A DNA stretch of 64,000 nucleotides. Source: Candidatus Forterrea multitransposorum CG_2015-17_Forterrea_25_41 (GTDB lineage: Archaea; Iainarchaeota; Iainarchaeia; Iainarchaeales; CSSED10-239). Below the pieces are notes generated by a model that saw nothing but the letters and a program-made list of their open reading frames with translations, had not been told where the DNA came from and did not search any database. The DNA is taken from positions 64,001 to 128,000 of the forward strand of contig CP045477.1 in NCBI GenBank assembly GCA_009392915.1, written 5' to 3'. A program made the position numbers and the translations under genes. Below are positions 1 to 64,000 of the stretch, piece after piece. Every line of letters begins with the position of its first letter. Positions within the stretch are counted from its first letter, which is position 1.

Positions 1-296
1 CTTTAGTCTCTTCCTGAATTTATTAAAAGTATTATTCCTATAATTATTAAAATTAGTCCTAAATATATATTTAATCTTGATAATACACCTGGAAGATCTG
101 GAATATACATTCCAATACCAATTCCCATTATAATTCCACTAGCAAGAGATTTACCCATATTTCATGTCTCCTATTTTAATTGTTAGTTTATAATTTCATA
201 TATTGATGATAAGGTTTTTAAATTAATTTAGTTTGATAAATTAAATAAATACATTCTTTTTAATATTTATCTAATCTATTATTATATTGAGAAAAT

Positions 297-926
297 ATGA
301 ATTTTGAAAATGTAATCTTTGGAAATATTAATGATTTTGATAAAAGTCTTTTAAAAGAAATTATTGATTATCTTAATGAAAAAGAAATAAACTATTTTTA
401 TTTAAGTGGACTTAATGAAGATTTTGGAAAAGAATATATTAAAAATAATAATTTTGATTATTTTTTTAATTTTAATAAAATCTATCATGTAGACAAATCT
501 TATTTAGATACTCTTTCTGAAATTGATTTAGAAATTAGAAATAACAATTATAAAAAATCAAACGATTATATTGATCAATATTATAAAATTTATTTTTTAA
601 CAAAATTAAAACCAAATCTTAATAATGAAAAAACTTTATTTATTGGAAATGATATTTGGACTGATGCTTATTATATATCTGAATATACTCTTGCAAATGT
701 AATTTTATTTAAATCAAAAATTACATTTAATAAAGAAGAATTTAATAAAGATTTAAAAACAATTAATTGTTTTGAAAATATATCTGATTTTAAAAAAATA
801 ATTGAAGAAGAAACTGAATTTAATTATTCTAAATTAAAGTCTTTTGCAAAAAGTTATTTAATTTCAAAGACTGTTGGAAAACTAGATTTAGATTTAAGTA
901 AAATATATAAAAAGAGTGATAAGTAA
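297..926 (+). CDS. hypothetical protein (209 aa), no recognisable motif
   Basis: Complete ORF whose stop overlaps the enolase start. No recognisable motif, so the product is left as hypothetical. Confidence 0.5.
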   Translation: MNFENVIFGNINDFDKSLLKEIIDYLNEKEINYFYLSGLNEDFGKEYIKNNNFDYFFNFNKIYHVDKSYLDTLSEIDLEIRNNNYKKSNDYIDQYYKIYFLTKLKPNLNNEKTLFIGNDIWTDAYYISEYTLANVILFKSKITFNKEEFNKDLKTINCFENISDFKKIIEEETEFNYSKLKSFAKSYLISKTVGKLDLDLSKIYKKSDK

Positions 927-2173
927 TGGAAATAAAAGAAATAAAAGCAATTAGAGTTCTTGATTCAAGAGGAGTACCAACAATTAAAACGTTTGTAAAA
1001 ACAGAAAATGAAACAGGATCAGCATCAATTCCTTCTGGAACTTCTGCAGGTTTGTTTGAAGCTTATGAACTTAGAGATACAAAATCTAAAGATTATTTTA
1101 ATTTAGATGTTTCTAAAGCTATAAAGAATGTTAATACTGTAATTAATAAAAAATTAAAAGGTAAATTTGTACTTGACCAAGAAGATATTGACAATACATT
1201 ATTAGAGCTTGATGGTACTGATAATAAATCTAGACTTGGAGCAAATGCAATTCTTTCTGTAAGTCTTGCAGTTTCAAGAGCAGCTGCAAATGAATTATCT
1301 ATGCCTTTATATCAGTATATTTCAAGATTAAATAATAATAATAATTTTAAAGACCCAACTCCTCTTTCAAACATTATTAATGGTGGACTTCATTCAGGAT
1401 CAAATATTGCTTTTCAAGAATATTTAATAATTCCAAAATTTAAAGAAATTGAAGATTCTGTAAAATCAATGAGTGAAATTTATCATTCTTTAAAAAATAT
1501 AATTTCAAAAGAATATGGTCCTTCTTCTACAAATGTTGGTTTTGAAGGAGGTTTTGTACCTAACTTTAAAGATGTTAATGAAGAAAATCCTTTAATATTA
1601 ATTGAAAAAGCAATTAAAGATGCAGGATATACAAGAAAAGAAATTGGTTTAGGACTTGATTGTGCTGCAAATTCTTTTTATAATGAAAAAGAAAAAAAAT
1701 ATTTTTTAAATAATAAAAATTATTCTTCATCAGAATTACTAGATTATTATTTAGATCTTATTAAAAAATTTAAAATAAAATCAATAGAAGATCCTTTCTT
1801 TGAAAAAGATAAAAAAGCATGGCAAGAGTTTAGTAAAAAAGTAAGTTCTTCAATTAATGTTGTTGGAGATGATCTTTTAGTTACAAATCCAGCTTTAATA
1901 AAAGATGCAATTTCTAAAAAATACTGTAATTCTCTACTTTTAAAAGTTAACCAGATTGGAACATTAACTGAAAGTTTAAATGCATTTAATATTTCAAAAA
2001 AAGCAAATTGGAAAGTTATAGTCTCTCACAGATCAGGAGAAACTGAAGATAATTATATTTCTGATCTTGCTTATGGAATTAATGCTGATTATGTTAAATT
2101 TGGAGCTCCTTCAAGAGGAGAGAGAACTTCTAAATATAATAGACTTCTTGAGATTAAAGAAATAAAAAGTTAA
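926..2173 (+). CDS. eno: enolase (phosphopyruvate hydratase)
   Basis: Carries the enolase signature SHRSGETED (VSHRSGETEDNYISDLAYG) and the metal/substrate region LLLKVNQIGTLTES. Length is 415 aa. Confidence 0.9.
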   Translation: MEIKEIKAIRVLDSRGVPTIKTFVKTENETGSASIPSGTSAGLFEAYELRDTKSKDYFNLDVSKAIKNVNTVINKKLKGKFVLDQEDIDNTLLELDGTDNKSRLGANAILSVSLAVSRAAANELSMPLYQYISRLNNNNNFKDPTPLSNIINGGLHSGSNIAFQEYLIIPKFKEIEDSVKSMSEIYHSLKNIISKEYGPSSTNVGFEGGFVPNFKDVNEENPLILIEKAIKDAGYTRKEIGLGLDCAANSFYNEKEKKYFLNNKNYSSSELLDYYLDLIKKFKIKSIEDPFFEKDKKAWQEFSKKVSSSINVVGDDLLVTNPALIKDAISKKYCNSLLLKVNQIGTLTESLNAFNISKKANWKVIVSHRSGETEDNYISDLAYGINADYVKFGAPSRGERTSKYNRLLEIKEIKS

Positions 2174-2185
2174 AAAGAAAGAAAA

Positions 2186-2356
2186 TTATTCTTTCTTTTT
2201 AAGCATAGGAAGTCCAGTTCTTTTGTTTTCTATGACTTTATAACCATCTGGAAGATCTATTGAATCAGTAGAGTCTCCAGAAAAAAAGAAAAGATGACCT
2301 TTTTTATGAAGATAATATGTTTTACCATTTTTTTTATTTTCTTGTGAATAACCCAT
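2186..2356 (-). CDS. possible small protein (56 aa), convergent with eno
   Basis: ORF not in the supplied track (MGYSQENKKNGKTYYLHKKGHLFFFSGDSTDSIDLPDGYKVIENKRTGLPMLKKKE). No motif recognised. It may be spurious in AT-rich DNA. Confidence 0.2.
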   Translation of the reverse strand: MGYSQENKKNGKTYYLHKKGHLFFFSGDSTDSIDLPDGYKVIENKRTGLPMLKKKE

Positions 2357-2605
2357 ATATTAACAACCCCCTTAAAATTGTTTTTTTATAATAACTATTT
2401 TTATTTCTAAATTTAATACTCTTAAAAACTAAATATTTTTTTATCTAGAAACTAAACTATTCAATATATAGAAACAATTCTTTTATAATAGTGTAGGTTT
2501 TTTTAATTAATTTATTCACTGAGATAAATAACGATACCTTTAAAAAACATTTATAAACATATTTATTTATAAGTTTAATATACTTTATAATATTTAAAAG
2601 GTGAA

Positions 2606-3460
2606 ATGAAAATGGCAGATGAATTTGATTTAAATGAAGACATGGGCTCTACTTCTAAAAGATCTGGAACTTCAAAACTTAGACTTGAAGGAATAATTCC
2701 AATTGTAATAATAATTATTGTTGTTTTATTAATTGCTTTTAAAACAAACATATTTTCAGGATCTTCAGATATATTTAGTGGAAAGGGATCAGCAGTTTTA
2801 ATTATTGGTTCTCCAAGCCCTAATTTACAATTAGTTTTAAACAATGCAGAAAATAAAGATTTAATTAAAGAAAAAAGACAAATAACGATGGATGCTCTTT
2901 TATATAATCCTACTGAAAGGATAAAAGGGTATGATATTATAATATTAGATCAAAGTTTATCTGCTGATAAATCAATTACAAGAACAGCAGGAGAGGCAAT
3001 AGCTTCTTTTGTAAAATCAGGTGGAAGTTTAATGGTTGTTTTAAACTCTGGAATTGAAAGACCAGGAGATCCTTCAGTTATTGGTTGGAAACCAACTTTT
3101 GGAGATATAGTTCCTGTTTCTTGTGATCCTACACTTTACAGTATTCCAAGTTGTAAACAACAATTAAGAGTAAATGGTATTTTATATGCTAATAGATACA
3201 ATAGTAAACAAGGTGCATATAAGATAATGTATGGTATTGAAAAAGTGCCTGCACTTGAATCTGCTGGACTTATTTCAACAGAGACATATCCTGTAACTGT
3301 TAATGGTAATGAAATTGCATATTTAGTTGATTCTAGAACAGGTACATACTATCCTGCAATTGTTGAAAAACCATTACTTTTAGGAAAAGTCATTTACTTT
3401 AATTATGATCCTGGACTTTCAGAAACAATTTTTGTAAATACTTTAAAATATTTAGGTTAG
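2606..3460 (+). CDS. membrane-anchored hypothetical protein (N-terminal TM, extracytoplasmic domain)
   Basis: N-terminal TM helix IIPIVIIIIVVLLIAF followed by a ~230-aa soluble domain. It sits where L11 would normally precede L1. Confidence 0.55.
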   Translation: MKMADEFDLNEDMGSTSKRSGTSKLRLEGIIPIVIIIIVVLLIAFKTNIFSGSSDIFSGKGSAVLIIGSPSPNLQLVLNNAENKDLIKEKRQITMDALLYNPTERIKGYDIIILDQSLSADKSITRTAGEAIASFVKSGGSLMVVLNSGIERPGDPSVIGWKPTFGDIVPVSCDPTLYSIPSCKQQLRVNGILYANRYNSKQGAYKIMYGIEKVPALESAGLISTETYPVTVNGNEIAYLVDSRTGTYYPAIVEKPLLLGKVIYFNYDPGLSETIFVNTLKYLG

Positions 3461-3461
3461 A

Positions 3462-3508
3462 TTTTTTTTAAAAAGAAAAAATCTTTTTCTTTTTTCTTCT
3501 TTTTTTTT
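3462..3508 (+). terminator. AT hairpin plus oligo-T tract downstream of 2606..3460
   Basis: AAAAAGAAAAAA-tc-TTTTTCTTTTTT followed by a T9 run immediately after the stop. This resembles archaeal oligo-T termination signals. Confidence 0.3.
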
Positions 3509-3633
3509 AAAAATATACATTTAAAAACACTTCTCTGCTATAATTATATTACTTTTAAAGCTATTTATAGTTTTAATATTATTAAAAAAACCGATATAAC
3601 TGCTTAAAATAAAGCAGGAGGTGCAAAGTAGAT

Positions 3634-4290
3634 ATGGATAAAAAGACATTAGAGTCTACCATTAAAGATTTATTTTCAAATCTTAAGAAAAGAAATTTTG
3701 ATGAATCAGTAGACTTAATTGTAACATTCAAAAATATGAATATTAAAAATAAAGATCATAGATTTGAATACTTTGTAAGTATACCTCATCCATTTGTAAC
3801 TAAAATAAAGACACTTGCATTTGTTAAAAATAAACAATTTATAGAGTCTTTAAAAGGTATAGTGGATAAAGTAATTCCTGATGAAGAAATATCAAAGATT
3901 ACTAAAAAAGAAGGTAAAAAACTTGCAAATGAGTTTGATTTAATTTTAGCAGAAGGTCCTGCTATGCTAACTGTGGGAAAATTCTTAGGACAAGTTTTAA
4001 GTCCAAGAGGAAAAATGCCTACAATTATGCCACCATCAGAACCAGCTGTAAAAAGTTTGATTGAATCTCAACTTTCAAAAGTAAAAGTAACTAATAAAAA
4101 AAGTAAATCTTCTGTTTCTTTAATGCTTAGAATTGGAAAGAAAAGTCAAGATACAGCTTTTATTGCAGAAAATACTTTAGCTGTTTTAAGTTCTATTGCA
4201 GATAAACTTCCAAATGGAAAACAGAATATTAAAGATGTTATTTTTAAAACAACAATGAGTGCACCTGTTAAGGTAGGAGGTGCTTTATAG
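3634..4290 (+). CDS. rpl1: 50S ribosomal protein L1
   Basis: L1 family N-terminus and length (218 aa). Lies in the conserved L1-L10-L12 order. Confidence 0.9.
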   Translation: MDKKTLESTIKDLFSNLKKRNFDESVDLIVTFKNMNIKNKDHRFEYFVSIPHPFVTKIKTLAFVKNKQFIESLKGIVDKVIPDEEISKITKKEGKKLANEFDLILAEGPAMLTVGKFLGQVLSPRGKMPTIMPPSEPAVKSLIESQLSKVKVTNKKSKSSVSLMLRIGKKSQDTAFIAENTLAVLSSIADKLPNGKQNIKDVIFKTTMSAPVKVGGAL

Positions 4291-5055
4291 ATGGCAAAAC
4301 ATCTTAAAGAATGGAGACATAAAGAATTAGGTATTATTTCTGATCTTATATCTCAATATAAAACAATTGGTATTGGTGATTTGTATAATTTTCCATCAGC
4401 TTTACTTCATAAGCTAAGAAAAAATACTCCTAAAATACATTTCAAAGTAACTAACAGAAATATTTTAAAAATGGCTCTTGAAAAAATAGGTCAAAAAGAT
4501 TTAATTGAAAAGTTACCTGATCAACCAATATTGATTTTATCAAATGATAATGCTTTTGAAATATATTCTTCAATTAAGAAAAATAAATCAAAATCAAAAG
4601 CAAAAGTTGGTATGTTATCTCCAATTGATATTGTTGTTCCTGAAGGAGACACTGGTCTTGCACCTGGTCCTGCACTTTCAGATCTTAAAAAAGTTGGTAT
4701 TAAAGCTCAAGTTAAAGGAGCTACAATCCATGTTACAAAAGATACTGTTATTGCAAAAGAAGGAGACGTTATCAATGAAGATATTGTAAGTACTTTATCA
4801 AAGCTTGACATTAAACCTGTTGAATTAATTTTAGAAGTTGTCTTTATTAAAGAAGATGGCATAATTTATTCAAAAGATGTTTTAGATGTTGATGCTGAAA
4901 CAATATATAACAATTTCATAACTGCTGTAAGACAATCAATTAATTTAGGTGTTGAAATATCTTACGCAACAGAACTTACAATTGAGCCTATGATAATGAT
5001 GGCTGAATTGAAAGCAAAAGCCTTAGAAAAAGAGGTTGAAGAAAAAAGTAATTAA
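4291..5055 (+). CDS. rpl10: 50S ribosomal protein L10 / acidic protein P0
   Basis: Positioned between L1 and L12. 254 aa, with an acidic C-terminal EKEVEEK tail typical of P0. Confidence 0.9.
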   Translation: MAKHLKEWRHKELGIISDLISQYKTIGIGDLYNFPSALLHKLRKNTPKIHFKVTNRNILKMALEKIGQKDLIEKLPDQPILILSNDNAFEIYSSIKKNKSKSKAKVGMLSPIDIVVPEGDTGLAPGPALSDLKKVGIKAQVKGATIHVTKDTVIAKEGDVINEDIVSTLSKLDIKPVELILEVVFIKEDGIIYSKDVLDVDAETIYNNFITAVRQSINLGVEISYATELTIEPMIMMAELKAKALEKEVEEKSN

Positions 5056-5110
5056 TTTTACTTTTTTTCTTTTAAATAAAAAAAAATTAAAAATAAGAGG
5101 GTGAATTAGT

Positions 5111-5401
5111 ATGGATTATATCTATGCAGTTTTATTATTACATAACGCAAAAAAAGAAATTACAGATGCAAATGTTAAAGCAGTATTAGCTGCTGCTGGT
5201 GTTTCTGTTGATGACGGAAAATTAAAAGGTCTTTTAGCTTCATTAAAAGAAGTAAATATCGCTGAAGCTATTGAAAAAGCATCAATGCCAGTTGCTGCTG
5301 CTGCAGGTCCTGTTGCAGAAGTTAAAGAAGAGAAAAAAGAAGAAGAAGTTGAAGTTTCAGAAGAATCAGCTGCTGAAGGTTTAGGTTCTCTTTTCGGTTA
5401 G
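5111..5401 (+). CDS. rpl12: 50S ribosomal protein L12 / P1 stalk protein
   Basis: Ala-rich hinge and C-terminal [10 protein letters not shown]...GLGSLFG, the archaeal/eukaryotic P1 stalk signature. Confidence 0.9.
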
Positions 5402-5435
5402 AGGTTTTTTTTTAAAACCTTTCTTTTTTCTTTTT
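5402..5435 (+). terminator. hairpin (AGGTTTT/AAAACCT) plus T-tracts after L12
   Basis: gAGGTTTTtttttAAAACCT followed by ttcttttttcttttt. The L1-L10-L12 unit is typically terminated here. Confidence 0.45.
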
Positions 5436-5553
5436 AATTTAAGAAAAGATTTTTTTTAAGAATAATAAAAAGATTTTTTCTTTTTTTTATTTTATTTTCT
5501 CGGCCTTGTTCTTTCAATAAATATATAAACTATTTATTCTATTATTATATATC

Positions 5554-7140
5554 ATGTTAGAAGACAAGTATATTACTTTTCCATATATTAAGAAAAATAC
5601 TGTGGAAAAAAGAGTTTATCAAGAACTATTGACTGCAAAAGCTATTGAAACATCTACATTAGTTGTAGCTCCAACTGGTCTTGGAAAAACCATTGTTGCG
5701 GTTTTACTTATAGGGTTTATATACAATCCAAAAAAATCAATTTTATTTTTAGCACCAACAAAACCTCTTGTCTCACAACATAAAAAATCTTTAGAAAAAG
5801 TTTTAGAAGTTGATCCTGATAAAATAATTTTTTTAACAGGACAAAATCCTCCTGAAAAGAGAAAAGAAATTTATTCTCAAAAAGGGTTAGTTATTTGTGC
5901 TACTCCTCAGACAATAGATAATGATATTAAAAATAATCTTTTAAAAGAAGATAATTTTAATTTAATAATCTTTGATGAAGCTCATAGAGCTGTTGGAGAG
6001 TATGCTTATGTTTCTATTTCTTCTTTTTTTAAAGAAGAAATAAAAAGACTTGCATTAACAGCATCTCCTGGTTATAATAAACAGAAAATTAAAGAAATTG
6101 CTGATAATTTAAAAATAAAACATATAGAAATAAAAACTGAATCTGACTTAGATGTTATTGATTATGTTAAAGATATAGAGATTGAAACTGTTTTTGTTGA
6201 ACTTGATGACGTTTCAAAAAAAATATCTAAAATTTTAGATTCTTTTATTTTAAAAAAAATAGAACTTTTAAGAAAACTTAATTTATCAGTTTCTTCAAAC
6301 TTTACTAAAAAACAAATATTAATGGTTCAACAACAATTGTTTAAAAGACTTGAATCTTCTAAAAATTCATTAAATTTTGTAGCACTTATAAATGTGTCTT
6401 TAGCTTTAAAAGCACTTTATGCAAAAGAATTAATTGAGACTCAAGGTTTTTTACCTCTTAAACATTATCTTGAAAAAGCATTTATTGATTCTAAATCTTC
6501 AAAAACTACTAAAACTTTAAATCAATTTGTAAATTCTAAAGAAATTTTAGAAACTTATTCTTTAATAATTAATTTAGATTATTCAAAACCAATTTATTCT
6601 AAGGAAAAAGAAATTGTAGAATTGGTTAAAAACTTTATTTTAAATAATCCTTCTTCAAAAATATTAATTTTTAATAATTTTAGAGATTCTGCTCAAAATA
6701 TTTCAAATTACTTAAATAAATATGATAATTTAAATAGTGTGAGATTTGTTGGACAATCTTCTAAAGAAAAAGATAAAGGATTATCTCAAAAAGAACAAGC
6801 TCAAATAATTTCTGACTTTAGAGATGGTTTAAACAATGTTTTAGTGTGTACTTCTGTTGGTGAAGAAGGACTTGATATTCCTTCAGTTGATTTAGTTTTT
6901 TTTTATGATGCAGTTCCTTCAGAAATTAGGTCTATACAGAGAAGAGGAAGAACAGGTAGATTTAATGCTGGTAAAGTTATTATTCTTTTAAATAAAGATA
7001 CAATTGATGAACATTATTATTATGTTTCTTTAAAGAAAGAAAAAACTATGAAAAAAAATTTAATTTCCATGTCAAGAGATGGAGATTTGAAAATTGTGAA
7101 AAGAAAGAAAAAAGTTCAAAAAAATTTAGGTGACTTTTAA
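5554..7140 (+). CDS. hef: Hef/FANCM-like SF2 DNA helicase (helicase half only)
   Basis: Walker A APTGLGKT, DEAH box IIFDEAHRAV, and helicase C motifs (VLVCTSVGEEGLDIP, QRRGRTGR). 528 aa, the length of the helicase moiety of euryarchaeal Hef. Confidence 0.8.
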   Translation: MLEDKYITFPYIKKNTVEKRVYQELLTAKAIETSTLVVAPTGLGKTIVAVLLIGFIYNPKKSILFLAPTKPLVSQHKKSLEKVLEVDPDKIIFLTGQNPPEKRKEIYSQKGLVICATPQTIDNDIKNNLLKEDNFNLIIFDEAHRAVGEYAYVSISSFFKEEIKRLALTASPGYNKQKIKEIADNLKIKHIEIKTESDLDVIDYVKDIEIETVFVELDDVSKKISKILDSFILKKIELLRKLNLSVSSNFTKKQILMVQQQLFKRLESSKNSLNFVALINVSLALKALYAKELIETQGFLPLKHYLEKAFIDSKSSKTTKTLNQFVNSKEILETYSLIINLDYSKPIYSKEKEIVELVKNFILNNPSSKILIFNNFRDSAQNISNYLNKYDNLNSVRFVGQSSKEKDKGLSQKEQAQIISDFRDGLNNVLVCTSVGEEGLDIPSVDLVFFYDAVPSEIRSIQRRGRTGRFNAGKVIILLNKDTIDEHYYYVSLKKEKTMKKNLISMSRDGDLKIVKRKKKVQKNLGDF

Positions 7141-7618
7141 GAAAAAATGTGATATAAATATGGATTTATTAGAATTTATAATTGAAGCAAAAAAAAATAC
7201 TTATGCATCTTCAAAAATAACTGATAAATTAAATAAAGATGGTTCTAAAGAACTTATATTTGAAAAAGATTCTTTAAAATATATTGATAAATATTATGGT
7301 TTTAATCCTTTTTCTGGTCAAGAAATTATTTTTAAAGATTATAAGGGTATTTGGTCTATGAATTATTATGGTTTTATAAAAGATCATTTAGTTTCTGAAA
7401 AAGAAGTTTATTCTTTTTTAAAAAAAGCTTTACTTAATGTTGAAAAAAGATTTCCTTTAAGAGGTCCAAATATTTATAGAGAAGGAGATTTTGAATATTT
7501 TTCAGATACTTCTGGATTTATTGAAGAATTTAATGGAAAGGAAAGAATTGATTATAATGGTAAAACTGTATATCATGGTTTTTATCATGGTGGTCTTTTA
7601 AGAGATAAATTAATTTAA
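7130..7618 (+). CDS. hypothetical protein inserted between the Hef helicase and nuclease genes
   Basis: 162-aa ORF overlapping the helicase stop by 11 nt. No recognisable motif. Confidence 0.5.
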   Translation: MTFKKKCDINMDLLEFIIEAKKNTYASSKITDKLNKDGSKELIFEKDSLKYIDKYYGFNPFSGQEIIFKDYKGIWSMNYYGFIKDHLVSEKEVYSFLKKALLNVEKRFPLRGPNIYREGDFEYFSDTSGFIEEFNGKERIDYNGKTVYHGFYHGGLLRDKLI

Positions 7619-7637
7619 TTTTAAAAAGTGATTTTAA

Positions 7638-8306
7638 ATGCCTTTAAAAGAAATAAATATTATTTGCGATACTAGAGAAAAAGCTTCTTCAGTTTTATCA
7701 GAAATTTCACTTCTTTCAGATAATGATATAAAAGTTAATGTTATTTTAGAACAATTATCTGTTGGAGATTATCAAATTTCAGACGATATTGTAATTGAAA
7801 GAAAAACTTTATCTGATCTTGAAACTTCAATTATTGATGGTAGAATATTTTCTCAATTGCAAGATCTTTCTTTTGTTAAAAGATCTGCTTTAATTATTGA
7901 AGGTGATCCTTTTTTATTGTATAATAGTAAAAGAATAAATGGTAAAGCACTAATTGGTTTAATTACTTCTGTTGGACTTAATTATAGAATTCCTTTATTT
8001 TTTACAAAAAATCAAAAACAAACTGCTTTATTTTTGTGTACCATGGCAAAAAAAGAACAACTTAAAAATGGAACTTCTGAATCTAAACTAAGGTATCAAA
8101 AAAATAAAATGTCAGGTACTCAATTCCAATTATTTATAATGCAGTCTTTTCCAGATGTAGGACCTACTCTTGCAAAATCTATTTTAAAAGAATTTAAATC
8201 TATTAAAAATATTTCAAATGCAAGTATTGAAGATTTATTAAAAGTTCCAAAACTTGGTCCAAAAAAAGCTCAAAAAATAAAATATCTTTTTGAAAGAGAA
8301 TATTAG
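7638..8306 (+). CDS. ERCC4/XPF-type nuclease domain with C-terminal (HhH)2 (nuclease half of Hef)
   Basis: ERCC4 motif GDYQISDDIVIERKTLSDL (GDXnERKxxxD) plus a terminal helix-hairpin-helix (LLKVPKLGPKKAQKI). Confidence 0.8.
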   Translation: MPLKEINIICDTREKASSVLSEISLLSDNDIKVNVILEQLSVGDYQISDDIVIERKTLSDLETSIIDGRIFSQLQDLSFVKRSALIIEGDPFLLYNSKRINGKALIGLITSVGLNYRIPLFFTKNQKQTALFLCTMAKKEQLKNGTSESKLRYQKNKMSGTQFQLFIMQSFPDVGPTLAKSILKEFKSIKNISNASIEDLLKVPKLGPKKAQKIKYLFEREY

Positions 8307-8315
8307 TTATATTTT

Positions 8316-8831
8316 TTAAAATAAAGAAAGTGCCATCTTTTCAATTATTTCTTCTTCAATATTTTTTTTATTTTTAATATTATAATAGTTTATTATTTCT
8401 TTTATTTTAGGAGTGTGTTTTTTAGTAATTTTTTTAACATCTAATTTTTTTAAAACATCTTTATTTATTTTTTTCTCTTGACTTAAGATATTTAAAAAAT
8501 AATTGTTTTTTCCTTTTTTAATATACCAATCTTTAGAAATTCCTTTAATTTGATTTGTATTTGAAAGAATCATTAAAGTTTCTGTAAAAATATTCTTTGA
8601 AATATTAATTTTTTCCAGAAATCTTAATTTTCCATTAAAAATAGCCCAATTAATGTGGTTTTCATTGTAAACTAGGGGTTCTGGAACCAAAATAACAGAT
8701 ATTTTCCCTTTTTGCTCTTTTTCTATGTTTTCAATTCTTTTTAAATATTTTTCTATATTATTAATATCTATAGAGCAATATATATTTTCTATATAATAGC
8801 TTTTTTTAAAAATACTAAATGAGTTTTTCAT
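8316..8831 (-). CDS. hypothetical protein (171 aa)
   Basis: Complete ORF divergent from the S8e gene. No motif recognised. Confidence 0.45.
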   Translation of the reverse strand: MKNSFSIFKKSYYIENIYCSIDINNIEKYLKRIENIEKEQKGKISVILVPEPLVYNENHINWAIFNGKLRFLEKINISKNIFTETLMILSNTNQIKGISKDWYIKKGKNNYFLNILSQEKKINKDVLKKLDVKKITKKHTPKIKEIINYYNIKNKKNIEEEIIEKMALSLF

Positions 8832-8897
8832 ATTAATATATTGAATAATTTAGTTTAAAAACATAATTATATTTTAAATCAAGGAGTTGAATACAAA

Positions 8898-9293
8898 ATG
8901 GTTGAATGGATTAAAAAATCAAAAAGAAAAAAAACAGGTGGAATAGATAACTCTGTTAATTTTAAAACAAAAGCATTATCTGATAGAGGTGGATCTTTTG
9001 TTAAAACTGTTGTTGATGATTCTGAAAAGAAATTTAAAGAAAGAACAAGAGGCGGAAATGAAAAATTAAAAATTTCAAAAGCATCTACTGTTTTAGTTTC
9101 AGACAATGGTAAATCTTTTAAAGCAAAAGTTTTAAATGTTGTAGAAAATCATGCAAATAAACAATTTGTAAGACAAAAAGTAATTACAAAAGGTTCAATT
9201 GTTGTAATTGAAAAAGATGGTAAAGAACATAAAGCAAAAGTTACTTCAAGACCAGGACAAACAGGTCAAGTTACTGCTGTTTTAGTAAAATAG
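8898..9293 (+). CDS. rps8e: 30S ribosomal protein S8e
   Basis: N-terminal KRKKTGG motif and overall basic 131-aa protein, typical of S8e. Confidence 0.85.
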   Translation: MVEWIKKSKRKKTGGIDNSVNFKTKALSDRGGSFVKTVVDDSEKKFKERTRGGNEKLKISKASTVLVSDNGKSFKAKVLNVVENHANKQFVRQKVITKGSIVVIEKDGKEHKAKVTSRPGQTGQVTAVLVK

Positions 9294-9303
9294 ATTTTAA
9301 GAT

Positions 9304-9846
9304 ATGTTAACTTTTTTTAAAAAAATTAAAAGAGATTTGAAAACTAAAAAAAAAATAAAAGAATCTCTTTATTTTTTATTATTTTTTATAATTTCTTTTT
9401 CTCTTATTTATTTATTATTATCAAAAACCTTAATCTATAATTTTATAAACTATTTTTATGGTTCTCTTTCAAGTATTATTCTTAATATTTTTTATGGAAT
9501 TAATACTTCTTTTTATTATGATTTTATAGAACAAGTAACTTTTCTAATAATTCCAAGTATAGATTATCCTGTTGCAATTGTTTTCTTATGTACTGGTATT
9601 TTAGAATTTTCTTTAATTGTAAGTGCTATTGTTTCAACTATTGGTTTTTCTTTAAGAAAGAAAATAAAATGGGTATTAATTTCTTCTTTCCTTGTAATTA
9701 TTTTTAATCTTTTAAGAATAACTTTTACAATATTTATAATAGATTATTTTAATTTAGAAATAGCAGATTTTTTCCATGGTTTTTTATTTAGATTATTTTT
9801 AGTAATTATTGTTATTGGTACTTATTATTTTTTCTTAAAATCTTAA
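9304..9846 (+). CDS. small polytopic membrane protein, candidate short archaeosortase/exosortase-family protein
   Basis: 4-5 predicted TM helices. Cys96 in FLCTGILEF and Arg138 in FNLLRITF are spaced 42 residues apart, reminiscent of the essential Cys/Arg pair of archaeosortase ArtA (spacing 41). This is speculative. Confidence 0.35.
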   Translation: MLTFFKKIKRDLKTKKKIKESLYFLLFFIISFSLIYLLLSKTLIYNFINYFYGSLSSIILNIFYGINTSFYYDFIEQVTFLIIPSIDYPVAIVFLCTGILEFSLIVSAIVSTIGFSLRKKIKWVLISSFLVIIFNLLRITFTIFIIDYFNLEIADFFHGFLFRLFLVIIVIGTYYFFLKS

Positions 9847-9850
9847 ATTA

Positions 9851-10162
9851 TTATTTTTTAGGACCTTTCTTAATTTTTGGTTTTCTTTTTTTACAAGCTT
9901 CATTTTGAATAACAATTTCTTTTGTTAATTTATCATTCTTTCTTTGAAGACTTGCAATCTCACATAAAATAATTTCAGCAAATTCTTTATTTCCTTTATT
10001 TGATCTAATCATGTCTTTACAGTATTCTATGTTAATGTTATTAAGTTCAATTTTTTCAGAATTAGAAATTGTACCTACTCTATTTTTTTCTTGCAATTGA
10101 TTTTTTCTTTTTGCAATTGGTGATGATGAATGATTCCATTTTTGATTTAATTCAGTAGTCAT
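9851..10162 (-). CDS. hypothetical basic protein (103 aa)
   Basis: ORF whose start overlaps the upstream gene's stop by 4 nt (ATGA), which suggests an operon with 10159..10551. It has a Lys-rich C-terminus. Confidence 0.45.
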   Translation of the reverse strand: MTTELNQKWNHSSSPIAKRKNQLQEKNRVGTISNSEKIELNNINIEYCKDMIRSNKGNKEFAEIILCEIASLQRKNDKLTKEIVIQNEACKKRKPKIKKGPKK

Positions 10163-10551
10163 TTTTGCATCTCTTCTTTAATGATTTTTTTCACTTGTTC
10201 AATAGTTGTATACTCTAAAGGATTAATATTATCAATTACATATTTCATTTCTTTTAAATCTTCAGCTCTTGCATATCTTTTTGAAAACATCTCAAGATTT
10301 GATTCAATCCCTTTCATTCTGTTTTCAATATCTTTCATTTTTTTAAAAATTTCTTCAATTTTTTCATTAGATGCAAAAGAGCCTTGTGAATCTGAAGTAT
10401 TGGCTGAAGCAATCTTTTTATTTAAAACAAGGATGTTTCTTCCAAGTATCTTTTCATTATGCACAAGATATTTTATCTTTTGTCTTAAAACAAGAAGACT
10501 TGATTGTAAAGCTTTAATATCTTGATACACATTCTGTGATTGATCAACCAT
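10159..10551 (-). CDS. hypothetical coiled-coil protein (130 aa)
   Basis: Heptad-rich sequence predicted to be coiled-coil. No catalytic motif. Confidence 0.5.
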   Translation of the reverse strand: MVDQSQNVYQDIKALQSSLLVLRQKIKYLVHNEKILGRNILVLNKKIASANTSDSQGSFASNEKIEEIFKKMKDIENRMKGIESNLEMFSKRYARAEDLKEMKYVIDNINPLEYTTIEQVKKIIKEEMQK

Positions 10552-10745
10552 AGTTAGTTCTTCTCTTTTGTAAATATTTTATATATTTATATAGTAATAG
10601 ATAATATTTAAAGATGTTTGTTTTATTTTTAAAGATTTCTTTTTTTAAATTAACTTATAATAATTTAGTTCAGTTATTAAATTAAATACCTTTATAAACT
10701 ATTTGTCTCATAAATATATAAAAATAAATGAGGTGTTAAAAGGAT

Positions 10746-11102
10746 ATGAATAAAAAAATATTAAATATTTTTGGAGTACTTTCTGTTTTAGTTTTTTTAA
10801 TGTTTATTTCATTAAACTTAAGTGCAGAGAGATTTGATGTTACTGATATTTCTTACTCTTATGTAAGTTATAATTATCCATATTACCCAAATGGTCAATA
10901 TTATAATAGTTACTATAATTATTATGATTATTATATTCCAACAGGTTATGTAAATTCATATACAGGCTATATTAATTATCCTGCTTACTCAAATTATGTT
11001 CCAACTTACTATAACACTTCATATGTAACTTATCCTTCATACTATAACAACTCAATCAGTTATGGAAGTCCAGAGGCATATGTTTCTTTTAGTTGGCAAT
11101 AA
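10746..11102 (+). CDS. secreted Tyr/Asn-rich low-complexity protein
   Basis: N-terminal signal peptide (ILNIFGVLSVLVFLMFISLNLSA). The mature part is ~35% Tyr with YYNxYY repeats. The gene lies directly upstream of a giant surface protein gene. Confidence 0.6.
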   Translation: MNKKILNIFGVLSVLVFLMFISLNLSAERFDVTDISYSYVSYNYPYYPNGQYYNSYYNYYDYYIPTGYVNSYTGYINYPAYSNYVPTYYNTSYVTYPSYYNNSISYGSPEAYVSFSWQ

Positions 11103-11129
11103 ATAAAAAAGAGGATTTAAAGATTTATT

Positions 11130-14100
11130 ATGAACTATAAATATTTTTTTGTATTTTTATTAGTAGTTTTATTTTCATCAATGGTATTTTCATACACAAT
11201 TGGTTTTGATTATGCTGAAGTTAGAACTACAAGTTATCCTAACTATCTTAATTATCAATATGCTCATTACTATGATAATATTGATCTAAGATATGGTGTT
11301 TATGGAAGTGGAATTTCTTCTCCAGTAACAATAATTGTTTCTCCAAAAGTTTATGGAATAACAACTACTGGTCAAAGAGTCTTTGTTCATAATATACAAA
11401 CTCATTCTTTTTCAATGAATCCTTCTTCTTTTTATACTTATAGTTATAATCCAATGTTTTCTTTTGATCCTGCATATCAAAGTTATGAAGTTGTTTTAGA
11501 TCTTCAAAGTTCAGATGGATCTTTTAATAATTCTGTAAGTAGATATGTTTATTCTCAAGGAACAAATCCAAACCCTGGAGGAGATGATCCTACAGGTGAT
11601 GATCCTAATGTAGTTAGTTGTGATGATTTTTATGTTTCAGGAATGGAAGATATTTATTTAGATGAAGATTCAAGAGAATATTATAATCTTTATTTAGTAA
11701 ATTCTGTTGACTTGCCACTTACAATAACTTCAGTTACAGTTTCTCCAAATAATCCTACTAACTTAGAAATTGAAGATATTACTTATCCTTTTACAGTTTC
11801 TGCTCTTCAAACAAGAAGTGCACAAATTGAACTTTTTACAGATACAGTTTCTTCTGATTATTCAAATAGTTTTCAAATAGAAGTTAAAGGTAAATATGAT
11901 AATTCTTTAACTTGTGAAAAAACATATAATGTTAATTATAGAATACTAGATGCTGAACTTGAAAATAATGGTTCTTGTAGTGATATAAGAATTTTAGATG
12001 ATTATTTTACAATGAGTGATAATTCTTCTAAAACTTTTGAAATTGAAGTTTCAAATGCTTCTCAAGATTATTATTTTGAAGTTGATGATATTGATTTAGA
12101 TACTACAAATGATTCAATAATTGAAGCTAGTGTTAGAAACACAATTGATAAAATATATACAGATTCTTCTAAAATTTTAAAAATAAATGTTTCTTCAGAT
12201 GACACTTCTTTTTATAGAACTGAAAAAATTGATTTAGAACTAACAGGTTATTTAAAAAGAGAAAACAGAGAAGATAAAAAATGTAGAATAAGAGAAGATG
12301 TTTCAATAAGAGTTTCTCCAGATTCTTCAACTGGAAATACTTCAAATGAATGTGATGATATAAAAATATATACAAGAGATGTTTTCCAAGATTCTCAAAT
12401 AACAGAAAACTACTCTCTTCAAGAGGGTTTTTATATTTATAATGGAACTAATAAAAAATTTACTGTATCAGGTATTAACTATAAAGACAATACTATGTAT
12501 GCAGATATCTTTTCAAAATCTTTTGATTATACTCTTTATCCTAGATCCTCTAATGCTTTAAATTTTGATATAAGAACAAGTGAAGTTTCAGAAAATAAAC
12601 TTTCAAATGCAGAAATTTCTATTCAAGGATATTTTGAAGGTGGACTTTCTTGTAGTTATTCAGATATAACTTCAAACTTTAATTTAACTATAAGAGAAGA
12701 AAATGATTTTTGTTCAAATGTAGGTATTTATGATGACAGTTTTGTTGAAGGTGAAAATTATTTTACAGTTTATAATAACACTAATAAAGACTTTACTGTA
12801 AATGATATTATTTCTCAAAATTCAGTTAACTCAAATGTAGGTGTGATTGATTCTTCTTTTAAAGTTTTAAAAGATTCACAAAAAACTTTTAGAGTTGGTT
12901 CTTCAGGAAATGGTAGTTTTGAGCTTTTAGCTAAAGGTGTTTTTTCAGATGGCACTTCTTGTGACTATACTCAAACAAGCAGTGGTTATTTCAATAGTGA
13001 TTCTGGTTATGATTTTTCAGATACTTCTTGTGAATTTGAATTTAATTATCCAAATGTAAAATATATCTCTTTAAACGGAGACTCTCTAAATTTTGATTTT
13101 AGAAACTTAACTGGAAAATCTGGTGAGATTAGACTTTCTGCAGTTGGTGCTGTAATTGAAGATCCAATTATTAAGTTTTCTTCATATTCATCTTTTAATA
13201 AAGAAATAGATCTTTTAAATATTAAAAATCCAAAAATGGTTCTTTATACAATTGAAATTTACGGTTGTTCTAAAAAATCATATTTTACAAATCTTTATCC
13301 TTTAGGAAATTCTATTCAAGGAGATGTTTCATTTTTAACATATCCTAGTAATTTAATTTCAACTAAAGATAAATTTATAAGTTCTTTTTCACTTAAAAAC
13401 TCAAGTAGTTTTTCAGAAGATGTTGAAATTAAATTTTCAGGTTTTACAAGTGCATTTAATTTTGTATCTTCTCCTTATCCATTAAACCCAAATACTTTCT
13501 CATCTTCAGATAATGTTTCAACAGTTACAATAAATCCAAACTCTACAAAAAATATTTATTTTGGAGTTGATGTTTTAGAAAATGCAGAATATAAAAAATA
13601 TAATGGATATATTGAAGTTTATAGTAATAATAAATTATTATTTAAAGAGCCTTTATCAATAGATAGATCAATTACTACTAATAATTTATTAGTAAATACT
13701 ATGGTTGAAAAGACATCTGTTAAAAATACTGTTCTTTTAACATTTACTTTTGAAAACAAATTACCTGACCTTACAAGAGAACTTTATTTATCTTTTGAAG
13801 ACGAGAATAGTTTTGAAGTAGATGGTAATAGAAATATATCTGTTGCACCATTAAGTGTACTTGAAAGAAGCTTTACTGTTAAATATAATGAAGGTTCTTT
13901 ATTTAAGTATAATTTAATAGATACAGATAATTCTTCTCTTGCATATTCTGGAGAAGTAGATTTAAAAGAAATTGATAATTCTTCAAATCTTTTATCTGGA
14001 TTTTTTACTCTTTCAGATACAAAAGGATTTATATTTGCAATTGTTCTTATATTACTTATAGCTTTAATTATTTTCTTAATAGTTTATGGAGATAAATCTA

Positions 14101-14273
14101 GAGCTAAAAGAAAACAAGAAACTAAATCAGTTTTAGAAACACAAGAAAAAATAAAAGAAGAAATTAGAAAAGATAATTTTTCTAATATTACTAAGTCTGA
14201 GATTATAATAGGAAATAAGCCTATTATAAAGCCTGCAGAACCAAGACAGATTACTTTAGGTGAGCTTGATTAA
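11130..14273 (+). CDS. giant surface protein (1047 aa) with signal peptide, C-terminal TM anchor and cytoplasmic tail
   Basis: Signal peptide, then Ser/Thr/Asn-rich beta-type repeats with paired Cys. Near the C-terminus there is a TM segment FIFAIVLILLIALIIFLIVY followed by a basic/charged ~60-aa tail. Confidence 0.8.
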   Translation: MNYKYFFVFLLVVLFSSMVFSYTIGFDYAEVRTTSYPNYLNYQYAHYYDNIDLRYGVYGSGISSPVTIIVSPKVYGITTTGQRVFVHNIQTHSFSMNPSSFYTYSYNPMFSFDPAYQSYEVVLDLQSSDGSFNNSVSRYVYSQGTNPNPGGDDPTGDDPNVVSCDDFYVSGMEDIYLDEDSREYYNLYLVNSVDLPLTITSVTVSPNNPTNLEIEDITYPFTVSALQTRSAQIELFTDTVSSDYSNSFQIEVKGKYDNSLTCEKTYNVNYRILDAELENNGSCSDIRILDDYFTMSDNSSKTFEIEVSNASQDYYFEVDDIDLDTTNDSIIEASVRNTIDKIYTDSSKILKINVSSDDTSFYRTEKIDLELTGYLKRENREDKKCRIREDVSIRVSPDSSTGNTSNECDDIKIYTRDVFQDSQITENYSLQEGFYIYNGTNKKFTVSGINYKDNTMYADIFSKSFDYTLYPRSSNALNFDIRTSEVSENKLSNAEISIQGYFEGGLSCSYSDITSNFNLTIREENDFCSNVGIYDDSFVEGENYFTVYNNTNKDFTVNDIISQNSVNSNVGVIDSSFKVLKDSQKTFRVGSSGNGSFELLAKGVFSDGTSCDYTQTSSGYFNSDSGYDFSDTSCEFEFNYPNVKYISLNGDSLNFDFRNLTGKSGEIRLSAVGAVIEDPIIKFSSYSSFNKEIDLLNIKNPKMVLYTIEIYGCSKKSYFTNLYPLGNSIQGDVSFLTYPSNLISTKDKFISSFSLKNSSSFSEDVEIKFSGFTSAFNFVSSPYPLNPNTFSSSDNVSTVTINPNSTKNIYFGVDVLENAEYKKYNGYIEVYSNNKLLFKEPLSIDRSITTNNLLVNTMVEKTSVKNTVLLTFTFENKLPDLTRELYLSFEDENSFEVDGNRNISVAPLSVLERSFTVKYNEGSLFKYNLIDTDNSSLAYSGEVDLKEIDNSSNLLSGFFTLSDTKGFIFAIVLILLIALIIFLIVYGDKSRAKRKQETKSVLETQEKIKEEIRKDNFSNITKSEIIIGNKPIIKPAEPRQITLGELD

Positions 14274-14349
14274 GTTTTTCTTAGAGGGAAATAACAAACC
14301 ATTTATAAAGTTTTCTGTTCAAAGATTATTATATAATGAAGAATTAATG

Positions 14350-14437
14350 AAGCTTTGTAGACTGTGTGTTAACATAGACAGTTATTAACCATTTTTTTCA
14401 AAAATTTGGTTAACATATAAATGCAAAGCTTTTTTTA
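14350..14437 (+). terminator. imperfect palindrome (AAGCTTTG...GTTAAC...GTTAAC...CAAAGCTT) followed by T7, between the surface-protein gene and the L3 operon
   Basis: The outer 8-bp arms are perfectly complementary and there are two internal GTTAAC palindromes. The 3' arm is followed by TTTTTTT. Confidence 0.35.
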
Positions 14438-14551
14438 AAATAATGATTGTTTTTTAATTTTTTTTAAAAAACATTTGTAAAGTTTAAAAATTGTTTTATA
14501 TAAAAAAAAGTGTAATTTATTTTGTGTAAAAAATATTAATGTGTAACATAT

Positions 14552-15535
14552 ATGCCAAAAAAATATAAACCTAGAGCTGGATCTATGGCTTTTTACCCAA
14601 GAGTAAGAGCAAGATCTATAATCCCTAAATTTAATTCTTATAATGGACTTGAAAAAGATGAGTCTGTGTGTAAACCAATTGCTTATTATGGTCTTAAGGT
14701 TGGAATGATGCAAGCAACTGCAAAGAATGCTCATAAAAACACTTCCTCTTATGGTCATGAAGTTGTTTTGCCAGTTACAGTAATTGAGACTCCTGATTTA
14801 AAAGTTTCAGGTGCAAGGCTTTATAAAAATAAAAAACCTATAACTGGAAAAGAAGCTGTTTCTGAATTTTTAAAATTTGATAATCTTCTTTTAAAAAAAA
14901 TTAAAGGAAAGAAATCAAATGATAAAAAAGAATTAGATGTTTTCTTAAAACAAACTGAGAAAGCAGATGATCTTGTTCTTTTATGTTATATTGATACTAA
15001 ACAAACAACAATTGGTCAAAAAAAACCAGTTCTTGTTGAAATTCCTTTGTCTGGAAAGTTTGAAGACAAAATATCTTATTTTAAAGAAAAATTTACTAAA
15101 ACATTACCTATTTCTGAAGTTTTTGATGTTGATACTGATTTAGATGTTAAATCAATATCTAAAGGTCACGGATTTACTGGTCCTGTAAAAAGATTTGGTA
15201 TTAAAATACAAAGACCTAAAGCACAACAAATCCAAAGACACGTTGGTTCTATTGGTCCATGGCATCCTGCTACAATTATGCACACAGTTCCAAGAGCTGG
15301 TCAACATGGTTTCCATAACAGAGTTGCTTATATGAAAAAACTTTTAATGATTGGTAGTGATTTAGAAAAAGTAAATCCTAAGGCTGGATTTAAAAAATAT
15401 GGTGTTGTTAAAAACAACTATATTTTAGTTTCAGGAAACGTTCCTGGTGTTACAAAAAGAGTTGTAGCTCTTAGAAAATCTACAAGAAAACCAAGATCTA
15501 AATTGACTGTCACAGATGTGAATATAATTAATTAA
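14552..15535 (+). CDS. rpl3: 50S ribosomal protein L3
   Basis: L3 family (MPKKYKPRAGSMAFYPRVRA N-terminus, 327 aa). First gene of the S10-like block. Confidence 0.9.
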   Translation: MPKKYKPRAGSMAFYPRVRARSIIPKFNSYNGLEKDESVCKPIAYYGLKVGMMQATAKNAHKNTSSYGHEVVLPVTVIETPDLKVSGARLYKNKKPITGKEAVSEFLKFDNLLLKKIKGKKSNDKKELDVFLKQTEKADDLVLLCYIDTKQTTIGQKKPVLVEIPLSGKFEDKISYFKEKFTKTLPISEVFDVDTDLDVKSISKGHGFTGPVKRFGIKIQRPKAQQIQRHVGSIGPWHPATIMHTVPRAGQHGFHNRVAYMKKLLMIGSDLEKVNPKAGFKKYGVVKNNYILVSGNVPGVTKRVVALRKSTRKPRSKLTVTDVNIIN

Positions 15536-15540
15536 TAATT

Positions 15541-16365
15541 TTGATTGTTATGAAAACAAACGTTTATAATCTTTTAGGAAAATCTATTAAGGAAATTGAA
15601 GTTCCAGAATACTTTAGACAAAACTACAGACCAGATCTTATTAAAAGAGCTGTTGTAGCTTCTCAAAGTAATTCTTATCAACCAAAGGCACCTTCTCCAT
15701 ATTCAAATAGATTAAATACTGCTGAATATAGAGGTGCAAGAAAGAAAAACACCATGGATAATTCTATTAATACTGGTAAAGCAAGGCTTCCAAGAACAAA
15801 AAATAGAAGAATTTTAATGGCTGGGAGAGTAGCTGGTGTTTCTCATGCTGTTGGTGGACCAAAAGCACATCCTCCAAAAGTTACAAAGATTTTAATTAAA
15901 AAAATTAATACTAAAGAAAGAACAAAAGCTATTTTAAGTGCAATTTCTGCAACTGCAAATTTAGGACTTGTTTCTACAAGAGGACATGTAATTCCTCAAG
16001 AAATTTCTCTTCCTATAGTTTTTGAAAATACTCTTGAAAATTTAACTAAAACAAAAGAAGTTTATGATATTTTAGAATCCTTAGGTCTTTCTGATAATGT
16101 TGAAAAAGCAAAAGATAATAAGTCTTATAGAGCTGGAAAAGGAAAGATGAGAGGAAGAAGATATAAGAGAAGAAAAAGTGTTTTATTTGTTTTAGGTGAC
16201 TCTAAGAATTATAAAGTTTTCCAAAACTTAGAAGGTGTTGATGTAATTGATGCATCTAAACTTTCAATAAAAGAACTTGCTCCAGGAACACATGCTGGTA
16301 GACTTACTATCTTTTCTGAAAGCGCTGTTGAAAAATTACAGGAGAGATTTTCAAAGGTGATGTGA
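15541..16365 (+). CDS. rpl4: 50S ribosomal protein L4
   Basis: Lies in the L3-L4-L23-L2 order. 274 aa with a basic Gly-rich loop (RGRRYKRRK). Confidence 0.9.
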   Translation: MIVMKTNVYNLLGKSIKEIEVPEYFRQNYRPDLIKRAVVASQSNSYQPKAPSPYSNRLNTAEYRGARKKNTMDNSINTGKARLPRTKNRRILMAGRVAGVSHAVGGPKAHPPKVTKILIKKINTKERTKAILSAISATANLGLVSTRGHVIPQEISLPIVFENTLENLTKTKEVYDILESLGLSDNVEKAKDNKSYRAGKGKMRGRRYKRRKSVLFVLGDSKNYKVFQNLEGVDVIDASKLSIKELAPGTHAGRLTIFSESAVEKLQERFSKVM

Positions 16366-16366
16366 T

Positions 16367-16639
16367 ATGGCTAAAACTTTAGAATACTATGATATTGTAG
16401 AATATCCTGTAATTACAGAAAAAGCTGTTGATTTAATCTCAACACAAAATAAATTAACATTTATTGTAAATAAAAAATCAAATAAAGCAGAAATTAAAGC
16501 TGCTGTTGAAAAATTATATAAAGTTAAAGTAAAAACTATAAATACTTTAGTTGATAGAAAAAGTAGAAAAAAAGCATTTGTAACACTTTCAAAAGAGTTT
16601 AATGCTCAAGATGTTGCAAATAAATTAGGAATATTATAA
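16367..16639 (+). CDS. rpl23: 50S ribosomal protein L23
   Basis: Small (90 aa) protein between L4 and L2 with L23-like sequence. Confidence 0.9.
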   Translation: MAKTLEYYDIVEYPVITEKAVDLISTQNKLTFIVNKKSNKAEIKAAVEKLYKVKVKTINTLVDRKSRKKAFVTLSKEFNAQDVANKLGIL

Positions 16640-16651
16640 GGGTTGTAAATT

Positions 16652-17365
16652 ATGGGAAAAAGACTTAGACTTCAAAGAAGAGGAAAAGGAACTCCAAAAT
16701 ATGCTGCAACTAATCATGCAAAAGTTGAAATAAGATATAATTATTTTAATGATACTCAATGTTTGAAAGGACAAGTTGTAAAATTATACTCAGATCCTAT
16801 AAGAACAGCTCCTGTTGCACAGATTTTATTTGAAAATGGTTCTATTGACAATGTTGTTGCTTGTGAAGGTTTAAAAACAGGTGATAGAGTTGTTTTTGGA
16901 AAAGATGCTGAAGTAAAATCAGGAAATGTTTTATTTTTAAATGATATTGAGCCAGGAAAAACTATCTTTAATATTGAAAAAAATTTTGGAGATGGTGGTA
17001 AATTTGTAAGAGCAACTGGACAATCAGCAACTTTAATGAGTAAAAAAGAAGATGTTGCGATTGTTAAGATGCCTTCAGGAAAAATAGTTAATTTCCCATT
17101 AAATGTTAGAGCAACAGTTGGTATTGTTGCAGGTTCTGGTAGACCAAATAAACCTTATGTTAAGGCTGGAAATAAATTCCATGCGATGAAAGCAAAAAGC
17201 AAACCTTATCCAAGATTAAGAGGAGTTGCAATGAATGCTGTTGATCACCCTTTCGGTGGACTTCAACACCACGTAGGACACTCAAAATCTACATCAAGAC
17301 ATGCTCCTTCTGGAAGAAAAGTTGGTGCTATTGGATCTAAGAGAACAGGAAGAAAGAAAAAGTAA
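16652..17365 (+). CDS. rpl2: 50S ribosomal protein L2
   Basis: Highly conserved L2 C-terminal region (NAVDHPFGGLQHHVGHSKSTSRHAPSGRKVG). Confidence 0.95.
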   Translation: MGKRLRLQRRGKGTPKYAATNHAKVEIRYNYFNDTQCLKGQVVKLYSDPIRTAPVAQILFENGSIDNVVACEGLKTGDRVVFGKDAEVKSGNVLFLNDIEPGKTIFNIEKNFGDGGKFVRATGQSATLMSKKEDVAIVKMPSGKIVNFPLNVRATVGIVAGSGRPNKPYVKAGNKFHAMKAKSKPYPRLRGVAMNAVDHPFGGLQHHVGHSKSTSRHAPSGRKVGAIGSKRTGRKKK

Positions 17366-17378
17366 AGGTTGATTTTAA

Positions 17379-17768
17379 ATGGATGAATATTACGGTTTTA
17401 GATATAAAGGGAAGACTTTAGAAGATCTTCAAAAAATGTCTTTAAGAGAGTTTTCAAAAATAATCTCTTCAAGATCAAGAAGAAATCTTTTAAGAAATGA
17501 ATCTGATCCTTTCTATCAAAAGTTTGAAAAAAACATTGATGTAGATGGAACAATAAGAACTCATAGAAGAGATATTATTGTGATTCCTAAAATGGTTGAA
17601 AAAACAATTAATGTTTATAACGGAAAAGAATTTGTTCCTGTTGTAATTACTGAAGAAATGCTTGGACATTATTTAGGTGAATTTGCACTTACAAGAAAAA
17701 GGTTAAGACACGGAAAAGCAGGAATTGGTGCTACAAAATCAAGTACTGCAATTAGCGAAAGAAAGTAA
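17379..17768 (+). CDS. rps19: 30S ribosomal protein S19
   Basis: Lies after L2. S19 core ([30 protein letters not shown]). Confidence 0.9.
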
Positions 17769-17783
17769 ATTGGTTGAATATTT

Positions 17784-18254
17784 ATGTCAGATAAAAAATA
17801 TAATTTTCAAAAAAAAGTTAATGAGAAAAAGGTTGCAAAAGCATGTAAACAAAATGCTCCAATCTCAACAAAATATTCTGTTGAATTTTCAAATTACTTT
17901 AAAAATAAGCCTTTAGATAAAGCTATAAAAATCTGTGACGATATTATAAATATGGAAGATCACCTTCCTTTAAAAAAATATAATAAAAAAGTTGCTCATA
18001 GAAAAGGAGATTCAAAAAGAGGTGTTGCTTCAGGAAGATGGCCTATTAAAGCTGCAACAACAGTTAAAGCTCTTTTAGAAGATGTAAAGGCTAATGCTGA
18101 AAATTTAAATTTAGATACTGAAAAATTAAAAATAATACACATGTTTGCTGTTAAAGGAGTTACTAGAAGAAAAACTCAACCTCTTGGTAGAACTGGCGGT
18201 AAACAAAGAGAATCAAAATCTACTAATATTGAAGTAATTGTTCTAGAGGAATAA
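17784..18254 (+). CDS. rpl22: 50S ribosomal protein L22
   Basis: Lies between S19 and S3. 156 aa with L22-like sequence. Confidence 0.9.
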   Translation: MSDKKYNFQKKVNEKKVAKACKQNAPISTKYSVEFSNYFKNKPLDKAIKICDDIINMEDHLPLKKYNKKVAHRKGDSKRGVASGRWPIKAATTVKALLEDVKANAENLNLDTEKLKIIHMFAVKGVTRRKTQPLGRTGGKQRESKSTNIEVIVLEE

Positions 18255-18257
18255 TGT

Positions 18258-19148
18258 ATGAAAGAAAATTATTTTGTTAAAGATAAATTAAAAAAAATTG
18301 CAATTGCAAATTATTTAAAGAAAAAATTAGCTTCTGCAGGTTTTATAGATGTTGAAGTTTTAAAATCTGTGTTTAACACAAGAATTGTTATTTATTCTTT
18401 AAAACCAGGATTTATAATTGGAAAAAAAGGTTCAAATATTAGAGCTTTAACTGAAGATCTTGAAAAAAGATTTGAACTTTCAAAAGTACATATTGAAATT
18501 GGAGAAATTCCAAATAAAGATTTAGATCCAAAAGTTGTAATTGAAAATATTTTTTCAAATATTTCAAGAGGAGTTACTTGGAAAAGTGTTGTTTATAATG
18601 CTTTAAGACAAATTAAAGAAGCAGGTGCTATTGGTGCTGAAATTATTGCAAAAGGTAATACTTCTGGAAAAGGTCAAAGAAAAAGAAAATCTAGATTCTT
18701 CTTTGGTTATATGAAAAAAGCAGGAGATCAAAAAAGTCTTGTTGCAATGGAAAAAAGAACTACATTTCCTGGTCTTGGAACTATTGGAATTACATTAAGA
18801 ATTGTAAGACCTGATATTGTATTCTCAGATAAAATTGATGTTTTAGAGTTTTCAAAGAAATATAAAATGGAAATTCAAGAAGAAGAACTTTTAGAAAGAC
18901 AATCAGAAGTTTCAAAAGATGCTGAAGAAAAAGTTGAAAAGAAAAATGCTGATAAAAAGGTTGTAAAAGAAGATGATAAAACTGAGAAACCTAAAGTAAA
19001 AACTCCAGCAAAGAAAAAAGTTTCAACTAAAAAGAAAGATGATACAAAAGATGAAACAAAATCTGTAAAAGAAGAAAAACCTGTTGATTCTAAAAAAGAA
19101 GAAAAATCTTCAGATAAAGAAGAAACTAAAAAAGAAGAAATAAAATAA
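18258..19148 (+). CDS. rps3: 30S ribosomal protein S3 with Lys/Glu-rich C-terminal extension
   Basis: KH domain (GFIIGKKGSNIRALTEDL). The C-terminal ~90 aa are KKEE/KDET low-complexity sequence. Confidence 0.9.
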   Translation: MKENYFVKDKLKKIAIANYLKKKLASAGFIDVEVLKSVFNTRIVIYSLKPGFIIGKKGSNIRALTEDLEKRFELSKVHIEIGEIPNKDLDPKVVIENIFSNISRGVTWKSVVYNALRQIKEAGAIGAEIIAKGNTSGKGQRKRKSRFFFGYMKKAGDQKSLVAMEKRTTFPGLGTIGITLRIVRPDIVFSDKIDVLEFSKKYKMEIQEEELLERQSEVSKDAEEKVEKKNADKKVVKEDDKTEKPKVKTPAKKKVSTKKKDDTKDETKSVKEEKPVDSKKEEKSSDKEETKKEEIK

Positions 19149-19169
19149 ATTTAAAAATGTGATTTTTGT

Positions 19170-19397
19170 ATGGTTAAAAAGAAACAAGTTACTTTAAGTA
19201 ATATTTCAGAAATTGAGGAAAAGATAAGTAGCTTAAAGCTTGAATTATCTAACTTTAAAGGAATATTAGCTTCAAAAACAAAATCTAATAATACTTCAAA
19301 GAAAAAAGAATTAAAAAAAGAAATTGCAAGATACTTAACCTTAAAAAATCAATTAATAAAAAATGATTTGAAAAAAAAAGTGGAGAGTAAAGTTTAA
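19170..19397 (+). CDS. rpl29: 50S ribosomal protein L29
   Basis: 75-aa coiled protein following S3, with L29-like sequence. Confidence 0.85.
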   Translation: MVKKKQVTLSNISEIEEKISSLKLELSNFKGILASKTKSNNTSKKKELKKEIARYLTLKNQLIKNDLKKKVESKV

Positions 19398-19399
19398 TT

Positions 19400-19702
19400 A
19401 TGAAAGATATTAGTTCTGTAAGTCATCTTTCAAAAGACATTTTTGATTTAAATGAGATTTCAAAAGAATCTCAACAAATAAAAATATTTATTGAAAGAAA
19501 AAAATTCAAAAAATTTGCAACAAAAGTTTCAGGTTTTGAAACTGCTGCAGAAGCAAAAGAAGTTGAAAAATATCTTAAAAGAAAACTTGCTTGTGGTGGA
19601 ACTGTTAAAGATAAAGTCGTAGAAATTCAAGGTAATCAAAAAGATAAAGTAAAACAATTATTGATTGAGAAAGGTTACCAAGGAGAATTAATTGATGGTT
19701 AA
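19400..19702 (+). CDS. sui1: translation initiation factor SUI1 (aIF1)
   Basis: SUI1 fold sequence (KKFATKVSGFETAAEAKEVEKYLKRKLACGGTVKDKVVEIQGNQKDKV). Conserved position after L29. Confidence 0.85.
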   Translation: MKDISSVSHLSKDIFDLNEISKESQQIKIFIERKKFKKFATKVSGFETAAEAKEVEKYLKRKLACGGTVKDKVVEIQGNQKDKVKQLLIEKGYQGELIDG

Positions 19703-19886
19703 TTTAAAAAATATTGATATGATTGGAAAAAAGATTTTTCTTGAAAATTCTTCAGATAAATCTAAAAAAAATCTTTCTGGTCTTATAATTTTTGAAACAA
19801 AAAACACTGTTGTTTTAAAAACAAATGAAAAAAAAATAATTAAAATTAAAAAAAATGAAATCTTAAAAATTAAAGAAGTTTTGTGA
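19692..19886 (+). CDS. rnp1: RNase P protein component Rpp29 (Rnp1)
   Basis: Short 64-aa protein with GLIIFETKNTVVL (Rpp29 ETKNT motif), in the conserved SUI1-Rnp1-S17 position. Confidence 0.6.
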   Translation: MMVNLKNIDMIGKKIFLENSSDKSKKNLSGLIIFETKNTVVLKTNEKKIIKIKKNEILKIKEVL

Positions 19887-19892
19887 TTTGAT

Positions 19893-20174
19893 ATGGTTGA
19901 AAAAAAATTAAGTGTTAGAGGAAAATTACTTGAAGGTAAAGTTTTAAAGATGAAAGCTAAAAAAACAGCTCAAATCGAAATTAAAACTACTAAGTATATT
20001 CCAAAATATGAAAGATATTTAGTAACTAGAAATAGATATTCAGTACATGTTCCTGAAGATATAACAATCTCTGTTGGAGATAATGTTTTATGCGGTGAAA
20101 CAAGAAAAATAAGTAAAACTAAATCTTTTGTTGTTATTAAAAAAATAGATTCCGTTCAAGGTGATCTTAAATGA
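19893..20174 (+). CDS. rps17: 30S ribosomal protein S17
   Basis: Conserved position. OB-fold sequence of 93 aa. Confidence 0.9.
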   Translation: MVEKKLSVRGKLLEGKVLKMKAKKTAQIEIKTTKYIPKYERYLVTRNRYSVHVPEDITISVGDNVLCGETRKISKTKSFVVIKKIDSVQGDLK

Positions 20175-20569
20175 AACAAGTTAGTGCACACCCAGTAAGA
20201 AGTTTAATAGTTGGTTCAAGATGTAATTGTACAGATAATAGTGGTGCAAAAATAGTTGAAATAATTTCTGTATATAAATTTAAATCTAGAAGAAGACAAT
20301 TTCCTTCTGCAGGAATAGCTTCTTTAGTTAATGTTGTTGTTAAAAAAGGAACTCCAAACACTAAAAAAAAGCTTGAAAAAGCAGTTATTGTAAGAGTTAA
20401 AAAAGAATATAGAAGACATAATGGTTTAAGAATTAGTTTTGAAGATAATGCGGTTGTTTTAACAGATGCAAAAGGATTTCCTAAATCTTCAGAAGTTAAA
20501 GGTTGTGTTGCAAAAGAAGTTGGTGAAAGATTCCCTAAAATTGCAGGTCTTGCATCAAGTGTTATTTAA
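20171..20569 (+). CDS. rpl14: 50S ribosomal protein L14
   Basis: Highly conserved L14 sequence (SGAKIVEIISV..., 132 aa). Confidence 0.95.
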   Translation: MKQVSAHPVRSLIVGSRCNCTDNSGAKIVEIISVYKFKSRRRQFPSAGIASLVNVVVKKGTPNTKKKLEKAVIVRVKKEYRRHNGLRISFEDNAVVLTDAKGFPKSSEVKGCVAKEVGERFPKIAGLASSVI

Positions 20570-20594
20570 TTATATTAAAAATTAAAAAGAATGA

Positions 20595-20987
20595 TTGTTA
20601 ATGAATAAAAAAATTACAAAAAATCCTGGAAAACAAAGATTAAAAATCTATAAAGGTCCACTTCATACTAAAAGAAAATTATTAGCATGTCCTTTAGATA
20701 AACCTTTACAAAAGAAATATGATCTTAAAAGCATCCTTATAAGAAAAGGAGATACTGTTAAGGTTATGGTTGGAGATGAAAAAGGAAAATCTGGGAAAGT
20801 TGAAATTGTTGATCATGCAAAAGCGAAAGTTTTTGTAAAAGATATTAAATATAAAAACTCAAGAGGTCAAGAAAAAATGTATCCTCTTGTAGCTTCAAAT
20901 CTTTTAATCACTGACTTAGTTGTTGATGATTTAAAAAGATTTAAAAAGAAAAAAACACCAGAGAAAAAAGGTGGAATAAATGACTAG
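20595..20987 (+). CDS. rpl24: 50S ribosomal protein L24
   Basis: KOW motif (RKGDTVKVMVGDEKGKSGKV). Confidence 0.9.
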   Translation: MLMNKKITKNPGKQRLKIYKGPLHTKRKLLACPLDKPLQKKYDLKSILIRKGDTVKVMVGDEKGKSGKVEIVDHAKAKVFVKDIKYKNSRGQEKMYPLVASNLLITDLVVDDLKRFKKKKTPEKKGGIND

Positions 20988-21669
20988 TAAAGGCGAAACT
21001 AAATGTTTAAAAATAAATAACGCAACTTCTATAAGTAGCGTTTCAAAAACAAAAAGATTTGTATATAATCCAAAACCTGGAAAACATACAAAAACAACAT
21101 CTATATCAATAGGTTTTGTTTTAAAACATTTACTTAATATTTGTGATAACACAAAAGAAGTAAAATATATCATTAACAATAGAGATGTAATAGTTGATAA
21201 AAAACTTGTTAAAAATTACAATCTTCCTGTAGGATTATATGATATTGTAGAAATTCCAAAACTTGAAAAATATTATGTTGTTGTGTATGCATCTAATAAA
21301 TCTTATGTTTTAAATGAAATTTCAAAAGATGAATCAAATTATAAAATTTGTAAAATAACTTCTAAAAAATTAATTAAAAAAGGAGAAGTTCAATTATCAA
21401 CAAATGATGGTAGAGTTTTATTAACTCAAAACCAAGCATATAAAGTTGGAGCTTCTATAAAACTTGATCTTTTAGAAAATACTATAAAAGAATATTTCCC
21501 TTTAGAGAAAGGAAGAGAAGTATTTGTATTTGCAGGAAAACACACTGGACAAAAAGGTACTGTTGAAGATATTAAAGAAAGTACTATGAAAAGACCTGCA
21601 TTAATAAAATTAAAATCAAACGGTATTGATTTTGAAACTGTTGAAAAAAATATAATAGTTATTAATTGA
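20980..21669 (+). CDS. rps4e: 30S ribosomal protein S4e
   Basis: Conserved position between L24 and L5. 229 aa. Confidence 0.9.
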   Translation: MTSKGETKCLKINNATSISSVSKTKRFVYNPKPGKHTKTTSISIGFVLKHLLNICDNTKEVKYIINNRDVIVDKKLVKNYNLPVGLYDIVEIPKLEKYYVVVYASNKSYVLNEISKDESNYKICKITSKKLIKKGEVQLSTNDGRVLLTQNQAYKVGASIKLDLLENTIKEYFPLEKGREVFVFAGKHTGQKGTVEDIKESTMKRPALIKLKSNGIDFETVEKNIIVIN

Positions 21670-21681
21670 ATGTGATATTTT

Positions 21682-22206
21682 ATGTCAAATGAAACAAAAA
21701 CAAATCCAATGAAAGAAATCTTTGTTGAAAAAGTTGTTGTAAATATAGGTGTTGGTGAAGGTGGTCCTGAACTTGAAAAAGCAATTAAAATAATTAAGCT
21801 TTTAACAAACAAGCCTGCTGTAAAAACCATGTGTAAAGTAAAACTTCCAACATGGGGTATAAGACCAGGAATTCCTATTGGTTGTAAAACAACTTTAAGA
21901 GGACAAGACGCTCTTGATTTTATTGAATTAACTTTAAAAGCTAAAAGAAATATTATTAAGAAAAAATCTTTTTCAAAAGATGGTAATTTTTCATATGGTA
22001 TACATGAATACTTAGACGTTCCAGGTATCAAATACGATCCTGATCTTGGAATTAAGGGGTTTGATGTTTGTGTTTCTTTAAAAAGAAAAGGTTTTAGAGT
22101 AAAACAAAGAAAAAATGATGTATCTAAACTTGGAAAGACACACAAAATATCAAAAGAAGACGCAATCAAATTTGCTGAAGAAAAGTTAAAGGTAGTGATT
22201 GAATGA
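21682..22206 (+). CDS. rpl5: 50S ribosomal protein L5
   Basis: L5 sequence (IGVGEGGPELEKA..., GIHEYLDVPGIKYDPDLGIKGFDV). Confidence 0.95.
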   Translation: MSNETKTNPMKEIFVEKVVVNIGVGEGGPELEKAIKIIKLLTNKPAVKTMCKVKLPTWGIRPGIPIGCKTTLRGQDALDFIELTLKAKRNIIKKKSFSKDGNFSYGIHEYLDVPGIKYDPDLGIKGFDVCVSLKRKGFRVKQRKNDVSKLGKTHKISKEDAIKFAEEKLKVVIE

Positions 22207-22394
22207 CTACAAATGATAAAAAAGAAAAAAAAGTTTTACCAACAATTAGTAAAACAAGTAAAGAGTATCAAAGATCAAAAGCTTGTAGATTTTGTGGTAC
22301 TCACAGAGGAGTTATTAGTAAATATAACTTAAAAATTTGTAGAAGATGTTTTAATGATCATGCTTTAGAGCTTGGCTTTAAAAAATATGATTAA
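22203..22394 (+). CDS. rps14: 30S ribosomal protein S14 (zinc-binding type)
   Basis: 63 aa with CRFCG...CRRCF zinc ribbon. Confidence 0.9.
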   Translation: MTTNDKKEKKVLPTISKTSKEYQRSKACRFCGTHRGVISKYNLKICRRCFNDHALELGFKKYD

Positions 22395-22420
22395 AATTTT
22401 AGTGCATTTAGGTGAAATAA

Positions 22421-22810
22421 ATGAGTTTGAACGATCCAATTTCAAATGCTTTGAATAATATAAACAACGCAGAAAATGTGGCAAAGAAGATATGTACACT
22501 TAACCATTCTAAGTTAGTGGAAAATATTTTGACTGTGCTTAAAAATGAAAATTACATTGGTAACTATAAAGTAATTGATAAGGCACCACATAAGAAGGTT
22601 GTTGTATATTTAGACGGTAGAATAAATAAGTGTAAGGCTATTAAACCAAGGTTTGCTGTAAAACACGATGAGTATGAAAAGTTTGAAAAATCTTTTTTAA
22701 TCTCAAGAGATGTAGGTATTTTTATTGTAAGTACCACTAGCGGACTTATGACCCACAAAAACGCAAAACAAAAGGGTCTTGGTGGAAGATTAATTGCATA
22801 TGTTTATTAA
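22421..22810 (+). CDS. rps8: 30S ribosomal protein S8
   Basis: S8 sequence (MSLNDPISNALNNINNAE...), in the conserved position. Confidence 0.9.
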   Translation: MSLNDPISNALNNINNAENVAKKICTLNHSKLVENILTVLKNENYIGNYKVIDKAPHKKVVVYLDGRINKCKAIKPRFAVKHDEYEKFEKSFLISRDVGIFIVSTTSGLMTHKNAKQKGLGGRLIAYVY

Positions 22811-22823
22811 ATTTTAAAAAAAA

Positions 22824-23384
22824 GTGATTTTTGTGACTGAAAAAAAAGGTAAAAAAGAAATTAAAGAAAATATTATAGAGATTCCTAATGGAATTAATGT
22901 AACAATTGATGATTCTAAAATAATTTTAGAAAAAGCATCAGTTGTTCAAGAAGTTCCATATAATCATGTATATATTTCTGTAGAAAAATTAGATAATAGT
23001 GTAAAAGTAATTCCTAACAATAAAAAAACTAAATATACTTCAGTATCAAACACTATTAAAAAATTAATATTAAATGCAATTCAAGGTTTTGATAAAGATT
23101 TTGTTTGTAAATTACAAGTTGTTTATTCTCACTTTCCAATGACTGCAAAAGTTGAAAATAATAAATTTATTATTTCAAATTTCTATGGAGAGAAAAAACA
23201 AAGAGTTGTAAATTTAGTTTCTGGTGTTAAGGTTGAAATTTCCGGAAAAGAAATTACACTTTCAGGTAAAGATAAACAAAAAGTAGGACAACTTGCAGGA
23301 AACATAGAATCTATTGCAAGAATGAAAAACAAAGACTACAGAGTTTTTGATGATGGTATTTATATTGTTGAAAAAGTTAAATAA
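22824..23384 (+). CDS. rpl6: 50S ribosomal protein L6
   Basis: Conserved position. 186 aa with the two-repeat L6 fold sequence. Confidence 0.9.
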   Translation: MIFVTEKKGKKEIKENIIEIPNGINVTIDDSKIILEKASVVQEVPYNHVYISVEKLDNSVKVIPNNKKTKYTSVSNTIKKLILNAIQGFDKDFVCKLQVVYSHFPMTAKVENNKFIISNFYGEKKQRVVNLVSGVKVEISGKEITLSGKDKQKVGQLAGNIESIARMKNKDYRVFDDGIYIVEKVK

Positions 23385-23391
23385 TTAGAGA

Positions 23392-23739
23392 ATGATTATT
23401 ATGAGTAACGATACACCAAAATTTAGAGCCCATTACGGCTTAACAACAAGAAGAAAAAAGAAAAGAAGAGATGTACAAGCTTGGAGATTTCCAAGAGGTA
23501 TTGATAGATCTTTATCTGAAAAAAGAGGTCCTATGCCAAAAATTGGTTATGGTCATAAGAAAGAAGAAAAAGGAATGCATCCTACAAAACTGATAGAAGT
23601 TTTAGTTTCTTCAAAAACAGATCTTGAAAACATCTTAACTGAAAATGTTGCAATAAGATTTAGTAAAAGACTTGGTGAAAAGAAAAAATTAGAACTTACA
23701 AATCTTGCAAAAGAAAGAAATTTCAAGGTTTTAAATTAA
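23392..23739 (+). CDS. rpl32e: 50S ribosomal protein L32e
   Basis: FRAHYGLTTRRKKKRRDVQAWRFPRGIDRS is typical of L32e. Confidence 0.85.
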   Translation: MIIMSNDTPKFRAHYGLTTRRKKKRRDVQAWRFPRGIDRSLSEKRGPMPKIGYGHKKEEKGMHPTKLIEVLVSSKTDLENILTENVAIRFSKRLGEKKKLELTNLAKERNFKVLN

Positions 23740-23751
23740 ATGTGAATCTTT

Positions 23752-24201
23752 ATGAAATTAAATAAATTAAAAGAAAAAGTTGGTCAAATACTTAAAAAAA
23801 GTAAGCATAAACTTAAGATTGCTCCAGAAAAATTAGAAGCTAATAAAAAGTCAGTTTCTGATGCAATTACAAAAGATGATGTTAGAAAATTAATTGTTGA
23901 TGGAATTGTTACAAAAAAGCCAAATACTGGTCAATCAAGAGGACGAGCAAGAGTTTTACTTGAAAAAAAGAAATTAAAAAGAAAAAGAGGTCCTGGAAAA
24001 AGAAAAGGAACTCAAAAAGCAAGACAAAAAGTTGACGAATATAACGTAAAGGTAAGAGCTTTAAGAAAAAGATTAAGAGAACTTAAGGCTGAAGATAAAT
24101 TAAATGGTAAAAATTATAATAGATTATACCTTAGAGTTAAAGGAAATTACTTCAGAGGAAAAAAACATCTTGAAGAATTTATTAATGGTGAAAATAAATG
24201 A
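23752..24201 (+). CDS. rpl19e: 50S ribosomal protein L19e
   Basis: Basic 149-aa protein between L32e and L18. Confidence 0.85.
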   Translation: MKLNKLKEKVGQILKKSKHKLKIAPEKLEANKKSVSDAITKDDVRKLIVDGIVTKKPNTGQSRGRARVLLEKKKLKRKRGPGKRKGTQKARQKVDEYNVKVRALRKRLRELKAEDKLNGKNYNRLYLRVKGNYFRGKKHLEEFINGENK

Positions 24202-24713
24202 AAATAGGTCCTACATATAACGTTCCTTTTAGAAGAAAAAGAGAGCAAAAAACAGATTATAATAAAAGACTTAAATTTTTAAAATCTGGTGAAAAAAGAT
24301 TTATTACAAGATTATCAAATTCAATTGTAAGAGCACAAATTGTAGATTATAAAATTGATGGAGATCAATCATTAGTTTTCATAACTTCTAAAAAATTAAA
24401 AGATTTTGGTTGGAAACACTCTCTTAAAAATACTTCTGCAATTTATTTAACTGGTTTACTTGCAGGTGTTCTTGCTAAAGAAAAAGGTATTAAAAAAGTA
24501 ATTTTTGATACAGGTGTTAGAAACTATAAAGCACATTCCAGAATTTATGCATCTTTAAAAGGTATTGTTGATGCTGGAATAGAAGCTCCACACGATCCAA
24601 AAGCATTTCCTTCAGATGATAGAATACAAGGAAAGCATGTTGAAGAAAACTTAAAGAATGATATTAGTAAAGACTTTTTAGAGGTTAAAGAAAAAATTCT
24701 TTCTAAAAAATAA
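24198..24713 (+). CDS. rpl18: 50S ribosomal protein L18 (L5e)
   Basis: Conserved position. 171 aa. Confidence 0.85.
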   Translation: MKIGPTYNVPFRRKREQKTDYNKRLKFLKSGEKRFITRLSNSIVRAQIVDYKIDGDQSLVFITSKKLKDFGWKHSLKNTSAIYLTGLLAGVLAKEKGIKKVIFDTGVRNYKAHSRIYASLKGIVDAGIEAPHDPKAFPSDDRIQGKHVEENLKNDISKDFLEVKEKILSKK

Positions 24714-24735
24714 TTTTTAATTAATGTGATATTTT

Positions 24736-25434
24736 ATGCCAAGAGAAAAAACTAACGGTCAAAATAAAAAAGGTCCAAGAAGAAGATCTGATAAATCTTA
24801 TAAAGATAAAGTTTTTAACAAAGATTTATGGAATCCTAAAACAAAATTAGGACAAAAAGTTAAAAGCGGAGAAATTTCTTCTTTAAAAGATGCTTTAAGA
24901 TATGGGAAAATAATGGAATCTGAAATTGTAGATTGTATTTTACCAGAAATTAAACACAAAATTGTTGATATTAAGAAAACAACAAGAGTTACAAGAGCTG
25001 GAAGACATTTCTCTTTTAGAGTAACTGCAATTGTTGGAGATAGTAATGGTCATATTGGTATTGGCTCTGCAAAAGATATCGAAAGATTTAATGCTCAAGA
25101 AAAAGCAATACAAAAAGCAAAATTAAATATGGTAGTTGTTAAAAGAGGTTCTGGTAGTTGGGAAAGTAACACTTATGACGATAACTCTGTACCTTACAGG
25201 ATTGTTGGAAAATGTGCTTCATTAAGAGTTGAACTTTTACCTGCTCCTAAAGGTGTTGGTCTTGCTGTAAGTGATTCTATTAAACCAGTTTTAGAACTTG
25301 CTGGAATTACAAATGTATGGTCTAAAACAAGAGGCGCAACTGACACTAAATTAAACTTTGTTAAAGCAACAATTGATGCTTTACATAACTTAAGTAAACT
25401 TAAAACTTTACCTGAAAAGAAAGAAGAAGAATAA
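24736..25434 (+). CDS. rps5: 30S ribosomal protein S5
   Basis: S5 dsRBD and C-terminal domain (GRHFSFRVTAIVGDSNGHIGIGSAK). Confidence 0.9.
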   Translation: MPREKTNGQNKKGPRRRSDKSYKDKVFNKDLWNPKTKLGQKVKSGEISSLKDALRYGKIMESEIVDCILPEIKHKIVDIKKTTRVTRAGRHFSFRVTAIVGDSNGHIGIGSAKDIERFNAQEKAIQKAKLNMVVVKRGSGSWESNTYDDNSVPYRIVGKCASLRVELLPAPKGVGLAVSDSIKPVLELAGITNVWSKTRGATDTKLNFVKATIDALHNLSKLKTLPEKKEEE

Positions 25435-25463
25435 AGATTATAAATTAAAAATGTGAAATAAAT

Positions 25464-25925
25464 ATGTTAATGGCAATAATTAGAGTAAGAGGTCCTGTAA
25501 AAATTAAAAAGGACATAGAAAAATCAATGACTTTATTAAATCTTACAAGAGCAAATCATTGTGTTCTTTATAATGATTCAGCTTATCTTAAAGGTAGTTT
25601 AAAGAAAGCAAAAGACTATATCACTTGGGGAGAAGTTTCAAAAGATGTTTTAAAGAAACTTTTAGTTAAGAGAGGATATGTTTATACTGCTGAAAATAAA
25701 TTAATTTCTTTTAATGATGCATTTTCAAAAGATCTTGATAAAATTATTGAAGAAATTTTTTCAGGTAAAAAAACTATTAAAGAATTAAATATTAAACCTG
25801 TATTTAGACTTAAACCTCCTTCAAAAGGTTATGATAGAAAAGGTATTAAAAAAACTTTTGTTGAAGGCGGAGCTTTAGGATACAGAAAAGAAGAAATTAA
25901 TAAATTATTAAAAAAAATGTTATAA
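25464..25925 (+). CDS. rpl30: 50S ribosomal protein L30
   Basis: MAIIRVRGPV... N-terminus. Conserved position after S5. Confidence 0.85.
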   Translation: MLMAIIRVRGPVKIKKDIEKSMTLLNLTRANHCVLYNDSAYLKGSLKKAKDYITWGEVSKDVLKKLLVKRGYVYTAENKLISFNDAFSKDLDKIIEEIFSGKKTIKELNIKPVFRLKPPSKGYDRKGIKKTFVEGGALGYRKEEINKLLKKML

Positions 25926-25950
25926 ATATTTTTAAAGAATGTGATTATTT

Positions 25951-26331
25951 ATGCCAAAATCAAAAGTTGATAGATTAAGAGGGAAAAGAACCCACGGAAA
26001 AGGAAATACAAAGAACAAAAGAGGTGCTGGTTGTAAAGGCGGTGCTGGAAGAGCAGGTTCTTTTAAACACAAGTTTACTAAATATTTCCCACTTTTAGGA
26101 AAGAGAAAATTAGTTTCTCCAAGACTTTCTGCAAAGGTAAGAGTAAAGACAATTACTTTACATGATTTAAACAAATATATAACAGACAAAGATTATATTG
26201 ATTTAAAAGAAATTGGTTTTGGAAAAATACTTGGAACTGGTAATTTATCAAAAGCTATTAAAATTAAAAACGCACAAGTTACAAAAATTGCAAAAGAAAA
26301 GATTGAAAAGGTTGGTGGAGTGATCGAATGA
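25951..26331 (+). CDS. rpl15: 50S ribosomal protein L15
   Basis: Gly/basic-rich N-terminus (RGAGCKGGAGRAG). Lies upstream of secY. Confidence 0.9.
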   Translation: MPKSKVDRLRGKRTHGKGNTKNKRGAGCKGGAGRAGSFKHKFTKYFPLLGKRKLVSPRLSAKVRVKTITLHDLNKYITDKDYIDLKEIGFGKILGTGNLSKAIKIKNAQVTKIAKEKIEKVGGVIE

Positions 26332-27659
26332 GTTTTTATGCTGTAGCACAAAAATTACTTCCATCAGTTAAAGATCCAACAAAATCTTTAACCATTAAAG
26401 ATAAATTAATTTGGACAGCAATTGTTTTAGTTGTCTTTTTTATTTTAGGTACTGTAATGCTTATTGGTATAAACCAAGCTCAGTTACCTCAACTTGAATA
26501 TTTACAAATGATCTTAGCAAGTCAAATAGGATCTTTAATAACATTGGGAATTGGTCCAATTGTTCTTGCATCTATTATTTTGCAATTACTTGCAGGAGTA
26601 AAAATAATTAATTTAGATTTTTCAAATCCTCAAGATAGAGCAAAATTTAGTATTTTACAAAAAATATCTTCAGTTGCTCTTGCAATTGTTGAATCAATCG
26701 TTGCTGTTAAGATTGGTTTTTTAGTTCCAATGCCAGGAATGGGCTTTATTGTGGCTCTTCAGGTTGTAATTGGTTCAATAATTATTTTATATTTAGATGA
26801 AGTGGTATCAAAGTATGGAATTGGTTCTGGAATAGGACTTTTCATTGCTGCTGGAGTTTCACAAACAATTATTTGGAGAATTTTTTCACCTCCTTTAGCA
26901 GGTTCCACTGGTGGCCTTATTTTTATGGCTATTGATTATATTTCTACAGGATCAATGCTTCAGTTATTGACTTCTGTTTTAATTCCATTATTAATGACTA
27001 TTATAGTATTTTTACTAGTAGTTTATGTGGAGGGTATGCATGTAAACATTCCATTAACTGTTGGAAGAAGTGGGATGGGTGCTAAGTATCCTGTGAAACT
27101 ATTGTATGTTTCTGTAATGCCAGTAATTTTTGCATCAACGTTATTTGCAAATTTTAATCTTTTAGTAAATGTTGCAAAAAATACTTCTCTTGAAAACATA
27201 ATGTTTAAGATTGGAGCTGTATTAACTCCTCAATATCAATTGCTTGAAAACGCTATATTAGGTGGTGCAACTGCTACTATGTGGCTAAATGCTTTAATAT
27301 ACATGGTGTTATTTGTATTAACTTGTGTCATCTTTGGTAAATTCTGGGTAATGGTTGGAGGACAAGATGCAAATTCAGTTGCAAGACAACTTCAAAATTC
27401 TGGAATGTCAATTCCTGGTTTTAGAAGAGATGAAAGAGTTTTAGCAACTGTATTAAATAGATATATACCAACAATTACAATTCTTGGTTCTATATTTGTT
27501 GGACTCTTAGCATTTGTTTCTGATCTTACAGGTGCCATTGGTTCTGGAACAGGAATATTATTAACCGTTGGAGTAATTTACAAGATCTATGAAGTTCTTG
27601 CAAAAGATCAAGTATTCCAAAATAGTGCGCTTTTAAAACAAGTAGCAGGTAGGAAATAA
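26328..27659 (+). CDS. secY: preprotein translocase subunit SecY
   Basis: 10-TM, 443-aa protein with conserved SecY motifs, downstream of L15. Confidence 0.95.
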   Translation: MSFYAVAQKLLPSVKDPTKSLTIKDKLIWTAIVLVVFFILGTVMLIGINQAQLPQLEYLQMILASQIGSLITLGIGPIVLASIILQLLAGVKIINLDFSNPQDRAKFSILQKISSVALAIVESIVAVKIGFLVPMPGMGFIVALQVVIGSIIILYLDEVVSKYGIGSGIGLFIAAGVSQTIIWRIFSPPLAGSTGGLIFMAIDYISTGSMLQLLTSVLIPLLMTIIVFLLVVYVEGMHVNIPLTVGRSGMGAKYPVKLLYVSVMPVIFASTLFANFNLLVNVAKNTSLENIMFKIGAVLTPQYQLLENAILGGATATMWLNALIYMVLFVLTCVIFGKFWVMVGGQDANSVARQLQNSGMSIPGFRRDERVLATVLNRYIPTITILGSIFVGLLAFVSDLTGAIGSGTGILLTVGVIYKIYEVLAKDQVFQNSALLKQVAGRK

Positions 27660-27681
27660 ATTTTAAAGAGGTTTTTAATAA

Positions 27682-28137
27682 ATGTTTGAAGCACCATTAA
27701 TAAGTTATTGGGTTGATATTATAATAATATCATTAGTTTTTGCTTTATCAAGTAAATTAATTCAACATTTTACAATAAACCCAAAAGATTATTTTTATAT
27801 TAAATTAAAAAGTAAACAAATAAACAAAGAAATGAAAGAACTTTCAAAAGTTCAAGATATGCAAGGTGTTAAAAATAAACAAAAAGAAGCTTTTTCAATG
27901 GTTGGAAAACAATTTAAGCTTCAACAAAAATCAATGATTGTAATGCTTTTAATTGCATTCCCTTTATTATGGGTTGTAAATAAATTTTATGCAGTTCCTT
28001 ATGATTTTATTTTATTTTCAGTAAAAACAGGGTTCTGGGCTTATGTTATTATTGGTATTGTTTTATCATTTATAATAAGTAATATTTATGATAAACAAAT
28101 GGTTAAAAGATATTACCCAAGTGGTAAATTAGATTAA
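27682..28137 (+). CDS. DUF106-type membrane protein (archaeal YidC/Oxa1/EMC3-like insertase candidate)
   Basis: Topology is TM1, then a cytoplasmic K/Q/E-rich coiled-coil, then TM2 and TM3. In archaea the secY-(adk)-DUF106-L34e neighbourhood is conserved. Confidence 0.5.
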   Translation: MFEAPLISYWVDIIIISLVFALSSKLIQHFTINPKDYFYIKLKSKQINKEMKELSKVQDMQGVKNKQKEAFSMVGKQFKLQQKSMIVMLLIAFPLLWVVNKFYAVPYDFILFSVKTGFWAYVIIGIVLSFIISNIYDKQMVKRYYPSGKLD

Positions 28138-28164
28138 TATTTTAAAAAAAAAGGTGAATTAATT

Positions 28165-28506
28165 ATGCCAAACTTTAATGAAAAATTTAAAAAACATAAA
28201 ACAATAAAAACTCCAAGTGGTAAAAAAACAAGACATATTTTAAAAAAGAAGCCAGGTAAACATATTTGTGCAATTTCACAAAAACCTCTTCAAGGTATGC
28301 CACACGGAAAAAGAGCTTTTGAAGTTGCAAGACTTACAAAGACACAAAGAAGACCAGAAAATTTACTTGCATCTATGATTTCTCCAGATGTAAGAAAAGA
28401 CATCTATCTTCAAGCTGTTATGCTTAAATATAATGTAATAACAATGGATGATGTTGATTTAAGATATTTAAAATATATCGAAATGATTAAAAACAAAATT
28501 GAATAG
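28165..28506 (+). CDS. rpl34e: 50S ribosomal protein L34e
   Basis: KTPSGKK...KKKPGKHICAISQKPLQGMP matches the L34e zinc-ribbon-like region. Confidence 0.8.
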   Translation: MPNFNEKFKKHKTIKTPSGKKTRHILKKKPGKHICAISQKPLQGMPHGKRAFEVARLTKTQRRPENLLASMISPDVRKDIYLQAVMLKYNVITMDDVDLRYLKYIEMIKNKIE

Positions 28507-28533
28507 TAATATATATATAATGAGTGATTTTTT

Positions 28534-28689
28534 ATGGGTGTTTTGAAAGTAGGAACTGAATGTATAATAATTCAGGGAAGAGATTTTGGTAAAAAAATTA
28601 AAATTGAAAAAGTTGTAAAGAATGATGTTTTTTACAAAAATAAAGACAAAGAGGTAAAACTGAGTATATTTCACGTTTTTCCAATATAA
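28534..28689 (+). CDS. rpl14e: 50S ribosomal protein L14e (short KOW protein), missing from the ORF track
   Basis: 51-aa ORF MGVLKVGTECIIIQGRDFGKKIKIEKVVKNDVFYKNKDKEVKLSIFHVFPI. The KOW-like GRDFGKK matches the L14e pattern (VGRVCVKTAGREAGRK), in the expected position after L34e. Confidence 0.5.
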   Translation: MGVLKVGTECIIIQGRDFGKKIKIEKVVKNDVFYKNKDKEVKLSIFHVFPI

Positions 28690-28701
28690 ATTTATAAATG
28701 A

Positions 28702-29343
28702 GTGTTAAATATGGCTAAAGCAAAGAAAAAAGATAGTGGAAATTCTAAAGGTGGAAAAGGAAATTCCAAAAATAAAAAACCACAGAAACAACAAAAAGGG
28801 AAAGAAAATTTTGGTGTTAAAGTTGCAACAAGAACTGAAAGAGTTGCAAATCAACCAACAAGAAAAGCTCCTTCACACTTTGATGCTTCTAAAGAAACTA
28901 AAGACTTTAGACATGTTGTAAGAATAAGTGGAAGAGATGTTCCTGGTTTTATGTCTTTAAAAGACGGACTTGTTTTTGTATATGGTATTGGAAAAAGAGT
29001 TTCTGGTGCTATTGAAAGTGTTTTCTTTAATAAAACTGATAGATATATTAAAAAAGTTGGATATTTAAATGAAAAAGATATTGAAATGATTGAAAACATT
29101 ATTTCAAATTTAGATAAAGAAATTCCTACATGGCTTTTAAATAGATCAAGAACAATGGATGGTCAAACAAAACATTTAATTATGGCTGACTTAAGACTTG
29201 AAAATAGAAAAGATTTCCAAAGACTTGGAAAAATTAAAAGTTATAGAGGACTAAGACTTCAATGGGGACTTACTGTTAGAGGACAAAAAACAAAATCTTC
29301 TTTTAGAAAAAGTGGTGCTGTTGGTGTTACTAAAAAGAAATAG
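28702..29343 (+). CDS. rps13: 30S ribosomal protein S13 with Lys-rich N-terminal extension
   Basis: S13 core (VRISGRDVPG...VYGIGKRVSGAIE...RGLRLQWGLTVRGQKTKS), preceded by a ~70-aa K/G/N-rich extension. The true start may be internal. Confidence 0.85.
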   Translation: MLNMAKAKKKDSGNSKGGKGNSKNKKPQKQQKGKENFGVKVATRTERVANQPTRKAPSHFDASKETKDFRHVVRISGRDVPGFMSLKDGLVFVYGIGKRVSGAIESVFFNKTDRYIKKVGYLNEKDIEMIENIISNLDKEIPTWLLNRSRTMDGQTKHLIMADLRLENRKDFQRLGKIKSYRGLRLQWGLTVRGQKTKSSFRKSGAVGVTKKK

Positions 29344-29365
29344 TATTATTAAGATGTGATTAATT

Positions 29366-29938
29366 ATGGGTGACCCAAAAAGATTAAATAGAAAATATGA
29401 TGTTCCAAAAATGAAATGGAATAAATTAAAAATCAGAACAGATAAACAAATTACAGAAGAGTATGGTCTTAGACGTAAAAAAGAAATCTGGAAAGCTGAA
29501 ACTGAAGTTAGAAACTTTAGAAAGAGAGCAAGACTTTTACTTGCTGGAAGAGTTGATGACTACAGTACAAGAAAAGATGAACTTTTAAATAAACTTGTAA
29601 AAATGGGTATTTTTACAAAAGAACATAAAGTTGAAGATGTTTTAAAACTTAATTTAACAGATTATTTGGACAGAAGACTTCAAACTTTAGTCTTTAAAAA
29701 AGGCCTTGCATTAAGCCCAAATCAAGCAAGACAATTAATTACTCACGGTCATATTGCAATAAATGGAAAGGTTAGAAAAATTCCTGGATCAATTATTTAT
29801 GCAGATGAATCTGTATCATACAGTAATTCTCAAATCAAAGATATGATTGAAAAAATGCTTGAGAAAAAAGGAAAACCTGCAACTTCAACTAAAGAAGAAA
29901 AGAAAGAAGAAGTAGCAGTTGAAGAGAATAAGGAGTGA
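29366..29938 (+). CDS. rps4: 30S ribosomal protein S4 with K/E-rich C-terminal tail
   Basis: S4 N-terminus (MGDPKRLNRKYDVPK) and S4 domain. The C-terminal tail is TSTKEEKKEEVAVEENKE. Confidence 0.9.
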   Translation: MGDPKRLNRKYDVPKMKWNKLKIRTDKQITEEYGLRRKKEIWKAETEVRNFRKRARLLLAGRVDDYSTRKDELLNKLVKMGIFTKEHKVEDVLKLNLTDYLDRRLQTLVFKKGLALSPNQARQLITHGHIAINGKVRKIPGSIIYADESVSYSNSQIKDMIEKMLEKKGKPATSTKEEKKEEVAVEENKE

Positions 29939-29944
29939 AGATAA

Positions 29945-30331
29945 ATGGTATCAACTGAAAAGATCGGGATTGTAAATATTTTTGCATCTAGAAATAATAC
30001 TATTATGGTATTAACAGATGAAACTGGAGCAGAAATTATTGCAAAAACATCAGGTGGACAATTAACAAAGTCTCAACATAAAGAAGGCTCTCCTTATATC
30101 GCTATGAAAATGTCTCAAATTATTGCTGAAAAAGCAAAAGAAAGAGGAATTAAAGAAGTTCATGTTAAGATAAGAGCTCCAGGTGGAAATCTTTATTATA
30201 ATCCTGGACAAGGTGCTGAACCTTCTATTAAATCATTAACAAGACATGGTTTGAGAATATTAAGTATTTTAAACACTACACCTGTCCCTCATGATGGATG
30301 TAGAAAGAAAAAATCTCATAGAAGAGATTAG
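29945..30331 (+). CDS. rps11: 30S ribosomal protein S11
   Basis: GIVNIFASRNNTIMVLTD... is typical of S11. Conserved S13-S4-S11 order. Confidence 0.9.
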   Translation: MVSTEKIGIVNIFASRNNTIMVLTDETGAEIIAKTSGGQLTKSQHKEGSPYIAMKMSQIIAEKAKERGIKEVHVKIRAPGGNLYYNPGQGAEPSIKSLTRHGLRILSILNTTPVPHDGCRKKKSHRRD

Positions 30332-30371
30332 ATTTTTCTTAAATTTATAAAAAAGAAGAAGTGATAAAGTT

Positions 30372-31109
30372 ATGGTGAAGGTAAAATTTTTAGAAAAAGA
30401 ACATAATGTATCTAAGTATTTAATTGAGAATACAGATCATATTACATTAAATACTATTAGAAGAACAATTAGTTATTATCTTCCAACCTATGCTATAGAT
30501 GAAATTGATTTTTATGAAAATAATTCTGTAATGATTGATGAAATGCTTGCAAATAGAATAGGACTTTCACCTGTAAAAACACCAGTTGTAACTACTGGAA
30601 AAAAGGTCACTTTTAATTTAGAAGTTGAAGGACCAAAAACAGTATATACAAGTGAATTAGTTTCAAATGATTCTGAAATTAAAATGGTGTATGATACAAT
30701 TGCACTTACAAAACTTAACGAACATGAAACAATTAAGCTTACAGCTTATGCAACACTTGGTCAAGGAAAAGATCATGTTAAGTATATGCCAGCAATTGTT
30801 TCTTATGCACAATTATATGATCTTGAAATTTCAAGAGGTTGTGAAGAGTGTAAAGCAGTTTTTGAAAAAGCTTCTAAAAATGCTATAAAATCTGAATCTT
30901 CAAAAAATATTATAATTAATCCTGAAGATTATGATTATTGTGTTGGTCAAGCTGAAGCTTGTGAAAAAAAGTGTTTAAAAATTAATCCTATCAATAGTTA
31001 TATATTATCTGTTGAAACAATTGGTCAAATGACTGCGAAAGAAGTTTTTATTTTAACTGAGAGATATTTAAAAGAATATGTTTCAATCTTAAAAAAGAAA
31101 CTTAAATAA
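30372..31109 (+). CDS. rpoD: DNA-directed RNA polymerase subunit D (Rpo3)
   Basis: Follows S11 as in archaea. Has a Cys cluster (CEECKAV...CVGQAEACEKKC) typical of the subunit D Fe-S-like insert. Confidence 0.85.
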   Translation: MVKVKFLEKEHNVSKYLIENTDHITLNTIRRTISYYLPTYAIDEIDFYENNSVMIDEMLANRIGLSPVKTPVVTTGKKVTFNLEVEGPKTVYTSELVSNDSEIKMVYDTIALTKLNEHETIKLTAYATLGQGKDHVKYMPAIVSYAQLYDLEISRGCEECKAVFEKASKNAIKSESSKNIIINPEDYDYCVGQAEACEKKCLKINPINSYILSVETIGQMTAKEVFILTERYLKEYVSILKKKLK

Positions 31110-31128
31110 AAAAAGTTGTTAAAAAAAA

Positions 31129-31210
31129 GCAGGGGTTCCCGAGTGGTCAAAGGGGCAGGACTTAAGATCCTGTGCTTAGTGCTTCGCAGGTTCGAATCCT
31201 GTCCCCTGCA
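31129..31210 (+). tRNA. tRNA-Leu (anticodon UAA), class II with long variable arm
   Basis: 7-bp acceptor stem GCAGGGG/CCCCTGC and anticodon stem CAGGA/TCCTG. The anticodon loop is CTTAAGA. There is a 13-nt variable arm and a T-loop TTCGAAT. The discriminator is A and no CCA is encoded. Confidence 0.8.
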
Positions 31211-31252
31211 TTTAATATTTATATAAAAAAAAAGAAATAAAGGTGTCACATT

Positions 31253-31615
31253 ATGGCAGTTAAAAAAGATTTAATGAATTTAGAAAAAAAACAAACTTTA
31301 GACAATCTATACAGTGTTTACAAATCAAGTAAGAAAGAGATTTATAAAAAAGTAGCTTCAATGCTAGAATCTTCAAGAAGAAATATGATTTCTGTAAATT
31401 TATCAAAACTTGAAAAATTAAATAATGTTATAGAAGGTTCAATTGTAATTGTTCCTGGAAAAATTTTAGGTGTTGGAAACTTAGAAAAAAAAATAACAGT
31501 TTATGCATATAGCTTTTCAAAAAGTGCAAAAGAAAAATTAGCTAAAAATGCAAAAACTTTTGATGATTTTACAAAAGATAAAATTGATTTTAAAAAATGT
31601 GTTATAATTAAATAA
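31253..31615 (+). CDS. rpl18e: 50S ribosomal protein L18e
   Basis: Lies in the conserved position between rpoD and L13. 120-aa basic protein. Confidence 0.7.
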   Translation: MAVKKDLMNLEKKQTLDNLYSVYKSSKKEIYKKVASMLESSRRNMISVNLSKLEKLNNVIEGSIVIVPGKILGVGNLEKKITVYAYSFSKSAKEKLAKNAKTFDDFTKDKIDFKKCVIIK

Positions 31616-31638
31616 TTTTTTTTAAATATTTGTGGTGA

Positions 31639-32061
31639 ATGAAAATGATTGTAATAAATGGTGAAAATAAAGTTTTTGGAAGACTTTCAAGTGAAATTGC
31701 TGAAAAACTTTTAAAATACAATGAAAAAGTTGTAGTTGTTAATGCAAGAAAAGTAATAATTAGTGGAAACTATGAAAGTATCTTTGAAAGATTTTTTGAA
31801 AGAACAGAAAGGGGAGGAAAAGGTAATCCTAGAAACAACCCTAAATACCCTAGATATCCTGATAGATTAATTAAAAGAGGAGTTAGAGGTATGCTTCCAA
31901 GAAATCCTAGAGGAGCACTTGTTTTAAAAAATTTAATTGTACATATTGATGTTCCAGAAAATTTTAATAAAGAAATTCCTGCTTCTGTTAAATTAAAAAA
32001 TATGAAATATTTAACTTTAGAAGAAATTTCAAAAAGATTAGGTGCAAAATATTCAAATTAA
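31639..32061 (+). CDS. rpl13: 50S ribosomal protein L13
   Basis: L13 sequence (RTERGGKGNPRNNPKYPRYPDRLIKRGVRGMLP). Confidence 0.9.
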   Translation: MKMIVINGENKVFGRLSSEIAEKLLKYNEKVVVVNARKVIISGNYESIFERFFERTERGGKGNPRNNPKYPRYPDRLIKRGVRGMLPRNPRGALVLKNLIVHIDVPENFNKEIPASVKLKNMKYLTLEEISKRLGAKYSN

Positions 32062-32078
32062 GAGTAATGTGATAGATT

Positions 32079-32486
32079 ATGGTAAAAAATTATATGGTTA
32101 AAGCAACTAGAAAAAATGCAGTTGCAAGAGCTTCAATTAAACCTGGGAAAGGAGAAATAAGAGTTAATAAAATGTCTCTTGATGCTATTTATCCTACAGG
32201 TTATAAAAAAGCAATTGTTTTAGAACCTACAAAAATTGCTTCTGAAGAATTTTCTAAATTTAATTATAATGTTAATGTTATTGGTGGAGGATCTTCTTCA
32301 CAAGTCCAAGCAGTTAGAAGTTGTATTGCTAAGGGAATTGTACTTGCTAATGGTAATAAAAAAGCATTAAAAGATAAATTCTTAGAATATGATAGACATC
32401 TTTTAATTGATGATGCTAGAAATAAAGAACCAAAGAAAGAACTTGGTGTTGGTGCTAGAAAGAAGAAACAAAAATCTAAGAGGTGA
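32079..32486 (+). CDS. rps9: 30S ribosomal protein S9
   Basis: Conserved position. The C-terminal basic tail ARKKKQKSKR is typical of S9. Confidence 0.9.
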   Translation: MVKNYMVKATRKNAVARASIKPGKGEIRVNKMSLDAIYPTGYKKAIVLEPTKIASEEFSKFNYNVNVIGGGSSSQVQAVRSCIAKGIVLANGNKKALKDKFLEYDRHLLIDDARNKEPKKELGVGARKKKQKSKR

Positions 32487-32493
32487 ATAATTA

Positions 32494-32688
32494 ATGATTA
32501 TTCCAGTTCGTTGTTTTTCTTGTGGGCAAGTAGTTGCTCACAACTATGAAGAATTTTTAAAAGAAATTAAAGATAAAAAATTAAAACCTACAGATGTTTT
32601 AGATAACTTAGGTGTAAAAAAATATTGTTGTAGAAGAATGTATATTTCAAATGTTGAAGTAATTGATGAAATTATGAAATATAATTAA
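32494..32688 (+). CDS. rpoN: DNA-directed RNA polymerase subunit N (Rpo10)
   Basis: MIIPVRCFSCGQV...KYCCRRM zinc bundle. 64 aa. Confidence 0.9.
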   Translation: MIIPVRCFSCGQVVAHNYEEFLKEIKDKKLKPTDVLDNLGVKKYCCRRMYISNVEVIDEIMKYN

Positions 32689-32714
32689 ATATTGAAAAAA
32701 AAGTGTGAAAAAAA

Positions 32715-33452
32715 ATGAATAAAAGTACAGAAAATAAAGCTATTGAAAATAATCCTTCTGAGAAAAGAACTCCAAATAATAGATTTCAAAAAACATTAGT
32801 AAATATTGATCTTTATTTAAAAAATGGTATCCATATTGGAACTAAATATAAAAATGGAGCTATGAGAAGATTTATCTTTAAATCAAGAAGTGATAAATTA
32901 AATGTAATGGATGTTCAGATAATTGATCAAAGAATAAAAACTTCAATTGAATTTTTATCAAAATTTAATCCTGAAGATGTTGTTTTTGTTTCAAGAAAAA
33001 AATATGCTTTATTTGGTTTAACTTTACTTGAAAAAACTTTTGGTTATAAAATAAAGGTTGGAAGATTTATTCCTGGTACTTTTACAAATCCAGATTCAGA
33101 ACACTTTATGGAACCAAAACTTGTTTTTGTAGTTGATCCTAATATAGATAGACAAGCTATTTTAGAAGCAACTAAAATTAGAGTACCTATAGTTGCTCTT
33201 GCAACAACTTCTAGTAATGTGAGAAATATTGATCTTTTAGTTCCTTTTAACAATAAAGGACGTAAATCTATTGCTCTTTATTTTTGGCTTTTAAACAGAG
33301 AGCTTCAATTAAAGAATGGTTTTATCAAGTCTGAAAAAGAATATAATTACAAAGTAGATGATTTTGTAATAACTAATGATGATAAAAAAGATGATGAAAC
33401 TAGAGATAGAAAACCAAGACCTAGATTTGTTAAGAAACCTTTTAGAAAATAA
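32715..33452 (+). CDS. rps2: 30S ribosomal protein S2 with N- and C-terminal extensions
   Basis: S2 core (LLVPFNNKGRKSIALYFWLLNRE) and a charged C-terminal tail DDKKDDETRDRKPRPRF. No rpoK lies between rpoN and S2. Confidence 0.85.
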   Translation: MNKSTENKAIENNPSEKRTPNNRFQKTLVNIDLYLKNGIHIGTKYKNGAMRRFIFKSRSDKLNVMDVQIIDQRIKTSIEFLSKFNPEDVVFVSRKKYALFGLTLLEKTFGYKIKVGRFIPGTFTNPDSEHFMEPKLVFVVDPNIDRQAILEATKIRVPIVALATTSSNVRNIDLLVPFNNKGRKSIALYFWLLNRELQLKNGFIKSEKEYNYKVDDFVITNDDKKDDETRDRKPRPRFVKKPFRK

Positions 33453-33534
33453 AAGGTTTTTAAATTTTTAAATAAGCTTTTAAATGTTACTATACATCTT
33501 ATATATAGTAATTAATTAATCTAAAAAGGTTAAT

Positions 33535-33546
33535 ATTGTTAACAAT
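33535..33546 (+). promoter_or_regulatory. perfect 12-bp palindrome ATTGTTAACAAT ~35 bp upstream of the TrmB-like gene
   Basis: Read directly from the sequence. It is embedded in a longer near-palindrome TAATATTGTTAACAATTATA. Confidence 0.25.
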
Positions 33547-33579
33547 TATAAAAAAACGTAAAAAAGAGTGTGAAAAATC

Positions 33580-34305
33580 ATGAAAGATAATTATTTAGTT
33601 TCACTTTTAAAAGAACTTAATTTAACTGAATATGAAGCAAAAGCTCTTGTTACGTTATTTAAATTTTCAGAATCTGATGCTCCAACTATTAGTAGAAATT
33701 CTGAAATTCCAAAAACTAGAATTTATGATGTTTTAGATAGACTTAAAGATAAAGGTTTTGTTTTAGAAGTTTATAAAAGTCCTAAAACCTATAAAATAGT
33801 TAATCCTGAAGAAATTTTTAAAGGACTTTTAGATTTAAAACAAAATGAACTTTTAAATCTTTCAAAAAAAGTAGATGATGTTATTTTAAACTCAACATGG
33901 TCTTCTTATGCAAATAGTAATCCTGAAAAAGTATTACAAGTAAACAATATTAAAGATTATAATAAATTTTTATCACAAGAATTTGAAACTGCAGAAAAAG
34001 AAATACATGGTTTTACAAATCTTGATGAAAGAATTGATTCTTTAAAATCTGTTTTTACAAATAAAAATTTATCAATTAATATTTTAACAAATCCAGTTAC
34101 AAAAATACATGAAATTCCAAAACATGTAACTATTCAAGAAACTAACCATTCAATGGATGCTTTTGTTTTAGATAAAAAGAAAGTTATTATGGCTTTAAAT
34201 GATTTATCTTCTCCTAAAAAAGCATATAATTTAACTGTTCTTGAAAATAATCCTACCCTTGCAAATGCACTCTTATCTCATTTTAAGGATTACTGGAAAA
34301 AATAG
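33580..34305 (+). CDS. TrmB-family transcriptional regulator (wHTH)
   Basis: N-terminal TrmB-like winged helix (LTEYEAKALVTLFKFSESDAPTISRNSEIPKTRIYDVLDRLKDKGFV). Confidence 0.55.
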   Translation: MKDNYLVSLLKELNLTEYEAKALVTLFKFSESDAPTISRNSEIPKTRIYDVLDRLKDKGFVLEVYKSPKTYKIVNPEEIFKGLLDLKQNELLNLSKKVDDVILNSTWSSYANSNPEKVLQVNNIKDYNKFLSQEFETAEKEIHGFTNLDERIDSLKSVFTNKNLSINILTNPVTKIHEIPKHVTIQETNHSMDAFVLDKKKVIMALNDLSSPKKAYNLTVLENNPTLANALLSHFKDYWKK

Positions 34306-34396
34306 TTTTTTTTAATATATTGAATACTTTTTTAAAGTTAACTATCTTTATAAATATATATAAGGGTATATTAACTTTTAAGAGGTAATAAATTAT

Positions 34397-36484
34397 ATGC
34401 AGTTAAAGAAACTAACTTTAGTTTTATTATTTTTATTTATTTTTTCCATACCAGTTTTTTCTTCTTCTATAACTCTTTATGTTTCCTCTCCTTTTTCCTC
34501 TTCATCTTCAAATTTTAGTATTTCTCCTTCACTTTCTTTTGACAAGTTATCTTTAGTTTCAGAAGATAATTTATCTTTATTAAGAGAGCAAAATATTATT
34601 GTTAAAGAAGAAATTATTAAAGAAAAAGAATCTTCTTTAGAAGATAATTCTCTGTTAGAAGAAATAAATTCTCCAAATCATATTTATGAAACTTATTTTC
34701 AAGATTCTGTAATGATTGGAGATGTTTATTTTCCAGAAGGTATAATTGATTCTTCTCAAGTAAGAGAAAGAAGAAATATTAACTCTCAGTCTACAGTTGA
34801 TAATATTTGGGGTACCACTCCATTAACTGGAGAATATCATATTCCTGTTTTTTTAGTTGATTTTTCAGATGTTCCACATACTCTTTCTAAAGAAGTTTTT
34901 GAAGAACAATTTAATTCTCCTCTTTACTTGGACGGTAATGGTACAAGTGTAAGTCAGTATTACAAGAAACAATCCTATGGTGAACTTGATATTACTTTTG
35001 ATGTTTATGATTGGAGAGAAATGCCTGAAACTTATGAATATTATAGTACAAGATTAGGTGTTTTTGGAGCTCAAACAATAGATCTTTTTGGAACTGGTCC
35101 AAATGCAATTGATTTAACTCAATATGATTCTGATAATGATGGTAGGATAGATGGTTTTGTAATTGTTCACGCTGGTTTTTCTTTACAGAACGCTGGTACT
35201 GGTCATATTAAGACATCTACTTTATTAATGTATTCTGATGAAATTTTAACCATTCAAGGTTTGCATTATGGTAATATAGCTGTTACTTCTGAGAGATATC
35301 CTAGTTGTTCTTCTGGTTTTAATGAAAATTTAATTCCATATCCAGATGATTGTAGAATTGGTGTTTTAGATCAAACACATGAGTTTGGTCATATTTTAGG
35401 TCTTCCAGACTTTTATGGTATTGATCCAAATACTGGTGGTCAATCTCCTGGTCTTCAAAACCTAACTATGATGATGATGTATGATGACATTCCTCAAAAA
35501 CCAATTAATTTAGATGCTTGGGCAAGATATTTTTTAGGTTGGATACAACCAACTGTAATTGAAGAGGGCATGGAAGGTGTTTATCCAGTTTATTCAATTG
35601 ACACCAATCCAGATGGTGCTTTTATTTTACAAGATCTAACTGAGATGGATGAACGTGAATTTTTTATAATTGAAAATAGATTTATGCAAAACTCCCCTTA
35701 TAATCAAGATACTTTTCTTTTAAACACTTCTCAACTAAATTGGGATTATTTAAATGGTCATTTTGGTGGAATTGCAGTTTATCATGTTGATGAGCAATAC
35801 ATTGAAGATAATTATCCAACTAACAGTATCATGTGGGATCCTGATGGAGATTTTTATGATGATACTATAGGGCATCCTGGAATCGTTTTTGAAGAAAATA
35901 TAAAATTTTCAGAAAATAATTGGGATTATTCATTAGGAGATTTATATTCTAGTGAACGTAATGCTGGTTTTGGAGATAATACTTTTGGTAATTTTGATAG
36001 ATACCAAAGATTTTATCCAGAATATAATATGTTATGGGATTATCACAATAAAGCCTATAATGGTAATTTAACTGGTGTTACTGTTGGCACTTTAAGTGGT
36101 AGTGGATCTATAGTTTATGCTTATCTTCAAAGTTATCAAGAAACTTTTAATGCTTTAATCTCTTCTCCAAAAAATAACAGATGGTATAAGTATACTAATA
36201 ATTTAAATTTCATTTCAAGTTATTATAATAATTTAGGAGATGTAAGTTGTGTTTGGGAAGATTCCAGTAATAATATTCTATCTCAAGATTGTGAATTTTC
36301 TGCAACTCCAGAAGATTTAGGTTTACCAATCAGTGAATGTTCTGAGAAAATCACTCTAACTTTAGAAATAACAGATCAAGAAACTGGTGATACAATTATT
36401 GATACTGTTGATATAAAGATTTATGAAACCATAAGAGATATTTGTGAGACTGCTCATAACAACACCCAAGCAGCCACAAAATAA
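34397..36484 (+). CDS. secreted zinc metalloprotease (HExxH; M6/InhA-like motif HEFGHILGLPDFY)
   Basis: Signal peptide, then a Ser-rich linker, then a catalytic zincin motif HEFGH-x3-LPDFY. 695 aa. Confidence 0.55.
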   Translation: MQLKKLTLVLLFLFIFSIPVFSSSITLYVSSPFSSSSSNFSISPSLSFDKLSLVSEDNLSLLREQNIIVKEEIIKEKESSLEDNSLLEEINSPNHIYETYFQDSVMIGDVYFPEGIIDSSQVRERRNINSQSTVDNIWGTTPLTGEYHIPVFLVDFSDVPHTLSKEVFEEQFNSPLYLDGNGTSVSQYYKKQSYGELDITFDVYDWREMPETYEYYSTRLGVFGAQTIDLFGTGPNAIDLTQYDSDNDGRIDGFVIVHAGFSLQNAGTGHIKTSTLLMYSDEILTIQGLHYGNIAVTSERYPSCSSGFNENLIPYPDDCRIGVLDQTHEFGHILGLPDFYGIDPNTGGQSPGLQNLTMMMMYDDIPQKPINLDAWARYFLGWIQPTVIEEGMEGVYPVYSIDTNPDGAFILQDLTEMDEREFFIIENRFMQNSPYNQDTFLLNTSQLNWDYLNGHFGGIAVYHVDEQYIEDNYPTNSIMWDPDGDFYDDTIGHPGIVFEENIKFSENNWDYSLGDLYSSERNAGFGDNTFGNFDRYQRFYPEYNMLWDYHNKAYNGNLTGVTVGTLSGSGSIVYAYLQSYQETFNALISSPKNNRWYKYTNNLNFISSYYNNLGDVSCVWEDSSNNILSQDCEFSATPEDLGLPISECSEKITLTLEITDQETGDTIIDTVDIKIYETIRDICETAHNNTQAATK

Positions 36485-36561
36485 AAAAATAAGTAAACCA
36501 TTTATATACTTTATGTTATATAATTTATAATATAATTATTTAAAATAAAAAATAAATTAAG

Positions 36562-39531
36562 GTGAATATTTTGATAAAAATAAAAAAAGGACAAATTTCT
36601 TTAGAAGCAATTATTATAATTGGTGTTATTGTTTTAGCAAGTATTATATTTGCGACATTCTATATTTCTAATGTTAATAAAAAAATAGATACTGCAAGTA
36701 ATCTAGATCCTAATTTTTCTGGAATGATTGGATCTGATGAAATGGGGTCAACTGATCCTATAACTATTGGTGAAGAACCAGGTCCAGGCCCAGGTCCAGG
36801 AGGAAGTACTTGTGGTGATAATATTATTGAAGGTACAGAAGATTGTGATGGTACTAATTTAGGTGGTGCTACATGTGAGTCTGAAGGTCAAGGTACAGGA
36901 GATTTATCTTGTAATTCAAATTGTACTTTTGATTATTCTGGTTGTTCTAGTCCAACAGCAAGTTATACAATAACTTCAAGTCATGGATCAAATGGAACTA
37001 TTTTTCCTTTAGGAGCTGTAACAGTTTTAGAAGGGGCAAGTAAAAAATTTAATTTGTATCCAAATGCAGGTTATGATGTAGATACTGTTTCAATTGATGG
37101 TGCAGAAGTTTCTCTTAGTGAAAGAAGAAGTTATACTTTTAATAATGTTACTTCCGGTCATACTATTCATGTAACTTTTAAACCTTATGCTTCAAATGAA
37201 CATATTATTTTTGCAAGTAGTGGTTCTCATGGAACCATAGATCCTGCAAGAAATAATACAGTTATAGAAGGAGATGATATTACTTTTACATTTAATCCAG
37301 ATACAGGATATCGTGTAGGTAATGTCTATATTGATGATACTACTGTTGGTTCAGAACAAATAGAGATTATTAATGATTTTTCTTCAAAAGATTCTGAAAA
37401 TAATAATTTATATTTTTCAGAAGAAGATGTTTTATATTTTGCATCTGATACAGGGACAGGTACTTCTTCAAATTTAGTTTATACTTTTGAAGATGTAGAT
37501 GATAGTCATACTATTCATGTAACTTTTATATCAAACACAACTCCTACATATACTTTAGAATATATTGCTGGAGCAAATGGTAGTATTTCTGGTCCAAATC
37601 CTCAAACTGTAAGTCAAGGAGAAGATGGTACAGAAGTATGTGCTGTTGCAGATGAAGGTTATGAATTTTTTAAATGGGATGATGATTATTATTCTGAATG
37701 TAGAACTGAAACAAATGTAACAAGTAATCAAACATATACTGTTATCTTTAATGAAAATGCAGGTCAAACAATGGCTATGAATTTAGAAGGTGTTGAATCA
37801 ACTCCAATAAATCAAAACTTTGATGTTGTTGTTAATACTTCTGAAACTCCAGGAACTGTAAGTTATGGTTTAGTTGCAGGATTATTAATTTATAATGATG
37901 TTGCAGGAGATTATTTGCCAACAAACAATTGTTCTTATAACGGAACTTTTGCTTCAAATCATACACTTGAAACAAATCAATCTCCAGGTATTGAAAATTA
38001 TACTTTTACATGTAATACTTCTGGAAACTATAAATTTACATTTACAGCAACAGATACAACTAACTCAACAAATGATGTTTCAAGAGATAAATTAATTACT
38101 GTTGTAAATAACCAAACAGCAGCACCAACATTTTCAATTGATGGAGGTACTTATTTTAATGATCAAACATTAACTTTAAGTTCAACAACTCCTAGTGCAA
38201 CTATAAAATACACAACTAATGGTACTATCCCAACTTGTACTACAGGAACAACTTATTCTCCTGCAAGTCCAATTCAAATTAATCAAATTTTAACAGTAAA
38301 AGCAATTGCTTGTAAATCTGGATATATTGATAGTCAAGTTGTTACAGAAATTTATAATTTAAAAGTTGGATATCCAGAACCAAGTGTTAATCCTGGTGTA
38401 TATTCTCAAGCACAGACAATTACTCTTTCAACAGAAACAATTGGTGCAACTTTGTATTATTCAACAGATGGTTCTGATGCTTTTGATGGAAGTGTTTACG
38501 TTCCAGGAGAAGAAATTATAATTTCAAAACCATATACTGAATTAAGAGTGGCAGGAGAAAAATCAAATTATAATGATAGTTCAGAATTTGATGAATATTA
38601 TTATATAAATGGTTATGAATCTCCAACTCCAAGTATGGTTTTTACAAATTATTATGGAGATGCATATAATCTTGTAGGTGCTGCAAATTTAACTCACTCA
38701 GATGTTTTCTTTGAAGATGAAGAAAATAATTTAGTAAGATTTGTTAATCCTAAATTAAATGGAGATTATTTTAACGGAAGTAATGCTTCAGGAGCTACAT
38801 TAATAGATTGTGAGGCATTTTGTTCTGAAAAGTATCTTGGAGGAACTTGTGATTCTTTTGATAAAACTAATTATTCTGGAAATGCAAATAATTTGATATA
38901 TTATAGAAATATGATTCCTGGTTCTGGTGGTGCAAATGATGTTTTCCCTTACACAATTGGGGGTGAGTTATCTAATTCTCCTCAATGGGCTTATGCTTCT
39001 GGAGCTATTGGTGGACCAGATAGAGTAGGATACTTCACTTGTGATTTTTCACACACCTCCAGTCCAGAAGATGCAGACTTTGGATTTATTGATTTATATA
39101 CTGAAGATTTATTATTAAATTATGGTGATCCATTTGATGGTACAGAATTCTATTATGATTCTTCAAGAGTAACTTTTGATAATGTTACAAAGTCTGGTTC
39201 AGAATATACTTATTCAGGTTTAAATGTTGTAGGTAATTTTGACACACCAGGCGCAACTGCTCCAACAGGAACAGTTTATATACTTTCAGATGATTTTTCA
39301 CAAGCTTGTGATGCTGTATGTGATGCTTTATATCAAGAAAGTTCTTGTGAAAATTATGATACAACAGATGTATATACTGCTAAAGGAGTTTCATATAATT
39401 ATTATCCTCCTGAATATGCAACAATATTTAATCCTAATTTAAGTACAGGTTATTATTGGACATCTGGAAGTCAACTTTTCTATGATGTTTGGTCAGAAGC
39501 TGTTCTTTCAGAAGTTACTTGTTCAAAGTAA
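36562..39531 (+). CDS. 989-aa adhesin-like protein with type IV pilin-like (class III) N-terminal signal peptide
   Basis: N-terminus KKGQISLEAIIIIGVIVLASIIF matches the class III/prepilin signal (cleavage after G, hydrophobic helix). This is followed by a GPGPGPGG linker, a Cys-rich module, three GYxF..W Listeria-Bacteroides-type repeat domains and a chitobiase/hexosaminidase C-terminal-like beta domain. Confidence 0.7.
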   Translation: MNILIKIKKGQISLEAIIIIGVIVLASIIFATFYISNVNKKIDTASNLDPNFSGMIGSDEMGSTDPITIGEEPGPGPGPGGSTCGDNIIEGTEDCDGTNLGGATCESEGQGTGDLSCNSNCTFDYSGCSSPTASYTITSSHGSNGTIFPLGAVTVLEGASKKFNLYPNAGYDVDTVSIDGAEVSLSERRSYTFNNVTSGHTIHVTFKPYASNEHIIFASSGSHGTIDPARNNTVIEGDDITFTFNPDTGYRVGNVYIDDTTVGSEQIEIINDFSSKDSENNNLYFSEEDVLYFASDTGTGTSSNLVYTFEDVDDSHTIHVTFISNTTPTYTLEYIAGANGSISGPNPQTVSQGEDGTEVCAVADEGYEFFKWDDDYYSECRTETNVTSNQTYTVIFNENAGQTMAMNLEGVESTPINQNFDVVVNTSETPGTVSYGLVAGLLIYNDVAGDYLPTNNCSYNGTFASNHTLETNQSPGIENYTFTCNTSGNYKFTFTATDTTNSTNDVSRDKLITVVNNQTAAPTFSIDGGTYFNDQTLTLSSTTPSATIKYTTNGTIPTCTTGTTYSPASPIQINQILTVKAIACKSGYIDSQVVTEIYNLKVGYPEPSVNPGVYSQAQTITLSTETIGATLYYSTDGSDAFDGSVYVPGEEIIISKPYTELRVAGEKSNYNDSSEFDEYYYINGYESPTPSMVFTNYYGDAYNLVGAANLTHSDVFFEDEENNLVRFVNPKLNGDYFNGSNASGATLIDCEAFCSEKYLGGTCDSFDKTNYSGNANNLIYYRNMIPGSGGANDVFPYTIGGELSNSPQWAYASGAIGGPDRVGYFTCDFSHTSSPEDADFGFIDLYTEDLLLNYGDPFDGTEFYYDSSRVTFDNVTKSGSEYTYSGLNVVGNFDTPGATAPTGTVYILSDDFSQACDAVCDALYQESSCENYDTTDVYTAKGVSYNYYPPEYATIFNPNLSTGYYWTSGSQLFYDVWSEAVLSEVTCSK

Positions 39532-39552
39532 TTTTAAAACAATTACTTTTAA

Positions 39553-39590
39553 AAAAGCTTAATTTCTTTTAAGCTTTTCTTTTTTTTTTC
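39553..39590 (+). terminator. perfect 10-bp hairpin (AAAAGCTTAA/TTAAGCTTTT) followed by T10
   Basis: Lies directly downstream of the adhesin gene stop. A stem-loop plus oligo-T is the classic termination signature. Confidence 0.55.
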
Positions 39591-39706
39591 TTTTTATATA
39601 GCTTTTTTTAAATAATTATATTTAAAAACATTCCTCCATATATAATATTTATATATATAGTTCTTTTTTTTAAAAAAACTAAAAAACCAATGACACTATA
39701 AGGAGG

Positions 39707-40255
39707 TTGTTTGTCATGTCTGAATTTATAAAATTCTCTGTACCTGAAGATTTAAGAGTTTTACAAGATGAAACTATTAAAAAATTATCAAAATCAGGTA
39801 AAATAAAAATAGGTATAAACGAAGTTACAAAAACAATTGAAAGAGGAAATGCAAAATTTGTTATTATTGCTGAAGATGTATCTCCTGCTGAAATTGTAAT
39901 GCATATACCAATAATCTCAAAAGAGAAAAAAATCCCTTTTTCTTATGCAAAAACTAAAGAAGATTTAGGTAAAATGGTTGGTATCTCTGCAAAAGCAAGT
40001 TGTGTTGCTATAACAGATGCTGGTTCAATGCAAAAAGAATTAACAACATTAATTGATAAGATTGAAGAAGTTTCTGGTGGTAAAAAAGCAGCTGTAAAAA
40101 CAGAAGATGTTAAAAAAGAAAAACCTTCTCCTAAAAAAGAAGAAGTAAAAAAAGAAGCTCCTTCTCCTAAAAAAGAAGAAGAAGTAAAAAAAGAAACACC
40201 TAAAGAAGAAAAACCAGAAAATAAAGAAGAAGTTAAAAAAGAAAACAAAGAATGA
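39707..40255 (+). CDS. rpl7ae: 50S ribosomal protein L7Ae with K/E/P-rich C-terminal repeat extension
   Basis: L7Ae core (GINEVTKTIERGNAKFVIIAEDVSPAEIVMHIPIISKEKKIPF). The C-terminal ~70 aa carry repeated KKEEVKKEAPSPKKEE. Confidence 0.85.
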   Translation: MFVMSEFIKFSVPEDLRVLQDETIKKLSKSGKIKIGINEVTKTIERGNAKFVIIAEDVSPAEIVMHIPIISKEKKIPFSYAKTKEDLGKMVGISAKASCVAITDAGSMQKELTTLIDKIEEVSGGKKAAVKTEDVKKEKPSPKKEEVKKEAPSPKKEEEVKKETPKEEKPENKEEVKKENKE

Positions 40256-40267
40256 GGTGAATAATTT

Positions 40268-40480
40268 ATGGCTGATGAAGGAATACCTGCAGAAGTAGTA
40301 GAAGTTGTAGGTAGAACTGGTTCTCGTGGAGAAGCTACCCAAGTTCTTTGTAGAGTTATTGATGGTTATGAGAAAGGTAGAATTAAAAAAAGAAATGTCA
40401 AAGGTAATGTTAAGAAAGGAGACATTCTATTATTAATGAATCCAGAAACAGAAGCAAAGGACATTAAGGCACGTAGGTGA
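40268..40480 (+). CDS. rps28e: 30S ribosomal protein S28e
   Basis: AEVVEVVGRTGSRGEATQVLCRVIDG is typical of S28e. Conserved L7Ae-S28e-L24e cluster. Confidence 0.9.
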   Translation: MADEGIPAEVVEVVGRTGSRGEATQVLCRVIDGYEKGRIKKRNVKGNVKKGDILLLMNPETEAKDIKARR

Positions 40481-40486
40481 TTTTTA

Positions 40487-40681
40487 ATGCAATGTACATT
40501 TTGCGGAAAAGAAGTTCCAAAAGGGACTGGTGTTTTATATGCAAAGAAAGATGGAACTACTTTTATATTTTGTTCAAGCAAATGTAAAATTAATGTTCTT
40601 GAAAAAAAATTCAAAGCACATAAAACCAAATGGACAAATAAATATCATGTAGAAAAAGAAAGACATTTAAAGAAAAAATAA
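40487..40681 (+). CDS. rpl24e: 50S ribosomal protein L24e
   Basis: MQCTFCGKEVPKGTGVLYAKKDGTTFIFCSSKC zinc finger typical of L24e. Confidence 0.9.
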   Translation: MQCTFCGKEVPKGTGVLYAKKDGTTFIFCSSKCKINVLEKKFKAHKTKWTNKYHVEKERHLKKK

Positions 40682-40781
40682 TTTTTTTTTCTTTTTCTTT
40701 TTTCTTCAAATATTTCTAAATATAAATATTTTTTTTAATATAAATTAAATATTTAAAATAAAAATAAATAAAAGGTGGTTT

Positions 40782-42524
40782 TTGTTGTTTAGACAACCAA
40801 TAATTACAATAATGGGACACATTGATTCTGGAAAAACAACTTTTCTAGATAAGATCAAGGGTACCGGTATTGCAAAACTAGAAGCTGGTAAAATAACACA
40901 GCATATTGGTGCAACAGAGATATCTTTAGATGTTATTTTAAAAATTTGTTCTCATCTTTTAGAAAAATATAAATTTGAAGTAACTATTCCAGGTTTATTA
41001 TTTATTGATACTCCAGGACATAATGCTTTTGATAATTTAAGAGAGAGAGGTGGATCTTTAGCAGATTTAGTTGTTTTAGTTGTTGATATTAATAAAGGTC
41101 TTCAAGCACAAGATATTGAAACTTTAGAAATATTAAAAATGTATAAAGTTCCATTTATTATTGCTGCAAATAAAATAGATTTAGTTTCAGGATATTTTCA
41201 AGAAGGAAAAGATATCTCTCAAGCTTTAGAAAAACAATCAAAATCAACTGAAGATAAAATAGATGAATTAATCTACAAAATTGTTGGACAGCTTTATGAC
41301 AAAGGTTTTCAAGCTGAAAGGTTTGATAGAATCTCTGACTTTAAAAAACAAATTGCAATTATTCCAACCTCTTGTGAAAAAGAATATGGTTTAACAGAAG
41401 CAATTTTATTTTTATCAGTTCTTTCTCAAAAGTTTTTAGGTCCAAGAATAACACTTGATTCTTCTCAAAAACCACAAGCAACAATCTTAGAGGTTGGAGA
41501 AATAACTGGTATTGGAAAAACAGTTGATGCAATTGTTTATCAAGGAGTTTTAAAAGTAAAAGATAAAGTTTCTTTTCTTTCAAGAGAAGGAGTTATTGAA
41601 ACAAAAATAAAATCTCTTCTTAAATTAAATGTAATGAGTGCAATTAATAAAAAAAGAGATTATAAAAACGTAGATTTTGTATCAGCTGCAAGTGGAGTTA
41701 AAATAGTTGGTCCTGATCTTGATAAATGTATTCCAGGAAGTATTATTGTTTCTTCTGAAGATTTAGATGCTGTTGAAAGATTAAAAGAAAAAACATTAAA
41801 TAGTTTTGTATCATCAGATATTGATGGTGCTTTTCTAAAAACAGATACTTTAGGATCTTTAGAAGCATTAATTAAACTTCTTACAAAAAATAAAATTCCA
41901 ATTGCAAAAGCAGATATTGGTCCTATTACACAAAAAGATATTTTAGAGATAAAAGTTTTAAATCAAAGAGATAAGAAAAAAGGAGTTTTGTTTTTATTTA
42001 ATGCAAATATTTCAAAAGATTTTTTAGAAGATTTAAATAAAGAAAAAATTCCAGTTTTTAAAAATAATATAATCTATAAACTTATAGAAGAACATGCCGA
42101 TTGGCTTTTAAAAGAAAACAAAATTGAAAAAGATAGTTTACTTAAGGAAATTATTTTTCCTTGTGAAATTAAAGTTTTAAAAAACCATATATTCAGAACT
42201 AGTAAACCTGCAATTGTTGGAGTTAAAGTTGTTGCAGGAAAATTAACTCCTGGTTCAAGAGTATTATTAAATGATAAAGAAATTGGAGTTGTTGAAGGAA
42301 TTCAAGCTGAAGGAAAATCTTTAGATATTTTAGAAAGAGGTTCTGAAGCTGCAATTTCAATTAAACATGCAGTATATTTAAAAGATTTTAAAGAGGAAGA
42401 TGTTTTTTCAGTATATGTTCCTGATTCCTCTATTAAAAAACTTGAACAAATGATAGATGATCTTACAAATGAAGAACAAGAAATGTTATATAAAATTAAA
42501 TCAAAAAGAATTAATGTAAATTAA
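40782..42524 (+). CDS. infB: translation initiation factor aIF5B (IF2 homologue), TTG start
   Basis: GTPase G1 GHIDSGKTT and G3 DTPGH. 580 aa. The ORF begins at TTG. Confidence 0.9.
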   Translation: MLFRQPIITIMGHIDSGKTTFLDKIKGTGIAKLEAGKITQHIGATEISLDVILKICSHLLEKYKFEVTIPGLLFIDTPGHNAFDNLRERGGSLADLVVLVVDINKGLQAQDIETLEILKMYKVPFIIAANKIDLVSGYFQEGKDISQALEKQSKSTEDKIDELIYKIVGQLYDKGFQAERFDRISDFKKQIAIIPTSCEKEYGLTEAILFLSVLSQKFLGPRITLDSSQKPQATILEVGEITGIGKTVDAIVYQGVLKVKDKVSFLSREGVIETKIKSLLKLNVMSAINKKRDYKNVDFVSAASGVKIVGPDLDKCIPGSIIVSSEDLDAVERLKEKTLNSFVSSDIDGAFLKTDTLGSLEALIKLLTKNKIPIAKADIGPITQKDILEIKVLNQRDKKKGVLFLFNANISKDFLEDLNKEKIPVFKNNIIYKLIEEHADWLLKENKIEKDSLLKEIIFPCEIKVLKNHIFRTSKPAIVGVKVVAGKLTPGSRVLLNDKEIGVVEGIQAEGKSLDILERGSEAAISIKHAVYLKDFKEEDVFSVYVPDSSIKKLEQMIDDLTNEEQEMLYKIKSKRINVN

Positions 42525-42540
42525 AATAAACTGAGGTGTT

Positions 42541-42930
42541 TTGAAAATGAAATTAAATATTGCAGACCCAAAAAAAGCAAAAACATATTCCATAGAAGCA
42601 GATGAAAAAAATAGTCTTTACTTTGTTGGAAAAAAATTAAAAGATGAAGTTGATTTATCTTTCATTGCAGCAGGACTTAAAGGAGTAATTACTGGTGGTT
42701 CTGATAAAGATGGTTTTCCAATGCACGGAGCACTCGATTCAGAAAATAGAAAAAAATTATTATTATCTGGTGGAGTTGGATTTAAACCTACAAGAAAAGG
42801 TGAAAGAAGAAGAAAAAGAGTTGCTGGAAGAATAATTACAACACACATTCAACAAATAAATATTAAAGTAACTGCAGGAGATTCAGCAGTTTTAGAAGAA
42901 AAACATACAAAAAAAGATGAAAAAAAATAA
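42541..42930 (+). CDS. rps6e: 30S ribosomal protein S6e
   Basis: S6e sequence (GFPMHGALD...GFKPTRKGERRRKRV). Conserved aIF5B-S6e-aIF2gamma order. Confidence 0.9.
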   Translation: MKMKLNIADPKKAKTYSIEADEKNSLYFVGKKLKDEVDLSFIAAGLKGVITGGSDKDGFPMHGALDSENRKKLLLSGGVGFKPTRKGERRRKRVAGRIITTHIQQINIKVTAGDSAVLEEKHTKKDEKK

Positions 42931-42957
42931 AAGGATAAAATAAGTAGGTATTAATAT

Positions 42958-44163
42958 ATGAATAATGAAATTCAAGCAGAACTAAATATAGGGATTGTAG
43001 GACACGTTGATCACGGAAAAACAACATTAACTTCAAAGCTAACCGGTAAATGGACAGATAGACATTCTGAAGAAATAAAACAAGGAATTTCTATTAAATT
43101 AGGTTATGCAGACGCAGAGTTCTATATTGATCCATCAGTTTCTGGAATTTCAAGCTATACCTCTCAAAAAACACATCCTTTGACAGGAAATAAAACAGAG
43201 TTGGTTAGAAAAGTGTCATTTGTTGATGCTCCTGGCCACGAAACCTTAATGGCAGTTATGCTCTCTGGAGCTGCATTATTAAATGGTGCAATTTTAGTTG
43301 TTGCTGCAAATGAAGAATGTCCTCAACCAAGAACTATTGAACATCTTTTAGCACTTAAGATGCATGGTATTAAAAATTTAGTTGTTGCTCAAAATAAAAT
43401 AGATTTAGTTTCAAAAGAAGAAGCTCTTTTAAATTATAAAAAACTAAGAGAGTTTTTAGATTCTGAAGGTTATAAGGATTCTCCAATTATTCCAACTTCT
43501 GCTCATTTTGATACAAATATCGATGCTTTAATTTATGCAATTGTAAACACTATTGAAAAACCTTCAATTGAAAAATTATCCTCTAAACCTTTAAAGATGC
43601 AGATTGTAAGATCTTTTGATATTAATAAACCTTCAACAAAATTAAAAGAACTTAAAGGTGGAGTTTTAGGTGGAGCTATTTTAGAAGGTAAAATCTCAGT
43701 TAATGAAAAATGTTTTATTTATCCTGGTTTTGAAAATGGTCCAATTGAGTTTAAAGTTAAATCTTTAAATTCTGAAAAGATTTCTCTTAAAGAAGCACAT
43801 TTAGGTGGACTTATAGCAATTGGAACTGATTTAGATCCTTTCTTTTGTTTTTCAGATAAAATGGTTGGTCAGATTGTTTGTGAAGAAAAATCAAAACCTA
43901 CTCTTTCAAATATTATTAAGATTGATTATAATAAAATAGAAAGATTAATTGAGCCAAATCAATCAGAATTTAAGATTGGAGAAAGAGTTGTTTTAGTTAT
44001 AGGATCTTCTGCTCAAGTAGGAGTTATTAAAAAAATAAATAAAAATAATGAATTTGAAATAATGCTTGCAAGAAATGCAGCTTTTTATCCAAAAAATAAA
44101 GTTGCAGTAAGCAGAAATGTTAATAGTAGATGGAGACTTGCAGGATATGGGGAGATTAAATAA
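42958..44163 (+). CDS. eif2g: translation initiation factor aIF2 gamma subunit
   Basis: GTPase motifs IGIVGHVDHGKTT and DAPGH. 401 aa. Confidence 0.9.
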   Translation: MNNEIQAELNIGIVGHVDHGKTTLTSKLTGKWTDRHSEEIKQGISIKLGYADAEFYIDPSVSGISSYTSQKTHPLTGNKTELVRKVSFVDAPGHETLMAVMLSGAALLNGAILVVAANEECPQPRTIEHLLALKMHGIKNLVVAQNKIDLVSKEEALLNYKKLREFLDSEGYKDSPIIPTSAHFDTNIDALIYAIVNTIEKPSIEKLSSKPLKMQIVRSFDINKPSTKLKELKGGVLGGAILEGKISVNEKCFIYPGFENGPIEFKVKSLNSEKISLKEAHLGGLIAIGTDLDPFFCFSDKMVGQIVCEEKSKPTLSNIIKIDYNKIERLIEPNQSEFKIGERVVLVIGSSAQVGVIKKINKNNEFEIMLARNAAFYPKNKVAVSRNVNSRWRLAGYGEIK

Positions 44164-44554
44164 TGTTTTGATTGATACTAATGTATTAATCTATATGTAT
44201 GAAAACAAAAAAGATATCTTTGATTATGTTACAGTTTTAATCCCTGATCCTAAGTTTTTTATTTTAGATAAAGTTTTTGATGAACTTTCAAAAGTTTATA
44301 AAGCTAAACCAAATAAATTTTTAGGTATTAAAAGATATTTAGAAAAATTAAAAGAAATAAATAAGTTTGAAATTATTGAAGTTGGAGAAGATGTTTTAAG
44401 TCTTAGTGTTAAATTTACAAAAATAGATAACTTATTAATATATTACAGTAATAAATATTTAGTATATACAAATGATAAAATATTAAAAGATAAAATTAAA
44501 AAAAAAGGAAATAGAGTTTTAACTTTAAAAAATAATGGTGTTTTATTAATTTAA
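44147..44554 (+). CDS. PIN-domain protein (conserved archaeal partner of the aIF2gamma/Rpo7 cluster)
   Basis: VLIDTNVLIY first-Asp PIN motif. The ATG at 44147 overlaps the aIF2gamma stop by 17 nt. The track's alternative start at 44117 is less likely. Confidence 0.55.
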   Translation: MGRLNNVLIDTNVLIYMYENKKDIFDYVTVLIPDPKFFILDKVFDELSKVYKAKPNKFLGIKRYLEKLKEINKFEIIEVGEDVLSLSVKFTKIDNLLIYYSNKYLVYTNDKILKDKIKKKGNRVLTLKNNGVLLI

Positions 44555-44583
44555 AAAAAAATATAAAAAGAGGAAGATTTTAT

Positions 44584-45213
44584 ATGGGTTATAAAAAATT
44601 TGATGTAGAAGGAATCGTTTCAGTATCTCCTTTAAATTTATCTGGAGAATTAAAAGATATTTTAAAAGAACAATTATCAATTAACTATGATGGTGTTATT
44701 GATAAAGACATAGGTCTTATAATTGCAATAACAGATGTTTTAGATCATAGTGAAGGAGAAATTATTCCTGGAGATTCAGATGTTTTCTTTAAAGTTAAAT
44801 TTAGAGTAATAAGTTTTCTTCCTAAATTACATGAAGTTATTAGAGGTAGAGTTACACAAGCAACTGATTTTGGTGCTTTCATAAATATTGGCCCTTTTGA
44901 AGGTTTATGTCACGTATCTCAAGTAATGCCAGATTTTAATTCTTATAACCCTGAACTTCCTGGTTTCTTTGCAAAAGAAAGTAAAAAAACATTAGTGGTT
45001 GAAGATAAAGTTTTAACTAGAATTTCAAACATTAGTTTTAAGAAAACAATTGCTGAAACAAAAATTGGTCTTACAATGAGACAAACAGGTCTTGGTAAAG
45101 AAGAATGGATTGCAATTGATGCAAAGGCTGAGAAGAAAACTACTAAAAAAACATCTAAAAAAGATGATACTAAAGAAAAAAAGACCACAACTAAAAAAGG
45201 TGGTAAAAAATGA
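44584..45213 (+). CDS. rpoE: DNA-directed RNA polymerase subunit E' (Rpo7) with Lys-rich C-terminal tail
   Basis: Rpo7 N-domain plus S1 domain (RGRVTQATDFGAFINIGPFEGLCHVSQV). The C-terminal tail is KKTTKKTSKKDDTKEKK. Confidence 0.85.
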   Translation: MGYKKFDVEGIVSVSPLNLSGELKDILKEQLSINYDGVIDKDIGLIIAITDVLDHSEGEIIPGDSDVFFKVKFRVISFLPKLHEVIRGRVTQATDFGAFINIGPFEGLCHVSQVMPDFNSYNPELPGFFAKESKKTLVVEDKVLTRISNISFKKTIAETKIGLTMRQTGLGKEEWIAIDAKAEKKTTKKTSKKDDTKEKKTTTKKGGKK

Positions 45214-45434
45214 ATAAAAAAGCATGTAGAAAGTGTAGAAAAATTATAGAAGAAGTTGAAGTTAATGAAAAAGGAAAAGAAGAATCTGTAAAGGTTTGTC
45301 CTGTATGTGAAAGTACAAATTTCACAACTTTTTGGAAAGGTTCTGCACTTGTTGTAAATCCTGAAAAATCAGAAATTGGTAAGGCAATGGATGTAACAGT
45401 TCCTGGAAAATATGCCTTAAGATTAAGTAGGTGA
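45210..45434 (+). CDS. spt4: transcription elongation factor Spt4 (RpoE'')
   Basis: CRKCRK...CPVCES zinc ribbon. 74 aa, following Rpo7. Confidence 0.8.
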   Translation: MNKKACRKCRKIIEEVEVNEKGKEESVKVCPVCESTNFTTFWKGSALVVNPEKSEIGKAMDVTVPGKYALRLSR

Positions 45435-45570
45435 TTTATAAGTATTATTATACTTATTTTTTAAGAATGGATTTTACGAAAGTAAAGTCTTAAATTTTTC
45501 TTGAAAATTAGTTTTTTTAAGGAAAATAAAAATCTCTCTCAAAGATTTTAGAAATATAAGGTGAAAATTA

Positions 45571-45981
45571 ATGGAAATAGAATTTGAAAAATCAAGAAAT
45601 GAACTTTTAAATAGAACAAATGTTTTTGTAAAAATAAGAAGTGTTAAAACACCAAGTAAAAAAGAACTTCAAACAAAAGTTGCTTCTGTTCTTGCGTGTG
45701 ATCAAGCATTAGTTGTTGTTGATAAAATTTCTCAAGAATTTGGATCTAAAATTTCAAATGCATATGTTAAGGTTTATGATTCTTTAGAAGTTTTAAAAAA
45801 AATAGAACTTGAACATAATATTAGAGATCTTTTAAAAGAAGAAAAAGAAAAAGAAGATGCTCTTAAGGCTGAAAGAAAAGCAAAAAAAGAAGCTGCAAAA
45901 AAACCAGCTGAACCTGAAAAAGAAGAAGCTGAAAAAGAAGAAGCTGAAGAAAAGTCTCAGGAAGAAGTTAAAGAAGAGTAG
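45571..45981 (+). CDS. rps24e: 30S ribosomal protein S24e with K/E-rich C-terminal extension
   Basis: S24e core (NELLNRTNVFVKIRSVKTPSKKELQTKVASVL). The C-terminal tail is EAEKEEAEEKSQEEVKEE. Confidence 0.85.
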   Translation: MEIEFEKSRNELLNRTNVFVKIRSVKTPSKKELQTKVASVLACDQALVVVDKISQEFGSKISNAYVKVYDSLEVLKKIELEHNIRDLLKEEKEKEDALKAERKAKKEAAKKPAEPEKEEAEKEEAEEKSQEEVKEE

Positions 45982-46033
45982 TTTTTAAACAAAAACTAAT
46001 TTTTAAAAAATTGGAAAATTAAGGTGAAAAATT

Positions 46034-46261
46034 ATGGCTAAAAAGAAAGGAGCTAATTCAGTTAAGAAAGGTAAGAAAGCTCATAAGAAAACTGTAAGAG
46101 TTAAAGTGAATAAATTTTATGAAGTTTCTGGCGCAAGTGTTACAAGAAAAGGAAAAGATTGTCCTAAATGTGGTACTGGTGTAAAGATGGGTTCTCACAA
46201 AACAAAAGATGGTCAAGTAAGATATGCTTGCGGTAAATGTGGGACAACAGTTTGGGAATAG
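46034..46261 (+). CDS. rps27ae: 30S ribosomal protein S27ae
   Basis: CPKCGTG...CGKCGTT zinc ribbon. Conserved S24e-S27ae pair. Confidence 0.85.
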   Translation: MAKKKGANSVKKGKKAHKKTVRVKVNKFYEVSGASVTRKGKDCPKCGTGVKMGSHKTKDGQVRYACGKCGTTVWE

Positions 46262-46375
46262 TTTTATTTTAAATAAATGTGATTTAATATTTTCTATATA
46301 TTAGATCTCTTTTTATTTTTATTTCCTATTTATTTTTTATTTTTTGAAAATAGAAAAATTAAATTTAAAGAGATT

Positions 46376-46816
46376 TTGTCTAATTTTGGTGTTAAAAAAA
46401 TCTCTTTTAAATATTTTATAAAACATACTTTTATTGTTTTTTTTATTTTGTTATTTATAAGTATGTTTATTAATCTAGTATTTATTTTATTTGGTTTTAC
46501 AGATTTAGGTCTTGTTACTGAAAAAATAAAAACTCTTTCTCCATTTTTTATAGTTTATTTATTAGTTATTAGAGTTTTTTTAGAAGAATGGTTTTTTAGA
46601 GGTTTTTTAGTTTATAAAACAGGTATTTTATTTTCTGCATTTCTATTTGCTGCAGGACATTATGGGTATGGGTCTATTGTTGAAGTAGTGGGTGCTTTTA
46701 TATTAGGTTTAGTTTTAGCTTTCTATTATAAAAAAATAAATAATATTTATCCTCTTTATGCTGCGCATTTTCTATATAACTTAATGGTTATTTTAGTTAC
46801 TTTTTTTACAATTTAA
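46376..46816 (+). CDS. CPBP-family intramembrane metalloprotease (CAAX protease/Abi-like)
   Basis: Motif 1 EEWFFRGFL (EExxxR) and motif 2 FAAGHYGYG (FxxxH) on TM helices. Confidence 0.6.
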   Translation: MSNFGVKKISFKYFIKHTFIVFFILLFISMFINLVFILFGFTDLGLVTEKIKTLSPFFIVYLLVIRVFLEEWFFRGFLVYKTGILFSAFLFAAGHYGYGSIVEVVGAFILGLVLAFYYKKINNIYPLYAAHFLYNLMVILVTFFTI

Positions 46817-47203
46817 TTTTAATTAACAATAGTTAATTAATTATATTTTTTAAAAATTAATTTAAAGAAAAGAATAGTGGTATAGTTTAATTTATTAATG
46901 TGTAATATTTTGTATATCTATTTTAGTATTATATATATATAGTTTATGTTCTATTCTTATATTGGATTGAAAAAGCTATTCTTTATAGAGATGATAGAAG
47001 AGCTTTTGTGAGTATTATGAGTATGACAATACAACACAAATCCGATAGTTAGGAGGAGCTAAACTCAACGTGTTTAAACGGAAAAAAAATTAAGGTGTGC
47101 TCCCCTATCTTTAACATTTACTATTTTTATTATTTTCTAATATTATTTTTTCAAATTCTATTTTTTTAAGTAAATCGTAATTTATAAATAATTTTTTAAT
47201 AAG

Positions 47204-47232
47204 TAACCTAAGTAACAATGTTACATAGGTTT
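47204..47232 (+). promoter_or_regulatory. 29-bp near-perfect palindrome TAACCTAAGTAACAATGTTACATAGGTTA 30 bp upstream of the PadR gene (candidate autoregulatory operator)
   Basis: Read directly from the sequence, with 2 mismatches from perfect dyad symmetry. A TATA-like TTTATAAATA sits ~20 bp upstream of it. Confidence 0.35.
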
Positions 47233-47261
47233 ATATTCTTTTTGTTATATGTATTCTTATA

Positions 47262-47624
47262 ATGGTTACAATAAAAAATATGGCTGATAATCCTGAAAAG
47301 ATATGGTTGCAATTTCTTATATTGAGATTGATTTATGAAAATCCAACTTATGGTTATAAGTTAATTAAAGATATTAATAAAATAAGTAATGGAAAATATA
47401 TTGTTAAATCAGGTACTATGTATACTACACTTAGACGAATGGAAAAAAATAAATTACTAAATTCTATTTGGGAAAAAAATGAGTCTGGTCCTAGTAGTAG
47501 AATTTATAATCTAACTATAAAAGGTAAAATGAAACTTAAAAATTTACTTAAAATGGTTGTTGAAAGAAAAAAAATAATAGATCAGTTAATTAAATTTTAT
47601 GAAAAAGAATTTAAAGAACAATAA
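47262..47624 (+). CDS. PadR-family transcriptional regulator
   Basis: YGYKLIKDI...SGTMYTTLRRMEKNKLL...RIYNLTIKGK matches the PadR winged-helix consensus. Confidence 0.75.
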   Translation: MVTIKNMADNPEKIWLQFLILRLIYENPTYGYKLIKDINKISNGKYIVKSGTMYTTLRRMEKNKLLNSIWEKNESGPSSRIYNLTIKGKMKLKNLLKMVVERKKIIDQLIKFYEKEFKEQ

Positions 47625-47648
47625 ATATAATGTAAATTAAGATTATTT

Positions 47649-47873
47649 ATGAAAATAAAATTACATCAAATATTACTTTGGATTACAATAATTTCTTTAA
47701 TAGTTTTAGTTATATCTACTGTGCCTTTATTAGTTAGTTATTTAAAAAATCTAGATGTTAAATTTCCAATGTTTGTAACTATTCATGTTTGGTCTGGTAT
47801 TATACTATTAGTGGTTGTATTATTAAGAGTTTTTATTAATCGTAAAAAATTAAAGATAATGCTTACTAATTAG
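47649..47873 (+). CDS. small two-TM membrane protein
   Basis: 74 aa with two hydrophobic helices, lying between the PadR gene and the CARDB/ABC genes. Confidence 0.45.
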   Translation: MKIKLHQILLWITIISLIVLVISTVPLLVSYLKNLDVKFPMFVTIHVWSGIILLVVVLLRVFINRKKLKIMLTN

Positions 47874-47897
47874 TTATTTTAAAAATTAAGGAGTTAA

Positions 47898-49103
47898 TTG
47901 ATTAATATGTTTTCAAAAAAAATTATTTTAGTATCTGTTTTATTTTTACTTACATCTTTATTTTCGGGGTTGATTTTCTCTGAAAGATATATAGATAGTT
48001 CTTATGTTCAAGTTATTGCTCAAGAAGTAAGTCCTGAACCAGTAGAGCCTGGTCAAGATTTTTTACTAAAAGTTAGAGTTCATAATTTTGGAACAGTGGA
48101 TGCTAAAAATGTAAAAATTAATCTTGATTTAAATTATCCTTTTTATTTAAAAAATACAAGTGAGTCTTATATTGACTTTAATTCGATTTGTTCTAATTGT
48201 TCTGCAGAAAATACATATTATTTTACAGTTTCAAGTTCTGCAGTTTCAGGGATATATCCAATACATTTTAATATATCTGAAATAAATAATGAAACTGTTT
48301 CTTTTAAACCTCAAATAATAGATATTTCCATATTAGGTAAACCTGATTTAGTTTTAGAAACCATAAAAGTAGATCAAAATATTTCTGCCGGAGATATATT
48401 TAATATTAAATTTTTATTAAGGAATATAGGTACTGGGAATTCTAGAAATATAAAAATAATTCCTAATTCTGATGATTTTATGCTTATTGGGACAAATACT
48501 AAATGGTTTGAAGAATTAGGTCCCAATAAAGAAATTATTTTTGATTTAAATTTTATTTCAAACAAAGATTTAATTTCAAATAGTTATATTTTTCCTATAG
48601 ATCTTGAATTTTTAGGAGAAAAACAAAATTTTTATACCTCTTCATATAATATTGGAATTAATCTTTTAGGAAAAGCAGATTTATCTTTACAAAATTTAAA
48701 AATTACTCCTTTAAACCCTTCTTTAAAAGATTTAATTAATTTTGAAGGAATTATTGAAAATATAGGAAATGGAAAAGCAAATAATGTTTCTTTAGAATTA
48801 TTTGTTTCAAATGATGAGAATTATAAATATTATATTGGTCAATTAAATAAAGATGATGATGCTCCTTTTTATTTTAATGAAATTAAATTTAATTCTGTTG
48901 GAAATAATAAAGTAAATTTGATTGTAAATTATGATGATGATTACGGTAATTATAAAATAGAAATTCCTTTAAATCAAAATATAAATAAATCTAATAATTT
49001 ATCTTTATTTTTTATAGTTTTATTTTTATTTTTGGTTTTATTTTTTAGTTTGTATTTATTAAAAAATAATAAACACAATAAAAATAAAAAAATAAAGAAT
49101 TGA
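47898..49103 (+). CDS. CARDB-repeat (COG1361-like) cell-surface protein with C-terminal TM anchor
   Basis: Signal peptide and three CARDB-like repeats (e.g. VSPEPVEPGQDFLLKVRVHNFGTVDAKNVKINL). The C-terminus has a TM helix plus basic tail KNNKHNKNKKIKN. Confidence 0.7.
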   Translation: MINMFSKKIILVSVLFLLTSLFSGLIFSERYIDSSYVQVIAQEVSPEPVEPGQDFLLKVRVHNFGTVDAKNVKINLDLNYPFYLKNTSESYIDFNSICSNCSAENTYYFTVSSSAVSGIYPIHFNISEINNETVSFKPQIIDISILGKPDLVLETIKVDQNISAGDIFNIKFLLRNIGTGNSRNIKIIPNSDDFMLIGTNTKWFEELGPNKEIIFDLNFISNKDLISNSYIFPIDLEFLGEKQNFYTSSYNIGINLLGKADLSLQNLKITPLNPSLKDLINFEGIIENIGNGKANNVSLELFVSNDENYKYYIGQLNKDDDAPFYFNEIKFNSVGNNKVNLIVNYDDDYGNYKIEIPLNQNINKSNNLSLFFIVLFLFLVLFFSLYLLKNNKHNKNKKIKN

Positions 49104-49114
49104 TTTAGATTTAT

Positions 49115-50314
49115 ATGAATAAAAAAGATATTAAGCTAATGTTTTTTTTAGCTTATAAAAATATAATTAAAAGTAAATCTACTTTTATTGTAATTGTAGC
49201 TGTAATGGCTATGAGTTTTTTGTCAATAACTTTTTTTTCTGCAATTATTGATGGGTTAAGTTATGAATTTGAAGAGTCGATGATTGATGGTCAAACAGGG
49301 CATTTAATGATCGAACCATCTAATGAAGAAAGTTTTATATTTAATTCTGATAGATTAGAAAAAAATATTTCTAAAATTCCAGGAGTAATTGGTGTTTCTT
49401 CAAGATTAGAATCAAATATTTTAATTACTTATAAAAATGAAGAGCTAGGGGCACCTGTTTTCTTTATTGATCCTATTGATGAACAAAAAGTATCTAATTT
49501 TCATGAAAGTTTAATAGAAGGTAGTTTTCTTTCATATAAAGATACATCTGAAATTATTATTGGTTCTGATTTACTAGAACAGTATGCGCCTATAGATGAT
49601 ACTAAGAAAAGGTTTAATCTTAGAATAGGGGATAATATTATTTTAACTTTTAATAATGGTTATAAAAAAGAATATAAAATCAAAGGTATTTTTAAAACAG
49701 GTTCTAAGTTTAATGATGATAAAATTTTAATTAATAAAGAAGAATATTTTTCAATATTTAATAAAGAAGATATTTCTCATAAAATACTTGTTAAACTTCC
49801 TTCAAGAGGTCTTGAAAAAGAATATATTCAAAAGATAGAAGCTTTAGGAATAATTGAACAGATTAACCCTTGGGAAACTAAGATTGGTATGATTAAACAA
49901 TTTGTAGGAAGTCTTCAAATTACAAATCAGATAACTGGTTTTATAGGTTTATTAACTGCATTTGCAACAATTTACATAATTATTTTTATAAATGTAACTA
50001 ATAAAAGAAAGCAGATAGGTATATTAAAAGCTATAGGTATAAAAAAAAAAATTATTCTTGGATCATATATTATTCAATCTTTTATTTATGGTTTTGTAGG
50101 TGTTATTTTTGGAAATATTATTATGCAAATTTTGTTGGCTTTACTTGCAAGTTATCCATTATCTATGCCTATTGGGGATGTAGTTCCATTACTAACAATA
50201 GGTAAATTATTAACTACCTCTTTTATTTTAATTTTAGCCTCTATTGTTGCAGGTTTTTTCCCTTCTAGAAAAGCTTCTAATGATAATATCTTAGATGCTA
50301 TATTTGGAGGATAG
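49115..50314 (+). CDS. ABC transporter permease, FtsX/MacB-like
   Basis: N-terminal TM, a large extracytoplasmic domain and three C-terminal TM helices (FtsX topology). Precedes the ATPase gene. Confidence 0.75.
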   Translation: MNKKDIKLMFFLAYKNIIKSKSTFIVIVAVMAMSFLSITFFSAIIDGLSYEFEESMIDGQTGHLMIEPSNEESFIFNSDRLEKNISKIPGVIGVSSRLESNILITYKNEELGAPVFFIDPIDEQKVSNFHESLIEGSFLSYKDTSEIIIGSDLLEQYAPIDDTKKRFNLRIGDNIILTFNNGYKKEYKIKGIFKTGSKFNDDKILINKEEYFSIFNKEDISHKILVKLPSRGLEKEYIQKIEALGIIEQINPWETKIGMIKQFVGSLQITNQITGFIGLLTAFATIYIIIFINVTNKRKQIGILKAIGIKKKIILGSYIIQSFIYGFVGVIFGNIIMQILLALLASYPLSMPIGDVVPLLTIGKLLTTSFILILASIVAGFFPSRKASNDNILDAIFGG

Positions 50315-50317
50315 ATT

Positions 50318-51007
50318 ATGATTAAAAATATTATTGAAGTAAATAAACTTGAAAGAATATATTCTAATGGAATTGTTAAAACTTATGCCTTAAAAGACGT
50401 TTCTTTAAGTATAAAACCTGGTGAATTTGTTGCAATTATGGGGCCTAGTGGTTCTGGAAAAAGCACTTTACTTCATCAGTTAGGACTGTTAGATACTCCA
50501 ACTAATGGAAGTATTATTATTGATAATGAAGATGTATCGAAATTAACTGATAAACAAAAAACTACCTTTAGATTAGAAAAATTAGGTTATGTTTTTCAGT
50601 CATATAATTTATTACCAGAACTTAATGTTATTGAAAATGTTTTTTTAACCTCTATGGCTAAAGGTTTAGATCCTAAAGAATATAATTTGAGAGCAAAAGA
50701 TATTCTTGAAAAAGTAGGTTTAAAAGATAGATTGTATTATTATCCTTCTGAACTTTCTGGAGGTCAACAACAAAGAGTTTCTATTGCAAGAGCATTAGTT
50801 AATAAACCTAAAATTTTATTTGCAGATGAACCAACTGCAAATCTTGATTCTGATTCTTCTCAAGATATAATTGATTTATTTAAAAAATTAAATAAAGAAA
50901 TTAATCAAACTATTGTTATGGTAACACATGAATTAGAAGAAGGTAAAAAAGCAGATAGGATAATTTGGATTAAAGATGGTATTCTAGATAAGTCTGTAAA
51001 AGTTTAA
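50318..51007 (+). CDS. ABC transporter ATP-binding protein (MacB/LolD-type)
   Basis: Walker A GPSGSGKST, signature LSGGQQQRVSIARAL, Walker B ILFADEPTANLD. Confidence 0.9.
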   Translation: MIKNIIEVNKLERIYSNGIVKTYALKDVSLSIKPGEFVAIMGPSGSGKSTLLHQLGLLDTPTNGSIIIDNEDVSKLTDKQKTTFRLEKLGYVFQSYNLLPELNVIENVFLTSMAKGLDPKEYNLRAKDILEKVGLKDRLYYYPSELSGGQQQRVSIARALVNKPKILFADEPTANLDSDSSQDIIDLFKKLNKEINQTIVMVTHELEEGKKADRIIWIKDGILDKSVKV

Positions 51008-51108
51008 CTATTTATAAATAAAATATTTAATATTTTTATTATAACTATATTTTAAATAAAATTTAGATCTATAGATATTTTTATATATTTTATTAATATA
51101 GTTTATTT

Positions 51109-51618
51109 ATGAAGTCAAGATATATTTTATTAGTTTTAATATTGTTAATTATAATTATAGGTTTTATTATATTTTATAATAAATCAAATTCTAATTATTT
51201 TTTAAAAAATAATATTTTGGATAATAATTTATCTGTAGAAGAAATAAATGCTTTAAACGCAACTTTAAATGATGAATATAAAGCAGAAGCTATCTATCAA
51301 AAAGTTATTAATAAATTTGGAAATGTTCCACCTTTTGTAAATATTATGTCTGCTGAACAAAAACATAGTTCTTCTTTAATTATGTTATATAATAAATATA
51401 ATTTAACTATTCCAGAAAATGATTGGTATAATGAAGTTCCAGAATATGAAAGTGTTCAAGAAGCTTGTAAAGCAGGAGTTAATGCTGAAATTGAGAATGC
51501 TGCTTTATATGATGAAATGATGAAAAATATAACTCATGAAGATATAATTCAAGTTTTTAATTCCTTAAAAAATGCTTCTTTAGAAAAACATCTTCCTGCT
51601 TTTGAAAGATGTTCTTAA
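51109..51618 (+). CDS. DUF2202 ferritin-like domain protein, membrane-anchored
   Basis: N-terminal TM. EEINALNATLNDEYKAEAIYQKV...SAEQKHSSSLIMLYNKY...HEDIIQVFNSLKNASLEKHLPAF follows the DUF2202 pattern (EE..L.Y...EEY.A...Y....SEQ.H...L...Y). Confidence 0.6.
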   Translation: MKSRYILLVLILLIIIIGFIIFYNKSNSNYFLKNNILDNNLSVEEINALNATLNDEYKAEAIYQKVINKFGNVPPFVNIMSAEQKHSSSLIMLYNKYNLTIPENDWYNEVPEYESVQEACKAGVNAEIENAALYDEMMKNITHEDIIQVFNSLKNASLEKHLPAFERCS

Positions 51619-51799
51619 TTAGTTGTATTAAATTTCATTTTTCTTTGAGGTTCAATTTCCGCCAGAAGCTTTGCTTTTTAATTTATGTTATTTTAATTTA
51701 TTTTTTATTACTTTTAGAAATAAATCTATTTAAATAGTTTATTTTTATATATATGTATTATTCGCGAATAATGTTGGACAAAAATTTTGAGGTGGTTGT

Positions 51800-52474
51800 G
51801 TGTTTGATATCGCAGATTTTCCAAAATTAGAATCTCCCTTTATAAGAAAAACTATTAATGAAAAATATATAGTAACTTTTGAGATTAATCCTAAATATAA
51901 ATGGATTTTTAATAGAAACATTGTTTTAGCTTCAGAAAAGATAGATGGAACTAATGTTTCAATAATTATAAATAAAGGAAAAATAATTGATATATACAAT
52001 AGAAAAAATAAAATTGAAATATTAGCAAATAAAAAATATTTTAGATTTATAGATGGTATCAACTATGCCTTATATAAAGAATTATTTAGAACAAATAAAT
52101 CTATGCAAATATTTGGAGAATTAATTGGGCCAACAGTTAATGGAAATCCCTATAATGAAGTAAGAAACATATGGGTGCCTTTTTCTTACTTAAAAGAAAA
52201 ATGTGAATTTAAATTTTGGAATAAATTTTTAGAAGAAGAAATTGACGGTAAAGATTTAAGCGAAAAAGAAATATTTGAAAAAACATCAAATATTTTTAAA
52301 AATCTTTGGAGTCTTTATTATAGAAGAAAAACAGGCGAAAAGATATTTGCTGAAGGAATTGTATTTTATAATAAAGAAACTGGAGAGATGTGTAAACTAA
52401 GAAGAGATATGTTTGATTGGTATGAAGGAATTAGTCATGATTTTTTTAAAGCTAAAGCAAAAAAAGATCTATAA
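51800..52474 (+). CDS. ATP-dependent RNA/DNA ligase-like nucleotidyltransferase domain (Rnl2-like)
   Basis: Covalent nucleotidyltransferase motifs I EKIDGTN (cf. T4 Rnl2 KIHGTN), III FGELIG, IV AEGIVF and V CKLRR. At 224 aa it is the adenylyltransferase domain alone. Confidence 0.55.
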   Translation: MFDIADFPKLESPFIRKTINEKYIVTFEINPKYKWIFNRNIVLASEKIDGTNVSIIINKGKIIDIYNRKNKIEILANKKYFRFIDGINYALYKELFRTNKSMQIFGELIGPTVNGNPYNEVRNIWVPFSYLKEKCEFKFWNKFLEEEIDGKDLSEKEIFEKTSNIFKNLWSLYYRRKTGEKIFAEGIVFYNKETGEMCKLRRDMFDWYEGISHDFFKAKAKKDL

Positions 52475-52500
52475 AATGTAATTTTTATAAACATATTTTA

Positions 52501-52554
52501 TATTACTCACATCTGTGTATTACTCACAATCTTTTTAAATGTTTTGAGTAATAC
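52501..52554 (+). promoter_or_regulatory. three copies of TATTACTCA(CA) (two direct, one inverted) immediately upstream of the Fic gene start
   Basis: TATTACTCACA at 52501-52511 and 52518-52528. The inverted copy TGAGTAATAC is at 52545-52554, 7 bp before the ATG. Confidence 0.35.
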
Positions 52555-52560
52555 ATATTT

Positions 52561-53496
52561 ATGAGTTATTTATCTAAACTTAAAAGAAATAATAAAACAT
52601 ATTATTATCTTGTAGAAAATATTCCTATATCTAAAGGTAGGCGAAAACAAATTAGAAAATATATAGGGACAATTAAACCTACAGATCAAAAATTATCTTT
52701 AGAACTATTAAAGTTTGAAAAAGAAATTACTTCTAAAAAAAAACAAATGCAAGGATTTACCTATTTAACTAAAGAAGAAATAAAAGAAGTAGATGAAATT
52801 AATTCAAATTTTTGGAAAAAATATAATAAATTATCAAAAACTGAGAGAGAAGAATTTTGGAATAATTTTATTGGAATTTTTGTTTTTAACACAAACTCAA
52901 TAGAAGGTTCAACTTTAACATTAAAGGAAGTTGAACTACTATTATCTGAAAATATATCTCCAAATAGACCTTTAGAAGATGTTTTAGAAGCAAAATCTGC
53001 AAAAAAAGCAATTAATTTTATTTTAAATTATAAATCTGATTTGTCAATAGATTTAATTACTAAAATTCATAAAATATATTTTAAAGAAAGCTTTCCAGAT
53101 ATAGCTGGTAAATTTAAAAGATTAAATAATAGAATAAAAGGATCAAAATTTGATACTACTCCAAAAGAACTAGTTTTAACTGATTTAAAAATACTTATAG
53201 ATAATTATAAAAAATTTAAAAAAGAATTACATCCAATAGAATTATCTGCTTGGTTGCATTGGTCTTTTGTAAAAATTCATCCTTTTCAAGATGGAAATGG
53301 AAGAATTTCAAGATTACTTATGAATTTTATACTTTTTAAAAATAAATATGCTTTAATAGATATTAAAACAAAAGAAAAACAAACATATTTTAATTCTCTT
53401 GAAAAATGTAATTATTTGAATAATGGAAAACCATTAGCTCAAAGATTAGTTAGAAGATTTAAAAAACAGTATAAAAATATATTTTCAAATTTATAG
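52561..53496 (+). CDS. fic: Fic-family AMP-transferase (class II, N-terminal inhibitory helix)
   Basis: Canonical Fic motif HPFQDGNGRISR. N-terminal inhibitory motif TNSIEG fits (S/T)xxxE(G/N). Confidence 0.85.
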   Translation: MSYLSKLKRNNKTYYYLVENIPISKGRRKQIRKYIGTIKPTDQKLSLELLKFEKEITSKKKQMQGFTYLTKEEIKEVDEINSNFWKKYNKLSKTEREEFWNNFIGIFVFNTNSIEGSTLTLKEVELLLSENISPNRPLEDVLEAKSAKKAINFILNYKSDLSIDLITKIHKIYFKESFPDIAGKFKRLNNRIKGSKFDTTPKELVLTDLKILIDNYKKFKKELHPIELSAWLHWSFVKIHPFQDGNGRISRLLMNFILFKNKYALIDIKTKEKQTYFNSLEKCNYLNNGKPLAQRLVRRFKKQYKNIFSNL

Positions 53497-53525
53497 TTTT
53501 ATTAATTTTTTTTTAAAAGAAAAAA

Positions 53526-54272
53526 CTATTTATAACTTAAAAGCTTTTTAACATTTATATTCTCATTAAAAATCTCTTTTGACATTCCTTCAACATGTCC
53601 AGCACCAACAACAACCACAATGCTGTTAACATCTTCTTGTTGTAAGATCTGTCTAATACCATAAGCCATAAACTGATCTCTCTCATCAATCATTATTCTC
53701 TTTAAGGTCTTATGTCTTTTCATGAAAATTTCAAGAAGTTTATTTAGTTTGTCACCACTCTCTTCATCATCAACGCTTTTTAAAAGAACATTTACATCAA
53801 AGTCTTTACCAAGTTCTTTTCTTGTGTTAAATCCTCCAAAGAAAAGTCTAAATTTATCTCTAAAGGTTAAATTTTTTAAAAGTTTACTTAAAGTAAACTC
53901 TGCATCTCTATCCAGAAGTAAAAGCTTTGATTTATTCTCTTGAGCAGAAATAACTCCTTGCATCATTTCTTCTCCAGGAGTTGTATCAAATTTACTTGCA
54001 ATTTTTTTTTGAAATTTTTGTAAAACATAATATACTAAAAAAAGTCCAGGTTTTTTAGCTCTAAAAATATCTTTTAATCTAATCTCTCTTTTATTTTCTT
54101 TTGTCATCATGCTTTGAAATCTTTTTCTATCAAGCTCAATTCCAACAACATCAGGTTTTTCTAAATCAATAGTTTCTTTTACTTTTTCCTTGCTTTTTTT
54201 AGAAATATGTGCTGTTCCAACAATAATTATTTTTTTATTATTATAAAAAATAGTTTTAATCATAATTTTCAC
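53526..54272 (-). CDS. TraB/GumN-family protein
   Basis: Family signatures IIVGTAHISKKS near the N-terminus and VVVGAGHVEGM near the C-terminus. Confidence 0.7.
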   Translation of the reverse strand: MKIMIKTIFYNNKKIIIVGTAHISKKSKEKVKETIDLEKPDVVGIELDRKRFQSMMTKENKREIRLKDIFRAKKPGLFLVYYVLQKFQKKIASKFDTTPGEEMMQGVISAQENKSKLLLLDRDAEFTLSKLLKNLTFRDKFRLFFGGFNTRKELGKDFDVNVLLKSVDDEESGDKLNKLLEIFMKRHKTLKRIMIDERDQFMAYGIRQILQQEDVNSIVVVVGAGHVEGMSKEIFNENINVKKLLSYK

Positions 54273-54380
54273 TTAAAATAAACATTTAAATAGGTTTTTA
54301 ATATATTATATATTATAAATAATAGGAAACATTTTTAATATGTTTTTAAAATATTTAAATTAAGGAAAATCAAGATATAT

Positions 54381-57300
54381 ATGAAAAATAAGATACTAAT
54401 AATTTTTTTATTTACAATTTTACTTTCAACTTTTATTTTTTCAGATCCTGTTGTAAAGATAAATGATAATTTAACAACATATACAAACAGTGATTCTGAA
54501 AACTTCTATGTTGAAGTAAGTAATACTGGAGATAATTGTGAAGTTGAATCTGATTTTATAAGTATTAATTTAAGTTCAGATGCAGCAAGTTCTTTTCCAT
54601 ATTTAATATACTGTAATCTTGAAAGAAATTATAGTGGTTATTTTTCAGTAGATTTTTCAACAAACACACCAACACCTCCAATACCAAATGTTTTAGTTAA
54701 TAATGAAGATACTGTTATTGCAGACTATAATGGGTTTACTGCTAATTTAGTAGTTGACACAATAAATACTATAACAGGAACTTTTGATTTAAATTCTGTT
54801 GATTCAGTTGTAAATAATTACTATAAAGGAGATGTTGAAGTTACTTCTTTAAGTTCTTTTTCAGATGCACATTCTGGTTTAAAAGAATATTACATTTATA
54901 TTGTTGAAGTTGATTCAGTAAATGACTATAGAGATGATTATTATAAGAGATTAATTGTAGATGTTAATGAAACTTCTATTGATTTAGGTACATCTACAAC
55001 TGTTTCTGATGGAAATTATTTTGTTTTAGTTGAAGCTTTAGATTATGCTGAAAATCTTGCAATACCTTCTCAAGTAATTTTAAATAAAAAAAATATGTAT
55101 GTTGATAATACAGCACCTCAAGTAACTTCTTTTAGTTTAGGAAGTTTTTCAGAAGGTACAACTTATTATGTTCCTTCAACAACTACTACTTTGACTTTAT
55201 TAATTGAAGATGATGGTGTAGGGGTAAGGAATGAACCTCTATATACACAAATAGATAGAGATAGTGTAAAGTTAGCAGATTATAATTCTATATTAGGCGG
55301 TTTCTTTTTTGATTTTACAACAGTTGATTATGATATTGATGGTTCATATGAGCTTGCAGCAACAGATCTTTTAGGTAATTTAAATGAAAAAACATTTTCA
55401 ATAATGATAGATGAAACTTCTCCAACAACTCCAACAATTTCAACAGTTACAAGAGCTGTAGATAATAATGTTACAATTTCAAATTGGGGTACTTCAACTG
55501 ATTCTGGAAGTGGTTTAAAAGAATACAAAGTCTATAGGTCAACTTCTTCTTTTACAGAAGTTTCAAATCAAGATTTAATTTGTACAGTTTCTGCAGCTGC
55601 TTCAAAAACTTGTCTTGATTCAACTTCAAAATCAGATGATACAAGATATTATTATGGTGTTACTGCAGTTGATAATGCAGGAAATAATAGTCCAGTTGTA
55701 ACTGCAAGCATAAAAACAGGTCCTGAACTTGATATTTATATTGATTTAGAAGATTCTGATTTTGTAAATACTGTTACTCCAGAGATAACTTTAGAGTATG
55801 GTTCTGATGTTAATGCTGTTAGATTTAGTTGTAATGCTTCAACTTTTACATCATGGGTTGAAGTTTCGGGAACTTCTGAGGTTTATGAAAGTTTTAATGT
55901 AACTTCTGGAAATGGATGTAATACAGATCAAGGAGATAAAATAATTTATGTTGAAGCAAGAAGTGAAGACGATCCTTATCTTATTACTAGAGAATCTTTT
56001 GAGTTTGAACTTGATTCAAAAGCACCAACAATACCTAGTAACATAGAAGTTTTAGAACAAGCAAATGGTTCTTTAAATATTTCTTGGACAAGCTCAACAG
56101 ATGTAAATGGTAGTGGTCTTGAAGAATACAGGATTTATTATTCAGAATCTGAGTCAGTTTCTAAATCCTCACAATATATGACTTCTTCAGATGAAGAGTA
56201 TATTTTTAATCCTAATGAAGATAAAACATTTTATTTTAAAATATCTGCAATTGATGAAGCATTAAATGAATCTGATCTTTCATCTATTGCTTCTGGAACT
56301 GCAAAAAGATTTGGACCTTCTTTTACTTTTAATGCAAGCCCAAAAAATTTAATTGATGATGTTTATTATTTAAAAAAAGGAAATGTTTTATTTACTATTA
56401 CAAGTAGTGAAGAATTAAAACAAACACCTATTATTAGACTTAAAATTGGTAATTCACCTTATAAATCAATTTCTGCAATTTATAGTAATTTAATTACAAC
56501 TTTTAATTATTCTTTAGAAGAAAGTGGAGATTCAATTTTAGAAATTACAGGTACAAATAATAATAATGAAACAACAACTGATACTTTTAATTTTATAGTA
56601 GATGCAGAAGTTCCAACTTTTACTGCTGACTATAATTTCTTTGAAGATACTAAATTATATGAATTTAAAATAAGTGATTTTTCAGATGATGTTTTCAGAG
56701 TTCAATATTTATTTAATAATGTTGAAGAAGTTTGTTTTATTGAAGATTCAAATAACAATTATCTTTGTTCACTTGATTCTACTCTTTATAAAGATGGTAA
56801 TCATAAAATGTATGTTTTAGTTTATGATAGAGCATTAAATTATGAAACTGAAATTATTTCTTTTGAAATAGATAATGTTGATGAAGCTTTAATTTTAAAA
56901 GAAAATTTAGTTGCTGAAATTAATACAAATATTTTTACAATTGAAGATAGAATTTCTTTCCTTCAAGCAATCTCTTTAGAAGTTTCTCAAGATGTTTTAG
57001 ATAAATTTTCTGAAGCTAAAGAAAAAGTTGTTCTTGCAAAATCTCTAGAAGATTCAAATAATTTTTCAGAAGCTGTAAATACTTATACTTCTGTAAATAA
57101 TTCTTTACTTGAGATATTAGAAGTTTTACCTACAGAAAATGTTTTAAAAACAAAAACTATTGAAATTGATCTTTTAGATAATTCTTTTGATCTTAATACA
57201 GTTATTTTGGATCAAAATATATTAACTGATAATTTGTCTTTTTATGATGTTAATAATCAAGACCTAAATTTTATATCAGTTTCAAGAGAATTTAGTGTTT

Positions 57301-57959
57301 TTGAAGTATCTGGTCAAAACTTTTATTCTAGTAATTTAATTTTTGTAAATGACTCTAATGTAGATAAAGTAATTTCTTTTATTGAAGTAATACCTAAAGA
57401 ATTTGAAAAATCTTCAGATAATATTTATTTTGATAGAAATATTGTTGTAATTGATAAAGATCCAATAATTCTTTATAATTTAGTAATTCCTAAAAATTCT
57501 TCTCTTACAACAAAATATATTAGTCAAACAGCAATTACAAGTTTTGATATTTTAACTAAATTTGATGCAATTGTTTACAAGTCTCCTCTTCTTTTAACTG
57601 GATCTGTAAATTTAGAAGATTTAAATTTTGAAAAACCTTTAATTGATAGTAAATCTTTATTTATGATAGCAGTTGTTCTTTTAATAATAATTATCTTACT
57701 TTTAGTAATCTGGATGGTGGCTTCTGGTCGTAAGAAAAAAGAAGATGTCTTTAAAGAAATGGAACCTAAGGATGCTATGAATAAATATCTTGGAAATAAA
57801 CTAAATAGTAATTCTCAAGAAAAATCTTCAACTGATTCTTCTTCATCTAAAACTTTAGAAGAAAAAGAAGAAGAGCATAAAAGTGATCTTGAAAAGAAAA
57901 AGAAGTATGATAGTAATTATGAGTTTATTTTAGATGCTGTTAAAAGAAGTAATAAATAA
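54381..57959 (+). CDS. giant surface protein (1192 aa) with Fn3-like domains, C-terminal TM and long charged cytoplasmic tail
   Basis: Signal peptide and repeated Fn3-type signatures (SGLKEYKVYRS, GSGLEEYRIYYS). TM helix FMIAVVLLIIIILLLVIWMVA followed by an ~85-aa K/E/S-rich tail. Confidence 0.8.
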   Translation: MKNKILIIFLFTILLSTFIFSDPVVKINDNLTTYTNSDSENFYVEVSNTGDNCEVESDFISINLSSDAASSFPYLIYCNLERNYSGYFSVDFSTNTPTPPIPNVLVNNEDTVIADYNGFTANLVVDTINTITGTFDLNSVDSVVNNYYKGDVEVTSLSSFSDAHSGLKEYYIYIVEVDSVNDYRDDYYKRLIVDVNETSIDLGTSTTVSDGNYFVLVEALDYAENLAIPSQVILNKKNMYVDNTAPQVTSFSLGSFSEGTTYYVPSTTTTLTLLIEDDGVGVRNEPLYTQIDRDSVKLADYNSILGGFFFDFTTVDYDIDGSYELAATDLLGNLNEKTFSIMIDETSPTTPTISTVTRAVDNNVTISNWGTSTDSGSGLKEYKVYRSTSSFTEVSNQDLICTVSAAASKTCLDSTSKSDDTRYYYGVTAVDNAGNNSPVVTASIKTGPELDIYIDLEDSDFVNTVTPEITLEYGSDVNAVRFSCNASTFTSWVEVSGTSEVYESFNVTSGNGCNTDQGDKIIYVEARSEDDPYLITRESFEFELDSKAPTIPSNIEVLEQANGSLNISWTSSTDVNGSGLEEYRIYYSESESVSKSSQYMTSSDEEYIFNPNEDKTFYFKISAIDEALNESDLSSIASGTAKRFGPSFTFNASPKNLIDDVYYLKKGNVLFTITSSEELKQTPIIRLKIGNSPYKSISAIYSNLITTFNYSLEESGDSILEITGTNNNNETTTDTFNFIVDAEVPTFTADYNFFEDTKLYEFKISDFSDDVFRVQYLFNNVEEVCFIEDSNNNYLCSLDSTLYKDGNHKMYVLVYDRALNYETEIISFEIDNVDEALILKENLVAEINTNIFTIEDRISFLQAISLEVSQDVLDKFSEAKEKVVLAKSLEDSNNFSEAVNTYTSVNNSLLEILEVLPTENVLKTKTIEIDLLDNSFDLNTVILDQNILTDNLSFYDVNNQDLNFISVSREFSVFEVSGQNFYSSNLIFVNDSNVDKVISFIEVIPKEFEKSSDNIYFDRNIVVIDKDPIILYNLVIPKNSSLTTKYISQTAITSFDILTKFDAIVYKSPLLLTGSVNLEDLNFEKPLIDSKSLFMIAVVLLIIIILLLVIWMVASGRKKKEDVFKEMEPKDAMNKYLGNKLNSNSQEKSSTDSSSSKTLEEKEEEHKSDLEKKKKYDSNYEFILDAVKRSNK

Positions 57960-57971
57960 TTTTGAAAAAAT

Positions 57972-59156
57972 ATGATTGAAGGTATAGATAAAAGAATAAT
58001 TATTGTTGGTGGTGGACCAACAGGACTTTATTGTGCTTATCTTTTAAAAAAATTAAATCCAAATATAATTATTACAGTCATAGAAGAACATAAAACTTGT
58101 GGTTCTCCAATGTGTTGTAGTGGTTTAATTGATGTTTCTGGTTATAATAGATTAAAGCTTAAAAATTTTTTAGTTTTAAAAGACTTTTTAATAAATAAAA
58201 TATATGGATCTCACATCTATGGTCCTTTAGAAGCAAAAATAGATGTTCTTTCAAAAGATGTTAAAGCATATGTTATTGATAGAGAAAAATTTGATAATAG
58301 TATAAAAGAATTAGCCTTAAGTTTTGATGTTGAACTTTTATCTGGAAAAAGAGTTGTTTCTATTGAAAATAATTTTGTAACTTTTAAAGATTTAGAAACT
58401 GATTCTGAAGAACAATTAAGATACGATTATTTAGTTGGAGCAGATGGTCCTAATTCTTTGGTGAGAAAAACTTTTTTCCCTGAAATTAAAAACTCAGAGT
58501 TTGTGCATACTTATCAAGTAACAGTTGAAGGAAATTTTGATAATAGAAATGTTTCTGTTTATTTAGGTGATTTTGCAAAAGGTTTATTTGCATGGATTGT
58601 TCCTGAATCATCAAGTGTTGCAAAAATTGGTTTAGGTGTTTCTTTAGGTAAAAATCCTAAAGATGCTTTTTTAAAATTTAAAGAAAAATATAAATTGACT
58701 TATCAAAGAGAGATTTATGAATGTTCAGGTATATTGCCTATCTCTAAACCATTAAAAAATTTAGTGCATGACAATGTTTTACTTGTTGGAGATGCTGCTT
58801 GTTTTGTAAAGTCTACAACTGGAGGAGGAGTGAATTTTGGACTTCTTTCTTCTGAAATGGCATCAAAAGCAATTAATGAAAGAATTAAAGAGTATAAGTC
58901 TCTTAAAAACTATAATACTTTATTAAAAAAATACCGTAAAGAATTAAATACTCATTATAAGATTAGGAATTATTTATTGTCTAAAAATTTTGTAGAACAA
59001 GATAAATTGCTTTTAAAGATTAAAGATTCAAATATTCATAAAATTTTAGAAGAATATGGCAACATGGATTATCCTAGTGAATTTTTATCAAAGATTTTTA
59101 CAAATAAAAATAGTTTTTTATTAATTCCTGAATTTTTTAAATTTATTATTAAATAG
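57972..59156 (+). CDS. geranylgeranyl reductase family protein (archaeal lipid saturation, FAD-dependent)
   Basis: FAD-binding GxGxxG (IIIVGGGPTGLYCAYLL) and the second FAD motif LLVGDAACFVKSTTGGG. 394 aa. Confidence 0.7.
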   Translation: MIEGIDKRIIIVGGGPTGLYCAYLLKKLNPNIIITVIEEHKTCGSPMCCSGLIDVSGYNRLKLKNFLVLKDFLINKIYGSHIYGPLEAKIDVLSKDVKAYVIDREKFDNSIKELALSFDVELLSGKRVVSIENNFVTFKDLETDSEEQLRYDYLVGADGPNSLVRKTFFPEIKNSEFVHTYQVTVEGNFDNRNVSVYLGDFAKGLFAWIVPESSSVAKIGLGVSLGKNPKDAFLKFKEKYKLTYQREIYECSGILPISKPLKNLVHDNVLLVGDAACFVKSTTGGGVNFGLLSSEMASKAINERIKEYKSLKNYNTLLKKYRKELNTHYKIRNYLLSKNFVEQDKLLLKIKDSNIHKILEEYGNMDYPSEFLSKIFTNKNSFLLIPEFFKFIIK

Positions 59157-59769
59157 ATTTATTTTCTAATTTTTCAATTTCTCTTTCAAAATCTTTCCAA
59201 CTTTCAATTTTTTTAGTATTTTTAGGAAGTGGTCTTTTTTTATTCCATTTATATTGATTATTTTTATCAAATAAAAAAAGTTTTGTTTTTGAATTTTTTG
59301 AAGCTATGTCTTTTATTTCATCTAAATTATCTTCAATTACAACATCTATTTTAAATTTATTTACTAAATCTCCTTTAGTAAATATAGGTTCATTTTTATC
59401 TGTATTTTTATAATCAATAAATAATATTTCTTCAAATTTATTTTTATAATGTTTATCAATCCAAAGAATTGTTTGAAATTTAACTTTACTATTTCTTGCT
59501 GTAATTATATATATTTGATGTTTTAAACTTAATTTCTTAATAACTCTTGTAGAGCCTTTAATAGGTTTCATTGATAAATGTTTTTCTGTATTAAGAAATT
59601 CTTCCCAGTCATTATAAAAACTATTAAAATCAGAATGGAATAAATCATAGCCTGATGGTTTTTTTGAATGCACTTCTTTTTTTTTAAGAGAATATTTTTT
59701 ATTTAAATAGTTAATAATTGTTTTGAAAGTAGGTGCAATGGTATTATCAATATCTATTCCAATTTTCAT
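59149..59769 (-). CDS. HAD-superfamily hydrolase, 5'(3')-deoxyribonucleotidase-like
   Basis: HAD motif I DxDxT at the N-terminus (IGIDIDNTIAP). About 200 aa, similar to NT5C-type nucleotidases. Confidence 0.5.
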   Translation of the reverse strand: MKIGIDIDNTIAPTFKTIINYLNKKYSLKKKEVHSKKPSGYDLFHSDFNSFYNDWEEFLNTEKHLSMKPIKGSTRVIKKLSLKHQIYIITARNSKVKFQTILWIDKHYKNKFEEILFIDYKNTDKNEPIFTKGDLVNKFKIDVVIEDNLDEIKDIASKNSKTKLFLFDKNNQYKWNKKRPLPKNTKKIESWKDFEREIEKLENKSI

Positions 59770-59801
59770 AATTAATCATATTTTATTATATATATTAAAT
59801 A

Positions 59802-59874
59802 TAGCTCGGAGGAGATTCGAACTCCTGTCGTAAGATCCAGGGTCTTACATGCTTGGCCTCTACACTACCGAGCT
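59802..59874 (-). tRNA. tRNA-Gln (anticodon CUG) with unusual C at position 33
   Basis: The reverse complement folds with acceptor AGCTCGG/CCGAGCT and a D-arm GTGTAGAGGCC like archaeal tRNA-Gln. Anticodon stem TAAGA/TCTTA, loop CCCTGGA, T-arm AGGAG-TTCGAAT-CTCCT. Confidence 0.65.
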
Positions 59875-59957
59875 TTTTTTGTTTTTAAATCTTTCTTTAT
59901 ATATAATATATTTATCATATAAAAATCTATTTAAAACAATTGTATTAATATATAATT

Positions 59958-61172
59958 ATGGATATTTTAAAAATTAGAGAAGATTTTAAAGTTTTAAAAG
60001 AAAATAAAATAATATATTTTGATAATGCAGCATCTTCTTTAAAACCAAAACAAGTTTTAGAAGGAATTAGTGAGTATTATTTAGACTTTCCTGTAAACAT
60101 TCATAGAGGTATACACAAATTATCAATGAGAGCATCTATAATCTATCAAGAAACAAGAGAAAAGCTTGCAAAGTTTATAGGATCTAAAGAAAATGAAGTT
60201 GTTTTTACAAACAATAGTACAGATGCAATCAATTTAGTGATGTATTCTCTTTATAATTCTGAATATTTAAAAAAAGATGATGAAATAATTCTTTCAATTC
60301 TAGAACATCATGCAAATTTAGTTCCTTGGCTTTTTTTATCTAAAAAAATAGGTGTTAAACTTAAGTTTGTTGAAATAAAAGATGATTTTACACTTGATAT
60401 GGAAGATTTTAAAAATAAACTTTCTTCTAAAACAAAGTTAGTTGCAATTACACATATTTCAAATACTACAGGAACTATTGTTCCAATTAAAGAAATTATT
60501 TCTTTATCTAAGAAATATGATTGTTTAACATTAATTGATGCTTCTCAATCAGCACCACATTTTAAAATAAACTTTAAAGAACTTGATTGTGATTTTCTTG
60601 TATTTACAGCTCATAAAATGTTAGGTCCTACAGGTTTAGGATTTTTAATTTCAAAAGAAAATAATTTAGAAAAGTTTATGCCATTTAAGTTTGGTGGGGA
60701 CATGATTAAAAATGTTTCAACAACTGATTTTAGTACTAATAGTGTTCCTTTTAAATTTGAAGCAGGAACTCCAAATATATCAGCAGTTTTTGGTTTTTCA
60801 AAAGCTATTGATTATTTATCTGATATTGGACTTGAAAATATTGAAAAACAAGATAAACTTTTATTAGAGTATGGTATTGAAAAATTAAAAGCTATTAAAA
60901 ATTTAGAATTTTTTAATCCTTTAGATAAAAATTTACAAAGTCCTATCTTTTTATTTAGACTTAAAGGTATTGATTGTAATGATCTTTCTGCAATTTTAGA
61001 TGATATGTCAAATATTGCAACTAGAGCGGGAGTTCATTGTGCAGAACCAATTGTTACAAGATTTGATAAAAATGGACTTTCAAGAGCTTCTCTTTATTTT
61101 TATAATACTTTTGAAGAAATTGATAAGTTTGTAGAGTCAATAAAGACAGTTGATGGTAAAATAAATGGATAG
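59958..61172 (+). CDS. cysteine desulfurase / class V aminotransferase (SufS/NifS-like)
   Basis: PLP-lysine motif FTAHKMLGPTGLG and N-terminal FDNAASSLKP. 404 aa. Confidence 0.85.
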   Translation: MDILKIREDFKVLKENKIIYFDNAASSLKPKQVLEGISEYYLDFPVNIHRGIHKLSMRASIIYQETREKLAKFIGSKENEVVFTNNSTDAINLVMYSLYNSEYLKKDDEIILSILEHHANLVPWLFLSKKIGVKLKFVEIKDDFTLDMEDFKNKLSSKTKLVAITHISNTTGTIVPIKEIISLSKKYDCLTLIDASQSAPHFKINFKELDCDFLVFTAHKMLGPTGLGFLISKENNLEKFMPFKFGGDMIKNVSTTDFSTNSVPFKFEAGTPNISAVFGFSKAIDYLSDIGLENIEKQDKLLLEYGIEKLKAIKNLEFFNPLDKNLQSPIFLFRLKGIDCNDLSAILDDMSNIATRAGVHCAEPIVTRFDKNGLSRASLYFYNTFEEIDKFVESIKTVDGKING

Positions 61173-61271
61173 TTTTGTTTTTTGTATAATAATTAATATT
61201 TTAAATACTTTCTATTCATAATATTAATATAAAATGTACATATACAATTCCGATATAAAAGGGGGAAAAAT

Positions 61272-61562
61272 ATGACTAGCGAAAATGGATCTGTTGAAAC
61301 AAATATAATATATATTGGTAAAAAAGTAACAATGTCTTATGTTTTAGCAGTAATAACTCAATTTAACCAAGGTGCAGAAAGTGTTGTTATTAAAGCAAGA
61401 GGTAAAACAATATCAAAAGCAGTTGATGTTTCTGAGATTGTGAAAAATAAATTTGTAAATACTTTAAGAGTTGAAAAAATAAATATTTCTACAGAAGAGA
61501 TAACAACTGAAAACAATACCCCTATGAAAGTTTCTGCAATTGAAATTATACTTGCAAAGTAA
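61272..61562 (+). CDS. alba: chromatin protein Alba
   Basis: NIIYIGKKVTMSYVLAVITQFNQGAESVVIKARGKTISKAVDVSEIVKNKF matches the Alba consensus. Confidence 0.85.
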   Translation: MTSENGSVETNIIYIGKKVTMSYVLAVITQFNQGAESVVIKARGKTISKAVDVSEIVKNKFVNTLRVEKINISTEEITTENNTPMKVSAIEIILAK

Positions 61563-61566
61563 ATTT

Positions 61567-63015
61567 CTAATTAACTATTAGTTTTGGTATTGGTAAGTTT
61601 AATTGAGGAAAATAATTATTTATTTTCTCAATAATTTTTTTTTCTTTTACAATTACTTTTTCTTTGTCTATTAAATATTTATTTTCATTTACATCTATTT
61701 TCTTAATGGTTTCAAGCTTCAAATATTTTATTGATTGAGCAAGTAAAGAATCATAAAACTTAGTATTTTTATGTTCTATAAACTTAGGTATCTCTTCAAT
61801 AAGGTCATTTATAAGTTTGTATTCTGTTAGATATTGTATAAACATAGGATTTTGTTCTAAATTGTTCTTGAAAGAATAATTATAGTTAAAAGAATTACTT
61901 AAATTTATAGAAGTTTCTAAATATTTTAATCTCTTTAAATATTCTTTTATTTTAATAGATAAGAAAGATTCTTTCTTTAAACAATACCATTTGATTTCAT
62001 CTAAGTTATCAATTATTTCAATTTCTTCTTCTGAAACTAAATTTACTGCATCTATTAAAGGAATACTTGCAAAATCTCCTTTGTAAAAAGGTCCTGTTGG
62101 CATTTCTTTTAAACCATTATTTTTTTTGAAATTAATTCTATTTTCTTTATTTATATTCTCTTGATGGAATTGTTCATATGCCCATTTTTGATCTTTTGAA
62201 ATAAAATAGAATCCTTGTTTTTTAAATCTTACTTTAACAATTGAATTTGATAAAACATTTATATCTAAATAGTTTTTTGGTTTACAACAATCACAATTTA
62301 AAGTATCATGCCCTATATTGTAAAAATCTTTTGTTAAAAGATATGGCCAGATATTTGAAAAATCCATTTTAATTCCTTGTCTTATGTTTTTTTCTTTTTC
62401 TAAGTATTCTATACTAATTTTATTGTTTAGCATCATTTTATTTTCAAAATATAAGTTTTCAAAGAAATTATTTAAAATTTCTTGATTATTAATATTTTTA
62501 ATTTTTATTTTTAATATGTTACTTAAAAGTAGTTTTTTAGTTAAGTTTTCAATTAACTTTAATTGCTCTTCTTTTAAGAAAGGATTTATATATTTTTTAA
62601 CAATTGAACTTATATTGTTATTTTCTATTTTTTTAATTCTTGTTTTTGAAACAATTATAAATAAATCATAATAACTCCATTCTTTCTCAATTAAATACTC
62701 TCTTTCAATATCTAAGATTAATATGTTTTTAGAAGTAGATATAGATAATATTTTATAAATCTTATTTAATGTTTCTTTATTTTTTGCAATTACTTTAATT
62801 TTATTTTTTTCAATTTTTTCTATATTTACTTCTCTTTTAAAATCAGATAATAGCTTTTGTACTACTTCTTTTGGAAGGTCAATATAAAAATAAGGGTTAA
62901 ATTTTTCCTTATAAACAAAATCATACTTATTGCTATAAGGATCTTTTGAAAAATAGCTTATAATTCTTTGTTTTTCTTCTTCATACACGCATTCTGTTAA
63001 ATATAGTTGTTCCAT
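61567..63015 (-). CDS. hypothetical protein (482 aa), possibly related to the N-terminal/3'-5' exonuclease region of family-B DNA polymerases
   Basis: KNILILDIEREYLIEKEW resembles Exo I (LKILAFDIETLY in Pfu PolB). MDFSNIWPYLL resembles a degenerate Exo II (DSFDFPYL). There is a Cys cluster CDCCKPKNY and no polymerase motifs. Confidence 0.4.
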   Translation of the reverse strand: MEQLYLTECVYEEEKQRIISYFSKDPYSNKYDFVYKEKFNPYFYIDLPKEVVQKLLSDFKREVNIEKIEKNKIKVIAKNKETLNKIYKILSISTSKNILILDIEREYLIEKEWSYYDLFIIVSKTRIKKIENNNISSIVKKYINPFLKEEQLKLIENLTKKLLLSNILKIKIKNINNQEILNNFFENLYFENKMMLNNKISIEYLEKEKNIRQGIKMDFSNIWPYLLTKDFYNIGHDTLNCDCCKPKNYLDINVLSNSIVKVRFKKQGFYFISKDQKWAYEQFHQENINKENRINFKKNNGLKEMPTGPFYKGDFASIPLIDAVNLVSEEEIEIIDNLDEIKWYCLKKESFLSIKIKEYLKRLKYLETSINLSNSFNYNYSFKNNLEQNPMFIQYLTEYKLINDLIEEIPKFIEHKNTKFYDSLLAQSIKYLKLETIKKIDVNENKYLIDKEKVIVKEKKIIEKINNYFPQLNLPIPKLIVN

Positions 63016-63196
63016 AATCTATTCACTTAATTTTCACAAATATTATAAATAATCTAAAAAGTTGGCAGTTCTTTTTAGGTTATCTTTAAAGGCAATATAT
63101 AATTAGATTGTATAAAATATATCTCTTTTCAAGGGGGGTACTTGGCCGAGAAAGATAATCTTTTAGTTTAAAAATAGTTCTCTCCATTATTTCTAT

Positions 63197-64000
63197 ATGG
63201 CAATTAAAAAAAATATTTTAACTTTAGAGCTCAAATTATTAATATTTTCTCTAATTTCTTTATTTGTCCTTAAAATATTTTATATTAAACAATTAGATAT
63301 AATCTTAATTACAACTTTTTTTGATATTTTAATTTTTACATTTATTTTTTCAATTTTTATTTTATTTAAAAATATTTTTTCAAAAGTTTTATTTCATATT
63401 ATTTATGTTTTAAATTTTATTCTTTTTTCTTTTTTCTACATTTTCTATTATGATGTATCTCAAAGAGGGCTTTTCATTTCTAAAATAAAATTAGATGCAA
63501 TTACTTTTGTTTTAAAAAATATTATTTCTTTTAAATTAATATTAATTGTATTTCTTGCTTTATTTTTTATCTATTTTTTATCTTTTTTTATTTTAAAATA
63601 TAAAAAGTTTTTATTAAATTCATTTACTTTAAAATTAGTTTCTGTGATTTCTCTTTTAATATTTTTATTTCTAGTATTATTATTTAATCTAAATTATAAT
63701 CCTTATGCTGATGTTGTTTTAAATTTTAAAAATAGTTTTAGTTATATTCCTTTAGAAGATAATTCTAAAGATTTATCTATTTTTCCAGTAAACAATACAT
63801 TATATCCTGAAAATGAATTAGATATTAAATATAAAAAAATAATTCTGCTTATTGGTGAAGAATGGATGTTTTCTAGCTTTTTGAAAGATAGTAATTCTTT
63901 AGATAATAGTTTTTTTAAAAAAACTGAAAATAATACTCATTTTTATTCAAATTATTACACCACAAATCAAGATAGTAGAACTGCTATTTACACTTTACTT
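63197..64000 (+). CDS. partial gene (runs off window end): polytopic membrane protein, likely sulfatase/LTA-synthase-like
   Basis: Open frame with no stop from the ATG at 63197 to the window end, and absent from the supplied ORF track. It has about 5 N-terminal TM helices and then a soluble domain beginning ...HFYSNYYTTNQDSRTAIYT, which is sulfatase-family-like. Confidence 0.45.
   Translation, partial: MAIKKNILTLELKLLIFSLISLFVLKIFYIKQLDIILITTFFDILIFTFIFSIFILFKNIFSKVLFHIIYVLNFILFSFFYIFYYDVSQRGLFISKIKLDAITFVLKNIISFKLILIVFLALFFIYFLSFFILKYKKFLLNSFTLKLVSVISLLIFLFLVLLFNLNYNPYADVVLNFKNSFSYIPLEDNSKDLSIFPVNNTLYPENELDIKYKKIILLIGEEWMFSSFLKDSNSLDNSFFKKTENNTHFYSNYYTTNQDSRTAIYTLL

Follow-up and report, generated by a model that had tools for sequence, protein, structure and literature searches.

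A fissioned Hef-type repair enzyme with a variable gene slot between its halves in an Iainarchaeota-like lineage

The Hef-type repair enzyme is encoded by two neighbouring genes, a helicase and a nuclease, in the 64,000-nucleotide stretch of archaeal DNA analysed here (the window). By sequence comparison, Hef has truly undergone fission, and the split is inherited and ancestral to its clade. In the scenario we favour, a euryarchaeal-type Hef was split long ago in an Iainarchaeota-like (DPANN) lineage and the split is now fixed, with the break falling after a PIP-box-like motif. The halves would have stayed neighbours, and small accessory genes would have come to use the short gap between the cistrons as a lasting slot. 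The DUF5680 gene found in that slot here would be cargo and not the cause of the split. We put the probability of this reading as a whole at roughly 0.8. As a variant of known systems, the locus is modest and specific to its lineage. We did not find a split Hef in DPANN reported in the literature.

The locus consists of three ORFs in three different reading frames, and the ORF list reproduces the positions that a preliminary description of this DNA gave for them. They run head to tail as Hef-type helicase, DUF5680 gene and ERCC4+HhH2 nuclease, with 19-nt spacers (Table 1). The mechanical middle ORF (7130-7618) is 162 aa long from GTG 7130 and overlaps the helicase stop, and the preliminary description took this overlap as real. 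All DUF5680 homologues are ~148-155 aa long and begin at the position equivalent to ATG 7160 with M-D/E-L/F-L/I-x-F, so the gene most likely starts there, 19 nt past the helicase stop, and the overlap is absent. The claim that the middle ORF is unrelated to Hef holds up. A profile search with the 162-aa ORF gives Pfam DUF5680 (PF18931) at 114.2 bits (cutoff 25), with the match spanning profile positions 1-104 of 104. The helicase and nuclease genes are neighbours and, from their arrangement, probably co-transcribed.

Table 1. Features of the split Hef locus, in window coordinates
Feature	Position	Strand	Evidence
Hef-type SF2 helicase half, 528 aa	5554..7140	+	ORF; DEAD, ResIII, Helicase_C, PF21210; Hef model; 1WP9; motifs
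Basic patch KRKKK	just before QKNLGDF in helicase C-terminus	+	
PIP-box-like heptapeptide QKNLGDF, helicase residues 522-528 (last seven)	7117..7137	+	single regex match; conserved in split helicases; T. acidophilum Hef precedent (PMC4838364)
19-nt spacer, helicase stop to DUF5680 ATG; left edge of variable cassette	7141..7159	+	sequence; L094 comparison
DUF5680 gene, 152 aa from ATG 7160; apparent accessory cargo in inter-cistronic slot	7160..7618	+	PF18931 4.5e-33; homologue lengths
19-nt spacer with GTGA ribosome-binding-like element before nuclease ATG; right edge of cassette	7619..7637	+	sequence; L094 comparison
Hef-type ERCC4 nuclease + HhH2 half, 222 aa	7638..8306	+	ERCC4 2.6e-24, HHH_5, HHH_2 (profile search); Hef model; 2BGW, 1J22, 1X2I; motifs

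The helicase carries GLGKT (Walker A), DEAH, TASP and QRRGRTGR, motifs III and VI included. Profile search finds a helical bundle (PF21210) besides the general helicase domains. Together with the match to 1WP9 this places the Hef/FANCM-type inserted helical domain on the SF2 helicase core. The alignment with 1WP9, the helicase domain of P. furiosus Hef, runs end to end (E 1.4e-116, query 12-500). The nuclease has DTRE, GDY...ERK (ERK...D) and two HhH hairpins (GPT, GPK). Its best match among solved structures is A. pernix XPF (2BGW, E 2e-27), and it also matches the P. furiosus Hef nuclease (1J22) and HhH domain (1X2I). The NCBIfam Hef model NF010337 (781 positions) is covered at 3-518 by the helicase (569 bits) and at 569-779 by the nuclease (203 bits). 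Each half scores below the 610-bit cutoff, and as separate ORFs in different frames they do not make a single-polypeptide Hef. Between the halves the model is left uncovered only from 518 to 569, which places the break within the linker that joins the two domains. The preliminary description had pointed to this linker as the place to look for the breakpoint, and the coverage of the Hef model agrees with it.

The resemblance to XPF raises the question of whether the nuclease is simply an independent XPF gene. We reject this. The Hef model scores higher than the Arch_Xpf model NF040956, which gives only 132 bits against a curated cutoff of 300, and the helicase is always adjacent. The nearest relatives of the nuclease outside the clade are the C-terminal domains of fused Hefs. 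The preliminary description treated the nuclease as half of a Hef rather than as an XPF with unrelated neighbours, and its place downstream of the helicase in ~40 related contigs upholds that view. The C-terminal tail of Sulfolobus XPF makes that enzyme dependent on PCNA. The nuclease tails in the clade, which end in ...KIKYLFEREY, have no PIP box (Q-x-x-[LIM]-x-x-[FY]).

The helicase ends right after QKNLGDF, a conserved motif that marks the position of the breakpoint. All split helicases of the clade have a basic patch and Q/K-x-x-[LI]-x-[DE]-[FY] at 0-2 residues from the C-terminus. Fused Hefs have Q-x-x-[LI]-x-x-F in the linker, 8-15 residues N-terminal to the nuclease domain. In T. acidophilum Hef a single-aromatic PIP box makes up the final 7 residues, and its PCNA binding has been determined experimentally (Rohleder et al. 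2016, PMC4838364). Because the break directly follows the PIP-box-like motif, the helicase half resembles the helicase-only Hef of Thermoplasma acidophilum and is a putative PCNA binder. If it behaves like its characterised homologues, the QKNLGDF tail would dock the helicase on PCNA at stalled forks. The XPF-like ERCC4+HhH2 half would likewise dimerise and cut fork or flap DNA, and by the same analogy the two may cooperate in trans.

The helicase and nuclease are separate yet adjacent in ~40 contigs from independent assemblies of the Iainarchaeota-like clade, with a shared gene order (L1-L10-L12 ... Cgi121-S8e). The preliminary description had read Hef here as two genes and proposed to look at synteny in relatives. 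These contigs have the same split and the same flanking order. Close homologues of the nuclease (n=75, 55-100% identity) are all 168-317 aa long, well below the length of a fused Hef. The next relatives after the split clade are fused Hefs, 742-801 aa long and 42-46% identical, and single-ORF fused Hefs are also found at loci L135 (839 aa) and L137 (747 aa). The same homologue search lists ERCC4 proteins of ~220 aa at 33-46% identity. A neighbour-joining tree recovers the split clade as a monophyletic group to which the fused forms are the outgroup, and trees of this kind on short proteins are indicative only.

One can imagine that a single Hef gene was broken by sequencing or assembly frameshifts, or that the contig is chimeric. 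The sequence is MAG-derived and AT-rich with homopolymer runs, and one relative (L009) does have a frameshift inside its nuclease. However, the middle ORF belongs to a separate Pfam family with its own homologues and is not a Hef linker. The three-gene layout is repeated in many independent assemblies at 57-97% identity, and the start and stop signals are conserved together with the C-terminal motif of the helicase. We regard such an artefact as extremely improbable. The preliminary description allowed that a frameshift might hide one Hef made of all three ORFs, and the comparative data rule this out. Programmed read-through or frameshifting that joins the halves was considered for the loci with nothing between them. 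It was rejected, as the gaps (0, 2, 6, 11 and 27-53 nt) have no consistent frame relation.

The space between the halves differs among relatives. It is empty at ~13 loci, where 0-53 nt separate the two genes; the 332-kb contig Ga0334898_1000022 is an example. DUF5680 alone is found at 14 loci, a toxin-antitoxin (TA) pair alone at 7, and both at 4, with TA on either side of DUF5680. One whole subclade is entirely without DUF5680 in the slot and so are the basal members of the other. L094 is empty and L008 has DUF5680, and their flanking genes are 98.9% and 99.4% identical in nucleotide sequence (dS 0.03). Three further sibling pairs have unlike slot states (L126 and L127, L117 and L119, L102 and L003). 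At the empty site of L094 the sequence diverges directly past the helicase TAA, and AAAGTGATTTT..ATG on the 5' side of the nuclease is common to filled and empty sites. Each cassette fits precisely into the interval from the helicase stop to the nuclease RBS, and the spacing around DUF5680 is tight and operon-like (10-40 nt). There is no target-site duplication or meaningful terminal repeat at the cassette boundaries and no recombinase (transposase/integrase) gene in the slot, so a transposon or insertion sequence was rejected.

The TA cassette is absent from the window and is found in relatives (L001, L088 and others) as two ORFs of 87-92 aa. For the second ORF, TIGR00053 (YafQ) gives a full-length match at 1.8e-16 whose 60.6 bits are below the curated cutoff of 87.25. 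This toxin also matches a RelE-like PHROG family (1.4e-06) and ParE (7.7e-4). For the putative antitoxin the search gives no more than a faint HTH match. We take the cassette to be a probable YafQ/RelE-type TA pair that uses the same slot as DUF5680.

The title of the preliminary description had Hef split by the inserted 162-aa ORF. The comparison does not support this. About 13 relatives are split with nothing in between, a subclade is free of DUF5680, and L094 lacks it with flanks that are ~99% identical. On this comparative evidence the middle gene is a dispensable passenger that did not cause the split. A broader version of the idea is that the linker of an ancestral Hef received a mobile cassette that broke the ORF, with the TA pair the likelier candidate and DUF5680 the less likely one. 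The halves would have gained signals for stop and start, and the empty split sites would be what remained once the cassette was lost. DUF5680 is excluded from this role: it is absent from one subclade and from basal members of the second, and the copies in the slot are one clade nested in the Hef tree. The TA pair is present in both major subclades. Its divergence tracks that of the nuclease (r = 0.88), which fits residence since near the root, and the exact placement of the cassettes also agrees with an insertion. Because of this tracking, the gene could have been broken by a TA pair that inserted early. However, it needs at least 10 independent losses on the neighbour-joining tree, and the TA pair lying on either side of DUF5680 across lineages implies at least one re-insertion. 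Neither terminal repeats nor a target-site duplication speak for it. We consider fission by insertion unlikely.

A fission with DUF5680 as later cargo is our preferred reading, and the history of DUF5680 can be laid out on it. The gene in the window holds the family motifs AKKNTYA, W.MNYYG, P.RGP and YHGG, and there are 19 invariant columns among the ~150-aa homologues. The in-slot copies (n=17) are monophyletic relative to 70 others in 30 of 30 bootstraps, with a topology that mirrors the Hef tree. Their dN/dS of 0.06-0.37 is similar to that of the flanking Hef halves, and the gene is kept in this exact slot down to ~50% amino-acid identity. DUF5680 would have entered the slot once, at the base of one subclade, and been inherited vertically under purifying selection. 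It would have been deleted several times since, once very recently.

Outside the clade no Hef half lies within 8 kb of DUF5680 at ~75 loci in other archaea and bacteria. We therefore reject it as a general partner of Hef or of DNA repair. The genes around it at those loci vary, and they often have links to mobile elements (radical SAM 'mobile pair B'-like, MobA/MobL, NUDIX, HD). A single CPR copy beside a DUF2779 gene did not generalise to other loci.

DUF5680 could still be a captured functional partner of the split Hef in one subclade. It would be a ligand-sensing regulator or an adaptor that couples or restrains the helicase and nuclease, and this would explain why it is retained between them. 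It was acquired once and then kept vertically in the slot, selection on it is comparable to that on the Hef halves, and the spacing is operon-like. Retention down to ~50% identity could point to a functional tie to Hef within this clade instead of hitch-hiking. However, DUF5680 was lost at least 3-4 times, including from the strain with 99% identical flanks, and the Hef halves did not decay. The lack of association with Hef at other loci and the use of the same slot by an unrelated TA pair also count against a partner. We find a captured partner improbable. The same goes for the more specific proposal that DUF5680 was co-opted as a third, ligand-sensing component gating a PCNA-tethered helicase and a free nuclease; this is a long shot. 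The preliminary description offered a captured partner gene or a selfish insertion, and neither fits well, since DUF5680 is long-resident and under purifying selection yet dispensable and unlinked to Hef elsewhere.

An AF2 model of DUF5680 (pLDDT 92.3) has a duplicated alpha+beta4 fold (helix + 4 strands), the invariant residues include K11, Y15, D43, E55, R101 and E128, and bacterial XRE-HTH+DUF5680 fusions exist. These features tentatively suggest a sensor-type domain that binds a small ligand. A Foldseek search against the PDB gave a best E of 0.01 and a TM of ~0.25, with a UTRA/chorismate-lyase theme that is not significant. A structure search of BFVD and a sequence search of the PDB returned no match, and neither did PADLOC (defence) or PHROGs (phage). 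The literature describes no function for DUF5680; one unrelated paper mentions the family.

The locus is a natural experiment on the architecture of the Hef/FANCM family, with the uncoupling exactly where the PIP box ends. The outcome is a Thermoplasma-like, putatively PCNA-binding helicase and an XPF-like nuclease that are still neighbours. It is a simple two-protein system for testing whether the activities of Hef need covalent linkage, and it forms a bridge from the 'long' Hef of euryarchaea to the 'short' form of crenarchaea. On a small scale, the slot illustrates how accessory genes can settle in the seam of a housekeeping operon after a gene fission. Annotators should call the halves the helicase and nuclease subunits of Hef and not 'RNA helicase' and 'hypothetical', and a repair role for DUF5680 should not be read from its Hef context.

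DUF5680 is found between Hef halves only in this clade. The cassette of the relatives is like type II TA pairs of the YafQ/RelE/ParE superfamily in having two small ORFs; it is unusual for such a cassette to sit within a DNA-repair operon. The euryarchaeal Hef of P. furiosus and T. kodakarensis (NF010337 / PRK13766) has the same helicase with its insertion domain, the same ERCC4 GDY...ERK and HhH2. The difference is that here there are two polypeptides instead of one, the ~50-residue linker is cut down to a PIP-like helicase tail, and unrelated genes can occupy the space between the halves. The short crenarchaeal XPF (A. pernix, S. solfataricus; NF040956) is alike in its ~220 aa and its ERCC4 + HhH2 domains. 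Unlike it, the nuclease here favours the Hef model, lacks a C-terminal PIP box and is phylogenetically a Hef C-terminal domain. T. acidophilum Hef is also a stand-alone helicase of ~510-530 aa whose last seven residues are Q-x-x-[IL]-x-x-F, but its nuclease domain is wholly absent (Rohleder et al. 2016, PMC4838364). At the present locus a gene for an ERCC4+HhH2 nuclease from the common ancestor still lies directly downstream.

A Hef locus in two pieces could be a frameshift or an assembly artefact, so it is worth starting with the ORFs themselves. The preliminary description had the helicase and the nuclease with HhH2 as separate ORFs, and the ORF list reproduces both. They and the gene between them lie head-to-tail in three different frames. 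The region has about 24% G+C. Upstream of it are the genes for ribosomal proteins L1, L10 and L12; downstream follow Cgi121, on the minus strand, and S8e. Profile matches identify the first ORF as an SF2 helicase (DEAD, ResIII, Helicase_C and the PF21210 helical bundle), and it covers positions 3-518 of 781 in the NCBIfam Hef model at 569 bits. The nuclease matches positions 569-779 at 203 bits, above its 132 bits on the crenarchaeal Xpf model, and its catalytic motifs are all intact. Pyrococcus Hef structures match both halves: the P. furiosus helicase domain 1WP9 aligns end to end (E 1.4e-116), and the Pfu nuclease and HhH domains (1J22, 1X2I) match the nuclease, as does ApeXPF 2BGW. The middle ORF does belong to an unrelated family, Pfam DUF5680 (114 bits), and the window has only one copy. 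Its reported overlap with the helicase stop exists only in the mechanical GTG ORF. Since homologues have about 150 aa and begin at the position that corresponds to ATG 7160, the gene is probably 7160-7618, with a 19-nt spacer on each side, to the helicase stop and to the nuclease start.

Features of the window and of related loci or contigs (L handles). The slot is the gap between helicase stop and nuclease start; slot states are for non-redundant clade loci with both ends visible, and counts are approximate.
Feature	Locus	Position	Strand	Remarks
Hef-type helicase	window	5554-7140	+	528 aa
Middle ORF, DUF5680	window	7130-7618	+	162 aa from GTG
ERCC4 + HhH2 nuclease	window	7638-8306	+	222 aa
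Polytopic membrane ORF	window	9304-9846	+	180 aa, directly after S8e
Small ORF	window	10746-11102	+	118 aa; N-terminal hydrophobic signal-like segment, then low-complexity region
Slot empty	L092, L094, L096, L102, L112, L114-L117, L125, L126, L128/129			~13
Slot with DUF5680 only	window, L008-L010, L093, L095, L003, L090, L099, L103, L108-L110, L132			~14
Slot with two ORFs of 87-92 aa only	L088, L121, L097, L118-L120, L127			~7
Slot with both	L001 (pair then DUF5680); L100, L104, L107 (DUF5680 then pair)			~4
Two-gene TA-like cassette	L088	5437-5994		also L097, L100, L104, L107, L118-L121, L127
Two-gene TA-like cassette	L001	5445-5986
Radical SAM + DUF5680, CPR	L035	7069-7869		also L041, L051, L052, L055, L058, L061, L062, L067, L070, L083

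The artefact is ruled out by independent assemblies (labelled 'Ca. ainarchaeum', 'Ca. Iainarchaeum' or Diapherotrites), where DUF5680 homologues of 57-93% identity have the same helicase and nuclease flanks in the same synteny. Close nuclease homologues (n=75, 55-100% identity) are 168-317 aa long, mostly 205-238 aa, and none of the 75 approaches the length of a fused Hef. After these, an exhaustive search finds its nearest matches, with 42-46% identity, in the C-terminal parts of fused Hefs (742-801 aa). A metagenome scan found Hef as a single ORF in two more distant loci, L135 (839 aa) and L137 (747 aa). Split forms are monophyletic in a neighbour-joining tree of helicase and nuclease, with the fused forms as outgroup. 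The split locus is real, and the fission, already suspected in the preliminary description, is old.

At the C-terminus of every split helicase a basic patch precedes the motif Q/K-x-x-[LI]-x-[DE]-[FY], which lies 0-2 residues from the stop (QKNLGDF in the window, QSTLNDFFK and QKKLSDY elsewhere). The nearest fused Hefs have Q-x-x-[LI]-x-x-F in the linker, 8-15 residues before the nuclease domain. Rohleder et al. (2016, PMC4838364) reported that the Hef of Thermoplasma acidophilum (taHef) is a helicase only and that its final seven residues make up a single-aromatic PIP box. Through this box taHef binds PCNA with a KD of 1 uM, and neither the deltaC7 deletion nor the I505R/F508S variant retains the binding (PMC4838364). 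Taken together, these motifs argue that the gene broke immediately after the PIP box to leave a taHef-like helicase. On the nuclease half there is no PIP-like tail. By homology the helicase half would bind PCNA, and the two halves would be co-transcribed and cooperate in trans. Komori et al. 2004, as cited in PMC4838364 (reference 35), is a relevant precedent. Programmed read-through at empty slots is disfavoured, since the frame relation is inconsistent across their stop-to-start distances of 0-53 nt.

Did the middle ORF split Hef, as first proposed? The distribution does not support this: about 13 split loci have an empty slot, and one split-Hef subclade lacks DUF5680 altogether. Empty L094 and filled L008 are 98.9% identical in helicase DNA and 99.4% in nuclease DNA (dS ~0.03); the sibling pairs L126/L127, L117/L119 and L102/L003 also differ in slot state between near-identical flanks. 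When filled and empty sites are aligned, the cassette of about 480 nt fills precisely the stretch from the helicase TAA to the nuclease RBS, with no target-site duplication or terminal repeats at its boundaries. The gene between the halves is, on these comparisons, variable cargo.

The other cargo in relatives, absent from the window, is a pair of small ORFs whose simplest interpretation is a type II toxin-antitoxin (TA) cassette. The first (87-89 aa, putative antitoxin) has only a faint HTH match. The second (91-92 aa) gives a full-length match to the YafQ family of addiction-module toxins (1.8e-16, under the curated cutoff) and also matches RelE/ParE models. The pair has diverged in step with the nuclease (r = 0.88), thus it could be as old as the fission, and an early TA insertion could have broken the fused gene. 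This would require many later losses and at least one re-insertion, because the pair lies on either side of DUF5680 depending on lineage.

Two slot loci are irregular. The L009 nuclease (8500-8600; Ca. Iainarchaeum MAG FAS170219_bin_363, JBBISB010000001.1) loses its frame after about 29 codons: MPSKEINLICDHRENASSVLSELSSLSSN runs to a stop in frame 0, and ...EQLSVGDYQISEDIVIERK continues in the +1 frame. Either the MAG has a sequencing error here, or the nuclease is a pseudogene whose neighbours, the helicase and DUF5680, are intact. The L132 nuclease ORF (6001-7218; Ga0268280_1003522) extends to 405 aa, and its C-terminus (…LTIEPLIMMAELKAKALEG…) resembles that of ribosomal protein L10, which suggests a chimeric or rearranged contig.

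In-slot DUF5680 copies (n=17) group in a single clade that excludes the 70 copies taken from other genomes, in 30/30 bootstraps. They branch in the same pattern as the Hef tree, and within the subclade that has the gene, empty sites fall inside groups of filled ones. Most simply, DUF5680 was gained once, after the fission, then passed on vertically and lost at least 3-4 times. The dN/dS of DUF5680 (0.06-0.37) is close to that of the flanks (0.05-0.32), so it is a functional gene. Its long retention in the slot leaves a small probability of a functional link with Hef specific to this clade.

DUF5680 has 415 relatives in GTDB species genomes and is widespread beyond the clade, in Woese-, Pace-, Aenigm- and Nanohaloarchaeota, Asgard, Thermoplasmata, CPR and Firmicutes. 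Among about 75 loci sampled outside the clade, no Hef half lies within 8 kb of the gene. Its neighbours in these loci vary, often with ties to mobile elements, and include NUDIX and HD proteins and hydrolases. In 11-12 CPR (Patescibacteria) loci DUF5680 follows a radical SAM protein of about 266 aa that matches TIGR04470, 'radical SAM mobile pair protein B', best (5.6e-68, under the cutoff). This pairing is recurrent and unrelated to Hef. A MobA/MobL relaxase (2.2e-102) is directly upstream of DUF5680 in Ezakiella coagulans (L075:6429-7913) and Peptoniphilus indolicus (L076:6408-7913), so in these Firmicutes the gene appears to sit on a mobilisable element. On a 1.05-Mb CPR contig (L006:4464-7053; ERZ1757541 contig_6554) its neighbours are a DUF2779 protein of 505 aa, which has faint Cas4/RNase H-like matches, on one side and an unannotated 187-aa ORF on the other. 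GmrSD-like and HNH genes are just upstream, and this may be a defence-type neighbourhood.

A confident AlphaFold2 model of DUF5680 (pLDDT 92.3) is a duplicated helix plus four-strand meander. Across 27 diverse members 19 columns are invariant: K11, Y15, A16, Y41, D43, G47, G53, E55, Y69, G71, L87, R101, G102, Y113, G119, F124, E128, G144 and G145. Solved and viral structures gave no significant match, nor did PADLOC or PHROGs any match. A weak structural resemblance recurs only to the UTRA/chorismate-lyase-like effector-binding domain of HutC/GntR regulators. Bacterial DUF5680 is often fused C-terminally to an XRE helix-turn-helix (about 220 aa in Firmicutes), a position typical of effector-binding domains. 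Because of these two features our tentative working guess is a small-ligand-binding, sensor-type protein.

Two further window ORFs deserve mention. The membrane ORF after S8e is syntenic to an L090 gene (8613-9143) that matches Pfam Exosortase_EpsH, so it may be archaeosortase-like. The low-complexity region of the 118-aa ORF is extremely Tyr/Asn/Ser/Pro-rich (…YNYPYYPNGQYYNSYYNYYDYY…).

Our literature search found no published account of this split Hef operon or its cargo slot. The split Hef with its slot is a real, lineage-specific variant, if a modest one. Unlike the Hef equivalog, it does not carry helicase and nuclease on one polypeptide. The nuclease scores under the cutoff for crenarchaeal Xpf, a family with a PCNA tail, and has no such tail. 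The helicase half resembles the helicase-only Hef of T. acidophilum with its terminal PIP box, and the nuclease half resembles an XPF-like short nuclease. As we read the sequences, the locus brings these two known forms together as adjacent genes that both derive from a single fused Hef.

Follow-up and report, generated by a model that had tools for sequence, protein, structure and literature searches.

The window analysed here (the whole 64-kb stretch of DNA, with a G+C content of ∼25%) contains a gene for a 180-aa membrane protein that is flanked on both sides by archaeal ribosomal protein genes (Table 1). This gene, called the mini-sortase gene below, is probably co-transcribed with the gene for ribosomal protein S8e, judging by the 10-nt spacer between them, and the order of the two genes is kept in all of the related loci (20/20). 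A gene encoding a coiled-coil protein of 130 aa (cc130) is always found between the mini-sortase gene and a gene for a giant protein of 1047 aa; a family search of cc130 against the profile libraries gave no match. A 103-aa ORF on the strand opposite to the mini-sortase gene is also found downstream of it. The secreted Tyr-rich protein that the original prediction had noted beside the mini-sortase is indeed encoded there, immediately in front of the giant gene, and tyrosine makes up 24% of the whole protein and 31% of its mature part. The Tyr-rich gene and the giant gene are probably in one operon, and a homologue or analogue of the Tyr-rich gene immediately precedes the giant gene even in a distant locus (L024). 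The giant gene starts 1284 bp past the end of the mini-sortase ORF, matching the 1.3 kb first given as the distance between candidate enzyme and candidate substrate.

Table 1. Features of the mini-sortase locus, with positions counted from the first letter of the window
Feature	Position	Strand	Remarks
Ribosomal protein S8e	8898..9293	+	PF01201 on the identical locus; stop 10 nt before the mini-sortase start
Short-form archaeosortase-family protein, 180 aa (mini-sortase)	9304..9846	+	ORF from ATG; TIGR04178 E-value 1.1e-11
Codon of Cys96 (LCTG), proposed catalytic nucleophile	9589..9591	+	26/26 close homologues, 116/117 divergent
Codons Asn135-Arg138 (N-L-L-R), Arg138 proposed catalytic	9706..9717	+	Asn135 and Arg138 each 117/117
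Codons His158-Arg163 (H-G-F-L-F-R), His158 proposed third triad residue	9775..9792	+	His158 117/117
Coiled-coil protein, 130 aa (cc130)	10159..10551	-	Present in every related locus at 60-71% identity
Secreted Tyr-rich protein, 118 aa	10746..11102	+	Ends 27 nt before the giant gene
Probable major surface (S-layer-like) protein, 1047 aa, proposed substrate	11130..14273	+	Sec signal peptide; C-terminal tripartite signal
Sorting-signal motif S956-G-F-F-T-L961 (putative)	13995..14012	+	Consensus L-[TS]-[GA]-F-[FL]-[ST]-[LF]-x-N
TM helix G966-G987 and basic cluster K989-S-R-A-K-R-K995	14025..14114	+	Spacer 4 residues, TM 22
Rest of cytoplasmic tail, ending in R-Q-I-T-L-G-E-L-D	14115..14270	+	Conserved in window-clade orthologues

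The mini-sortase had been read, from the letters of the DNA, as a short-form exosortase or archaeosortase, and the profile searches bear this reading out. TIGR04178 (the exosortase/archaeosortase signature of NCBIfam, a curated signature model for the conserved three-helix region) matches the protein with 44.9 bits (cut-off 23; E-value 1.1e-11), and the alignment places residues 91–177 on profile positions 2–91 of 97. The reversed sequence, which preserves composition and hydrophobicity and served as the control, matched no profile at all, and no unrelated family in the profile libraries matched the mini-sortase itself. PF09721 (Exosortase_EpsH) scores 21.1 bits (E-value 2.2e-4), under its gathering score of 25.7, which counts against our best explanation of the locus; this match covers profile positions 103–245 of 254 only, and therefore the mini-sortase is without the N-terminal helices of the long-form enzymes. 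Precomputed Pfam hits are on record for the identical protein and for many relatives. We regard it as nearly certain that the protein belongs to the exosortase/archaeosortase family. The assignment is an existing public annotation (the NCBI pipeline recognises the enzyme): the identical protein at NCBI is named "exosortase/archaeosortase family protein", and NCBI and JGI name the relatives likewise.

The mini-sortase is outside every named subfamily tested. None of the subfamily models (ArtA–H, pacearchaeosortase, heimdallarchaeosortase and XrtG) reaches its cut-off on the protein: the scores are 13.6 bits for heimdallarchaeosortase (cut-off 130), 12.6 for ArtD (cut-off 125) and 9.4 for XrtG (cut-off 102.75), and the mini-sortase is not listed at E ≤ 10 for the models of ArtA, B, C, E, F and H and of pacearchaeosortase. 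No second sortase paralogue was found within the 64-kb window.

When 1.84 billion representative proteins were searched with a profile, 452 clusters of relatives were collected at E ≤ 1e-3, mostly of 160–220 aa, so that the short form is an ordinary one within the family. The representatives of 117 of these clusters were aligned (16–49% identity to the query, with a mean column identity of 20%), and every one of the 117 matches TIGR04178. The only cysteine of the mini-sortase is Cys96 (in VFLCTGI), which is 42 residues from Arg138 (in NLLRITF), as the original prediction had it from LCTG and NLLRI; the spacing of 41 that it quoted for comparison is that of Cys173 and Arg214 of the archaeosortase ArtA, both of them published critical residues (PMC9263693). 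By itself the Cys/Arg spacing is weak evidence for family membership; it goes beyond chance because of the TIGR04178 match, the empty reversed-sequence control and the conservation of the residues. Eight residues (C96, R138, H158, P89, T97, G98, E101 and N135) are invariant in 26 homologues with identities down to 44%. In the divergent alignment N135, R138 and H158 are each found in all 117 sequences and C96 in 116, and the conservation that had been proposed as a check on Cys96 and Arg138 is thus observed for both; position 163 is occupied by Arg in 104 sequences, Lys in 11 and Gln in two.

The family's suspected catalytic triad is Cys/Arg/His, according to its discoverer (Haft 2023, 10.1101/2023.06.07.544157), and in Haloferax ArtA the residues Cys173, Arg214 and Arg253 are experimentally critical (PMC9263693). 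Cys96 would correspond to ArtA Cys173, a correspondence that we draw via the family signature rather than from a direct alignment, and R163 is, as a guess, the candidate equivalent of ArtA Arg253. His158, which was absent from the original prediction, completes the Cys/Arg/His set. Judged from these conserved positions, the mini-sortase is very probably an active enzyme with a Cys96/Arg138/His158 site.

The earlier count of four to five transmembrane (TM) helices in a protein of 180 aa is a fair one. Hydropathy finds four strongly hydrophobic segments (about 21–40, 93–113, 124–148 and 154–178) and a moderately hydrophobic one (43–62), and in the AlphaFold2 (AF2) model (26 homologues as input; mean pLDDT 87.5, pTM 0.77) five long helices are accompanied by a small beta element at 69–92. 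The Lys-rich N-terminus is probably cytoplasmic; from the distribution of basic residues, it and the loop L117-RKKIK-W123 (RKKIK at 118–122) should be on the cytoplasmic side. Taking the positive-inside rule together with the hydropathy and the AF2 helices, the outer ends of helices 93–113 and 154–178 are predicted to hold C96 and H158, respectively, and the outer half of helix 124–148 to hold R138. That the protein is a polytopic membrane protein is where hydropathy and AF2 helices agree, while the side on which the triad is placed (the outer leaflet) comes from the positive-inside rule by itself.

The giant protein begins with a Sec signal peptide and an N-terminal region rich in Tyr, which are followed by ∼8 beta-sandwich domains in tandem (about 160–945), a TM helix and a tail. 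It has no significant match in Pfam, NCBIfam or the PDB sequences, and its NCBI name is 'hypothetical protein'. Its AF2 model, built on database homologues, has a mean pLDDT of 69.5, and a Foldseek search of the PDB with it returned generic Ig/MG/ASH-like domain chains only (TM-scores 0.08–0.15).

Near the C-terminus of the giant protein there is a short motif, followed by the TM helix and a basic cluster, a tripartite arrangement as read from the sequence. The strict pattern [ST][GA][FL][FL]x[LF] is found in 20 of 22 giant orthologues, including one (P0196) with an overall identity of 22%; of the other two, one has AGFLTL (with Ala first) and one is not assessable. The motif is the best-conserved 6-mer within the C-terminal 100 residues of the orthologue alignment. 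It is followed by a polar spacer of 0–8 residues (2–8 in all but one orthologue), a TM helix of 16–24 residues and then a Lys/Arg cluster. A looser regular expression for the motif, run over 119 312 residues of six-frame ORFs (window plus loci), matched in giant proteins only. The known C-terminal sorting signals of NCBIfam do not cover it: none of the CTERM models (PGF-, PEF-, PIP-, IPTL-, Heimdall-, Loki- and PACE-CTERM) reaches its cut-off on the giant C-termini, the best scores are 15.4 bits for Heimdall-CTERM (cut-off 24), 13.6 for IPTL-CTERM (cut-off 20.5) and 13.4 for PEF-CTERM (cut-off 23), and these weak matches cover the TM helix and the basic part but exclude the motif.

About half of the giant orthologues stop 3–17 residues past the helix (e.g. 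one that ends in SPISAFFTLRNTGFILLGLVVLVVLVIIFRKK and then the stop codon) and have the textbook tripartite architecture of sortase-type signals; these are the more distant ones, whereas the giant proteins of the window clade continue for 50–70 residues. Such a long conserved tail after the helix is atypical for a sortase-type signal. Of the 11 listed sequences with a long tail, 10 have the motif [KR][QE][IV][TS][LF]x[EDQ][LV][DE] near its end (RQITLGELD in the window), and this conservation suggests that the tail has a function and that the helix may be retained. There is a precedent for a signal in such a position: ArtA processes one substrate whose tripartite signal is internal rather than C-terminal (PMC6098224).

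Of the secreted proteins encoded in the window, exactly three have a C-terminal TM helix (those at 11130, 47898 and 54381), the number that the original prediction had given for C-terminally anchored proteins. As candidate substrates the three fared differently: the giant protein at 11130 has the conserved tripartite signal, and the other two are unsupported. The protein at 47898 (of the widespread COG1361/CARDB 'S-layer family') has a different C-terminal motif, KPTNN, and shows no link to the mini-sortase; its KPTNN-TM-basic end is kept far outside this lineage, by Woesearchaeota, Methanolobus, Methanomethylovorans and Altiarchaeia, and genes for an FtsX permease and an ABC ATPase are found downstream of it. 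The protein at 54381 is without the GF motif and has a 75-residue tail past the helix, and the metagenome scan found a single relative of it (92% identical). The Tyr-rich protein was rejected as a substrate, as it has neither a C-terminal TM helix nor a sorting signal.

Of the 20 related loci, 18 are long enough to show the order mini-sortase–cc130–giant gene, and every one of them has it, at mini-sortase identities of 46–93%. Wherever the mini-sortase gene and the giant gene are both visible, the giant protein has the conserved tripartite signal. Related loci occur in species-representative genomes that are without exception MAGs; these go by the names Candidatus Iainarchaeum, Candidatus Diapherotrites or 'archaeon'. 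The whole region is syntenic across related genomes (including the genes for enolase, L1, L10, L12, Hef, ERCC4, CGI-121 and S8e), and the mini-sortase and giant genes may therefore be adjacent because the gene order was inherited, and not because they are functionally linked. The downstream flank, however, changes: the window, L003–L012 and L024 have the rpL3 operon there, L013 and L019 have a gene for an M6 peptidase, and L014, L017, L018 and L020 have genes for class-III-signal proteins. That the pair stays intact despite this changing flank favours functional linkage, to a modest degree. L024, a distant locus, has the giant gene together with the Tyr-rich gene and the rpL3 operon, and its giant protein keeps the motif, but within 1.6 kb upstream of the giant gene no sortase gene is present; the upstream gene there encodes RtcB.

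Our best explanation, in which we have moderate confidence, is that the mini-sortase is an enzyme of the exosortase/archaeosortase family that uses the triad Cys96/Arg138/His158, with the 1047-aa neighbour as its most likely substrate. That the giant protein is the substrate of the neighbouring sortase is, taken singly, a claim that we hold with slightly less confidence. The enzyme would be an intramembrane cysteine protease or transpeptidase of an Iainarchaeota (DPANN) lineage, with an active site formed by Cys96, Arg138 and His158 in the outer half of three consecutive helices and with Asn135 and Arg163 as probable helpers. The giant protein would be exported by Sec, and its C-terminal helix would keep it in the membrane; the sortase would then read L-[TS]-[GA]-F-[FL]-[ST]-[LF] just outside the helix and cleave there, and the new C-terminus may be passed to a membrane lipid, by analogy with Haloferax ArtA. 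The data show the family membership, the conserved triad, the conserved tripartite signal of the neighbour and the conserved gene linkage; we infer the cutting of the giant protein by the sortase, the cut site and any attachment of a lipid. The spacing of the signal counts against the pairing: the PGF-, PEP- and GlyGly-CTERM motifs abut the helix (10.1101/2023.06.07.544157), whereas the motif of the giant protein is separated from it by a polar spacer.

A more specific version of this explanation is tentative, and we hold it to be somewhat less probable than its opposite. The mini-sortases would then form a subfamily of archaeosortases that is undescribed and specific to Iainarchaeota, has a signal of its own, 'TGFF-CTERM', serves a single probable S-layer protein and is co-transcribed with S8e; the signal would be internal in the window clade, where cleavage would free a membrane fragment with a functional [KR]Q[IV]TLxELD tail. 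The freed tail might, for example, couple envelope assembly to a cytoplasmic partner.

The standard evidence for pairing an enzyme with a signal in the exosortase/archaeosortase family is genome-wide co-occurrence, and our view is restricted to 64 kb of a genome of 0.66–0.84 Mb. It could be, although we think it rather unlikely, that the mini-sortase is a genuine sortase whose substrates are encoded elsewhere in that genome, and that the giant protein stays on its own TM helix with the GFF motif in a structural role (an interfacial aromatic belt or stalk). Such an arrangement would agree with the blanket synteny (adjacency by vertical inheritance), with the conserved tail motif of the window clade (a functional C-terminal part), with the motif-bearing giant protein of L024 that has no adjacent sortase and with the other neighbours seen beside distant mini-sortases. 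It fits less well with the retention of motif, TM helix and basic cluster at 22% identity, or with the fact that in about half of the orthologues the protein stops with these three; moreover, neither the window nor the 20 loci have another ORF with the motif or with an alternative shared signal, and the linkage of the mini-sortase to the giant gene outlasts the rearrangement of the downstream flank.

The distant neighbours also raise the question of whether the mini-sortase serves a type IV pilus-like or class-III-signal-peptide surface machinery, as ArtD-like enzymes may (NCBIfam associates ArtD systems with class III signal peptide proteins), and not the giant protein. Three distant mini-sortases, P0042 (the AR10 type, a protein of archaeon GW2011_AR10), P0040 and P0050, adjoin T2SSE/T2SSF type IV pilus-like genes and pilin-like ORFs, and neither a homologue of the giant protein nor a tripartite signal was found among their visible neighbours; other distant members are labelled Micrarchaeota. 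Class-III-signal proteins follow the giant gene in the four loci named above, and the window itself encodes, at 36562, a protein with a class III signal peptide (PF04021 at 23.5 bits, where the cut-off is 23.7) and a weak match to TIGR04205, a model that its NCBIfam name associates with the ArtD/PIP-CTERM system. But the class-III-signal and M6 genes of the window are 25 kb away from the mini-sortase gene, neither the protein at 36562 nor the M6 peptidase at 34397 has a C-terminal TM helix or basic signal, and the ArtD model scores the mini-sortase more than 100 bits under its cut-off (12.6 against 125). We consider a role in this machinery very unlikely. Less probable still, and in our view scarcely credible, is an inactive or repurposed remnant of the exosortase fold (e.g. 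a scaffold or a transporter-like membrane protein) whose profile match would reflect the fold only. The Pfam EpsH domain has about 100 profile positions at its N-terminus that the protein lacks, all the subfamily models are unmatched and no solved structure was found for comparison, all of which would suit a remnant; yet the triad and N135 are essentially invariant in 117 representatives at 20% mean column identity, as would be expected of an active enzyme, and short forms of 150–200 aa are recognised subfamilies (going by the profile lengths of ArtD, XrtG and heimdallarchaeosortase).

DPANN archaea are almost all uncultured, and how they build and anchor their envelopes is poorly known. The subfamily-specific pairing of the mini-sortase with a TGFF-type signal on a probable major surface protein of Iainarchaeota appears to be undescribed in the libraries searched, and so does the internal position of this signal in the window clade. 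If confirmed, the pairing would provide a specific and testable enzyme and substrate for that surface protein, a new sorting-signal model that improves the annotation of genomes in which the giant protein is 'hypothetical', and a natural case of an archaeosortase signal with a conserved cytoplasmic tail behind it. It would leave the understanding of the exosortase/archaeosortase family unchanged.

Among the known systems, the short-form subfamilies ArtD (TIGR04175), ArtE (TIGR04124), heimdallarchaeosortase (NF045528) and XrtG (TIGR03110) are of similar size (profile lengths 150–199) and share the signature region with the mini-sortase, and the best subfamily matches of the mini-sortase and its relatives, all of them weak, are found here; for their cognate signals (PIP-, IPTL- and Heimdall-CTERM), however, the giant C-terminus is below the cut-off. 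The pacearchaeosortase (NF033505) is a DPANN subfamily that NCBI curators paired with a single putative S-layer target, PACE-CTERM (NF033506), and the proposed pair in the window follows the same one-target logic. But the lineage here is Iainarchaeota, NF033505 does not match the mini-sortase at E ≤ 10, and NF033506 scores 8.1 bits on the giant C-terminus against a cut-off of 110.

ArtA of Haloferax volcanii (HVO_0915) differs from the mini-sortase in several respects: it is longer (the mini-sortase has 180 aa and 4–5 helices), its own model (TIGR04125) does not match the mini-sortase, its motif PGF abuts the helix whereas [TS][GA]F[FL][ST][LF] in the giant protein is followed by a polar spacer, and its host is a euryarchaeon rather than a DPANN archaeon. 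The two are nevertheless alike in the TIGR04178 signature, in being polytopic membrane enzymes and in a Cys–Arg spacing of 41 in ArtA and 42 in the mini-sortase, and the giant protein resembles the PGF-CTERM substrates of ArtA as a large, probable surface (S-layer-like) protein whose G-F-centred motif is followed by a TM helix and a basic cluster.

The sortase gene (180 aa, archaeosortase family) and the gene for its proposed substrate, the giant 1047-aa probable surface protein, always flank a gene for a 130-aa coiled-coil protein in the related loci. This protein shows 60–71% identity across every related locus and is more conserved there than the sortase; a family search with it returned no match. 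The gene for the Tyr-rich secreted protein keeps its place directly 5' of the giant gene even in the distant locus L024, whose GC content is higher than that of the window. The N-terminal residues 1–140 of the giant protein are likewise Tyr-rich (13%), and the two proteins probably work together in the envelope. At its other end, the cytoplasmic tail of the giant protein terminates in a motif, [KR]Q[IV]TLx[EQ]LD, that is common to the orthologues of the window clade only.

Features of the window and of one distant related locus
Feature	Position	Strand	Details
Coiled-coil protein	10159-10551	-	130 aa; MVDQSQNVYQDIKALQSS...NINPLEYTT
Secreted Tyr-rich protein	10746-11102	+	~31% Tyr in mature part; immediately upstream of giant gene
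Tyr-rich protein, L024 version	L024 1035-1613		192 aa; immediately upstream of giant gene
Giant cytoplasmic tail	14115-14270	+	residues 996-1047; ends in short conserved motif
M6-family metallopeptidase and class-III-signal-peptide protein	34397-39531	+	695 aa and 989 aa
Rce1-like/CPBP intramembrane protease	46376-46816	+	146 aa; PF02517, E 1.9e-12
Geranylgeranyl-reductase-like FAD protein	57972-59156	+	GGR_cat, FAD_binding_3

Homologues of the M6 metallopeptidase and of the 989-aa protein (which carries CHB_HEX_C and Flg_new_2 domains) are encoded directly 3' of the giant gene in the related loci L013, L014 and L017–L020. A ribosomal protein supercluster lies at 14.5–33 kb of the window, and it seems to split a surface-protein gene cluster that is single in those loci. 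In another related locus (L004, 446–2600), a bAvd-like gene is found together with a reverse transcriptase gene (RVT_1) just 5' of the CGI-121 and S8e genes, an arrangement that looks like a diversity-generating retroelement cassette.

In the distant loci L026, L027 and L028, the mini-archaeosortase genes (AR10-type and Diapherotrites/Micrarchaeota) consistently adjoin T2SSE/T2SSF type IV pilus-like genes, and in L027 a gene for a 2829-aa protein is immediately 3' of the sortase gene. A relative from the protein profile search (P0092, on a 19-kb ENA contig) is predicted to have 1102 aa: residues 1–181 form the mini-archaeosortase domain, followed by a long Ala/Gly/Ser-rich region fused to it, which may be a genuine fusion or an artefact of gene calling.

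The window encodes two other surface proteins with a C-terminal TM helix. The geranylgeranyl-reductase-like gene is directly 3' of one of them (starting at 54381; 1192 aa). The other, a COG1361/CARDB protein starting at 47898, is accompanied by an FtsX permease (49115) and an ABC ATPase (50318); its gene and that of a PadR regulator (47262) lie downstream of the CPBP protease gene. This protease could be the processing enzyme of the COG1361/CARDB protein, since CPBP proteases, in the form of the myxosortases, are the other enzyme class tied to C-terminal sorting signals (10.1101/2023.06.07.544157).

Follow-up and report, generated by a model that had tools for sequence, protein, structure and literature searches.

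The small spore-coat proteins CotC and CotU of Bacillus subtilis (~66-86 aa) contain ~30% Tyr, are rich in Lys, lack a signal peptide and are made in the mother cell. In FUS-type [G/S]Y[G/S] low-complexity domains and in the repeats of the Sup35 N-domain, Tyr accounts for ~13-16% of residues. Eukaryotes form protective extracellular layers from secreted low-complexity proteins rich in Tyr, among them trematode eggshell proteins, plant extensins and the precursors of coccidian oocyst walls; the last group includes GAM56, GAM82 and the Tyr-rich proteins of Toxoplasma (PMC7366593, PMC3261165). Among archaea, the Sulfolobales encode their S-layer in a two-gene operon, slaA-slaB, whose small subunit SlaB is the membrane anchor, and ArtA of Haloferax volcanii can process a tripartite signal located away from the extreme C-terminus (PMC6098224). 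A literature search found no report joining tyrosine-rich proteins with archaeal S-layers, and nothing relevant appeared among the titles and abstracts on Iainarchaeum S-layers. We know of no Tyr-rich partner in the Haloferax ArtA system.

Here we compare these systems with a locus of the tiny groundwater archaeon Candidatus Forterrea multitransposorum (Iainarchaeota, DPANN), carried on a 64,000-nt stretch of contig CP045477.1 that we call the window; positions are those of the window and all features described lie on its forward (+) strand. A small ORF at 10746-11102, running from an ATG start to a TAA stop, encodes 118 aa, of which 28 are Tyr. All 28 fall within the 91 residues (31%) that follow the predicted cleavage site between LSA and E, against 4.0 expected (binomial P = 1.4e-16) from the composition of 47 window ORFs (15,568 residues, 4.4% Tyr). 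The same mature part contains neither Lys (9.6 expected, P = 4e-5) nor Leu (8.1 expected, P = 2e-4), and Tyr, Ser, Asn, Pro, Gly and Gln together make up ~70% of it, with six charged residues. A comparison of composition, suggested in the preliminary description of this DNA, places the small ORF at the top of the 80 ATG-initiated window ORFs of at least 80 aa, with a Tyr fraction of 0.237 vs 0.086 for the runner-up (mean 0.040, sd 0.029); the portrayal there of a secreted protein that is about one-third Tyr agrees with the 28 of 91 Tyr in the mature part and with a Sec-type signal anatomy. The protein resembles CotC and CotU as a small prokaryotic surface-layer protein of ~30% Tyr that would act, by prediction in the archaeon, as accessory structural material outside the membrane. 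It differs from them in being free of Lys, in its predicted Sec export and in its three conserved motifs; there is no sequence similarity, and any cross-linking of the archaeal protein would be conjectural. With FUS-type domains, Sup35 and the archaeal prion-like domains outlined in a preprint (bioRxiv 10.1101/2020.07.20.212902) it shares a charge-poor chain rich in Tyr, Asn, Ser, Gly, Gln and Pro, regularly spaced Tyr "stickers" and predicted disorder, but its Tyr is 2-3 times denser (31%) than in FUS and Sup35, and the chain is predicted to be exported, is ~90 residues long and is framed by non-repetitive motifs.

These residues are not arranged in the YYNxYY repeats first proposed for them. 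Tandem Repeats Finder detects a single 36-bp TAT-rich stretch (10899-10935, 69-74% matches) and no head-to-tail unit beyond it, and a regular tandem-repeat protein is accordingly rejected. The region is compositionally biased, with a preference for Y-x-x-Y spacing in place of a repeat array: this spacing occurs 145 times across the Tyr-rich proteins vs 70 in shuffles (z = +10), a count inflated by the kinship of the compared sequences. Carbohydrate-binding modules (CBMs) use planar aromatic strips, and an attached life on hosts is probable for many DPANN archaea. Both facts would suit a reading in which Tyr of period 3 in a polyproline-II-like chain stack on sugar rings or mineral and stick the cell to a host wall, exopolysaccharide or particle, the big protein encoded downstream merely presenting the small one. 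Y-x-x-Y at twice its shuffle expectation and 5-11% Pro are in keeping with such an aromatic ladder, as is the presence in the window of a gene for a pilin-type protein with chitobiase-type domains; the proposal is, however, inferential throughout, with no fold, no CBM homology and no anchor of the protein's own behind it, and with a spacing count raised by sequence relatedness, and we give it a slim chance.

The first 27 residues (10746-10826) show the legible n-, h- and c-regions of a signal peptide, namely MNKK, a hydrophobic core of 19 residues and NLSA, with cleavage predicted before E28. Ala27, at position -1, is invariant or near-invariant among the homologues, and AF2 places a helix at residues 3-23 (pLDDT 85-89). 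From this anatomy we infer Sec-type export with cleavage after Ala27; given the 19-residue h-region, an uncleaved signal anchor may be an alternative. The head motif FDVTDISYSYVSYNYPYYPN (residues 30-49, 10833-10892; alignments A1 and A3) forms the best-conserved part of the 17-sequence alignment A3, and F30, D31, V32, T33, D34, I35, S36, Y37, S38, V40, P45 and Y47 are invariant in A1. It is followed by a Tyr-rich low-complexity body (residues 50-101, 10893-11048) whose length shifts by indels among homologues, Tyr still accounting for 26-33% in 17 of 17 members. Within the body lies the middle motif GYVNSYTGYI (residues 67-76, 10944-10973), with the family form GY[VI]NPYTGY and invariant Y72 and G74. 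The chain closes with the conserved tail NSISYGSPEAYVSFSWQ (residues 102-118, together with the TAA stop at 11049-11102), of the family form N.ISY.SP...V.FSWQ, in which N102, S105, Y106, F115, S116 and W117 are invariant in A1, W117 being invariant in alignments A3 and A4 as well. Three N-x-S/T sequons occur in the window protein, one of them within the signal peptide; inspection of A3 by eye revealed no family-conserved sequon in the small proteins, the N-x-[IV]-S of the tail not being one.

In an AF2 model built on 12 aligned sequences, the mature part has no structure or only a low-confidence one (residues 30-101 pLDDT <50), with a weak, low-confidence beta-hairpin at tail residues 103-116, which suggests that the mature chain of ~90 residues has no stable fold of its own. 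Such a chain would be compatible with a self-assembling functional amyloid or prion-like hydrogel, likened to curli, archaeal sheath amyloids and low-complexity domains of the FUS/Sup35 type, in which the exported chain would polymerize alone into cross-beta fibres or a gel round the cell and its linkage to the downstream gene would reflect mere co-expression of envelope parts. The charge-poor, Tyr/Ser/Asn/Pro/Gly/Gln-dominated composition would suit such a polymer, as would a body that keeps its composition and not its exact sequence, and archaeal prion-like domains able to form amyloid are outlined in the same preprint (bioRxiv 10.1101/2020.07.20.212902). Against it, the three position-specific motifs, with their fixed head and tail, suggest specific docking and not generic aggregation, 5-11% Pro throughout the body disfavors long beta-strands, and the most divergent variant, from locus L015, is strongly acidic (34 Asp+Glu in 154 residues), which opposes amyloid packing. 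We regard amyloid assembly as unlikely.

Is the small ORF a gene at all? TAT-rich DNA is common at 25% GC, and the absence of a database family would also fit a spurious ORF or the remnant of a larger gene. However, at the 25% GC of the window, all six frames together should yield ~0.09 open stretches of 118 codons by chance, and the remaining five frames across the region contain 5-23 stops, so the ORF is not an artefact of AT-richness. Compared with its 92%-identical relative L008, it has a dN/dS of 0.14 (dN 0.042, dS 0.30), and it is under purifying selection. Its ~17 homologues are 112-145 aa long with 26-33% Tyr, each with its own signal peptide and stop; the promoter and Shine-Dalgarno (SD) elements are conserved, no relative shows a fusion to a neighboring gene or the small ORF as a fragment of a larger one, and a counterpart with 42% Tyr is present in a genome of 39% GC (L015). 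A spurious origin is thus extremely improbable, and the small gene is a real, conserved gene of an Iainarchaeota archaeon, encoding a Tyr-rich protein with the sequence features of export. Two scenarios that the preliminary description had considered damaging, a lack of homologues or of conserved linkage and the degradation of a larger gene, are contradicted by the homologues, the retained linkage and the selection on the one hand and by the lack of any fragment or fusion on the other.

The family to which the protein belongs is small. Five matches were found among 5.8 billion clustered proteins, an exhaustive profile search of 1.84 billion proteins recovered only seven true members, all on Iainarchaeota-like DPANN contigs, and extra copies of the gene came from GTDB and metagenome loci. 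The exact window protein is present in JGI sample 3300008002 and in other samples. At E<=0.1, no Pfam-A or NCBIfam family matches the window protein, and the 17 aligned members gave just three single-member chance matches (E>=0.02); the A4 profile, run against 177,635 PDB sequences, found an antibody heavy chain as its sole match (E = 1.2). The earlier remark that no described archaeal family was recognizable withstands each of these searches, and the protein belongs to a small family so far undescribed. Family members carry 0-4 Lys+Arg, 0-3 Leu and 5-11% Pro, and their pI is mostly ~4-5, with two exceptions at 8.0 and 8.7. The composition itself is under selection: indels notwithstanding, no member leaves the range of 26-33% Tyr, Lys, Arg and Leu stay low and Y-x-x-Y is favored. 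We propose to define the family by a signal peptide, an FD[VI]TD[IV]SYSY head, a GY.NPYTG core and an [FV].W tail in a protein of 112-145 aa with 26-33% Tyr, a combination found in the window protein and, with minor variation, in 16 aligned homologues. The window gene also has the characteristic position, directly upstream of a ~1000-aa beta-sandwich gene.

Upstream of the small gene, the block GTTCAGTTATTAAATTAAA (10668-10686) is near-invariant in 8 of the 10 loci aligned in A5 and diverges in L003 and L012; identity among the ribosomal L3 proteins of the A5 loci is just 58-99%. The block may have a regulatory role or belong to the surroundings of the BRE. The sequence TTTATAAACTATTTG (10691-10705) has the form of an archaeal BRE/TATA promoter core, with the TATA box at 10691-10698, ~50 nt before the ATG, and we take it to act as a promoter. 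The window contains two copies of the motif TTTAWAAANNATTTG, vs 0.37 expected by chance, and the second copy (14463-14477) precedes the L3 ribosomal operon. Of 25 fetched partner-carrying loci, 21 have the motif ahead of the small gene, an exact match being absent from L015 and L029-L032, and in L022, L023 and L025, which have no partner, it stands directly before the big gene. A Shine-Dalgarno-like GAGGTG, read from the sequence, is found 10 nt ahead of the ATG (10730-10735), and most homologous loci in A5 have GAGG/GGTG-like purine motifs at the matching position. Between the small and the big gene, a spacer of 27 nt (11103-11129) contains a GAGGA purine tract, likewise read from the sequence, and is too short to accommodate a separate promoter for the big gene; the corresponding spacers in homologous loci are 20-62 nt long and not consistently in frame. 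These arrangements point to co-transcription of the two genes, at a high level, as a two-gene operon. Stop-codon read-through or fusion to the big gene was considered and rejected: the two genes share a frame in the window, yet two stops lie between them, and the spacers of relatives are not multiples of three. An Rfam scan of the window returned two tRNAs only, and nothing near the small-gene locus.

The second gene (11130-14273) encodes a surface protein of 1047 aa (alignment A2, AF2), composed of a signal peptide, a Tyr-rich N-domain (residues 22-160), ~7 beta-sandwich domains (161-945) with five conserved Cys pairs, the motif SGFFTL (956-961), a TM helix (966-986), a basic cluster (987-995) and a tail of ~50 residues ending in RQITLGELD. 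AF2 models it with a mean pLDDT of 69.5, mostly 70-90 for domains 161-945 and 31-53 for the N-domain alone. Searched against the PDB with Foldseek, the model retrieves generic Ig/MG/ASH beta-sandwich strings (hydin-like ASH, alpha-2-macroglobulin MG; TM ~0.1) and no S-layer-specific match. It has 21 N-x-S/T sequons, or 2.0 per 100 aa vs 0.56 per 100 aa in cytoplasmic proteins. The envelope nature of the big protein is supported by its modeled beta-sandwiches, paired Cys, sequon enrichment and TM anchor with its motif and basic ending, along with a nearby archaeosortase-family gene, and it is probably the main surface glycoprotein. The window encodes further large surface proteins, however, so that its standing as the chief S-layer component is not proven. 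A common origin of the small protein and the Tyr-rich N-domain was considered and rejected, BLASTP giving no match below E = 1 and hhalign pairing only the signal peptides (probability 27%). As in slaA-slaB, the genes for a small and a large envelope protein stand side by side and probably share a transcript; unlike in slaA-slaB, the anchor is on the large protein, the small one would be anchorless after signal cleavage, and there is no homology.

The C-terminal signature [ST]GF[FL][ST]L-TM-basic recurs across homologues of the big protein and is truly terminal in distant relatives. It looks like an archaeosortase sorting signal outside the PGF-CTERM class; membership of that class was rejected on the SGFFTL motif and the ~50 residues beyond the basic cluster, and the NCBIfam PGF-CTERM model does not match the protein. 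About 1.3 kb upstream, the gene at 9304-9846 encodes a polytopic membrane protein of 180 aa that belongs to the exosortase/archaeosortase family (TIGR04178 exo_archaeo, 44.9 bits against a cutoff of 23, E = 1e-11; weak match to Pfam Exosortase_EpsH), with Cys96, Arg138 and His158 in FLCTG, LLRITF and FFHGF. It scores below cutoff for the ArtD, heimdallarchaeosortase and XrtX-associated models. The locus thus resembles that of the H. volcanii S-layer glycoprotein and ArtA in pairing a motif, TM helix and basic ending with an archaeosortase-family gene; it differs in having [ST]GF[FL][ST]L instead of PGF and an enzyme that fits the family signature only, not ArtA-E. The gene is kept in the neighborhood of loci both with and without the Tyr-rich gene, and we consider its product a candidate processing enzyme for the C-terminal signal of the big protein.

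Wherever a partner-carrying locus offers enough DNA, 20-62 bp separate the small gene from a downstream gene for a ~1000-aa protein, and the shared gene order is seen in L001-L021, L026, L031 and L029. The tight linkage to a giant gene reported earlier is therefore conserved, with the correction that the gap is 27 nt and not 28, and the search it had proposed for Tyr-rich partners beside giant surface proteins in relatives finds them even in the deep outlier L015. There, identity falls to 42% for L3 and 22% for the big protein, and gene order is still kept in a 39%-GC genome; the partner, its sequence almost wholly altered and yet 42% Tyr, retains GYRNPYT, GY.NPYT being contained in 5 of 400,000 composition-preserving shuffles, and its acidic YYYD-type sequence recalls the Tyr/Asp runs of CotC and CotU. 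Because synteny is expected anyway among close relatives, the case for a functional link between the genes depends chiefly on L015 and the shared promoter. No partner is found within 4 kb in six loci of intermediate distance, L022, L023 and L025 among them, whose big protein is homologous, so the partner is dispensable, and since related lineages retain the big protein and the archaeosortase without the small gene, the small protein is accessory and not core. Docking on the N-domain had been proposed from the low pLDDT of that domain alone; it loses force with L029, whose big protein starts directly at its first beta-sandwich domain and so lacks the most evident docking site, although the partner is present. 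Dispensability in lineages with a different big protein, an upstream position in the same operon and docking-like conserved motifs would also suit a co-translated extracytoplasmic chaperone or spacer, transiently needed for the folding, glycosylation or archaeosortase processing of the big protein and no permanent structural part. Such an assembly or export helper is quite improbable in our judgment: its composition bears no resemblance to that of known chaperones, and the roughly stoichiometric co-expression expected of the operon suits a structural partner equally.

The reading we favor, with moderate confidence, is that the small ORF opens an envelope operon of two genes and that its product works outside the cell as an accessory to the big protein, in a structural or adhesive role. 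The small protein would leave the cell by Sec, its signal peptide being cut after Ala27, and would, once beyond the membrane, associate with the big surface protein or with the glycans that coat it. Docking would fall to the three conserved motifs, and the evenly spaced Tyr (Y-x-x-Y) would form a multivalent sticky surface, acting through aromatic stacking and hydrogen bonding, by which the protein would cement or modulate the envelope lattice or adhesion to partners. Modeled on the coats of Bacillus (CotC/CotU), coccidian oocyst walls, trematode eggshells and plant extensins, an oxidatively cross-linked matrix, in which dityrosine or DOPA-quinone links would harden the envelope, might instead be envisaged. 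The extreme Tyr content and the predicted extracellular location match such systems (oocyst walls: PMC7366593, PMC3261165). The oocyst, eggshell and extensin proteins are, however, eukaryotic and much larger, show no homology and depend on peroxidase or tyrosinase for their links, and there is no such enzyme near the archaeal gene: neither the conserved neighborhood of any locus nor the scanned set of large window ORFs revealed a peroxidase, laccase or tyrosinase. Such DPANN archaea generally pass for anaerobes living in waters poor in oxygen, where oxidants are scarce. The mature protein also lacks Lys, a usual partner in quinone tanning. The probability of cross-linking is slight, and the "cross-linkable matrix or adhesive material" of the preliminary description amounts to an analogy from composition.

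Beyond the favored reading of an accessory partner, we tentatively entertain a bolder one, which we consider unlikely: the envelope of these DPANN archaea would have two parts, a beta-sandwich glycoprotein processed by an archaeosortase and a disordered "tyrosine glue" (30-42% Tyr) docked by three motifs, its aromatic ladder binding the lattice or a partner. This would be a new kind of component without an S-layer counterpart, ancient (kept from 99% to 42% L3 identity) and repeatedly lost. Tyr-rich proteins of this sort are nearly invisible to standard homology searches: composition filters left all 360 candidates collected with the L015 partner, including the query, without a score. Similar partners may be under-counted elsewhere. 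The envelopes of DPANN archaea are almost unknown in molecular terms, yet they mediate attachment to and exchange with other organisms, and the locus offers, for one such lineage, a testable set of candidates: a probable main surface glycoprotein, a probable archaeosortase and an unprecedented Tyr-rich partner predicted to be exported, with a promoter like that of the ribosomal operon. If the small protein does act as a structural glue, it would be the first described archaeal Tyr-based matrix protein and would provide a natural design of ~90 residues for adhesive or self-assembling materials.

The ORF at 10746-11102 on the forward strand encodes a 118-aa protein with a hydrophobic N-terminal segment ending in NLSA, followed by 91 residues that comprise 28 tyrosines (31%), 13 serines, 10 asparagines, 7 prolines and neither lysine nor leucine. 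In this window of 25% G+C, the amino-acid usage of 47 ORFs predicts 4.0 tyrosines for these 91 residues versus the 28 observed (P = 1.4e-16), 9.6 lysines versus 0 (P = 4e-5) and 8.1 leucines versus 0 (P = 2e-4), making it a strong outlier for all three residues, and its tyrosine fraction is the highest among the 80 ATG-initiated window ORFs of at least 80 aa. The extreme tyrosine content claimed in the preliminary description is thereby borne out; the YYNxYY repeats that it reported form no regular array, as TRF detects just one 36-bp TAT-rich patch, and are better described as compositional bias. Across the family the tyrosines are spread evenly, with Y-x-x-Y occurring 145 times versus 70 in shuffles and long tyrosine-free gaps depleted, counts that are inflated because the sequences are related.

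About 0.09 open frames of 118 codons are expected by chance in the window, and each of the five alternative frames across the region contains 5-23 stops. A search of 5.8 billion clustered proteins returned five homologues, and nine matches came from 1.84 billion representatives searched exhaustively with an HMMER profile. Seven of the nine truly belong to the family, and two are Ig/cadherin-type repeat proteins sharing a single strand-like motif with it. Additional copies were recovered from GTDB and metagenome loci, the GTDB genomes bearing the names Candidatus Iainarchaeum or Diapherotrites (DPANN archaea). These numbers set a minimum for the family, as composition filters probably hide such proteins; the 42% Tyr sequence from locus L015 (1059-1613), used as a query against the 5.8-billion-protein collection, gave zero matches, apparently not even itself. 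All members, 112-145 aa in length, share a signal peptide with Ala at position -1, a head (FDVTDISYSYVSYNYPYYPN), a tyrosine-rich body of variable length that includes GY[VI]NPYTGY and a tail (N.ISY.SP...V.FSW[Q]); tyrosine is kept at 26-33% in every member despite numerous indels, and the pI is mostly ~4-5. Comparison of the window gene with the 92%-identical copy of a close relative (L008) gives a dN/dS of 0.14 (dN 0.042, dS 0.30). The preliminary description recognised the protein from no described archaeal family, and indeed it has no match in Pfam, NCBIfam or PDB sequences. A spurious ORF is effectively refuted and retains a vanishingly small probability; this is a real gene of a new, narrowly distributed small protein family.

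The 100 nt upstream of the gene are unusually conserved across species whose ribosomal protein L3 is 58-99% identical, with a block of GTTCAGTTATTAAATTAAA followed by CCTTTATAAACTATTTG, a TATA box (10691-10698, +) ~50 nt ahead of the ATG and a GAGGTG-type Shine-Dalgarno site (10730-10735, +). The promoter-like motif TTTAWAAANNATTTG occurs twice in the 64-kb window versus 0.37 copies expected, at 10691-10705 before the tyrosine-rich gene and at 14463-14477 before the L3 ribosomal-protein operon, so that the promoter resembles that of a ribosomal operon. It precedes the small gene in 21 of the 25 fetched partner-carrying loci, has no exact match in L015 and L029-L032, and lies directly 5' of the big surface-protein gene in three loci without the small gene (L022, L023, L025). 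The tight linkage of the two genes stands, with a spacer of 27 nt, rather than the 28 bp first given, and of 20-62 nt across loci. A separate archaeal promoter would not fit into such spacers; for this reason, and given where the motif is placed, a single promoter driving the small gene, where present, and then the big gene is the simplest reading. TAC makes up 21% of Tyr codons in the tyrosine-rich gene, compared with 8% in the whole window and 16% in ribosomal-protein genes (P = 0.03), a weak hint from codon usage that its expression may be high.

The product of the big gene (11130-14273, +) is 1047 aa long; it could be assigned to no family, and the 5.8-billion-protein collection has only ~10 homologues of it. 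The alignment and an AF2 model (mean pLDDT 69.5) place a signal peptide at the N-terminus, followed by a Tyr-rich N-domain of low AF2 confidence (residues 22-160), about seven beta-sandwich domains with five conserved Cys pairs (residues 161-945), SGFFTL (residues 956-961), a TM helix (residues 966-986), a basic cluster and a C-terminal tail of ~50 residues that ends in a conserved KQITLxELD. Foldseek matches were limited to generic chains of Ig-like, MG or ASH domains, and N-x-S/T sequons are 3.6-fold above cytoplasmic proteins; the protein is probably glycosylated. Its C-terminal region (13995-14273, residues 956-1047) has the order [ST]GF[FL][ST]L, TM helix and basic cluster, and in distant homologues (L015, L022-L028) the protein stops directly after the TM helix and RRK/RKR. 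Such an ending is the classical tripartite sorting signal for sortase-like enzymes (PMC6098224). The cytoplasmic tail is an addition of the window's clade, and is compatible with processing since Haloferax ArtA can process a tripartite signal away from the extreme C-terminus (PMC6098224). The protein lies outside PGF-CTERM yet plausibly works like a member of it.

About 1.3 kb upstream of the big gene lies an exosortase/archaeosortase-family gene (9304-9846, +). Its product, a membrane protein of 180 aa, scores 44.9 bits against the TIGR04178 signature (cutoff 23), has Cys96, Arg138 and His158, and fits none of the named subfamilies ArtA-E or heimdallarchaeosortase. Unusually small and conserved beside S8e in these DPANN genomes, it is kept in the neighbourhood in loci with and without the tyrosine-rich gene. 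Two coiled-coil-like genes of no assigned family (10159-10551, -, 130 aa; 9851-10162, -, 103 aa) are divergent from the tyrosine-rich gene, and the 130-aa one recurs at almost every related locus, even where the tyrosine-rich gene is absent. Between the archaeosortase-like and coiled-coil genes lie lineage-specific insertions in L016 (1681-4661; a 748-aa protein and a family-2 glycosyltransferase) and L003 (7842-9437; a 531-aa protein). L003 also carries an RHH/ParE-type toxin-antitoxin pair 5' of a helicase gene (2073-2668), and in L013 (691-2468) and L014 (592-2369) a bAvd-like gene and a reverse transcriptase adjoin the CGI-121 gene in what looks like a diversity-generating retroelement, absent from the window. 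A 401-aa CARDB-domain protein (47898-49103, +), with a TM helix and Lys-rich stretch at its extreme C-terminus, is a candidate second archaeosortase substrate. That the big protein is the main S-layer protein is only plausible, because the window encodes three further large surface-type proteins (36562-39531, 34397-36484 and 54381-57959, all +): one (989 aa) combines a class III (pilin-type) signal peptide with chitobiase/Fn3-associated domains, another is an M6 (InhA-like) peptidase and the last (1192 aa) has a Big_13 domain.

With L3 identity to the window as yardstick, every locus between 99% and 58% carries the tyrosine-rich gene (L008, L017, L009, L006, L010, L002, L016, L013, L003, L012), extending the linkage to related genomes, as do the short contigs L029 and L031. 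No copy lies within 4 kb at loci L022-L025, L027 and L028 (L3 ~54%, big protein 30-35% identical). The most distant locus, L015 (L3 42%, big protein 22% identical, GC 39%), again has a partner, with a signal peptide and a strongly acidic 154-residue mature part of 42% Tyr with YYYD runs; the head and tail motifs are lost and GYRNPYT is kept, a motif that holds the protein's only Asn and recurs in 5 of 400,000 composition-preserving shuffles. It is more likely that the pairing predates the window's clade and was lost in some lineages than that the partner was reinvented in L015. Under either history, selection acts on a tyrosine-rich exported protein ahead of this surface-protein gene, which is the chief reason to suppose that the two are coupled in function as well as in gene order.

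The tyrosine-rich protein is therefore conserved, under selection, exported in appearance and genetically coupled to a membrane-anchored beta-sandwich surface protein, and an envelope role predicted from gene context is well supported. In the model we propose, the two genes would be co-transcribed and the small protein exported by Sec and cleaved after Ala27. In its AF2 model (12-sequence alignment) the signal-peptide helix is the sole confident element, with pLDDT <50 for residues 30-101 and a weak C-terminal hairpin; the mature chain may be disordered alone, or its fold may be hidden by the shallow alignment. Without an autonomous fold, it would attach to the big protein or to the glycans on it, docking via the three conserved motifs, while the spaced tyrosines would make multivalent aromatic and hydrogen-bond contacts. 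We give this model, in which the protein serves the envelope as accessory cement or adhesive coating, roughly an even chance. The same tyrosines might instead form an aromatic ladder that binds host or substrate polysaccharide or mineral, or the protein might be a transient assembly helper; we regard the former as quite improbable and the latter as no less doubtful. That the partner completes the poorly predicted N-domain of the big protein is weakened by L029 (1111-1281), where, as in L030, the big homologue starts at the first beta-sandwich domain (VSCSDITLSGKTEIYVDED); in L029 the N-domain is missing and the partner (P0022) is still upstream. Oxidative dityrosine/DOPA cross-linking, one form of the cross-linkable matrix raised in the preliminary description, has little likelihood: no oxidase is seen near the gene, the protein lacks Lys, and archaea of this kind are generally regarded as anaerobes.

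In composition and location the protein is similar to the tyrosine-rich matrix proteins CotC/CotU of Bacillus, coccidian oocyst-wall proteins (PMC7366593, PMC3261165), trematode eggshell proteins and extensins. A further resemblance is to prion-like low-complexity domains, and self-assembly into an amyloid or hydrogel is an unlikely reading. The protein appears to belong to none of these groups, as it has no homology to them, no Lys, conserved motifs of its own and a Sec signal. The gene arrangement is loosely like slaA-slaB, except that here the anchor is on the large subunit, and the surrounding genes are similar to the ArtA/S-layer glycoprotein system, from which the motif differs. No tyrosine-rich extracellular structural protein is known to have been described before in Archaea or in such a gene context. 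Confined to one uncultured lineage, the family will surprise archaeal-envelope specialists and provides a concrete handle on DPANN surfaces.
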